Source: Megasphaera elsdenii DSM 20460 (lineage in GTDB: Bacteria > Bacillota > Negativicutes > Veillonellales > Megasphaeraceae). From it: a DNA stretch of 32,000 nt. The DNA lies in NCBI RefSeq assembly GCF_003010495.1, contig NZ_CP027570.1, positions 570,001 to 602,000 on the forward strand, in the 5' to 3' direction. The position numbers were made by a program, and so were the translations under genes. Below, piece after piece: positions 1-32,000 of this stretch. Every line of letters begins with the position of its first letter. Position 1 is the stretch's first letter. The notes beneath the pieces are model-generated. The model saw nothing but the letters and a program-made list of their open reading frames with translations, was not told the origin of the DNA and searched no databases.

Positions 1-1272
1 GCCCTGACAGAGCTGGGCTACGACCAAAGCGACCAGTGACGCCGTACAGAGGACGAGCAGGTGTTCATAAGAGCTGGTCATTTCCATGATGAGAATCGTT
101 CCCGTAACCGGTGATTGTACCGAGGCCGCAAAAAAAGCAGCCATGGAGATGACGACGATGTTAGATAAGTAATACGAAGAGATGAGGCCCAGCTGCACGA
201 AGACGATGCCCGTAATGCCGCCCGTCAAAGCCCCCAGGACCAGCATGGGCAGGAAGAAGCCGCCAGGAACGCCGCAGCCATAGCTGACCAGGGTAAAGAG
301 GAACTTCCCGATGAGCAGGCCGGCAAAGAGTTTCAGCGACAAGGGCAGCGTATAAAGACTGTTGACCAGGTCGTTGCCGCCGCCAAGGACTTCGGGGAAG
401 ACATAGCCCAGTACGCCGGCCATGCATAAGGCAAAGGCAATGCGCATATATTGATTGCGAAAAACGGGTAAGTCATAAAAATAATGAATATTCAGCAAGC
501 CTTTATTGAAAATAACGCCCGCAAAACCGATAATAATTCCCAAAATAACTACAATCCACATGTACCGGAGAGGAAAGGGCGGCAGCATGCCGAAATGGAA
601 GACCGGCGCCCGGCCAAAGACGTAACGGCTGACCATGGTAGCCAATAGGGCCGCTGCCATGGACGGTGCCAGGACGACACCGGAAAAATTGCGGTGCAGT
701 TCCTCCAGGGCAAACATGACGCCTGCCAGTGGCGCATTGAAAGCCGCCGCCAGGCCGGCGCTGGCACCGGCCGTGATGAGATAGCGTTCTTCCATCCGCG
801 TCCGGCCGAAAGCCCGGCTCAAGCCCTGGGCGGTGACGGCACCGATCTGGATGGACGGTCCTTCGCGGCCCAGGGACAGGCCCAGGCCGATGCCGACGAT
901 GCCGCCGACGAGCTTGACCCAGAGGATGCGCAGCCAGCGCATGCGGATGGCCCCTAAGATGACGCCTTTTACCTGTGGGATGCCGCTGCCGCCGGCATTG
1001 GGTTCATACACGCCCAGACGCCATAAGAGCAGGGCCGCGGCCAGTAAGACAGCGAACCAGCCCAGGTTCAGGAGTATGCCGCCGCTGGCCAGGACATTGG
1101 CATAGATCCATTGGCGCCAAACTGTCCCCATTTCCAGGCCCCAGCGAAAAAAGCTGATAACGGTTCCCGATAATATTCCGACTAAAATGCCTTCAAAAAA
1201 AAGGCGCAGCCGGAACCGCGGCCAATGGTCCAGAGCCCGCAGAGCCGCTTCTAACTGTGTATCGACATGCAT
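1..1272 (-). CDS. ClC-family chloride channel / H+-Cl- antiporter (C-terminus lies beyond the left window edge)
   Basis: I translated the minus strand from the ATG at 1272-1270, giving MHVDTQLEAALRALDHWPRFRLRLFFEGILVG... The frame stays open to position 1. It carries the canonical ClC selectivity motifs GGSGIPQ (about 973-993), GLSLGREGPSIQIG (about 833-880) and GVPGGFFLPML (about 241-280). It is missing from the supplied ORF track because it has no in-window stop codon. An extended -10 (TGgTATAAT) lies about 40 nt upstream on the minus strand. Confidence 0.85.
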   Translation of the reverse strand, partial: MHVDTQLEAALRALDHWPRFRLRLFFEGILVGILSGTVISFFRWGLEMGTVWRQWIYANVLASGGILLNLGWFAVLLAAALLLWRLGVYEPNAGGSGIPQVKGVILGAIRMRWLRILWVKLVGGIVGIGLGLSLGREGPSIQIGAVTAQGLSRAFGRTRMEERYLITAGASAGLAAAFNAPLAGVMFALEELHRNFSGVVLAPSMAAALLATMVSRYVFGRAPVFHFGMLPPFPLRYMWIVVILGIIIGFAGVIFNKGLLNIHYFYDLPVFRNQYMRIAFALCMAGVLGYVFPEVLGGGNDLVNSLYTLPLSLKLFAGLLIGKFLFTLVSYGCGVPGGFFLPMLVLGALTGGITGIVFVQLGLISSYYLSNIVVISMAAFFAASVQSPVTGTILIMEMTSSYEHLLVLCTASLVALVVAQLCQG

Positions 1273-1377
1273 ATCTTTCACAATCCTTTCTATTCGTATG
1301 ACCAAAATTATACCACAAGTACTGCGGCTTTAGCAGGCCCTCGAAGGCCTTCCCCAGGTCTTATTATAGTAATATAG

Positions 1378-1409
1378 AAAAAAATCCGCTGTCGGTGGCA
1401 GGATTTTTT
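1378..1409. other. Imperfect hairpin flanked by an A7 run and a T6 run (bidirectional-terminator shape) inside a divergent intergenic region
   Basis: The sequence is AAAAAAATCCGCTGTCGGTGGCAGGATTTTTT. AAAATC pairs with GATTTT, and an inner CTG pairs with CAG around a 7-nt loop. It sits between the divergently transcribed ClC gene (start 1272) and the amidohydrolase gene (start 1477). Confidence 0.3.
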
Positions 1410-1476
1410 GTTTTATTATAGAATAATATATACATATATAGAAAATGCATCCGGCTCAATAAAGGGGGACTGTCCT

Positions 1477-2667
1477 ATGAACGATAGATACACACCGACA
1501 TTTAATATTCACGAAGCAGTGCGCAAGACCTTGCCGTATATGATGGAAATGCGCGAGTATTTCCATGCCCATCCGGAATTGAGCGAAAAGGAATTTGATA
1601 CGTGCAAGACAATTTTCCAGGAACTGTCCCTCATGGGCATTGAAGACGTCAAGATCATCGCCGGTACGGGCGTCACCGGCCTGATCCACGGCGCCCTGCC
1701 CGGTCCGGTCATCCTCTTGCGGGCCGATATCGACGCCTTGCCGCTGACGGAAAAATTCGACTGCCCCTATTCGTCCCTCGTCGACGGCGTCATGCACGCC
1801 TGCGGCCATGACGGCCATGCAGCCAATCTCCTGGGGGTCGCCAAAATCCTTAACAAGCACAAGGACTGCCTGCGCGGCACGATCCGCCTGGCTTTTCAGC
1901 CGGCTGAAGAAGGCAACGGCGGCGCAGCCCGCATGATTGACGCCGGCATCCTCAACAATCCCCGCGTCGATTATGCCCTGGGCCTGCACGTCGCTGGCAG
2001 TCTGCCAAAGGGCTACGTCGGCATCGGCCGCGGTGAAATCTCGGCATCTTGTGACGACTTCACGATCACCCTCCACGGCCGCGGCGGCCACGGATCCCAG
2101 CCGTCCTTATGCATCAGCCCGATTCAGATGGGCATCGATATCATCCAGTCCATTCAGAACTTCGTCTACAACTGCCACGCTGACGGCGACGGCGTCGTCC
2201 TTACCTTTGGCCAGTTCCAGGCCGGCCACAACCCGAACGTCATCCCGGAAACGGCCGAACTGAAAGGGACCTTGCGGACGTATAATGAAGAAAAACGAAA
2301 ACGCATCCTCGACGCCATCCAGGCTATTCTGAAAAACGTCACCACCACTTATGGCGGCACTTTCGATTTGAACGTCGTACCTTTCTCGCCAGTCTGCGTC
2401 AATGACGATGGCGTCACCGACCGGGTCGTCCACATTTTACAAGACCACTGTGCCAATCGAGTCGACCTCATTCCTTTGAAACGCGGTTCTGGTTCAGAAG
2501 ACTTTGCCTACTTCAGTGCCGCCGTGCCCAGCTCATTCTACTACGTCGGCGTCTACAGCGACGCACCGGTCATTGGCCATTCGCCGGAATTCCATTGGGA
2601 CAGCAATGCCTTGAAGTATATGTGCGAAACGATGCTCAACATCGTCTATTACTTTGAAAGCTATTGA
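1477..2667 (+). CDS. M20/M20D-family amidohydrolase (N-acyl-L-amino acid amidohydrolase / hippurate hydrolase-like)
   Basis: This is the 1408..2667 ORF trimmed to the ATG at 1477, which follows AAGGGGGA by about 8 nt. Metal-ligand and catalytic motifs are MHACGHDGH and FQPAEEGNGGA. Length and domain order fit the M20D aminoacylase family. Confidence 0.85.
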   Translation: MNDRYTPTFNIHEAVRKTLPYMMEMREYFHAHPELSEKEFDTCKTIFQELSLMGIEDVKIIAGTGVTGLIHGALPGPVILLRADIDALPLTEKFDCPYSSLVDGVMHACGHDGHAANLLGVAKILNKHKDCLRGTIRLAFQPAEEGNGGAARMIDAGILNNPRVDYALGLHVAGSLPKGYVGIGRGEISASCDDFTITLHGRGGHGSQPSLCISPIQMGIDIIQSIQNFVYNCHADGDGVVLTFGQFQAGHNPNVIPETAELKGTLRTYNEEKRKRILDAIQAILKNVTTTYGGTFDLNVVPFSPVCVNDDGVTDRVVHILQDHCANRVDLIPLKRGSGSEDFAYFSAAVPSSFYYVGVYSDAPVIGHSPEFHWDSNALKYMCETMLNIVYYFESY

Positions 2668-2678
2668 TAAATCACGAG

Positions 2679-2706
2679 TTGTCTAATTTCATATTGAGCG
2701 TATAAT
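2679..2706 (+). promoter_or_regulatory. Sigma-A type promoter for the AEC transporter gene
   Basis: TTGTCT (2679-2684), a 16-nt spacer, then TATAAT (2701-2706). Confidence 0.5.
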
Positions 2707-2743
2707 GAGGGGTATCCATCTCGAAAAGGAGTGATACCCCTCA
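2706..2743 (+). promoter_or_regulatory. Perfect 11-bp inverted repeat bracketing the SD and ending on the start codon of the AEC transporter
   Basis: TGAGGGGTATC (2706-2716) is the exact reverse complement of GATACCCCTCA (2733-2743). The 16-nt loop CATCTCGAAAAGGAGT contains the SD AAGGAG. The last A of the 3' arm is the A of ATG 2743. Confidence 0.5.
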
Positions 2744-3717
2744 TGGTTTTCTGGTTCATTATCGAACACACAATGCTTCCCATTTTCTTTCTCGTCGTCC
2801 TCGGCTATTTCCTCGATAAAAAATTTCATCTCGACGTCAAGACCTTGTCAAAGCTCATGTTCTTCCTGGTCATCCCCAGTTTCATCTTCACCAACATCTA
2901 TACGACGCAATTCCCGGCGACAAGTATCAATATCATCGCCGCCATTGCCATCTTCATGTTCATCTGCTTCATCATCGCCAATATCGTAGCCCGTATCCGC
3001 CATTATGACGCAGCCATGCTGGAATCGTGCCGCAACGCCTTCATGTTCAACAACACAGGCAATCTGGGCGTCGCCTTGATCATCCTCGTCTTTTCCCATG
3101 ACCCCTTCGTCGTCAACGGCCAGACGCCGTATCTGGCCGAAGCCATGGTCGTCCAGATCATCATCTTCATGATCCAGAGCATTTCCCTTAACACACTCGG
3201 TCTTTACCAGGCCGGCCGAGGTCGCCTGACGGCCCGGGATACACTGGCCGTCATGTTCCACATGCCCCTGCTCTATGTCCTAGCCGCCGCCCTGATTGCC
3301 CGTTACATCGGCTGGGATGCGAAGGACTTCTTCTTATGGCCCATCATGGAAATGGCCAGCAAGGCCCTCCTGCCCCTGGCCATGGTCAGCATCGGCGCCC
3401 AGTTATCGCAGACGAAGATCCATTGGCTCGACAAGGATGTCTGGATTGTCAGCATCCTCAAGATGACGGCCCTGCCCCTCATCGGCCTGGCCATGATCTA
3501 TATCGCCAACGCCTTCCGGCCCGGCACGTTCACCGCCGTCAGCGCTACGGTCTTCCTCATCTACTGCGCCATCCCGACAGCCGTCAATACAGCCTTGTTC
3601 GCCATCGAATTCGACAACAATCCCGATTATGCCACGCAGGTCGTCATGAATACGACGGCCCTCAGCGCCGTATCCCTGACCTTCTATATTTTCCTGGGAC
3701 ACATTCTTTTCGTCTAG
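2743..3717 (+). CDS. AEC (auxin efflux carrier) family permease
   Basis: This is the 2731..3717 ORF, highly hydrophobic with about 10 predicted TM segments. The N-terminus (MVFWFIIEHTMLPIFFLVVLGYFLDK) and length are typical of the family. I prefer ATG 2743 (12 nt after AAGGAG) over the GTG at 2731. Confidence 0.75.
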   Translation: MVFWFIIEHTMLPIFFLVVLGYFLDKKFHLDVKTLSKLMFFLVIPSFIFTNIYTTQFPATSINIIAAIAIFMFICFIIANIVARIRHYDAAMLESCRNAFMFNNTGNLGVALIILVFSHDPFVVNGQTPYLAEAMVVQIIIFMIQSISLNTLGLYQAGRGRLTARDTLAVMFHMPLLYVLAAALIARYIGWDAKDFFLWPIMEMASKALLPLAMVSIGAQLSQTKIHWLDKDVWIVSILKMTALPLIGLAMIYIANAFRPGTFTAVSATVFLIYCAIPTAVNTALFAIEFDNNPDYATQVVMNTTALSAVSLTFYIFLGHILFV

Positions 3718-3793
3718 ATGATATGCTTTTTACCTAATCGTTAAGAAAATCAACATATTCTAACTTTTATCGAAAGAATTACAAAAAAAGTTA

Positions 3794-3822
3794 TTGACAC
3801 AATGCGATTTTTCTTATATAAT
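3794..3822 (+). promoter_or_regulatory. Consensus sigma-A promoter of the amtB-glnK operon
   Basis: TTGACA (3794-3799), a 17-nt spacer, then TATAAT (3817-3822). Confidence 0.7.
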
Positions 3823-3854
3823 ATTCCCATCAACAGAATAATGACGGCAAAGGA

Positions 3855-3895
3855 GCCCAAGAGGACAGTACCCCTGTCTTCCTGGGCTTTTCGTA
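3855..3895 (+). terminator. Leader hairpin 1 (terminator-like) upstream of amtB
   Basis: GCCCAAGAGGACAG (3855-3868) pairs with CTGTCTTCCTGGGC (3874-3887). That is 14 positions with one mismatch and one G-U, a 5-nt loop, followed by TTTTCGTAT. Confidence 0.5.
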
Positions 3896-3930
3896 TATTC
3901 TGGCGATAATAAAATATGACAGTAGACAAT

Positions 3931-3979
3931 GATGTCTTTTTCCTGGTGATTTCCATCAGGAAAGGCATCTTTTTTCTTT
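3931..3979 (+). terminator. Leader hairpin 2 (strong intrinsic-terminator shape) immediately upstream of the amtB SD
   Basis: GATGTCTTTTTCCTG (3931-3945) pairs with CAGGAAAGGCATC (3957-3969), giving 13 bp with a 2-nt bulge. TTTTTTCTTT follows directly. The SD AGGAGG is at 3983-3988 and the ATG at 3998. Confidence 0.55.
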
Positions 3980-3997
3980 GTCAGGAGGTTTGGGAAT

Positions 3998-5407
3998 ATG
4001 AAAAAATTATGGTCACGTTTAGGAGTGCTGCTCCCGTGTCTGCTCATGGCAGCGCCGGCAGCCTTCGCTTCCGATCCGGGGACGATCGATACAGGCGATA
4101 CGGCCTGGGTCCTCATCAGCGCCGCCCTGGTATTCATCATGACACCGGGCCTGGGCTTCTTCTATGGCGGCATGGTCCGCAATAAGAACGTCTTGACGAC
4201 GATCATGCAGAGTTTCTTCATCGTCGCCATGATTTCCGTAGAATGGATCCTCATCGGCTACGCCATGACATTCGGCACAGATATTAATGGTTTCATCGGT
4301 TCTCTTGATAAAGTCGGCCTGGCCGGTGTCGGCATGTCCGTTCTGGAAAACGGGACCATTCCGGAAATGGCTTTCGTCGCTTTCCAGTGCATGTTCGCCG
4401 TCATTACTCCGGCCCTGATTACAGGGGCCTTTGCGGAACGCATGAAGTTCCACGCTTTCGTCGTCTTCATCCTGCTCTGGGCCATCTTCATTTACAACCC
4501 CATGGCACACTGGGTCTGGGGCGGCGGCTTCCTGGCTAAACTCGGCGCCCTGGACTTTGCCGGCGGCCTGGTCATCCACATCCTCTCCGGTGTCTCTGGC
4601 CTGACACTCTGCGTCCTCCTGGGCAAACGCTATGGCTATGGGAAAATCCCCATGGTTCCGCATAACCTGCCCATGACCGTCCTCGGTGCGGCTCTCCTCT
4701 GGTTCGGCTGGTTCGGTTTCAATGCCGGCAGTGCGCTCGGCGCCAACGCTCTGGCTGCCAGCGCCTTCATCGCTTCGCAGGCTGCCGCTGCGGCAGCTAC
4801 CGTCACCTGGGTTGCCGTCGAATGGATTGTCCAGGGTAAACCGACCATCCTCGGTGCCGCTTCGGGCTGCATCGCCGGATTAGTTGCCATCACACCGGCA
4901 GCTGGCTTCGTCGCTCCCCTTCCAGCCTTGATCATCGGCGCGATTGGCGGCGTCATCTGCTACTTCGCCGTCGCTGTCGTCAAAGCCAAACTCGGTTACG
5001 ACGATTCCCTCGACGCCTTCGGTATCCACGGCATCGGCGGTACCTGGGGTTCCATCGCTACCGGCATCTGGGCTACGACAGAAGTCAACCCGGCCGGTGC
5101 TGACGGCTTATTCTACGGCAGCTCCGACCTGCTCGTCGCTCAGATCATTTCGACCGTCGTCGCTTATGCTTTGGCTATTGTCGGCACATTCATCCTCTTC
5201 AAGATCATCAGCTTCTTCATGACTGTCCGCACCGATAAGAACGAAGAAATCACAGGTCTCGATATTGGCGAACACGGCGAACGGGGTTATAATTATGCTA
5301 TCATGTCCGGCAGCCCCTTCGGAGAAACGCCGACGACGCCCTTTGGCAATGCAGCTTTAGACAATGCCGCCGTCAACAGCGCAGGCATTAACGGTCGTAA
5401 CTTATAG
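3998..5407 (+). CDS. amtB: Ammonium transporter (Amt family)
   Basis: 469 aa with an N-terminal signal peptide MKKLWSRLGVLLPCLLMAAPAAFA. Amt signature blocks are DFAGGLVIHILSGVSGL, LWFGWFGFNAGS and DDSLDAFGIHGIGGTWGS. A P-II gene follows directly. Confidence 0.95.
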   Translation: MKKLWSRLGVLLPCLLMAAPAAFASDPGTIDTGDTAWVLISAALVFIMTPGLGFFYGGMVRNKNVLTTIMQSFFIVAMISVEWILIGYAMTFGTDINGFIGSLDKVGLAGVGMSVLENGTIPEMAFVAFQCMFAVITPALITGAFAERMKFHAFVVFILLWAIFIYNPMAHWVWGGGFLAKLGALDFAGGLVIHILSGVSGLTLCVLLGKRYGYGKIPMVPHNLPMTVLGAALLWFGWFGFNAGSALGANALAASAFIASQAAAAAATVTWVAVEWIVQGKPTILGAASGCIAGLVAITPAAGFVAPLPALIIGAIGGVICYFAVAVVKAKLGYDDSLDAFGIHGIGGTWGSIATGIWATTEVNPAGADGLFYGSSDLLVAQIISTVVAYALAIVGTFILFKIISFFMTVRTDKNEEITGLDIGEHGERGYNYAIMSGSPFGETPTTPFGNAALDNAAVNSAGINGRNL

Positions 5408-5418
5408 AGGTGATACGA

Positions 5419-5784
5419 ATGGAAGAACATCCGATTACAAAAGTAGAAATCATCACTCGTCCCAGTAAATTGGAAGAGCTCAAAGAAGCCCTGAACAACA
5501 TCGGCGTCATGGGCATGACGGTCAGCCAGGTCTTCGGCTGCGGCCTCCAGAAAGGCTACGTCGAAGTCTACCGCGGCCAGCGGTATAACATCAACCTCCT
5601 GCCGGGCATCAAAGTCGAAACGGTCGTCTGCGAAGTCCCGGTCGACAAGGTCGTCGAAGTCGCTGAAAAAATCTGCAAAACAGGAAAACCCGGCGACGGC
5701 AAGATTTTCATCTACCGCCTGGACGATGCCGTCCGCATCCGTACTGGTGACCGTGGCCCTGTGGCCATTATGGACGAAAAGTAA
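5419..5784 (+). CDS. glnK: Nitrogen regulatory protein P-II (GlnK type, Amt-linked)
   Basis: ATG 5419 follows AGAGGTGA. The T-loop is GLQKGYVEVYRGQRY, and the C-terminal P-II signature is TGKPGDGKIFIYRLDDAVRIRTGD. The start is 12 nt after the amtB stop. Confidence 0.93.
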   Translation: MEEHPITKVEIITRPSKLEELKEALNNIGVMGMTVSQVFGCGLQKGYVEVYRGQRYNINLLPGIKVETVVCEVPVDKVVEVAEKICKTGKPGDGKIFIYRLDDAVRIRTGDRGPVAIMDEK

Positions 5785-5794
5785 GTGTATAAAA

Positions 5795-5842
5795 GGGGAT
5801 TCGCATGATGATATAAGGTTTCATGCGAATCCCCTCTTTTTG
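5795..5842 (+). terminator. Intrinsic terminator of amtB-glnK
   Basis: A perfect 14-bp stem, GGGGATTCGCATGA (5795-5808) with TCATGCGAATCCCC (5821-5834), followed by TCTTTTTGT. Confidence 0.85.
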
Positions 5843-5938
5843 TTATTAAGGGGCTAACAACTTATCATTTTTGCGCTATAATAGCGTCATGAAAGAAAAA
5901 TCCACTGCAATTTGCTCGCAAGAGGAGGAATTCAACTT

Positions 5939-6688
5939 ATGGTAAAAATCGGCAAGGTTGCCCTCGACAATGGCATGCCTAAAATCTGTGTTCCCCTGGT
6001 CGGTCATTCTGCGGACGAACTCGTCCAGGAGTGCCGCTATCTCCAAGACAAGATCTATGACGTCGTCGAACTGCGCATCGATTTCCTGAAGGATGTCACA
6101 TCCCTCGACGCTGTCGGTGATGCCTTAGCCGCTGTCCGCCAGGAATTACCTGACAGCGCAATCTTGTTCACGTTCCGCACTAAAGAAGAAGGCGGCGAAA
6201 TGGAAGTTCCTGAAAGCTACTACTTCGATCTCATCGATTATGCTGTCAAAAGCGGTAAAATCGATGCCATCGACGTCGAATACTTCCGCGACCGCGCCAG
6301 CATAAAAAAAGTCCTGACCATCGCAAAAGAACACGGTGTCACAGTCATCATGAGCAACCACGACTTCGACAAGACACCGTCTTTCGATGAAATCACGGGC
6401 CGTCTCATTGGCATGAAGAAACTCGGCGCTGACGTGGCTAAACTGGCTTGTATGCCGAACTCGGCCAAAGACGTCCTGACCCTCTTGTCGGCAACGGAAG
6501 CCGTCAAATCCCAATATCCTGATGAACCACTCATTACCATGTCTATGGGTAAACTCGGCGCTATCAGCCGCATCAGCGGGGAAATCTTCGGCTCCGCCCT
6601 GACCTTTGGTTCGGCCAAAAAGGCCTCTGCACCGGGTCAGCTGGAAGTCACGACACTGCAGCAAATCTTGCGTGCCCTCCATTTCTGA
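5939..6688 (+). CDS. aroD: 3-dehydroquinate dehydratase, type I
   Basis: ATG 5939 follows AGGAGG. The type I motifs are IMSNHDFDKTP (catalytic His) and DVAKLACMP (Schiff-base Lys). A candidate -10 TATAAT at 5877-5882 is embedded in the 13-nt palindrome CGCTATAATAGCG (5874-5886). Confidence 0.9.
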   Translation: MVKIGKVALDNGMPKICVPLVGHSADELVQECRYLQDKIYDVVELRIDFLKDVTSLDAVGDALAAVRQELPDSAILFTFRTKEEGGEMEVPESYYFDLIDYAVKSGKIDAIDVEYFRDRASIKKVLTIAKEHGVTVIMSNHDFDKTPSFDEITGRLIGMKKLGADVAKLACMPNSAKDVLTLLSATEAVKSQYPDEPLITMSMGKLGAISRISGEIFGSALTFGSAKKASAPGQLEVTTLQQILRALHF

Positions 6689-6789
6689 TCAGGATGCAGT
6701 TCACATAGGCAAAGGGCTTGCCTCAATGTCTTCATACGGAAGTAATGATAGGGTATCCGCAAAAAAGAGCCTCAAAGGGGACGATAATA

Positions 6790-7965
6790 ATGGCAAAAGA
6801 AAAGCTGTGGACAGGCCCATTTTTATCTATGGGCAGCACGAATTTTTTCCAACTGATGACCCAATATATCTTAGTAACGACCTTACCGCTCTGTATTATC
6901 GATTCTTTCCAAGGAAGCGAAATAGAAGCAGGCCTAGCGATGACTTTTTTCCAAATCGGTACGAGTCTATTCCGCCCGGCAGCCGGGTATTTTGTCGATA
7001 AGGAAAATAAACGGCACCTGCTGCTTTTTTCACTCATCGTCTTCCTCATCATTATCGGTGCTTTCAATGGCATTGAAAATGTAGCCGAAATCTATGGGCT
7101 GCGGCTGCTCCACGGTATCATCTTCGCCTTAGCGACGACGACAGCAGCATCCATTGCCGTCCTGGTCATCCCCGCTTCGCGCCGCGGTGAAGGCATTGGA
7201 TATTTTTCAGTGACGACGAATTTAGCCATGGTCATTGGGCCCTTAGCCGGTCTGCTGTTATATAACGGTCTGGGTATGTCTGGCCTGTTTTTATCCTTGA
7301 CAGCCCTGGCCATCCTGACCTTAGTCATTGCCGCTATAGTCCCGCTCCCAAAGGCAGTCGTAAAGCCAGTACCCCGTACACATGACGAGCCGATATGGTC
7401 CCATATCGTAGAAAAAAAGTCGCTGCCTGCATCCCTGCTGGGAGGACTGGTCTTCTTCGCTTACGGCGGTATCCTCACTTTTATTCCCTTATACGCCGCA
7501 TCCCTACATCTGTCGGACAGCACAGGACTTTTCTTCGCAATCTTCGCACTGGTCATCGTCCTCAGCCGTCCTGTCGTCGGCAATGTCTTTGACCGAATGG
7601 GAGCCAGCGCCATTGTGTACCCTGGCTTCATCATCTTTATGGCCGGCTTCATTGTCTTCAGCCAGGTAACATCTCAGGTCACGCTCCTCATTGCCGCGGC
7701 AATCCTCGGCCTCGGCTTCGGCGCCTTGAGCCCAGCCTTCCAGACCTTGGCCATCCAAAGTGTCCCGGCCGAACGCGCCGGTGCCGCTACGGCGACGTAC
7801 TTTTGGTTCCTTGACATCTTCGTCGGACTGGCGGCCATGTTGCTCGGCTTTGTAGCCAAGCTCTTCGGATACATGCTGTTATACGGTGGAATCTGTACGG
7901 CCGTTACGGCTGCAGCTATGATATTATATTATTTTCTTTTTACTCGCTCCGCCCAGCGAACCTAA
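6790..7965 (+). CDS. MFS transporter
   Basis: This is the 6718..7965 ORF trimmed to ATG 6790, which follows AAGGGGA. It has 12-TM-like hydrophobicity and the MFS loop 2-3 motif GYFVDKENKRHLLL. Substrate is unknown. Confidence 0.8.
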   Translation: MAKEKLWTGPFLSMGSTNFFQLMTQYILVTTLPLCIIDSFQGSEIEAGLAMTFFQIGTSLFRPAAGYFVDKENKRHLLLFSLIVFLIIIGAFNGIENVAEIYGLRLLHGIIFALATTTAASIAVLVIPASRRGEGIGYFSVTTNLAMVIGPLAGLLLYNGLGMSGLFLSLTALAILTLVIAAIVPLPKAVVKPVPRTHDEPIWSHIVEKKSLPASLLGGLVFFAYGGILTFIPLYAASLHLSDSTGLFFAIFALVIVLSRPVVGNVFDRMGASAIVYPGFIIFMAGFIVFSQVTSQVTLLIAAAILGLGFGALSPAFQTLAIQSVPAERAGAATATYFWFLDIFVGLAAMLLGFVAKLFGYMLLYGGICTAVTAAAMILYYFLFTRSAQRT

Positions 7966-8015
7966 CCTCGCCTTCCCAAGACACATAGCCCATACGGGAC
8001 TTCCGATTCTTAACG

Positions 8016-8062
8016 AAAAAGCTGCCGCATTAAGCTAAAAACACTTAATGCAGCAGCTTTTT
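8016..8062. terminator. Bidirectional terminator between the MFS gene (+) and aroK (-)
   Basis: AAAAA, then GCTGCCGCATTAAG (8021-8034) pairing with CTTAATGCAGCAGC (8044-8057) with one mismatch, then TTTTT. Confidence 0.8.
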
Positions 8063-8567
8063 AGTCTATCTCTTTTATGAGTTTTTCAAAATCATCAAGA
8101 ACCGCTTCCATTGGCTTATTATTGGGGATGCAGTAATCAGCGGCATTGCGGTAAAGGTCAATGCGTTCGTCGTAGAGGTCGTAGACTTTCTGTTTGCCGT
8201 CTTTCAGCAAAGGCCGTGTCGATACGTCGACGTCACTGACAATGTCATCAGGGGAACGGTCAAGAAAAAAGACCGTTCCGGTTTTCTTGAAGATGTCCAT
8301 GTTTTCCGAGCGCTTGACGACGCCGCCACCGCAGGCTACGACGATACCCGATTTATGGGCCAGGAACTGGCTGGCCCGGACTTCGGCGTCGCGGAAGCAG
8401 TCTTCACTGCTGGCGAAGAGTTCCGGAATGGTCTTGCCTTCCTGTTCGACAATGACATCATCGGCGTCGTAAAAATCACGGCCTAAGCGTTTCGCCAAAG
8501 CTTTCCCTAACGTACTCTTACCGCATCCGGGCATGCCGATGAGGATGATGTTCTGTTTATTATTCAT
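8061..8567 (-). CDS. aroK: Shikimate kinase
   Basis: The protein starts MNNKQNIILIGMPGCGKST (Walker A). ATG 8567 overlaps the aroE stop as ATGAATAA. I reject the upstream extension to 8600. Confidence 0.9.
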   Translation of the reverse strand: MNNKQNIILIGMPGCGKSTLGKALAKRLGRDFYDADDVIVEQEGKTIPELFASSEDCFRDAEVRASQFLAHKSGIVVACGGGVVKRSENMDIFKKTGTVFFLDRSPDDIVSDVDVSTRPLLKDGKQKVYDLYDERIDLYRNAADYCIPNNKPMEAVLDDFEKLIKEID

Positions 8568-9390
8568 AATAATGTTCCATCTCCTTGGCGATTTGTTCAA
8601 TCACAGACGAATCGATGGTCCGGCCCATCCAGATTTCTTCTGAGCCGATGGCCTGAGCGACGAGCATGTACATACCGTTTAGGGTCTTGGCGCCATGACG
8701 GCGGGCTGCCTGCAAAAGCGGTGTATTTTTCGGGTTATAAACGATATCGACGACAGCCGGGAAAGCGGCGATAATCCGTTCCGATACGGGACAGCCATTG
8801 ACATCTGGGAACATGCCGACAGGCGTACAGTTGACCAGGACGTCACCGCCTTGGGAGTGTTCCAAATCCTGGTAATCGATGGTGTCGGCGCCAATCCGTT
8901 GAATAAAGGCATCGAATTCCGTCTTCGAGTGAGGATGACGGGATACGACGGTAATCGACTGGGCCCCGGCATCCGATAAGTATTGGATGATGGCCCGAGC
9001 GGCGCCGCCGGAACCGAGGACGACACACTCCTTCGCCTTTACACCGATACCGGCATGGTCCAGGGAGCGGCCGAAGCCGCTGTAATCCGTATTATAACCG
9101 AAAATCCCATCGTCTGTGAAATGAAGTGTATTGACGGCACCGATGATGCGGGCTTCGCGGGAAATTTCCGTCAAGTATGGCATGACGTCGAGTTTATAGG
9201 GAATGGTGACATTCGCTCCTGTGTACCCTTCGTCGCGCAGGCGCTGAAGTTCATTGGGGATATCGTTGCGGTCCATTTCCAGGACGCCGTACTGATGCTG
9301 CCCTTCGACCTGTAAAATTCTGAACAGTTTTTCGTGGATGGCCGGGGAAGCCGTATGACCTAACTTAGCCCCGATGACGCCTAATTTCAT
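8560..9390 (-). CDS. aroE: Shikimate 5-dehydrogenase
   Basis: Motifs are GHTASPAIHE, NVTIPYK, GYNTD and the NADP-binding loop GSGGAARA. Confidence 0.92.
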   Translation of the reverse strand: MKLGVIGAKLGHTASPAIHEKLFRILQVEGQHQYGVLEMDRNDIPNELQRLRDEGYTGANVTIPYKLDVMPYLTEISREARIIGAVNTLHFTDDGIFGYNTDYSGFGRSLDHAGIGVKAKECVVLGSGGAARAIIQYLSDAGAQSITVVSRHPHSKTEFDAFIQRIGADTIDYQDLEHSQGGDVLVNCTPVGMFPDVNGCPVSERIIAAFPAVVDIVYNPKNTPLLQAARRHGAKTLNGMYMLVAQAIGSEEIWMGRTIDSSVIEQIAKEMEHYYE

Positions 9391-10243
9391 CTACATTCCC
9401 TCCTTGATCGGATACGTAATTCCCTAAGATTTTAAAATAATTGCAGTGTTCTGCCAAGTTTCGCAGGACCCGGGCTGTCGCCGGATTGCGCAGATTGCCC
9501 ATGACGTCGATGTGGAAAAAGTATTCAAAGGGCCTTCCCTTAAGGGGCCGCGATTCCAGGTGCGTCATGTTCATGCCGTTATAGAAGAAGTATCCCAAAA
9601 CGTGGTACAGAGCGCCTGGCCGGTGCTGTGTCGTCAGGACCAGGGTAATCTTATCGGCGTCCGGCGACTGTTCCATATCGGCGGCGATGATGAAGAACCG
9701 CGTGTAGTTCATGGTATTATCATTGATGTGTTCCACCAGGACATCGAGGCCGTACATATAGGCTGCCGTTTTGTTGGCAATGGCTGCGATATGGGGATCC
9801 CCCATTTTTTGAACCTCTTCGGCACTCTGGGAAGTGCTGAAATACGGGTGGAGCTGCCATTCGCTGTGATGCTTGAGGTAACTCCGGCACTGGTTCAGAC
9901 CCTGCGGATGAGAATACACTTCGCGGATATCTTCGAGCTTCGCCCCCGGCAAGGTCAGCAGGCAGTGTTCGACTTTGACGTATTTCTCACCGACGACGCA
10001 GCAGTCGTAGCGGTGGATGAGGTCGTATACGTCGGTAATGCCGCCAGTCGACGAATTTTCGATGGGCAGGACGCCGTAGCGGGCCTGCCGGGTGGCGACA
10101 GCCTGGACGACGTCTTCAAAATGCGAACCATACGTAGGCAAAATATTCTTGCCGGCAAAATAGGTCTTCATGGCTTCATATGTATAGGAGCCGGGTTGGC
10201 CGAAACAGGCGATGTTCAAGGGCATATCTTCAGAAGCATCCAT
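9365..10243 (-). CDS. pheA: Prephenate dehydratase with a C-terminal ACT domain and no chorismate mutase domain
   Basis: Motifs are IACFGQPGSYTYEA, PIENSSTGG and NYTRFFII, plus an ACT region with ESRP. ATG 10243 overlaps the aroC TAA as TAATG. The track start at 10252 is a GTG. Confidence 0.9.
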   Translation of the reverse strand: MDASEDMPLNIACFGQPGSYTYEAMKTYFAGKNILPTYGSHFEDVVQAVATRQARYGVLPIENSSTGGITDVYDLIHRYDCCVVGEKYVKVEHCLLTLPGAKLEDIREVYSHPQGLNQCRSYLKHHSEWQLHPYFSTSQSAEEVQKMGDPHIAAIANKTAAYMYGLDVLVEHINDNTMNYTRFFIIAADMEQSPDADKITLVLTTQHRPGALYHVLGYFFYNGMNMTHLESRPLKGRPFEYFFHIDVMGNLRNPATARVLRNLAEHCNYFKILGNYVSDQGGNVDEIRRHRG

Positions 10244-11334
10244 TACCAGCACCGCCCTTTCTCTGACAGGCAGACGTCGAGGATGGCCCAGGCCGCGGCC
10301 GCTTCGATGACGGGAATGGCCCGCTGGACGATACAGGGATCATGGCGGCCTTTGATGACGAGGTCGCAATTTTCCTTCGTATCCGTATCGATCGTTTCCT
10401 GTTTCTGGCTGATGGAAGCCGTCGGCTTGACGACCAGGCGGAAGATGATGGGCATGCCGTTGGTGATACCGCCATTGATGCCGCCGTTGTGATTGGTCCG
10501 GGTCTTGACGACATCGCCGTCATAATAAAAGTCATCATTGGCCTGGGAACCGCGGAGGTCTGCCAGGGCGAAGCCGTCGCCAAATTCGATGCCTTTCACA
10601 GCCGGGACGGAAAACATCATATGGCTGAGCTGGCTTTCGACGGAGTCGAAGAAGGGGTCGCCTATGCCGGCGGGAAGGCCGGTGATCATACATTCGATGA
10701 CGCCGCCGACGGAATCGAGGTCGTTCTTAGCGGCCAGGATTTTAGCTTCCATCGGTCCGGCCTGGGCCTTGTCGAGGACGGGCAGCGTTTCTTTTTTCAA
10801 AGCCTGCAAGGTTTCTGCTGTTTCCCCGACGGCATTGAAAGGCTTATCGGCGATGCCGGCCAGGCGCAGGATATGGGAGCCGACGGTAATGCCGTGGCGG
10901 GCCAGGATCTGGGAAGCCACGGCCCCGGCAAAGACCAGGGGCGCTGTCAGGCGGCCCGAGAAATGACCGCCGCCGCGGTAGTCATTGAACCCGCCGTAGC
11001 GCACCTTGCCGGAGTAGTCGGCATGGCCAGGCCGCATGATATGGCGCAGTTGGTCGTAATCCCGCGAGTGCTGGTCGCTGTTGCGGATGATGGCGCACAG
11101 GGGCGTCCCCGTCGTATAGCCGTTGAAAAAGCCGCTCTGGACTTCAAAGGCGTCCTTTTCGGCCCGGGCCGTCGACATCGGATTCTTCCCCGGTGCCCGC
11201 CGGGCCATCTCGGTCCGGACAGCATCCCAGTCGATGGCTTCGCCCGATGGCAGGCCATCGAGGACGGCACCGATAGAAAGGCCGTGGGATTCACCGAAAA
11301 TCGTCAGGCCAATTGTCTTTCCAAAGGTATTCAT
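10243..11334 (-). CDS. aroC: Chorismate synthase
   Basis: The N-terminus is FGKTIGLTIFGESHG. Further motifs are RPGHADYSG and RGGGHFSGR. Length is 363 aa. Confidence 0.95.
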   Translation of the reverse strand: MNTFGKTIGLTIFGESHGLSIGAVLDGLPSGEAIDWDAVRTEMARRAPGKNPMSTARAEKDAFEVQSGFFNGYTTGTPLCAIIRNSDQHSRDYDQLRHIMRPGHADYSGKVRYGGFNDYRGGGHFSGRLTAPLVFAGAVASQILARHGITVGSHILRLAGIADKPFNAVGETAETLQALKKETLPVLDKAQAGPMEAKILAAKNDLDSVGGVIECMITGLPAGIGDPFFDSVESQLSHMMFSVPAVKGIEFGDGFALADLRGSQANDDFYYDGDVVKTRTNHNGGINGGITNGMPIIFRLVVKPTASISQKQETIDTDTKENCDLVIKGRHDPCIVQRAIPVIEAAAAWAILDVCLSEKGRCW

Positions 11335-11335
11335 C

Positions 11336-12625
11336 TTATTCTTCCCCCTCCTTTTGGATCATGCCGCCTAAGGCCTGGAAATCCTGCCAGAATTCCGGAT
11401 ACGATTTGCGGACACATTCAGCACCTTCGATGCGCAACGGCTGGCTGCAGCGCTGGGATGCGACGGCCAGGGCCATGGCGATGCGGTGGTCATTCCAACC
11501 GCTAACCGTACCGCCAGTGAAACCGCCGACGCCATGAATGATAAGGCCTTCTGCTTCTTCTTCGATATCGCCGCCGATTTTATTGAGTTCTGTGGCCATG
11601 GCGTGCAGACGGTCACATTCTTTGAGCCGGACCCGGCCGGCATGGATAATGCGGGTAATGCCTTTGGCACAGGACGCCAGGACGGTCAGGACCGGAACCA
11701 AGTCCGGGCAGTCTTCGACGTCGATGACCCGTCCAGCCAATTCCGATGGGCTGGACGTCAATTCTGTCTTGCCTTCGACTTGGCCACCCATGTCGCGGAT
11801 GAGGGAGACAATGACTTCGTCACCCTGGGAAGACTGCGACCGCAGGCCCGTACAGCAGATGGCCCGGCCCAGACTGCCAGCAGAGAGCCAGAAAGCAGCT
11901 TGCGAATAATCGCCTTCGACGACGTAAGTCCCGGGCCGATAGTGCTGATTGCCAGGAATCCGGTAGAAGCCATCCTGTTCTTTCTCAATGACGATGCCGT
12001 GCTGGCGCAGACAGTCAAGGGTCATGTCGACATAGCTGGCCGATTCCAGCGGTGTCGTACTGCGCAGGACCGAGTCGCCATCGAGGAGGGGCAAGGTCAT
12101 GAGCAGGCCCGTAAAGAACTGGGAACTGACGTCGCCGGCCAGAGAGTACGTTCCAGGCTGTAAAGTCCCGGACACGGTCAGGGGCAGGGCGCCTTCTGTC
12201 GTTTCATAAGCCACGCCCTTTTCATCGAAGAGTTCATAATACGGTGTCAGCGGCCGTTTGGCCAGACGGCCCTGGCCGGAAAAAGTCACTTCATTGCCGC
12301 TGAAGATGGCCACGGGGATGAGGAAGCGCAACGTCGACCCCGATTCATTGGCACTGACTGCGATAGGCCCATCTTGTTTCTTCAGACCGCCTCTGACGCG
12401 GTAAGCCGCCCGGCCGGGATGAGACGACATGACCGGCGTAATATCTGCCCCCAAAGCCCGTAGAATGTCGCACGTCGCTTCAATGTCCTGGGACAAGGAA
12501 ATGTTGTCAACCAGGCTTTCTCCTTCTGCCAAGGCGGCGCAGATGAGGTCGCGGTGGCCGATGCTTTTGGAAGAGGGCGCTTCTACTGTCCCTTGCAAGG
12601 TATGTGGGGTAATAATGACATTCAT
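11336..12625 (-). CDS. aroA: 3-phosphoshikimate 1-carboxyvinyltransferase (EPSP synthase)
   Basis: 429 aa. Motifs are PSSKSIGHR, ESGSTLRFLIP and NDHRIAMALAVA. The ATG shares one base with the aroB stop. Confidence 0.95.
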   Translation of the reverse strand: MNVIITPHTLQGTVEAPSSKSIGHRDLICAALAEGESLVDNISLSQDIEATCDILRALGADITPVMSSHPGRAAYRVRGGLKKQDGPIAVSANESGSTLRFLIPVAIFSGNEVTFSGQGRLAKRPLTPYYELFDEKGVAYETTEGALPLTVSGTLQPGTYSLAGDVSSQFFTGLLMTLPLLDGDSVLRSTTPLESASYVDMTLDCLRQHGIVIEKEQDGFYRIPGNQHYRPGTYVVEGDYSQAAFWLSAGSLGRAICCTGLRSQSSQGDEVIVSLIRDMGGQVEGKTELTSSPSELAGRVIDVEDCPDLVPVLTVLASCAKGITRIIHAGRVRLKECDRLHAMATELNKIGGDIEEEAEGLIIHGVGGFTGGTVSGWNDHRIAMALAVASQRCSQPLRIEGAECVRKSYPEFWQDFQALGGMIQKEGEE

Positions 12626-13695
12626 TAAGCGTCCTTCTTTCGGATATATTTCGGCAGGTCTTCCGCAACCAGTGGCAACAGGCGGGCCTTGCCGATTTCT
12701 TCGATAATGACTAAAGTAATATGATTGCCACGCATCTTCTTATCATTGCTGATGTAAGGAATGAGGTCTTCTGCCGACGCATCGACATCGGTCGGCAAGC
12801 CGTACTGCTTGATAACCTTGCGCAGCCGTGCCGTCGTCCCGGCTTTCGTCAGCCCCATGGCTTCCGTGACGCCGGTCAGCATGGACATGCCGGCAGCGAC
12901 GCCTTCGCCGTGCGTATAGTGGCCGAAGCCATAACAGCCTTCGATGGCATGGCCGATAGTATGGCCGAAGTTCAGAATCATGCGTTCGCCCATATCGAAG
13001 ACATCGTGTTCAACAATATCGGCCTTGCTCTGACAGCAGCGTTCGATGATTTCTTCCCAATGATCAAAGATAGACTGGTCATCGAGTTTTTCCAGGAGTT
13101 CAAAGAGAGCCAAGTCGCGGATGCAGCCGTATTTGATGACTTCACCCATGCCGTCGTGGATGAAGCGCTTGGGAAGGGTCGATAACAACATCGGGTCAAT
13201 GAGGACCCCTTTAGGCTGATAGAAGTTGCCTGCCTGATTCTTGCCGCTAGGAAGGTCGATGGCGACTTTGCCGCCGACACTGCTGTCGACCTGGGAAATG
13301 ATGGTCGTCGGAATCTGGATGAAGGGAACGCCGCGCAAGAAAGTCGCTGCTGCGAAGCCGCCGAGATCGCCAGTGACACCGCCGCCGAAAGTCAAGATAC
13401 AATCGCTGCGGGTAATGCCGGCGTCAGAAAGCTGCTGATAGAGGTCGAGGAGGGTCGCTGCGCATTTATGTTCTTCCCCGGCCGGGAAAACCAGGCGGTG
13501 GACGCGGAAGCCAGCGCCGGTCAGGGCCGTTTCCAATCGCTGCCCGTAGAGAGCATCGACGTTCGAATCGGTAATGACGGCCAGGGTCCGCGATTTCGTC
13601 AGATTGCGGATATAATCGCCAGCCCGGTCGAGGAGGCCGTTTTCAATATGAATATCATAAGAATCTTTTCCTAACTCAACGTGAATGTGTTTCAT
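12625..13695 (-). CDS. aroB: 3-dehydroquinate synthase
   Basis: Motifs are GGGVTGDLGGFAAATFLRGVPFIQIPTT and NFGHTIGHAIE. It overlaps the tyrA 3' end by 20 nt. Confidence 0.93.
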   Translation of the reverse strand: MKHIHVELGKDSYDIHIENGLLDRAGDYIRNLTKSRTLAVITDSNVDALYGQRLETALTGAGFRVHRLVFPAGEEHKCAATLLDLYQQLSDAGITRSDCILTFGGGVTGDLGGFAAATFLRGVPFIQIPTTIISQVDSSVGGKVAIDLPSGKNQAGNFYQPKGVLIDPMLLSTLPKRFIHDGMGEVIKYGCIRDLALFELLEKLDDQSIFDHWEEIIERCCQSKADIVEHDVFDMGERMILNFGHTIGHAIEGCYGFGHYTHGEGVAAGMSMLTGVTEAMGLTKAGTTARLRKVIKQYGLPTDVDASAEDLIPYISNDKKMRGNHITLVIIEEIGKARLLPLVAEDLPKYIRKKDA

Positions 13696-14563
13696 GAACT
13701 AATTCCCTTCTCCGCATAGCGGCTTGCTGTAAAAAACGGGTCATTCCCTTCGTATCTTCTTCGGCGAGCATCGTCGAGAAAGATTGCAAGGCAGCGCTGA
13801 AGCGGTCTATTTCATATAAGAGGTTGTCTTTATTGGATAAGAACAGTTTCGTCCACAGCGGGGCGTTGATGTCGGCGACCCGTGTCCCGTCGCGGAAGCT
13901 GCCGGCTACAAAATACTTGGTCAGCGTATTCATGGATTCGCTGTTGACCAGGGCCGTCGCCAGGACGTGAGGCAGGCTGCTGGTATAGGCGATGAACCGG
14001 TCGTGGTCTTCAGGCGTCACCCGGACGACATGGGAGCAGCCCAAGGCCCTGGCCATGTTCTTCACAGCCAGGATATGTTCTTCGTCATTGCCTTCCATGG
14101 GGACGAGGATGTAATTGGCGCCGTTGAAGATATCGGCACTAGCCATGGCATATCCCCGACCTTCGCGGCCGGCCATAGGGTGACCCGGTACGAAATCGAC
14201 ACCTTCCGGCAGCAGGGCCGCAATGGCTGTCGCCGTATCACCTTTGATGCCGGCTACGTCCGTCAAGATTGTTCCCGGCGTGAAGAAGGCTTTATTCTCT
14301 GCCAGGAATCGTATCATCACATCGGCAGCCGTGCAGAAGATGACCAGATCTGCCTGTTTCAAGGCTTCCGTCCCTGCCGTATAGATATCATCGACCATGC
14401 CCTCCTGCTTGGCCTGCTGCAGGGCCTTTTCGTCAGGATCGACGGCGATGATATGGTCGACGCCGAGGCGCCGCAGGCCGCGGGCATAAGAGCCGCCGAT
14501 GAGCCCCAATCCGACGATAGCTACCGTCTGCTTCGTATTAAAACCACTAGCTTCCTTATCCAT
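13676..14563 (-). CDS. tyrA: Prephenate dehydrogenase
   Basis: ATG 14563 follows GGGGGAG. The Rossmann motif is VAIVGLGLIGGSYA and the catalytic region is PGHPMAG. I reject the upstream part of the 13676..14683 ORF, which overlaps aroF. Confidence 0.88.
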   Translation of the reverse strand: MDKEASGFNTKQTVAIVGLGLIGGSYARGLRRLGVDHIIAVDPDEKALQQAKQEGMVDDIYTAGTEALKQADLVIFCTAADVMIRFLAENKAFFTPGTILTDVAGIKGDTATAIAALLPEGVDFVPGHPMAGREGRGYAMASADIFNGANYILVPMEGNDEEHILAVKNMARALGCSHVVRVTPEDHDRFIAYTSSLPHVLATALVNSESMNTLTKYFVAGSFRDGTRVADINAPLWTKLFLSNKDNLLYEIDRFSAALQSFSTMLAEEDTKGMTRFLQQAAMRRRELVHETHSR

Positions 14564-14586
14564 GATAGTCTCCCCCTCTGTATCCC

Positions 14587-15609
14587 TTATATTTCCCGAC
14601 CGACGACAGGAGCCAGTTTGCGGAGCGAATCCATGAGGTCTGCGAACATAGCCGGCGTAATCGACTGTGCCCCATCGCACCAAGCTTTATCCGGGTTGTT
14701 GTGGACTTCGATCATCAAGCCGTCGGCACCGGCTGCTACAGCGGCTTTGGCCAGGTCGGCTACCATCCAGCGCTTGCCCGTAGCGTGGCTGGGATCGACG
14801 ACGATCGGCAGGTGGCTCTGGCGTTTGACGGCCAGGACGGCGCTCAAGTCGAGGGTGTTGCGGGTGTACGTTTCAAAAGTACGGATGCCCCGTTCGCAGA
14901 GGATGACGTTGTGGTTGCCTTCAGCCATGATGTATTCTGCCGACATGAGCCATTCTTCGATAGTCGCGCTCAGGCCCCGCTTGAGGAGGACCGGCTTGTG
15001 CGTCTTGCCGACGGCTTTGAGGAGGTCGAAGTTCTGCATGTTCCGGGCCCCGATCTGGATGATGTCGACGCCATCTTCGAGGAAGACCGGCAATTTATCG
15101 GCCGACATGATTTCCGTAATGACCGGGAGTTTAGCTTTGCGGCCGGCATCGCGGAGCATATCCAGGCCTTTATTGCCTAAGCCCTGGAAGGAGTACGGCG
15201 AAGTACGCGGCTTGAAGGCGCCGCCGCGAAGGATGTTGGCGCCGGCTTTGGCGACGTCACAGGCAACGCCTTCGATCTGATCCGGCGTTTCGATGGAGCA
15301 GGGACCGGCGATGACAGCCAGCTTCTTGCCGCCGATGGTGACGTCTCCATTGCCGATGGGAATGACCGAATCCTGGGGATGGAAAGCCCGGCTGGCCCGT
15401 TTGTACGGCACTTCGACGCGCATGACCTTGTCGACACATTCGTAACCCTGGATCTGTTCGACATCGATGACGTCCGTATTGCCGACGAGGCCCATGACGG
15501 TCTGACGGGCGCCTTTACTGATATCGACCTGGAGCCCCTTGGATTTAATGTGGTCAATTAACTGCTTCGCTTCTTCCTTCGGTGTGTTGGCTTTCAATAC
15601 AATAATCAT
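14587..15609 (-). CDS. aroF: 3-deoxy-7-phosphoheptulonate (DAHP) synthase, type I-beta, with an N-terminal ferredoxin-like/ACT-like regulatory domain
   Basis: The core motifs are IAGPCSIE, LRGGAFKPRTSPYSFQG and VDPSH. The first roughly 70 aa (MIIVLKANTPKEEAKQLIDHIKSKGLQVDISKG...) resemble the regulatory domain of Thermotoga-type DAHP synthases. There is no chorismate mutase domain. Confidence 0.92.
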   Translation of the reverse strand: MIIVLKANTPKEEAKQLIDHIKSKGLQVDISKGARQTVMGLVGNTDVIDVEQIQGYECVDKVMRVEVPYKRASRAFHPQDSVIPIGNGDVTIGGKKLAVIAGPCSIETPDQIEGVACDVAKAGANILRGGAFKPRTSPYSFQGLGNKGLDMLRDAGRKAKLPVITEIMSADKLPVFLEDGVDIIQIGARNMQNFDLLKAVGKTHKPVLLKRGLSATIEEWLMSAEYIMAEGNHNVILCERGIRTFETYTRNTLDLSAVLAVKRQSHLPIVVDPSHATGKRWMVADLAKAAVAAGADGLMIEVHNNPDKAWCDGAQSITPAMFADLMDSLRKLAPVVGREI

Positions 15610-15635
15610 AACTCGTTTTCCTCCATTTCAGTAAT

Positions 15636-15663
15636 AAAAAAAGCAGGCCCACATGAGCCTGCT
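15636..15663 (-). terminator. Intrinsic terminator 26 nt upstream of the aroF start codon (candidate attenuator)
   Basis: The minus-strand RNA is AGCAGGCUCAUGUGGGCCUGCU followed by U7, which is the plus-strand A run at 15636-15642. The stem is GC-rich, 8-10 bp. It lies between the leader ORF stop (15703) and aroF. Confidence 0.7.
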
Positions 15664-15702
15664 CCTAAGATTCTCAGTTATCGCCTTTTCCGCGCGTCTT
15701 CC

Positions 15703-15867
15703 TTAGGCGGCCGCAGCCGTCTTCAGAAAAGGTGGAAGTCTTCTCATGCTTACATCATCTTTATGGAATTTGTCGTAGCCAAAATAGCCAGCGCTAAAAT
15801 ACAGATAGCCCCAGCTAAAATAAGTAAAGACGTATTCAGTTACGTGATGTAAGAATGACGTATTCAT
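15703..15867 (-). CDS. 54-codon aromatic-rich leader ORF upstream of the aro operon (candidate leader peptide; alternatively a small membrane protein)
   Basis: SD AAGGAG (15879-15874) lies 6 nt before ATG 15867. The peptide is MNTSFLHHVTEYVFTYFSWGYLYFSAGYFGYDKFHKDDVSMRRLPPFLKTAAAA, with 7 Phe, 6 Tyr and 1 Trp. This is the 3' part of the track ORF 15703..16038. Confidence 0.45.
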   Translation of the reverse strand: MNTSFLHHVTEYVFTYFSWGYLYFSAGYFGYDKFHKDDVSMRRLPPFLKTAAAA

Positions 15868-15907
15868 AGGAATCTCCTTGTACAACTTTTTAAAATTCGT
15901 TGTCGTC

Positions 15908-15936
15908 ATTGTATACCTCAGGGAGAATATTGTCAA
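15908..15936 (-). promoter_or_regulatory. Sigma-A promoter driving the leader ORF and aro operon
   Basis: On the minus strand, TTGACA (15936-15931), a 17-nt spacer, then TACAAT (15913-15908). Confidence 0.65.
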
Positions 15937-15939
15937 GAC

Positions 15940-15978
15940 AAAAAAACAGGGATTCTCTGTATATATATGAGAATCCCC
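15940..15978 (-). terminator. Intrinsic terminator of the deacetylase operon
   Basis: On the minus strand, GGGATTCTC pairs with GAGAATCCC (9 bp) around an 11-nt loop, followed by TGTTTTTTT. Confidence 0.8.
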
Positions 15979-16039
15979 ATGGACAATCGTTTTACCAGTA
16001 AATATATTGTATACTATTTTCGCATATATCCCATGCATT

Positions 16040-16942
16040 TTACCAGGAGGGTGGAATCGCTGTCGTGACGACGCGGAACGAATAGCCTTGATCCTTCAGG
16101 AGATGGATGATGTCCGGCAGGGCATCGACGGTGGCACCATGACCATAGGCATCGTGCATGAGGATGACCAGGTGGCGATGGAGATAAGGCCGCAGTTGCA
16201 GCTGCTGCTTGATGTTTTCCACTTCTTTATCGGCCGTCTTGCCCGTCCCGTCGGCATCGCCAGTCAGAGCATTCCAGCCGACTTCGATGTAGCCGATATC
16301 GTTGATGGCCGTCCAGAAATCCTTGGTGAAGTGGCCTTCCGTACCGCCAGGAGCCCGGGAAATGATGGGCCGGACACCGAGTATCTTATAAATCTCTTCT
16401 TCCGTCTGCAAGAGTTCATCCGTATAGGCTTTGGGCGAAACGTATATTTTCTTATAATCATGCGTATACGAATGGACGCCGATGGCATTGCCGGACTGAT
16501 AGATTTTCTTGACCACATCGGGATAACGGACGACATTCTGGCCGGTCAGGAAAAAGGTAGCATGAATGTTTTCTTTTTTCAGGATGTCCAAAATGCGCGA
16601 CGTATTCTTATCGTTCGGGCCATCATCAAAGGTCAGATAGACGACCTTGTCGCCGTAATAATACTCCCGCGTCTTGCCATACGTCGTGGGCAGGCCTTTT
16701 TCCTGGCGCTGCCGGGTCGTATATTTATCATAGACAGGTTTATCATTATCGACAGGCGGCAAAGAAAAATCATCGCCGACAAAGGCCACATCGGGCTTGC
16801 CGGACAGGACCTGCGGAACCGGGATATGCCGGGATTCAGCCGCCGCCAGGACGCGGTCGCGGTCAAAGTTCAGGAACAGCCCCAGCGAAGCCAGGAAGAA
16901 CAGTAAGATACATCCCAAAAACAATCTGCCTTTTTGTTTCAT
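16040..16942 (-). CDS. Polysaccharide / peptidoglycan deacetylase (NodB homology domain) with an N-terminal signal-anchor
   Basis: The N-terminal hydrophobic segment is LFLGCILLFFLASLGLFL. NodB motifs are LTFDDGP and HSYTHD. The start is only 6 nt after the yqeC stop. Confidence 0.85.
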   Translation of the reverse strand: MKQKGRLFLGCILLFFLASLGLFLNFDRDRVLAAAESRHIPVPQVLSGKPDVAFVGDDFSLPPVDNDKPVYDKYTTRQRQEKGLPTTYGKTREYYYGDKVVYLTFDDGPNDKNTSRILDILKKENIHATFFLTGQNVVRYPDVVKKIYQSGNAIGVHSYTHDYKKIYVSPKAYTDELLQTEEEIYKILGVRPIISRAPGGTEGHFTKDFWTAINDIGYIEVGWNALTGDADGTGKTADKEVENIKQQLQLRPYLHRHLVILMHDAYGHGATVDALPDIIHLLKDQGYSFRVVTTAIPPSW

Positions 16943-16948
16943 TTTTGC

Positions 16949-17737
16949 TTACATCCGTTTCTTTTTGACATTACCATAGTGGATATACTGGCGTATCGTA
17001 CACGTTTCCCGATAGCCATCGGCCAGGACGCTGGCCGTCAGGTCGAAGTCTTCCAAATCGTCGAGAAGGGCTTCGGTCATGCGGTGCTGAACGGCATTAT
17101 AGCCCGTGCAGAAAAGGATCCGCGGGCAGCGCACGCCGCGGAACAAGCCGCGGGGATGCTTGATGAGCTTGGCCAGCATAGCCGGTGTAATGACAGCCCC
17201 GCAGGGACGGCCCATGATAGCCGCTGCCGTTTCGACGCCTTCGATTTTTTCATCGCTGATGACGTTGCCCAGCATCTGGAGGTTCAAGACACCGATGACA
17301 GTATCGCAGGAAGCCGGCAAGGGCACGTCGTCGGCCAAGGGCGCTTTAAGCCACTTATTGCCGGCTGCATCGCCTTCGATAAGGATATACCAGGCAGGAT
17401 GGCGCATCTTGATGTCATCGATGACCTTGGGCTGGAGCCCGATATAGCGGTCCTGGTCGTCGAGCCCGGCGAACCAGGCCGGGACGTGACCGGCAGCAAT
17501 GCGTTCAGCGCAGAATGATTCGCCTTTTTCCATGTCTTCCGTGCAGATGACGTCAAAGGGTTCGACATTGTCGACACGAGTGCTGTCCATCGGTACGATG
17601 CTGCTGACCATGATCGGCAGGTGACCGCCGTGACCATAGGTTCCAAGGCGTTCCAATACAGTCGTCTTGCCGCCGGCCCCTACAATAGCCGTAATACCCG
17701 GTTTCAGCATACGCCGCCAACGATTATCTTCAAACAT
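16949..17737 (-). CDS. yqeC: YqeC-family protein (putative selenium-dependent molybdenum hydroxylase accessory protein)
   Basis: It has the P-loop ITAIVGAGGKTTVLERLG, then IEGDAAGNKWLKAP and LIKHPRGLF blocks, laid out as in YqeC. SD AAGGAGG precedes ATG 17737. The family assignment is from memory, not from a search. Confidence 0.7.
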   Translation of the reverse strand: MFEDNRWRRMLKPGITAIVGAGGKTTVLERLGTYGHGGHLPIMVSSIVPMDSTRVDNVEPFDVICTEDMEKGESFCAERIAAGHVPAWFAGLDDQDRYIGLQPKVIDDIKMRHPAWYILIEGDAAGNKWLKAPLADDVPLPASCDTVIGVLNLQMLGNVISDEKIEGVETAAAIMGRPCGAVITPAMLAKLIKHPRGLFRGVRCPRILFCTGYNAVQHRMTEALLDDLEDFDLTASVLADGYRETCTIRQYIHYGNVKKKRM

Positions 17738-17758
17738 GAAAGTACCTCCTTTGGAAAT

Positions 17759-18577
17759 TCACTTCTTCACAACATAACGATTATAGCCTTTCCAGGCCGA
17801 TTTAATGAGGCTGCGGACCATTTCGATGGTCAGCGCCCGCCGTTCACTTTCAGAACAGGTCCCGAAGTTGCCGAAATCCAGCTCTTCACTGGCCAGATGG
17901 GCGACATTTTCTTTCACAGCCATGCCCTTTTCTGTCAGCTCTTCACTGGCCGAACGGGCAATCGCTGCCAGGCCGGGACGGCCGCCGACGACGATGCGCC
18001 ACGAATCGTCCCGCATAGCTACGGCACCGACCAGGTACGGTTCATCGACAGGCAGCTTGCGATAAGCCTTATAGGCCGTATAGACCGCTTCCTTGGCAAT
18101 GGAAATCCCCGTCACCAGCTCGCCCATAGGCGGACAGTGCAAGTAGTCATCGAGGCTCATGCAGCCCTTGTCCTGGAGCTGTACATCGACGTGGAGGGAC
18201 AAGAGGATCGGCAGCAGGACGGAAAAGGGCGCCTTGCTGGAAATGACACCGCCCAGGGTCCCATAGCGCTGGATATTCTTATCGGCAACGTCGCTGATAG
18301 CCTTGCTGATGGCTCCGCCAGCAAAATTCTGGATGGCCTGGGAAATCTTGATCTGCCACAGAGGCGTCATGGCCCCGATGACGATTTCATCGGCCCTTTC
18401 GTCGATATAAGTCAGGCCGGCTTTCGACAAATCGACAGCCAGGTCATAATGGTCTTTTTTATATTTCAATCCCTGTGTCCCAGCTAAAAAGACGGCCGAT
18501 GCAGCCTGCCGATAGGCAGCATAGGCCGCTGCCGGATTATCTGGGACAAGGGTCGTCGTACTGGTAATCACTAGCAC
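17759..18577 (-). CDS. YgfM-like FAD-binding subunit of the molybdopterin-dehydrogenase (xanthine dehydrogenase/CO dehydrogenase) family
   Basis: The blocks AVFLAGTQGL, IGAMTPL, YGTLGGVISSKAPFSVLLPILLSLHVDVQL and SLDDYLHCP line up with my recollection of E. coli YgfM and XdhB-type FAD subunits. The start is either GTG 18577 or GTG 18571. Confidence 0.6.
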   Translation of the reverse strand: MLVITSTTTLVPDNPAAAYAAYRQAASAVFLAGTQGLKYKKDHYDLAVDLSKAGLTYIDERADEIVIGAMTPLWQIKISQAIQNFAGGAISKAISDVADKNIQRYGTLGGVISSKAPFSVLLPILLSLHVDVQLQDKGCMSLDDYLHCPPMGELVTGISIAKEAVYTAYKAYRKLPVDEPYLVGAVAMRDDSWRIVVGGRPGLAAIARSASEELTEKGMAVKENVAHLASEELDFGNFGTCSESERRALTIEMVRSLIKSAWKGYNRYVVKK

Positions 18578-18592
18578 TTACCCCTTTCCTTT

Positions 18593-19336
18593 TCATAGCG
18601 GGATTCCCATACACGGATAATCGCCAAGGCCGACGTTCGGCCGGTCCTTATCCAGTAAAAAAGAACCGCCACACTCATCTATGACGGCATCGACAAGGGC
18701 ATCGACGCCGATGTCGCTGCACAAATCCATTTCTTCTTTATACAACAAAATAGGCATGAGCAATTCGACAGCCGTACCATCGGGCATCTTCACGCCGCCC
18801 AGCTGCCCCTCGAATTGGACGATGACCAGGCCGGATAAAGCCGTATCTGCAGCAAAGGGCTCATTGGCCTCCGTATTGGGCAGGAGAAAGCCATAAGCCA
18901 TCCACATATCATGGACGTGAGGAAACCGTCCTAACTCCATGAGCAGCCAAATAGGCCAGGCCTGTTCATCAGCCAGGGAAAGGTCCCGGTCCTTGCGGAA
19001 AGGCCAGTCGGCCGGCAAGATGAGGCAGAGTTCGCTGTACCCTTCTTTCCCGGTCACAAATTCACCGGACGGATAGTGCATAGGCGCAGCACTCATGCCC
19101 ATGGTATGAAGCAAATAAAAAGGTTCTTCAACGGTCGGGTACAGGAGTTCGACATCGACAGCCAGCGGCGTCCCATCCGGATCGTGAAAGACTTTCCACT
19201 GCCGGTGCGGAAAGAGGCTGTGGAAGTACTGCTGGACACAGCGCCCATAGCCTGGATGGACAGGCGTCATCTTTTCCGTGTCCATCAAGGAAAAGAACCG
19301 CGGCCATGCCGGGGCTGTCCGGGTCAAAGAGCTCAT
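18593..19336 (-). CDS. SUFU-like (suppressor-of-fused domain) protein
   Basis: The central block is VDVELLYPTVEEPFYLLHTMGMSAAPM, followed by ELCLILPADWPF and WPIWLLMELGRF. These look like bacterial SUFU-domain proteins. SD GGGAGGGG precedes ATG 19336. Confidence 0.5.
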   Translation of the reverse strand: MSSLTRTAPAWPRFFSLMDTEKMTPVHPGYGRCVQQYFHSLFPHRQWKVFHDPDGTPLAVDVELLYPTVEEPFYLLHTMGMSAAPMHYPSGEFVTGKEGYSELCLILPADWPFRKDRDLSLADEQAWPIWLLMELGRFPHVHDMWMAYGFLLPNTEANEPFAADTALSGLVIVQFEGQLGGVKMPDGTAVELLMPILLYKEEMDLCSDIGVDALVDAVIDECGGSFLLDKDRPNVGLGDYPCMGIPL

Positions 19337-19657
19337 AGAATCCCCTCCCTTTTCGTTCGATTCAGCTTCATTATATCATACTATAAGCGAAAAATGGACC
19401 TGCGCAACCAAAAAGAGGCACCGCGAACGCGACGCCCCTCTCCACTATCATGACGATAGACTTTTTTGCCCTCAGCGTCCGTGCCGGAGGGATTCACAGA
19501 ATCTCATCGCCTGTTCAATTGACGGGATATATCATAACAATAAATGAGAAAAATGTCAAATCCCACCGGCCCGGCGCTCCTTGTAAAAGCCAGGTCGGTA
19601 TAGTAAAATAAAGAGTACATAGAACGACTTATATTAACATCAAAGGGATGAATCACA

Positions 19658-19822
19658 TTGAAGGTACGCTGGGTAGAATTGAACCGTTTTGAAGCCGAAC
19701 TGATCCTCGAATTTGCCTGCCAGCCAAAAGATGCGCCCGTATCTGCCAGCCTATGCCGCATGATATACCGCCGGCTCGAAGGCCAGCCGGTACTGGCACA
19801 GAGCCAGCCGGGAGCAGAGTGA
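19658..19822 (+). CDS. Hypothetical 54-aa ORF with a TTG start
   Basis: The peptide is MKVRWVELNRFEAELILEFACQPKDAPVSASLCRMIYRRLEGQPVLAQSQPGAE. AAAGGGA lies 9 nt upstream of the TTG. A possible promoter is TTGTAA (19581-19586), 17 nt, TAAAAT (19604-19609). The ORF ends 8 nt before a terminator. It is below the track's size cut-off and I recognise no family. Confidence 0.25.
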   Translation: MKVRWVELNRFEAELILEFACQPKDAPVSASLCRMIYRRLEGQPVLAQSQPGAE

Positions 19823-19829
19823 GAGTCGT

Positions 19830-19862
19830 AAAAGGCGCTGTCGCATGAAGACAGCGCCTTTT
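19830..19862. terminator. Bidirectional terminator between the small ORF (+) and sdaAA (-)
   Basis: AAAAGGCGCTGTC (19830-19842) pairs perfectly (13 bp) with GACAGCGCCTTTT (19850-19862). The loop is GCATGAA. Confidence 0.85.
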
Positions 19863-19864
19863 CC

Positions 19865-20749
19865 TCACTCTTCCATTGCTTTTTCCAGTCTGGCTGCGAT
19901 GGTCTTTCCTGTTTCGGTCCGGGCCAGGCCGCCGTCGGACGTTTCTTTCAAGGCGACCGGCATGAGGCGGCCGATTTCAGCCATGGCCGCGATGACTTCG
20001 TCCGGCGGGATGACGCTCCGGATGCCGGCCAAAGCCATTTCAGCAGCCGTAATGGCTTCGACGGCAAAGATGGCGTTGCGCTTGACACAGGGCACTTCGA
20101 CGAGGCCGGCGACAGGGTCGCAGGCCAGGCCCAGGGTATTTTTCATACACAAAGCGAAGGCCTGCAATATCGTATCGTTATCGCCGCCAGCCATTTCAGC
20201 GACCGCTGCGGCAGCCATGGCAGCGGCGGTCCCACATTCGGCCTGGCAGCCGCCGACGGCACCGGCGACGGAAGCATTGCGGGCCACGACGGCACCGATG
20301 CCGGCTGCCGTGAACAAGGCGTCGACCAAGGCTTTGCGGGGAACTTTCAAGATTTCGTCTGCCGCCATCATGACGGCCGGCACGATACCGCAGGAACCGG
20401 CCGTCGGGCAGGCGACGATTTTGAACATCTTGGCATTGGCTTCGCTGACGGCCAGCGCGTAAACGGCGGCTTTATGGGTCAGCGATCCCAGTAATTGCGG
20501 CGCCTTTTCGGCCAATTTATGGGCATCGCCGCCGACGAGGCCGCTGACCGATTTTCCCGGATCCTTCATGCCGGCATCGATGGATTCCTGGAAAACATCG
20601 AGACGGCTGGCCATGACGGCCCGTACTCTTTCTTCTATTTCTTCGGACGACTCTACTTCATGACGCACGACAATGTCTGACAGAGTCGTCTTTTCTTTTT
20701 CTGCCAGGGCCAGTAAATCATGAAGGGTCTTATATTCATATTTATACAT
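19865..20749 (-). CDS. sdaAA: L-serine dehydratase, iron-sulfur dependent, alpha subunit
   Basis: 294 aa. Motifs are ACPTAGSCGIVPA and GGCQAECG. SD AGGAGG precedes the ATG, and it follows sdaAB by 9 nt. Confidence 0.92.
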   Translation of the reverse strand: MYKYEYKTLHDLLALAEKEKTTLSDIVVRHEVESSEEIEERVRAVMASRLDVFQESIDAGMKDPGKSVSGLVGGDAHKLAEKAPQLLGSLTHKAAVYALAVSEANAKMFKIVACPTAGSCGIVPAVMMAADEILKVPRKALVDALFTAAGIGAVVARNASVAGAVGGCQAECGTAAAMAAAAVAEMAGGDNDTILQAFALCMKNTLGLACDPVAGLVEVPCVKRNAIFAVEAITAAEMALAGIRSVIPPDEVIAAMAEIGRLMPVALKETSDGGLARTETGKTIAARLEKAMEE

Positions 20750-20758
20750 GTGTTCCTC

Positions 20759-21418
20759 CTAGAGCGGCAGCAGCGTGACGACGCTCTCAATGGCCGTAAT
20801 ATTCTGTATCATGTGGACGATTTCGTTGGGAACGGGACTGTCCGTGCAGACGATCATGACAGCCGTTTCATTCTTAGCGCTGCGGAAGACGCGCATATTC
20901 GACACGTTGATATGGCCGATAGCCAGGACCGTCGTCGCCTGGGCGATGATGCCCGGCTGGTCTTTATGGACCGTAATCAGCGTGTGTTCTTCCCCATTCA
21001 AGGCGACTTCAGAGCCATTGATCTCGCGGATCTCGATCTTGCCGCCGCCCAAAGAGACGCCGAGGACTTCCATCTGCCGTCCCGAGGCGCCGGTCATGGC
21101 GATGCGTACCGTATTGGGATGGTCCACTTCTTCATCAGACCGATGAAATTCAATAGCTAGGCCCTGTTCTTCGGCAAGGGCAAAAGACGTGCGCAGCCGG
21201 ACATCATCGGCCGAAAAACCCAGCAGGCCGGCCACGAGGGCCCGGTCCGTGCCGTGGCCCTTATAGGTCTTGGCAAACGAACCGTAGACCGTGATGACGG
21301 CTTTCTTCGGTTCTTCCTTTAAAATCTCCCTGGCCATGAGGCCGATGCGGGCCGCTCCGGCCGTGTGGGAACTGGAAGGCCCGATCATGACGGGACCGAC
21401 CACATCAAAAACTCCCAT
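20759..21418 (-). CDS. sdaAB: L-serine dehydratase, iron-sulfur dependent, beta subunit
   Basis: The N-terminus is VFDVVGPVMIGPSSSHTAGAARIG, and there is a C-terminal ACT-like domain. SD AAGGAGG precedes the ATG. Confidence 0.92.
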   Translation of the reverse strand: MGVFDVVGPVMIGPSSSHTAGAARIGLMAREILKEEPKKAVITVYGSFAKTYKGHGTDRALVAGLLGFSADDVRLRTSFALAEEQGLAIEFHRSDEEVDHPNTVRIAMTGASGRQMEVLGVSLGGGKIEIREINGSEVALNGEEHTLITVHKDQPGIIAQATTVLAIGHINVSNMRVFRSAKNETAVMIVCTDSPVPNEIVHMIQNITAIESVVTLLPL

Positions 21419-21430
21419 GAGAAAACCTCC

Positions 21431-24400
21431 TTATATTCTGATTTCTTTTTGTAAATGCAAGCTGTAAATGTAAGTTTCGCTGACGGGCCTGCCCGTAATC
21501 TGTTCGACAGCCCGTTTGTATAAGGCCAGCTGGACGGCATAGCGCTTGCGGAAAGCGTCCTCCCTTTCCAGCCGGTCCGACTTGTAGTCGACGAGAATCC
21601 AGCCATCGTCTTCGCGGAAGAGGCAGTCGATGACCCCTTGGATCAAGATGCGTTCTCCCCCTTCCACAGCAGGCAGGGGATCGCCGCCGGCCAAAAGCAC
21701 GGTAAACGGATATTCACGATGCAGCTCCGGCGACATGGCCATGCGCCGGCCCAGGTCAGACTGACAGAAGGCGGCTAAGACCGGCACGTAGACCAGCTTT
21801 GCTTCGTCACGGCTCAACAACCCCTGTCGGACAAAGGTTTCGATTTCACGGCGCAATGTATCCACGGTCTGGTCCGCAGCCGGCGTGATATACTGCAGGG
21901 CTTTGTGCAGGGCCGTCCCGCGCTGGGCACCGCTGACTTTCTCTTCTTCTTCGGCCAGCCAGGGCGGCAGTTCGGAAAAGGCATCGTCTTCGCCCGGTGC
22001 GGCAGCGATGACGGCACCGGCCGAGATGGACAGGCCCTCTTCTTCGGCCAGTTCATCACTATGCAGTTCCTGGTATTTTCGTTTGACTTCGGATACGGAA
22101 AACTTAGCCGCTGTCCGGACGGCCTGGGGATAGGCATACTGCCAGGACAGCTGTGCGTCAAGCCAGTCCGGGATGGGCGTCCCCGTCGCATCGCCGCGCC
22201 GCAAAGCTTCCAGCCGCGGTTCCTGTTCACAGGCCTCGTCATCGGCCGCAGCCGCCGTCCCAGCCGGCGTAATGTGTACGTCCCAGATATCGCCCTGCCA
22301 AGCTGCCCCGGGCCGGACATATTCCGTATCGGCCCGGGCACCGAAAGTGTCGAGCGCCGCCGGCATGACCCAGTCGAAATACGATTTGGCCTGGGCCGGG
22401 TTGAGGCGGCTCGTCCAGCGCTGCCAGTCATCGGCAACATGTGTACTGTGGCCTGTCAGGATGAGCCGATCCCTGGCGCGGGTCATGGCGACATAGAGGA
22501 TACGTTCTTCTTCGGCCGTCCCTTCCCAGCGCAGCTGGGCCGCGATGCCGCTCCAGATGAGCGTCGGGTAAGACATGCGCCATTCCGGGTCATACTGCTT
22601 GAGGCCGATGCCCAGGCGGTTGTGGAAGAGTATCTGTTCCTGCATGTCGCGCCGGTTGAAGGCTTTACCCAGATCGGCGACGAAGACGACCAGAAATTCC
22701 AGGCCTTTGCTCTTGTGGATACTCATGATGCGCACGACGTCTTCATTTTCGCTGACGACTTTAGCCGGTGCCAGGTCGAGGCCGTCTTCTTTCATCTTGT
22801 CCATGAGCTGCAAATAGCGGAACAGGCCGCGGAAGCCGGCATCCTCATACTGCTGGGCTCGGTCGTACAGGGCCTTCAGGTTGGCCTGGCGCACCTCACC
22901 GCCCGGCATGGACCCGACGAAATCGACATAGGCCGTATCATCGTACAGGCGCTGCAAGAGCTCTGCTACACCATGGCGGCGGCTGTACGTGCGCCACGAA
23001 TCAAAGGTCTCCATGAACTGCAGCAGGTCTTCCTTCTTATCGTCCCCTTCGGGCAGGGCTGCCGCATAGGCCGGCAGGTTCTGCCACAGCGTCCCGTCCC
23101 CCGCCAGGCGGACATCGGCCAGGGCCGTTTCATCCAATCCGACCAGGGGCGACCGCAGGACCGCCGCCATGGCCAGGTCCTGTTCCGGATTATCGATACA
23201 GCGCAGGAGAGACAACATGACCTGGACTTCGACGGCGGCAAAATAACCGCCGCTCTGTTCAGCATAGGCCGGAATGCCCCCTTCCTGCAAGGCCTGGATG
23301 AGGACGTCGGCCTTGCCAGCCATGGAGCGCAGTAGGATGACGATATGGCGATAGGACAAGGGCTCCAGCGTACCGTCCTTGCGGGCTGCCATACGGCCGC
23401 TGGCCAGGAGCTCGCCGATGCGGCGGGCAATGAAGCGGCTTTCCCTTTCAAAGGCCGTACTGCCGTCATCGTCTTCGTCGTCCTTTGCCGTCGGCACGAT
23501 ATCGACCTCAACAGGACCACCAATCCAGCGGTCATCATCGGGAGCCTGCCGGCCGGCATAGAGTTTTTCTCGTTCTCCATAGTCCATGCCAGCAGCATCC
23601 CTCGTCATGGCCCGCAAAAAGACGTCATTTACCGCATCGAGGATGACCGGGACGCTGCGGAAGTTCCGCCCCAGGTCGATACAGCGCTGCACGGCCTTTT
23701 CATCACGGCTGAAGGACTGGTATTTATCGAGGAACAACGTCGGGTCGGCCAGGCGGAAGCGGTAGATGCTCTGCTTGATATCGCCGACCATGAAGCGGTT
23801 ATCGTCGCCCGAGACGAGACGGGTAATGAGTTCCTGGACACCGTTCGTATCCTGGTACTCATCGATGAAGACTTCTTCATACTGACTGCGCAGTTCTTCC
23901 GCCGCTGCTGACGGCACGGGATGCTCCGGCGATGCGTCAGGTGCCAGGAGGATCTGCAGACAAAAGTGTTCCAAGTCGCTGAAGTCGATCCAGCCCTTTT
24001 CTTTCTTCGCTGCCCCATAGGCTTTGGCAAAATCCAGGGTCAGCGTCACCAGACCCGCCATGACCGGTTTCATGGTCCGCATGCCGTCGAGCCATTCTTC
24101 CGGCGTCGCCGAGAAATAAACGGGCTGCAGCGTCTTGGTGATATCTTTCTTGACGTCATCCCGCACTTTCTTGCACCGTTCCCAGACAGCCTTATCTTCA
24201 TCGGATAATTTCCGCAGCCCTTTCAGGCGCGGGAAATCAATGGCCCGGACGAAGCGGCTCAGATCATTCCAGGACTGCGCCTGTACAGCCTGCCGGAGGG
24301 CGGCCTGTTCCGCCGTGAACTGGTCACAGGCAGGCGCAAAGGCCTCGCGTTGGCGCAGGTGGTAGAGCACGCCTTCATAACGGCGGACATCTTCTTCCAG

Positions 24401-25066
24401 GATACGGCGCACGGCATCCTTGACCGGTTCCGCCCAGACCATATCGTCGATGACGGCATCGGGAGCCACGTCATAGGCCTGGGCCGCCGCTTTCAGCCAG
24501 TGTTCCGGCCAGGCCATGCTGCGGGCATAGGTATACATGCGGCTCACCGTATCCATGAGCACGTCGTCACCGCGGTCGCTGCCAAACATATCGGCCAGCG
24601 GATAGAGAACCGATGCCTTTTCATCGTCTTCATAATAGGACAAGAACACGTCTTCCAGGACCTGACGCCGCAAGAGGTTCAATTCTTCTTCACCGGCAAT
24701 GGAAAAAGCCGGGTCCAGGTCAATCGTATAAAAATACTTGCGGATGACATGCTGGCAAAAGGCATGGAGCGTCGAGATCTGGGCCGATGGCAGCAGGGCC
24801 AGCTGCCGTTCGACGCGGGGGTCCTGCGTTTCCGACAAGGCTTTCATGAGGGCGGTCCCGATGCGGTCGCGCATTTCGGCAGCGGCAGCCTTGGTAAAGG
24901 TAACGACTAATAATTCGGTAATATCGACGGGATATTCCTTATCCAGGAGACGGCGGATGATTCGTTCCACCAAAACGGCCGTCTTCCCGGAACCGGCAGC
25001 TGCCGACAAGAGCAGCGTCTGTCCCCGGCTGTCAATGGCTGCCTGCTGTTCATTTGTCCAGGCCAT
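21431..25066 (-). CDS. addA: ATP-dependent helicase/nuclease AddA
   Basis: The UvrD-type motifs are AAAGSGKTAVLVERI and IDEYQDTN. The C-terminal RecB-type nuclease region is GVIDCLF...VDYKSD. I chose ATG 25066 (MAWTNEQQAAI) because AAGGAGA lies 8 nt upstream. The track start at 25087 is a TTG. Confidence 0.95.
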   Translation of the reverse strand: MAWTNEQQAAIDSRGQTLLLSAAAGSGKTAVLVERIIRRLLDKEYPVDITELLVVTFTKAAAAEMRDRIGTALMKALSETQDPRVERQLALLPSAQISTLHAFCQHVIRKYFYTIDLDPAFSIAGEEELNLLRRQVLEDVFLSYYEDDEKASVLYPLADMFGSDRGDDVLMDTVSRMYTYARSMAWPEHWLKAAAQAYDVAPDAVIDDMVWAEPVKDAVRRILEEDVRRYEGVLYHLRQREAFAPACDQFTAEQAALRQAVQAQSWNDLSRFVRAIDFPRLKGLRKLSDEDKAVWERCKKVRDDVKKDITKTLQPVYFSATPEEWLDGMRTMKPVMAGLVTLTLDFAKAYGAAKKEKGWIDFSDLEHFCLQILLAPDASPEHPVPSAAAEELRSQYEEVFIDEYQDTNGVQELITRLVSGDDNRFMVGDIKQSIYRFRLADPTLFLDKYQSFSRDEKAVQRCIDLGRNFRSVPVILDAVNDVFLRAMTRDAAGMDYGEREKLYAGRQAPDDDRWIGGPVEVDIVPTAKDDEDDDGSTAFERESRFIARRIGELLASGRMAARKDGTLEPLSYRHIVILLRSMAGKADVLIQALQEGGIPAYAEQSGGYFAAVEVQVMLSLLRCIDNPEQDLAMAAVLRSPLVGLDETALADVRLAGDGTLWQNLPAYAAALPEGDDKKEDLLQFMETFDSWRTYSRRHGVAELLQRLYDDTAYVDFVGSMPGGEVRQANLKALYDRAQQYEDAGFRGLFRYLQLMDKMKEDGLDLAPAKVVSENEDVVRIMSIHKSKGLEFLVVFVADLGKAFNRRDMQEQILFHNRLGIGLKQYDPEWRMSYPTLIWSGIAAQLRWEGTAEEERILYVAMTRARDRLILTGHSTHVADDWQRWTSRLNPAQAKSYFDWVMPAALDTFGARADTEYVRPGAAWQGDIWDVHITPAGTAAAADDEACEQEPRLEALRRGDATGTPIPDWLDAQLSWQYAYPQAVRTAAKFSVSEVKRKYQELHSDELAEEEGLSISAGAVIAAAPGEDDAFSELPPWLAEEEEKVSGAQRGTALHKALQYITPAADQTVDTLRREIETFVRQGLLSRDEAKLVYVPVLAAFCQSDLGRRMAMSPELHREYPFTVLLAGGDPLPAVEGGERILIQGVIDCLFREDDGWILVDYKSDRLEREDAFRKRYAVQLALYKRAVEQITGRPVSETYIYSLHLQKEIRI

Positions 25067-28000
25067 GTTCGTCATCTCCTTCATCAAACATCTTGCGGAT
25101 CATATCGTCTTTATCTTCCCGTCCGGCAGCATCATAGGTGTTGCCGGCCATGGCCACATCGAAGCGGCATACCGGTCGGTACGGGCAATAGCTGCACGGT
25201 GCATTCTGTCCCAGGAGGACGGGATGGATGGAAATATCGCCGTCACCGATATGGCCGGCAATATCCTCAATCTGCCGGGCCGCCCAGTCGAGCAGGTGGC
25301 TCCAGCCCGCTTCATTATAGAGAGTGTGGGACGCATCACTTAAGGTACCGTCCTTTTTCAGCCTCAAGTTGAGGAAATCGGAAAAGCCCTGCATCGACGT
25401 ATCCAGCTGCTGCATGACCTGGCCGTCATCGAGGTAGAAGCCGGTCAATTTTCCCTTAGACTCATAGAGCTTCTTCTTATTCTCGTCGCTGACGCGGTAT
25501 TCCAGGGACACCCGGTCATTGCGGACGTAGCAGTACAGTACGGCAGCCGGAATGGCATCGCCGCCAATATTGAGCAGGGCCACGAACATATAGGTCAGGA
25601 GCTGCAGTTCCAGGCCCGTGAAAATCTGGCTGATGTCGAGTTGTTTGCGCCCCGATTTATAATCGATGATGACGACATACTTATGGTCTCCCTGGCGAAG
25701 GGTATCGATGCGGTCGATCTGCCCGGTGACGACGACGTGGAGGCCGTTCTTCAAGGTGAAGCGCAGGGCTTCCCAGGGACTGCCCGGGCGGCCGAAGGAT
25801 TTTTCCAGCCCTTCCATATGGAAATCGGACACGGCACTGAACGCACTGAGACGGCGTACCGTCCGGGTCAGGGTCTGGATGAGCCGTTCCTTGATCTGGG
25901 CGAAATAGGCATTGGACATGAGGATATCGTGCTGGACCTGTGGGGCCAGTTCATCCGTTGCCTGGCGGCAGATAGCCGGGACTTCACTGTCCGGGATGTC
26001 ATGCCACTGCTTCTGTTCGCGGAGCAGTTTTTCCCCGATGATGCGCAGGGCCCCATGGACCAGCATGCCCAGGTCGGGGGCGGCAAACTGATAGCGCGGC
26101 CGTTCTTCCAGCCCCAGGCCGTAGCGGGAATAGTAAGCAAAGGGACAGCTGCGGTACTGCTCAAACTTCGTGACCGACCCCCGCAAAGTCCCATCGGGAG
26201 CGAACAGGCGGCGGACCAGCGCCTCCGGCAAGGTGACGGGCAGGTTCGTGTGGAACAGGCCCTGCACGGCGCGGACAGCCTGATGGCGCCAGCCATGCTG
26301 CCAGGCCCAGTCATAGAGAGCCCACCAGACGGAATCGACGGCCTGGCCTTCCGCAGCCGGCCGCAAATGACCGGGCAGGTAGTCCAGCGCTGCCGGCAAA
26401 GCCAGCAGATACTCGGCTTCCTGACCGGGCGGCACTTTCGTATCCTTGCGGATGATGCCGGCTGTATAGCCCTTATCACAGAGCTGATGGATCCACGACG
26501 CCTTTTCCAGGGCGCTGCCGTCATCGTCAGCGACGACATAAGATACGACGAATCGTTCACTGGCCCGGGTCGCGCCTAAATAGAACAAGAAGCGTTCCTG
26601 GAACGAACGGAAGCGGCTCCCCGGCCCGAGGACGATACCCAGGTCGGCCAGACGGTGGCGTTCCTTATCGCTGAACAGCCCTTCTTCCTGGCTGTGCTGG
26701 GGAAAGATGCCGTCATTGACACCGCATAAAAAGACGACTTTCGCCTGCATCGTATACCCCCGTTCCACAGCAGTCAACGTCACGTGGTCCAGCGTCGGCG
26801 GAATGAGGCTGAACTTCAGACTGCCCAGGCCATCTTCGACGATGCGGGAAAATTCATCGAGATCCGTTTCATCGTCGCCGCAAAGGCTGACGATTTCATT
26901 GAGGAAGGTCCCGATGCGCTTCCAGACCTGTTCGTGTTCCTTGCCTTCTTCGGCAAGGCCCGACTGTTCATCTTCTTCCTGCCACTGGCGCAAGGCGTCG
27001 GGGATGCCCAGCCGGCACAGCCATCGGTACAACAGGGTACACCAATCGCGCAGGCAATGGGATTCCTGGGCTTCGTTCCAGCAGGGGAAGAGAATATCCC
27101 GCACGCGCTGGCGGATGTCGTTGATGCGCTGCAAGCAGGCTTCTTCCCGTTCGTCCACGACCTGTGGCTGTTCCTGCCGGCGCCCATAGGTCCATTCGCC
27201 ATCCCGCAGCCAATGGCGGCCCTGGATACCGTAAGCCAGACAATAATTTTCCAAATCGTCGATATCGTGGCGGCTCACGGGAAAGAGGTCCGTCTTGAGC
27301 AGGCGAAAGATCGACTCATGGGACCAGCGGCTGCGGAAGACGCCGAACAGGGCCGAAATCGCCTCGGCCGCCGGATGGCTGGTCATGGGCCGGCGATAGT
27401 CGCTGAAGCAGGGGATGCCGTAGCGCCGGAAGATGCGTTCGACCCGGTCGTGGTACAAATCGCTCGTCCTGGCCAGGACGAGAAAGTCACGATAACGATA
27501 GCCCTGATGACAGAGAGCGGCGATTTTCCGGGCAACGCTGTCGATTTCGCCATCCCGGTCGGAACATTCCCAGATTTCCAGGGCCGATACGGGCTGTGTC
27601 ATTTCAGCCGGTACAGGCCGGAAGAAGGCGTCGCGAAAGACCGTCAGCGGGCCGTCCGGCCTTTTGGCTACCTTGGTCGTTTCCAGATGAGGAAAGAGGG
27701 TCTTTAAATCGCGATAGACTTCATAAGCCCGGTGAAACAAAGCCGTTTCCCGCCGCTGCTGTTCCAGGTGTTCCTCGTCGATGGTCAGGGTAATCGTCAC
27801 CTGCGCCGTCACGCGTTCCATTTGCCGCAAAATCTCCATCTGCTGCGGTGTAAACCACTGAAACCCGTCGACCCAGACATGGGCGCCCTGGAGGAAGGAA
27901 TAATGACCGACTTCCCGGGCCAGCAGGGTCATCGTATCGTCTGCCGAGCCGAAATGATCAGCCAGAAAATCCTGATACGCTCCGTAGAGCCGGGAAATAT

Positions 28001-28460
28001 CTTCCAGCTTATGCGACAGCGTCGGATTGGGGACGGCTTCGGCAGCTTTACGCAAGGCATCCGGTGTGACACAGAAAGACCGACATTCCCATAAGAAACG
28101 GCCAGCCGTATCGGCAAAATTCGGCTGTCTGGCCGCCGTCTGCAAGACGGAAAACTCTTTTTCCCCCTTGTGCAGCAGGCGCTGTAAAATAATCTTCCGG
28201 GCCAGTTCGGACAGAGACGCATGGGCCAGGCCCCGTTCCTGGAACACGTTATAAGCCAGGCGGGAAAAACCGACGACTTGCGTCCCTATAAAGCCCTGTC
28301 CCTCTGAATGTTCAGCCAGATGCCGTTCGGCGCCATATGTCGCCTGGTCAGGGACAAGGAGCAAAGCCTTGCCGCCGGCAGCCGCACAGGCCTGTATCTC
28401 CCGATAGCACTGCGTCGACTTGCCGCTTCCGGCCTTGCCCAATAATACGGTAACAGCCAT
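25050..28460 (-). CDS. addB: ATP-dependent helicase/nuclease AddB
   Basis: The N-terminal Walker A is LLGKAGSGKST. The C-terminal nuclease region is IIDYKSG, with iron-staple cysteines in CPFAYY and CSYCPYRPVC. SD AAGGAGG precedes ATG 28460. Confidence 0.93.
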   Translation of the reverse strand: MAVTVLLGKAGSGKSTQCYREIQACAAAGGKALLLVPDQATYGAERHLAEHSEGQGFIGTQVVGFSRLAYNVFQERGLAHASLSELARKIILQRLLHKGEKEFSVLQTAARQPNFADTAGRFLWECRSFCVTPDALRKAAEAVPNPTLSHKLEDISRLYGAYQDFLADHFGSADDTMTLLAREVGHYSFLQGAHVWVDGFQWFTPQQMEILRQMERVTAQVTITLTIDEEHLEQQRRETALFHRAYEVYRDLKTLFPHLETTKVAKRPDGPLTVFRDAFFRPVPAEMTQPVSALEIWECSDRDGEIDSVARKIAALCHQGYRYRDFLVLARTSDLYHDRVERIFRRYGIPCFSDYRRPMTSHPAAEAISALFGVFRSRWSHESIFRLLKTDLFPVSRHDIDDLENYCLAYGIQGRHWLRDGEWTYGRRQEQPQVVDEREEACLQRINDIRQRVRDILFPCWNEAQESHCLRDWCTLLYRWLCRLGIPDALRQWQEEDEQSGLAEEGKEHEQVWKRIGTFLNEIVSLCGDDETDLDEFSRIVEDGLGSLKFSLIPPTLDHVTLTAVERGYTMQAKVVFLCGVNDGIFPQHSQEEGLFSDKERHRLADLGIVLGPGSRFRSFQERFLFYLGATRASERFVVSYVVADDDGSALEKASWIHQLCDKGYTAGIIRKDTKVPPGQEAEYLLALPAALDYLPGHLRPAAEGQAVDSVWWALYDWAWQHGWRHQAVRAVQGLFHTNLPVTLPEALVRRLFAPDGTLRGSVTKFEQYRSCPFAYYSRYGLGLEERPRYQFAAPDLGMLVHGALRIIGEKLLREQKQWHDIPDSEVPAICRQATDELAPQVQHDILMSNAYFAQIKERLIQTLTRTVRRLSAFSAVSDFHMEGLEKSFGRPGSPWEALRFTLKNGLHVVVTGQIDRIDTLRQGDHKYVVIIDYKSGRKQLDISQIFTGLELQLLTYMFVALLNIGGDAIPAAVLYCYVRNDRVSLEYRVSDENKKKLYESKGKLTGFYLDDGQVMQQLDTSMQGFSDFLNLRLKKDGTLSDASHTLYNEAGWSHLLDWAARQIEDIAGHIGDGDISIHPVLLGQNAPCSYCPYRPVCRFDVAMAGNTYDAAGREDKDDMIRKMFDEGDDEHGLDK

Positions 28461-28527
28461 GGACGTACCTCCTTACATAAAAATCGATTATCTCTATTAT
28501 ACCTGATTTCCACTGGAAAAGAACAGT

Positions 28528-28561
28528 AAAAAGAGGCTGTCGCATGAAGACAGCCTCTTTT
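28528..28561. terminator. Terminator after the radical SAM gene
   Basis: AAAAGAGGCTGTC (28529-28541) pairs perfectly (13 bp) with GACAGCCTCTTTT (28549-28561). The loop is GCATGAA. A T run follows on the minus-strand RNA as well. Confidence 0.85.
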
Positions 28562-28612
28562 GGCGTATTAAGTTTGCAGTTTGTAGTTTCCAAAGCCTTC
28601 ACGCGGCAAAAA

Positions 28613-29596
28613 TCAATGGAAGATGGCGCAGGCCGTCTTGAGGAAGGGCAGGCGTTTGCTCAGGCCCGTCCGCGACCGCTGGATCCACTTGAGGTCATAC
28701 GGTTCAAAGACGACGCGCTTATAGGCTTCGATATCCAAGGGCGTGCCATCCCAGTCAGAATGGATGTCCCCGGTCTGTTTGATGAGGATATCGTAGAGGA
28801 TGTCGTATTCTTTGTCATCCCGTCTATCCCGTTCGATGACCGTGCTGTACGGCAGGGTCTTATGATAGGTCAGTTCCATGCCTTTGTAGTCGAAATGGAA
28901 GCCACAACGCATGCGGCAGCCATCAAGACCGGTATAATCGGCGATTTTCTTCAAGTCGTGAAGGATATGGTCGTGACCTTCTTCATAGAGATTGTCCGGC
29001 GTCGTTTCCGTATAGTCGAAACGGAACTGGATCGATGCCCCGTCGATGTGGCGGAACCGTTCCAGGTACGGCTTGAGCTGGTCAGCCGGATATTTCTTAT
29101 ACAATACACAGTTGATACGGAAAGGAACAGCCAGACGGCTCAAGAGAGCGTCATTCGATTCCTGTACATAATGCTGCATATGGCGCGATACGTTGATGCA
29201 GGTAATCTTATGGCGGTTGCGTTCCGTAAAGGCGACGATGTCGTCTTCCGATTGGTTTTCAAAGACCGGCAAGGTCGTATTGATGTATACCTTATGTGTC
29301 ACAGGAATACAGTCCAGCATACGCTGCAGCGATTCCATATTGGCAAAAGGTTCGCCGCCAGTGAAGACAAAGTCACAGAACGGCGTAATGCTATCCATCA
29401 GGCGGATGCTCCGGCAGATAGCCTCTTCGGAAAAACCAGTCATGTCTTCATATTCTGCCTTGTTGATGCAGAACGGACAATGATTGTGACAGTTGTAAGG
29501 CACGAAAACCGTGACGGTAGCTCCGCCATTCCGTGTCTTATACGGGTGGACCACACGCGGTACAGTCGTTGCGGCCATGCTGATTGTTGTTTTCAT
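28613..29596 (-). CDS. Radical SAM enzyme of unrecognised subfamily
   Basis: The CxxxCxxC motif is CHNHCPFC (about 29468-29491). The SAM-binding motif is FTGGEPF, followed by INTTLP and INVSRH strands. The roughly 130-aa C-terminal domain carries no motif I recognise. ATG 29596 (MKTTISMAATT) is preferred over 29644. Confidence 0.8.
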   Translation of the reverse strand: MKTTISMAATTVPRVVHPYKTRNGGATVTVFVPYNCHNHCPFCINKAEYEDMTGFSEEAICRSIRLMDSITPFCDFVFTGGEPFANMESLQRMLDCIPVTHKVYINTTLPVFENQSEDDIVAFTERNRHKITCINVSRHMQHYVQESNDALLSRLAVPFRINCVLYKKYPADQLKPYLERFRHIDGASIQFRFDYTETTPDNLYEEGHDHILHDLKKIADYTGLDGCRMRCGFHFDYKGMELTYHKTLPYSTVIERDRRDDKEYDILYDILIKQTGDIHSDWDGTPLDIEAYKRVVFEPYDLKWIQRSRTGLSKRLPFLKTACAIFH

Positions 29597-29720
29597 TCTT
29601 CTTTCGCCTCGAATCGTGGATAAGATCCCAAGCTGTTCCCACACTGCTGCCGACGAAAAGGAAAATATTTTTTCATCTTACAGCAGACAATCTTGTGACC
29701 CGAATGTAGTATCCACGGTT
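29597..29720 (-). ncRNA. Structured 5' UTR of the radical SAM gene (candidate cis-regulatory RNA)
   Basis: In the minus-strand RNA, CGUGGAUA (29717-29710) pairs perfectly with UAUCCACG (29622-29615). These enclose a long hairpin: CUGCUG with CAGCAG (29686-29681 and 29649-29644), plus GAUGAAAA with UUUUCGUC (29677-29670 and 29659-29652, one G-U). The pairing is better in the sense RNA than in the antisense RNA. Confidence 0.4.
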
Positions 29721-29748
29721 ATTGTACCATAAAAGTCCAGTTCTGCAA
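29721..29748 (-). promoter_or_regulatory. Promoter of the radical SAM gene
   Basis: On the minus strand, TTGCAG (29748-29743), a 16-nt spacer, then TGgTACAAT as an extended -10 (hexamer 29726-29721). Confidence 0.55.
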
Positions 29749-29844
29749 ATGCATATTCTATATTCCCCTTTTGCATAATTTTCATATAAAAACAATTCAT
29801 ATAGGGAAATATTTAATTTTATTATTTTTTTATTGTTTTTTCCT

Positions 29845-30594
29845 TCAATCGAGGGCCTTGCTGATGTCAGCTGCCGTCTTTTTGACGGCCTCAATGGCCA
29901 TGTTCCGTTCTTCCCCAGCCAGTCGTTCCGCCGGTCCGGATAGACTGATAGCTGCCGTGATATGGCCGCCATAAAAAATAGGCGCCGCAATGCAGGCCAT
30001 GCCGAGTTCCACTTCTTCCCGTTCTACGGCATAGCCCCGGCGGCGGATTTTTTCCAGTTCCTGGAGCAAATCGCCCCAGTCGGTCACGGTATACTCAGTA
30101 AACTTCTGTAGCGTACATCCCGTGTAGGTGTGCAGGTATTCCGGTGAAAAAGCGAGCAGGCACTTGCCCGACGCCGAACAATACGCCGGACGGACGGCAC
30201 CGACAGGTGGTGCCGTATCAATCGTCCTGGGCGACTTTATCTTTTCTAAAATGATGTGCTGCGGATAAGGCGCTCCGTTATGGGCAAACGTCGTGATGTG
30301 GACGCCTTCGTTGCATTGCAGGGACAAGGCCTTGGCATAGGGATAGGCGACTTTGGGGAATTTATCCTTTTCCCGGAACAGCATCCCCAGGGCATAGACC
30401 TGGAGCCCCAGCCAGTATTTCCCCGTTTCGTTGTCTTTTTGGACGAATCCGCGCCGTTCCAGCGTATCCATAGTACGGCTGACCGTACTCTTATGAAGTT
30501 CCATCATCTTGCTGATACTGGTCACACTGAGGGGCCTTTCTTCTTTTAAAAAGAGCTGTAAAACGGCCAGGGCCCGGTCAATCGATTCAATCAT
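29845..30594 (-). CDS. IclR-family transcriptional regulator
   Basis: The N-terminal winged HTH is LSVTSISKMMELHKSTVSRTMDTLERRGFV. The C-terminal IclR effector domain includes GMACIAAPIF and AISLSGP. Confidence 0.88.
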   Translation of the reverse strand: MIESIDRALAVLQLFLKEERPLSVTSISKMMELHKSTVSRTMDTLERRGFVQKDNETGKYWLGLQVYALGMLFREKDKFPKVAYPYAKALSLQCNEGVHITTFAHNGAPYPQHIILEKIKSPRTIDTAPPVGAVRPAYCSASGKCLLAFSPEYLHTYTGCTLQKFTEYTVTDWGDLLQELEKIRRRGYAVEREEVELGMACIAAPIFYGGHITAAISLSGPAERLAGEERNMAIEAVKKTAADISKALD

Positions 30595-30644
30595 CCTCGT
30601 TCCCCCGATCCGGCATCTTCACGACGCCAAGAAATAATATACTT

Positions 30645-30672
30645 ATTATAGGGAATACTCCTATAATGTCAA
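30645..30672 (-). promoter_or_regulatory. Promoter of the IclR gene with an embedded palindrome (candidate autoregulatory operator)
   Basis: On the minus strand, TTGACA (30672-30667), a 16-nt spacer, then TATAAT (30650-30645). The spacer carries TATAGG-N7-CCTATA (30647-30665). Confidence 0.55.
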
Positions 30673-30703
30673 GAGGGAAGGCCAGGCAGTCTCCTGAAAC
30701 CCA

Positions 30704-31756
30704 TCAATGGCAGGCCTCCCGGGAAGCCTGGCTATGGTCGTACAGGCACTGTGACAGCTTGCGGATCAACGCTTCACATTCCAAATGGCCGCGCCAGCTC
30801 TTCGGAATGGCCTGGACTCCATCCTGAGCGCCCATGATATTCCCGCAGATGGCGCCGCACGTATCGCTGTCACCATCCTGATTGCAGGCCATGAGGACAG
30901 CATCTTTCAGATGCCCCGTCTTGAGGACGCAGTACACGGACAGGGCCAAGGCTTCATCGCCTTTCTTGCCCAGTCCCAGCTTCTTCATGGAGTGAACCGG
31001 GTTGCGGTCGGTCACGGCTTCGTCAACAGCCCGCAGGATGGTCTTCATGAGCGGCGTCCCTTCCGGGTCCCCCTGTAAGATGCGCAAGGCGCCTCCCAGG
31101 GCCGTGCTGATATCCTTTCCTGCCGCCAGGAAAGCGATCATGGCACCCAGTGTCGCCGTCGGCAAATACGCTTCCGGACCGCCGTGGGTCAGGCTGGCAG
31201 CCTGGCAGCCGACGGCAAAGGCCTTTTCCGGGTCACCGGCGTAAAACAAGCCAATGGGCGCCGCCCGCATGACCGTGCTGCTGCCACAGCTGTGGTTCAT
31301 CGGTTCCTGACGGGACAACTTTTTCCCTGAGGCCAGGGATGTCAGGCAGGTCTTTCCCGGCGAGCGGCGGGCAAAGAGTTCTTCTTCTCCCATGATGTCG
31401 TAGTCGCAATCGACTTCATGGGGCTGGCGCTTCATCCATTTTTCCTGTTCCGGATGAATGATGCGTTCTGTCTGCGTATAGTACCAGCGCATGTACGACC
31501 GATACAGTCCATCTGAAGGTTCCAGTCCGTCGTGGTCAGCCCACAGCATGCCGTCAGCCGTGAACAAAGCCAGCTGCGTATCGTCCGAAATCAGGCTCTT
31601 ATTGCCATTTTTAGCCGATTTTAAAACAGTACGCAATCCATAAGGACCATATTTCTTATGAATCGTCTTCAAATCATCACATTCAATGACGAAACCCAAA
31701 GCGTCACCTACAGCGCCACCAAACATGCAACCCATAAACCGATCTAGCCCATCCAT
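30704..31756 (-). CDS. ADP-ribosylglycohydrolase family protein
   Basis: ATG 31756 lies 7 nt after AGGAGG. The N-terminal family signature is LDRFMGCMFGGAVGDALG. Acidic and Thr metal-binding blocks occur near the C-terminus (NQDGDSDTCGAICG). Confidence 0.88.
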   Translation of the reverse strand: MDGLDRFMGCMFGGAVGDALGFVIECDDLKTIHKKYGPYGLRTVLKSAKNGNKSLISDDTQLALFTADGMLWADHDGLEPSDGLYRSYMRWYYTQTERIIHPEQEKWMKRQPHEVDCDYDIMGEEELFARRSPGKTCLTSLASGKKLSRQEPMNHSCGSSTVMRAAPIGLFYAGDPEKAFAVGCQAASLTHGGPEAYLPTATLGAMIAFLAAGKDISTALGGALRILQGDPEGTPLMKTILRAVDEAVTDRNPVHSMKKLGLGKKGDEALALSVYCVLKTGHLKDAVLMACNQDGDSDTCGAICGNIMGAQDGVQAIPKSWRGHLECEALIRKLSQCLYDHSQASREACH

Positions 31757-31851
31757 GTAGCATCCTCCTATCCGTAATCCTGCTTTTCTTTTTCTCGAAA
31801 AAAATTTTACATTTTCGTTCAAGTAGTATATAATAAAAAGTTTATATATCC

Positions 31852-31880
31852 ATTATACAGGTTGCGATAGGAATTTGCAA
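31852..31880 (-). promoter_or_regulatory. Consensus promoter of the ADP-ribosylglycohydrolase gene
   Basis: On the minus strand, TTGCAA (31880-31875), a 17-nt spacer, then TATAAT (31857-31852). Confidence 0.6.
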
Positions 31881-31882
31881 AT

Positions 31883-31914
31883 AAAAAAAACGGGCCGCCC
31901 TTTGGGACGGCCCC
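31883..31914 (-). terminator. Intrinsic terminator of the gene at the right window edge
   Basis: The minus-strand RNA is GGGGCCGUCCCAAAGGGCGGCCCG followed by U8. Confidence 0.8.
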
Positions 31915-31930
31915 TACGAACTACTAACAT

Positions 31931-32000
31931 TTATTTTCCGGCTACGAGGAGATCGGTCTTTCCTTCTACGCGGTCCATGGCTTTCTTTACGATAGCGGCC
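31931..32000 (-). CDS. 3' end of an unidentified gene (the rest lies outside the window)
   Basis: The open minus-strand frame ends ...AAIVKKAMDRVEGKTDLLVAGK, with a TAA stop at 31933-31931 and a terminator directly after. The fragment is too short to name. Confidence 0.4.
   Translation of the reverse strand, partial: AAIVKKAMDRVEGKTDLLVAGK

Follow-up and report, generated by a model that had tools for sequence, protein, structure and literature searches.

The leader upstream of the aro operon in this window (the whole stretch of 32,000 nucleotides that was analysed, from a Megasphaera-like Negativicute) probably acts as a ribosome-mediated transcription attenuator, in which the availability of charged Phe-, Tyr- and Trp-tRNA would determine how much transcription reads through into the operon. 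The probability of this reading is put at roughly 0.78. It is supported by covariation of both the 1:2 and the 2:3 pairing, by the selection acting on the frame of the leader ORF and on its aromatic codons, and by the partnership with the gene of the DAHP synthase (DAHPS). Within the databases and literature searched, this is a known mechanism, leader-peptide attenuation, in a previously undescribed family. The original prediction had already proposed a leader-peptide attenuator and named several observations that would speak against it, among them homologues of the peptide at loci unrelated to aromatic biosynthesis, related genomes without the aromatic run upstream of aroF, and the lack of a structure competing with the terminator. 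These three points were examined computationally, and all of them favour the model.

Anatomy of the leader and its aromatic codon run

All the elements originally predicted for the leader were confirmed in place on the minus strand (Table 1). The leader ORF is translated as MNTSFLHHVTEYVFTYFSWGYLYFSAGYFGYDKFHKDDVSMRRLPPFLKTAAAA and ends with a TAA codon at 15705-15703; seven Phe, six Tyr and one Trp codon make 14 of its 54 codons aromatic. Judging from the promoter, transcription would start near 15901, and the promoter and the initial transcribed sequence are also kept in Megasphaera relatives and in the L002 paralogue. The SD-preceded ATG at 15867 is the likely start of the leader, since the in-frame upstream ATG used in the gene-caller versions of 68 and 93 amino acids (P0001 and P0002) adjoins the -10 hexamer and probably lies upstream of the transcription start. 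The terminator stem-loop has a folding energy of -17.4 to -18 kcal/mol and forms with P = 0.996 at equilibrium. The DAHPS start codon follows 26 nt past its U-tract, and a promoter scan of the interval between terminator and ATG found no promoter-like site, as had been stated for aroF. The operon behind it comprises, by Pfam, the genes for DAHPS (FXD + DAHP_synth_1; 14587-15609), tyrA, aroB, aroA, aroC, pheA, aroE and aroK, in this order, and makes the precursors of all three aromatic amino acids.

Table 1. Coordinates of the leader elements and of the operon in the window.
Feature	Start	End	Strand	Evidence or remark
Sigma-70-type promoter TTGACA-17-TACAAT	15908	15936	-	11/12 consensus matches
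Shine-Dalgarno (SD) sequence AAGGAG of the leader ORF	15874	15879	-	6-nt spacer to ATG 15867
Leader ORF, 54 codons + TAA	15703	15867	-	Frame open in 55/57 family loci
Region 1, codons 3-8 GUCAUUCUUACAUCA, 5' strand of helix P1 (putative anti-antiterminator)	15845	15859	-	1:2 duplex of -14.9 kcal/mol; co-evolution
Aromatic codon run, codons 12-34 (proposed sensing codons)	15766	15834	-	12/23 Phe, Tyr or Trp
Core hairpin P2 (UAGCUGG-G-GCUA…UAGC-G-CUGGCUA)	15785	15817	-	-14.8 kcal/mol; inside the aromatic run
Region 2, codons 37-42 UGAUGUAAGCAUGAG, partner of region 1 or of the terminator apex	15743	15757	-	Duplex and covariation
CCUAAGG with the leader stop codon, complementary to UCUUAGG (15664-15670)	15701	15707	-	-9.9 kcal/mol
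Region 3, CUCAUGU, top of the terminator 5' arm and loop, partner of GCAUGAG	15651	15657	-	Conserved apex; covariation
Intrinsic terminator, stem-loop 15666-15639 and U7 15642-15636	15636	15666	-	Folding
Shine-Dalgarno sequence GGAGG of the DAHPS gene	15620	15624	-	DAHPS ATG at 15609
Regulated operon, eight genes	8061	15609	-	Pfam and ORF coordinates

The aromatic density of codons 12-34 is the highest among about 35,800 stop-free windows of 23 codons in the six frames of the 32-kb window, and every such window with at least 10 aromatic codons falls inside the leader ORF. Across related and distant genomes, the aromatic run is kept upstream of aroF orthologues while the remaining peptide diverges, and the background is near zero. 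A run of at least nine aromatic codons in 15 was found upstream of the DAHPS gene in 30 of 80 loci on the sense strand, compared with 0/80 on the antisense strand and 0.1/80 in shuffled sequences. Within the run, Phe and Tyr interchange across the family, and TAT alternates with TAC and TTT with TTC. This pattern indicates that the aromatic codons are under selection. Almost no credence can therefore be given to a chance ORF in a U-rich spacer beside an ordinary terminator and without a regulatory role: consensus scans for promoters and terminators do stand at background density in this region, but no other part of the window reaches such an aromatic density, the antisense and shuffled controls do not show it either, and the configuration is kept over hundreds of genomes.

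The leader family and its genomic context

Profile and genome comparisons place the leader in a large family that spans Clostridia and Negativicutes and has members in C. difficile. In about half of 80 related genomes, an SD-preceded, aromatic-rich short ORF and a terminator lie ahead of the same FXD-type DAHPS, and a profile search collected 203 small proteins, all unnamed or labelled "hypothetical protein". Homologues at unrelated loci, which the original prediction had named as speaking against the model, were not found: all eight examined contexts of divergent profile matches lie directly upstream of an FXD-type DAHPS, and 56 of 56 metagenomic relatives sit in this leader, with the DAHPS start about 90 nt further on in every case where the extracted sequence was long enough to include it. 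The single exception to the DAHPS partnership is a paralogue before an ACT-domain-pair gene, which has the full attenuator anatomy. Genomes with two DAHPS paralogues have one leader ahead of each. A specialisation of such paralogous leaders for different amino acids (Trp-rich before DAHPS-trp, Phe/Tyr-rich before DAHPS-tyrA) was considered and rejected, since each of them has a single Trp codon.

An aromatic ORF and a terminator before DAHPS occur in Veillonellaceae, Acidaminococcaceae, Sporomusaceae, Clostridiaceae, Peptostreptococcaceae, Oscillospiraceae, Trichococcus and Treponema. Terminators are present in distant family members too, and some distant lineages have unrelated, textbook-like leader peptides such as MQNLFAANFYYYYYFFTRKK. 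The leader ORF spans 42-60 codons across the family, so that the 54 codons first regarded as long for a leader peptide fall within the family norm. Of 57 distinct family loci, 56 have an ATG with an SD sequence 16-21 codons 5' of the Trp codon; the leader frame is open in 55 of the 57 and the other two frames in only 7 and 0, which speaks for selection on the ORF.

Firmicutes are usually thought to control aromatic genes via T-boxes, TRAP or protein repressors. The expectation of a T-box at such genes is borne out in three orthologous loci without the ORF (L032, L036 and L040), where a T-box occupies the same position before the DAHPS gene; it fails for the 54-codon leader, which has none. The covariance model RF00230 had no match in the window, as predicted, or in eight family loci, and its detection of the T-boxes in the three ORF-less loci shows that the search method works. 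As for TRAP, defined here by an array of 9-11 (G/U)AG triplets spaced 2-3 nt apart, merely nine GAG/UAG triplets are scattered at irregular spacing over 300 nt, and a TRAP site was rejected. No Rfam model, Phe_leader and Trp_leader included, matched the window or the eight family loci at the gathering threshold. At a permissive threshold (E up to 10), the Rfam search of the leader gave nothing relevant, and a weak match to L20_leader (E = 2.4) is driven by the terminator alone. The leader peptide had no Pfam or NCBIfam match at E up to 10. The element is absent from Rfam, NCBIfam and Pfam, and no description of it turned up in the literature searched, which covered papers outside subscription-only access.

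Alternative pairings, the invariant core and the proposed mechanism

The leader is predicted to have the classical 1:2 / 2:3 / 3:4 layout of an attenuator. No convincing antiterminator had been recognised by eye, and one has now been located: GCAUGAG (15749-15743), inside the ORF, pairs with CUCAUGU at the apex of the terminator. This competing structure covaries family-wide, with C-G, A-U, U-A and G·U states, the C-G state being confined to one clade. In the alignment, 87.7% of the 2:3 cells are paired compared with 77.2% in shuffles (0/500 shuffles reach the observed value), a percentage inflated by the best-duplex search that placed the region 2 windows. The compensatory cells number 24 compared with 10.3 in shuffles (0/500), and this placement does not inflate compensatory changes flanking the invariant anchor. 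Slid registers of the same pairing are 51% paired or less. Among 81 loci, 27 keep the terminator apex CUCAU(U/G), in Clostridia as well as in Negativicutes. The region 2 motif is read as Leu-Met-Ser or as Ser-Asn-Glu, i.e. in two frames, in different lineages, which argues that it is conserved as RNA. The antiterminator is short (7 bp, -9.5 kcal/mol); it pairs with no more of the terminator than the loop and the top of the 5' arm, and leaves GCAGG free as a toehold.

Region 2 also co-evolves with region 1. Over 16 loci, cognate pairs of the two regions have a mean of -13.5 kcal/mol compared with -7.95 kcal/mol for non-cognate pairs (permutation p ~5e-5). The complementarity between CCUAAGG at the leader stop codon and UCUUAGG before the terminator, which had been pointed out originally, does exist (7 bp including one G·U, with the flanks counted in its energy). 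Its role as the main antiterminator was rejected: the pairing is missing from the minimum-energy folds, and the spacer varies even among Megasphaera relatives. It may be a lineage-specific helper helix.

Between regions 1 and 2 lies a core, UGG-GGC-U..UUU-AGC-GCU-GGC-UAU, whose nucleotide sequence is invariant across bacterial classes, in Megasphaera as in AT-rich Clostridia. It encodes W-G-[FY]-[FY]-F-S-A-G-Y and forms the hairpin P2. Its GGC, AGC and GCU codons are kept even in AT-rich genomes, and all eight variants of the P2 3' strand keep seven of the eight pairs. A pairing of the core with the terminator arms was rejected by eye, as the lower terminator stems vary between lineages and the core does not. 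Such invariance at the nucleotide level goes beyond the needs of simple attenuation. The core might be a second sensor or effector, either an aromatic-responsive peptide/RNA element or a module giving the terminated leader RNA or the peptide a function in trans, a proposal that is tentative and rather unlikely. The rnTrpL/peTrpL pair of Sinorhizobium, in which the leader peptide has a function in trans (PMC7298713), would be the model for such a role.

The same precedent has been weighed for another possibility, raised originally for the aromatic stretch, that the ORF encodes a genuine single-pass membrane microprotein, with the protein as the functional product and the terminator as a leaky stop between two units. 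The peptide has a charged N-terminus, a hydrophobic stretch of about 20 aromatic or small residues and then Lys/Asp-rich residues; in many members KK directly follows the hydrophobic stretch, a positive flank as in membrane anchors, and Megasphaera and C. difficile share the reading frame of the core motif, which is conserved between them in its non-aromatic residues as well. Yet the third positions of the non-aromatic codons are invariant as well, which points to a constraint on RNA or codons rather than on the peptide, and both the 5' and the 3' part of the ORF keep their RNA pairing rather than their peptide sequence. In distant lineages, aromatic peptides of 16-23 residues or with Arg, unable to span a membrane, fill the same slot together with a terminator. 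Given also the DAHPS partnership, with paralogues duplicated together with DAHPS, and the lack of a match to Pfam, NCBIfam or any other family, a membrane microprotein seems improbable.

The RNA side of the core suggests a different alternative, namely a riboswitch-like or protein-binding RNA in which a P1 of variable sequence surrounds the core, and a metabolite or regulatory protein bound to the core would stabilise P1, and hence the terminator, with the ORF being secondary. A covarying P1, an invariant core with P2 and a P1 3' strand shared with the antiterminator do resemble an OFF riboswitch. This is nevertheless very unlikely, because the ORF is conserved in its open frame and in a constant distance of its SD-preceded ATG from the Trp codon, the interchange of Phe and Tyr preserves aromatic identity and not sequence, and members without the core still have aromatic ORFs; the absence of an Rfam match and of a TRAP-like triplet array speaks against it too.

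The effect of a ribosome on the attenuator pairings was modelled by folding. In equilibrium folding with a sliding ribosome mask, the terminator kept its P = 0.996 wherever the ribosome was placed, and the antiterminator was never dominant. The E. coli trp leader served as a control and behaved identically, the terminator also winning at equilibrium. Since a proven attenuator fails this test too, the negative result carries no weight, and equilibrium folding was discarded as a test of attenuation. In nascent-transcript folding, the antiterminator reached an occupancy of 0.8-0.9 with a stalled and a queued ribosome at codons 12-19, and 0 once a ribosome was on region 2 or at the stop codon. Under a single-ribosome mask, region 2 comes free at codons 1-9 and 34-35 only; a queued disome widens this to codons 1-19. 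With the footprint of one ribosome, region 2 of the window is not released by a stall at most of the aromatic codons (10-33), and the model therefore needs queueing or steric exclusion of P1 around a ribosome. The stop codon of the window comes 12 codons after region 2, too far on for a terminating ribosome to mask region 2. In C. difficile-type members, the antiterminator occupancy is high until the ribosome reaches region 2.

That a ribosome on region 2 abolishes the antiterminator in folding would also suit a nascent arrest peptide of the TnaC or SpeFL type: with the conserved motif in the exit tunnel, a free aromatic amino acid or a pathway intermediate would stall the ribosome over region 2 or the stop codon, keep the antiterminator from pairing and so enforce termination. 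The conservation of the non-aromatic W-G and S-A-G across bacterial classes is in line with this, as is the position of the stop codon in many Clostridium members, 1-2 codons after AAUGAG and about 12-25 residues past the motif, the same spacing of motif and stop as in TnaC. Over the whole family, however, 11 to 47 codons separate motif and stop, a spread that is hard to reconcile with a fixed arrest site; the simple leaders of distant lineages have no motif; third-position invariance is left unaccounted for; and there is no arrest motif, for instance a conserved Pro at the end. An arrest peptide is thus improbable as well.

Under the attenuation model, transcription from the strong promoter would begin near 15901, with co-transcriptional translation of the 54-codon ORF from its own SD sequence. 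When aromatic amino acids are plentiful, the ribosome would pass codons 37-42 towards the stop codon, leaving region 2 either covered or re-paired with region 1 in P1. With region 2 occupied, the terminator (3:4) would form and transcription would stop at the U7 tract; an untranslated leader should lead to termination as well. If any of the aromatic tRNAs is poorly charged, the lead ribosome would stall within codons 12-34, and stalled and queued ribosomes, or directly a stall at about codon 34, would block P1. The freed GCAUGAG of region 2 could then pair with CUCAUGU of the nascent terminator, delaying nucleation and allowing read-through. What we only infer in this scheme is which way the response goes, what part queueing plays, how the steps are timed and what P2 does, if anything. 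P2 is perhaps a pause site that synchronises ribosome and polymerase.

Meaning of the element and comparison with known systems

If this model holds, one ribosome-read sensor of Phe, Tyr and Trp controls the entry into the shikimate pathway and much of the pathway itself in many Clostridia and Negativicutes, among them gut Megasphaera, many Clostridium species and the pathogen C. difficile. For C. difficile 630, a premature-termination transcript from the aroF 5' UTR has been published without a mechanism (PMC8237595); the aroF leader of this strain is a family member (L012/L025), and attenuation would supply the mechanism. More than 200 "hypothetical proteins" would gain a function, and the family could join Rfam or NCBIfam. 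The unusual layout, in which a long ORF holds its sensing codons between regions 1 and 2 and includes an invariant hairpin, suits questions of ribosome queueing and polymerase pausing, and the element might serve as a target or tool where the production of aromatic amino acids in anaerobes is to be altered.

The closest models in layout are the E. coli leaders pheL-pheA, trpL-trpE and pheM-pheST. They likewise consist of a short SD-preceded ORF in which the codons of the end product are enriched and an intrinsic terminator ahead of the structural genes; their 1:2 / 2:3 / 3:4 pairings exclude each other too, and the helix energies of the E. coli trp leader rank in a similar order to those in the window. 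There is no sequence or covariance-model similarity between them. The E. coli leaders have 14-16 codons, whereas those of the present family have 42-60, and a single leader here mixes the codons of three amino acids. Instead of sitting inside region 1, the regulatory codons here occupy the loop that separates it from region 2, the antiterminator covers the terminator apex only, an invariant internal hairpin is added, and the host is a Firmicute (Negativicutes/Clostridia).

The aroR-aroF attenuator of Corynebacterium glutamicum, where read-through rises on Phe limitation (Neshat et al. 2014, as summarised in PMC11802643), is a functional analogue. It too places aromatic codons (Phe-Tyr-Phe) ahead of an operon starting with a DAHP synthase gene, but it is actinobacterial with a much shorter leader, and no homology is expected. 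The C. glutamicum DAHPS is not known to be of the FXD type. By its published description, uORFC-13-1 upstream of aroF (24 representatives, reported from Acholeplasma and environmental sequences only; Brewer et al. 2021, PMC8632094) is similar as well: a candidate uORF with Phe codons, a promoter, an RBS, an adjacent terminator and an extra conserved stem, for which attenuation has been proposed. T-box leaders (RF00230) also sense tRNA charging and switch between terminator and antiterminator in a 5' leader; they bind the tRNA directly, whereas sensing here is proposed to proceed via the translating ribosome, without a specifier-loop architecture. Candidate leader-peptide attenuators for His and Leu occur sporadically in Clostridia, Bacilli and Streptococcus, including C. 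difficile (PMC9413887, PMC5314783). These serve other amino acids, through short leaders with tandem His or Leu codons in narrow lineages, whereas the family described here is much broader.

Leader anatomy and surroundings

The segment ahead of the eight-gene aro operon can be read from its sequence as a leader-peptide attenuator, with a probability of roughly 0.78, and comparison with related loci backs this reading. Every element named in the original prediction is present on the minus strand, from the promoter and Shine-Dalgarno (SD) sequence through the ORF, terminator and U7 tract to the aroF start with its own SD. A recount gave the same 14 aromatic codons (7 Phe, 6 Tyr and 1 Trp), 12 of them within codons 12–34. 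Among about 35,800 stop-free windows of 23 codons in six frames of the 32 kb, at least 10 aromatic codons occur only inside the leader ORF. The downstream genes encode DAHP synthase (DAHPS; ferredoxin-like FXD domain and DAHP_synth_1), followed by tyrA, aroB, aroA, aroC, pheA, aroE and aroK, while a polysaccharide deacetylase and a YqeC-family gene lie 5' of the leader.

Features of the leader (window coordinates) and of T-box loci in other genomes (L-numbers)
Feature	Position	Strand	Details
Promoter TTGACA-17-TACAAT	15936-15908	minus	11/12 matches
SD AAGGAG	15879-15874	minus	6 nt ahead of ATG 15867
Leader ORF	ATG 15867 to TAA 15705-15703	minus	54 codons
P1 (1:2)	15859-15845 with 15757-15743	minus	GUCAUUCUUACAUCA with UGAUGUAAGCAUGAG; -14.9 kcal/mol
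P2 hairpin formed by core	15817-15785	minus	-14.8 kcal/mol
ORF-terminator spacer		minus	37 nt
G+C-rich terminator hairpin	~15666-15639	minus	-17.4 to -18 kcal/mol
U7 tract	15642-15636	minus	
DAHPS ATG	15609	minus	own GGAGG; 26 nt past U7 tract
T-box RF00230	L032:2704-2946		
T-box RF00230	L036:2717-2964		second T-box 4110-4358, after DAHPS gene
T-box RF00230	L040:2732-2965		

The original prediction noted no T-box sequence in the leader, and Rfam indeed gave zero families at threshold across the window and nothing relevant around the leader even at E up to 10. A weak match to L20_leader (15629-15767, minus strand; score 19.1 bits, gathering score 58.7, E = 2.4) comes from the terminator hairpin and U-tract and was dismissed as chance.

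When ORFs are listed mechanically or taken from public gene calls, the leader ORF is lengthened to in-frame ATGs further upstream (15868-16038, minus strand), which yields versions of 68, 93 and 111 aa (gene calls P0001 and P0002; ORF 15703..16038). These extensions are probably artefacts: the start of the 68-aa version adjoins the -10 hexamer and that of the 111-aa version is located upstream of the promoter, which probably places both outside the transcript. The longest tyrA ORF (13676-14683, minus strand) has a TTG start and shares 97 nt with the 3' end of the DAHPS gene; its Pfam match starts at residue 49–67, so the real start probably lies further downstream. In small numbers, Phe codons of the leader (15703-15867) favour TTT 5:2 and those of ten neighbouring genes (8061-17737, minus strand) favour TTC 77:33. 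In the core, every non-aromatic codon (AGC, GGC, GCU) ends in C or U. Small as these numbers are, codon choice in the leader might tune decoding speed.

A family of aromatic leaders ahead of DAHP synthase genes

The DAHPS of the window is closest to those of Megasphaera and other Veillonellaceae (83–72% identity). Identical leader peptides are carried by human gut metagenome contigs, and a protein database holds 18 relatives of the 54-aa peptide, which share a nearly invariant aromatic core, EYVFTYFSWGYLYFSAGYF.YD.F, between variable ends. All 56 of 56 metagenomic relatives match this leader, and a DAHPS start lies 64–139 nt (mostly 86–97) past it in 46 of 52 distinct extracted leaders, namely those long enough to reach there. 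A profile built from 18 diverse peptides matched 203 proteins of 42–93 aa, all unnamed or called 'hypothetical protein' and none with a Pfam domain. The peptide itself has no match in NCBIfam or Pfam, and Rfam found nothing on eight family loci.

An aromatic run is also present ahead of aroF orthologues in related genomes, as the attenuator reading had anticipated. Stop-free 15-codon windows were surveyed in the 350 nt upstream of the 80 best DAHPS loci, with one genome per species. At least 8 aromatic codons were found at 42 of the 80 loci in sense, against 4 in antisense and 1.5 in dinucleotide shuffles; for at least 9, the values were 30, 0 and 0.1. The leader peptide is SAYFAYFFSRGYFYAGFFGY in other Veillonellaceae, NYVFSYSYSYYYGYGYFAW in Acidaminococcaceae and KLYSFYYFMFWGFYFSAGYFF in Clostridioides difficile, and further loci belong to Pelosinus, many Clostridium species, Haloimpatiens, Oscillospiraceae and Treponema, each of these loci having an SD-preceded ATG and a terminator ahead of the DAHPS start. 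Several distant lineages carry short, textbook-looking leaders (for example MQNLFAANFYYYYYFFTRKK, MSRNYFTAYFYFYFRS and MALCFGYAYGYYRYYRSGYFACP), with synonymous variation among their Tyr and Phe codons.

Eight divergent profile matches, same-genome pairs included, all sit about 95–190 nt upstream of an FXD-type DAHP synthase; none occupies an unrelated locus, and the genes on their opposite flank are unrelated and variable. Genomes with two FXD-type paralogues have one leader ORF per paralogue. Crassaminicella thermophila (CP042243; loci L137/L138) carries one ahead of DAHPS-trpEGDCFBA and another ahead of DAHPS-tyrA-aroB-aroA, and Marinisporobacter balticus (L139/L140) has two tandem leader-DAHPS units. 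Within each pair, the leaders show no difference in their share of Trp relative to Phe/Tyr. The sole differing context is a second, paralogous leader copy in a Megasphaera MAG (NZ_CATWFF010000021.1, locus L002:704-880; whole element in L002:640-1383). It has the same TTGACA-17-TACAAT promoter, the ORF MKEMSQVLHEIAYVFTYFSWSSFFAGAGYFAYIQFHRQDNDMRRLFAAA, a CAUGAG element and a CUCAUG-apex terminator, and precedes an ACT-domain-pair protein (PF19571) adjoining a convergent class I-alpha DAHP synthase. This context is plausibly still aromatic metabolism, with the ACT protein as a possible regulator that binds aromatic amino acids.

The original remark that Firmicutes usually control aromatic genes through T-boxes or TRAP holds in part. 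At three loci lacking the aromatic ORF, the orthologous DAHPS gene is immediately preceded by a T-box leader (RF00230, 115–124 bits). Two different tRNA-charging sensors thus fill one regulatory slot.

Translation, the invariant core and alternative pairings

The reading frame was examined from -15 to +22 codons at 57 distinct loci with a conserved nucleotide core. At 55 of them the leader frame stays open, compared with 7 and 0 for the other two frames, and at 56 the Trp codon is preceded, 16–21 codons earlier, by an ATG with an SD. Family-wide, Phe and Tyr replace one another freely, with aromatic identity retained. This pattern indicates that selection acts on leader translation. A riboswitch or protein-binding RNA would need neither the open frame, nor the SD-ATG spacing, nor aromatic identity.

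The core, UGG-GGC-U[AU]U…UUU-AGC-GCU-GGC-UAU, is conserved as nucleotide sequence between Megasphaera and AT-rich Clostridia (GGC 11/11, AGC 11/11, GCU 10/11), which is beyond what simple attenuation requires. It forms the hairpin P2, whose 5' strand is invariant; all eight variants of the 3' strand retain 7 of the 8 pairs to it. Such invariance might also mark a nascent-peptide sensor, a ligand- or protein-binding element or the source of a trans-acting product, each of low probability. In the trp leader, polymerase pauses at the 1:2 hairpin, which keeps it in step with the ribosome. By analogy, the GC-rich P2 followed by UAUUUU could be a pause site of this kind within the attenuator.

Alignment of 16 Megasphaera-clade leaders leaves three nucleotide-invariant blocks, the aromatic core, CAUGAG in the ORF (region 2) and the terminator including its loop (region 3 at the apex), with the rest free. 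In the wider family, the apex reads CUCAU(U/G) at 27 of 81 loci, and its best upstream partner is consistently (U)AAUGAG(U), at about codons 36–45; region 2 contains CAUGAG in Megasphaera and UGGUGAG in C. difficile. The competing structure sought by the original prediction is this 2:3 antiterminator, with compensatory changes across the family. In an alignment of 28 distinct region 2/apex pairs, 87.7% of cells are paired against 77.2 ± 1.6 in 500 shuffles, and 24 are compensatory against 10.3 ± 2.3, both values being reached in 0/500; slid registers are all at most 51% paired. The pair flanking the invariant AUGAG:CUCAU is A-U (16), C-G (9), G·U (2) or U-A (1), and never unpaired. The motif (C)UAAUGAG, compared between the window (15743-15749) and its equivalents in L009, L024 and L137–L140, is read as Leu-Met-Ser in some lineages and Ser-Asn-Glu in others, and is therefore conserved as RNA, not peptide.

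Region 2 pairs alternatively with codons 2–9 or so (region 1), forming helix P1. Region 1 diverges widely between loci and yet matches its own region 2: mean duplex energies are -13.5 kcal/mol for cognate, -7.95 for non-cognate and -6.8 for shuffled partners (permutation p ~5e-5), with the cognate partner in first place at 10 of the 16 loci. Together, the two pairings give the classical four-region layout, which is unusual in placing the aromatic codons within the loop that 1:2 closes off. The originally proposed stop-codon pairing CCUAAGG:UCUUAGG exists in the window (-9.9 kcal/mol), where the stop codon lies 12 codons past region 2, but the spacer is not conserved in the Megasphaera-clade alignment; it could be a lineage-specific helper disrupted by the terminating ribosome.

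Ribosome position and comparison with known systems

Equilibrium folding with a sliding ribosome gave terminator P = 0.996 at every position. The same protocol gave 0.99 everywhere for the E. coli trp leader, Trp codons included; being blind to a proven attenuator, it was discarded. As a kinetic proxy, the nascent transcript was folded as far as the terminator loop with the ribosome placed. In C. difficile and two further loci (L009 and L016), antiterminator occupancy was 0.7–0.9 and fell to 0 once the ribosome was at region 2 or the stop codon. Among strong-P1 members, including the leader in the window, a single ribosome liberates region 2 only at codons 1–9 and 34–35. With a second, queued ribosome, occupancy in the window was 0.8–0.9 for stalls at codons 1–19 and 0 from codon 36 to the stop. 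Queued ribosomes, or steric exclusion of P1 around the ribosome, would free region 2. The first aromatic codon of the run falls at about codon 11–15 in the members examined, about one ribosome length past the AUG, which fits queueing. This modelled switching scheme is less certain than the attenuator reading.

For Firmicutes, candidate leader-peptide attenuators responding to Leu and His have been reported sporadically (PMC5314783, PMC9413887), and the uORFC-13-1 motif, a uORF ahead of aroF, was put forward for Acholeplasma alone (PMC8632094). Fuchs et al. listed C. difficile aroF among genes with a premature-termination transcript, the mechanism not being given (PMC8237595); its leader is a clear member of the present family. 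Full-text literature searches turned up no account of aromatic leader peptides from Clostridia or Negativicutes, and an earlier one is possible in subscription-only papers outside those searches. The mechanism class is classical; judged by its sequences, the family appears previously uncatalogued, widespread, atypical in layout and endowed with an unexplained invariant core. Its closest functional analogue is aroR-aroF of Corynebacterium glutamicum, in which a Phe-Tyr-Phe leader governs a DAHPS operon (PMC11802643).
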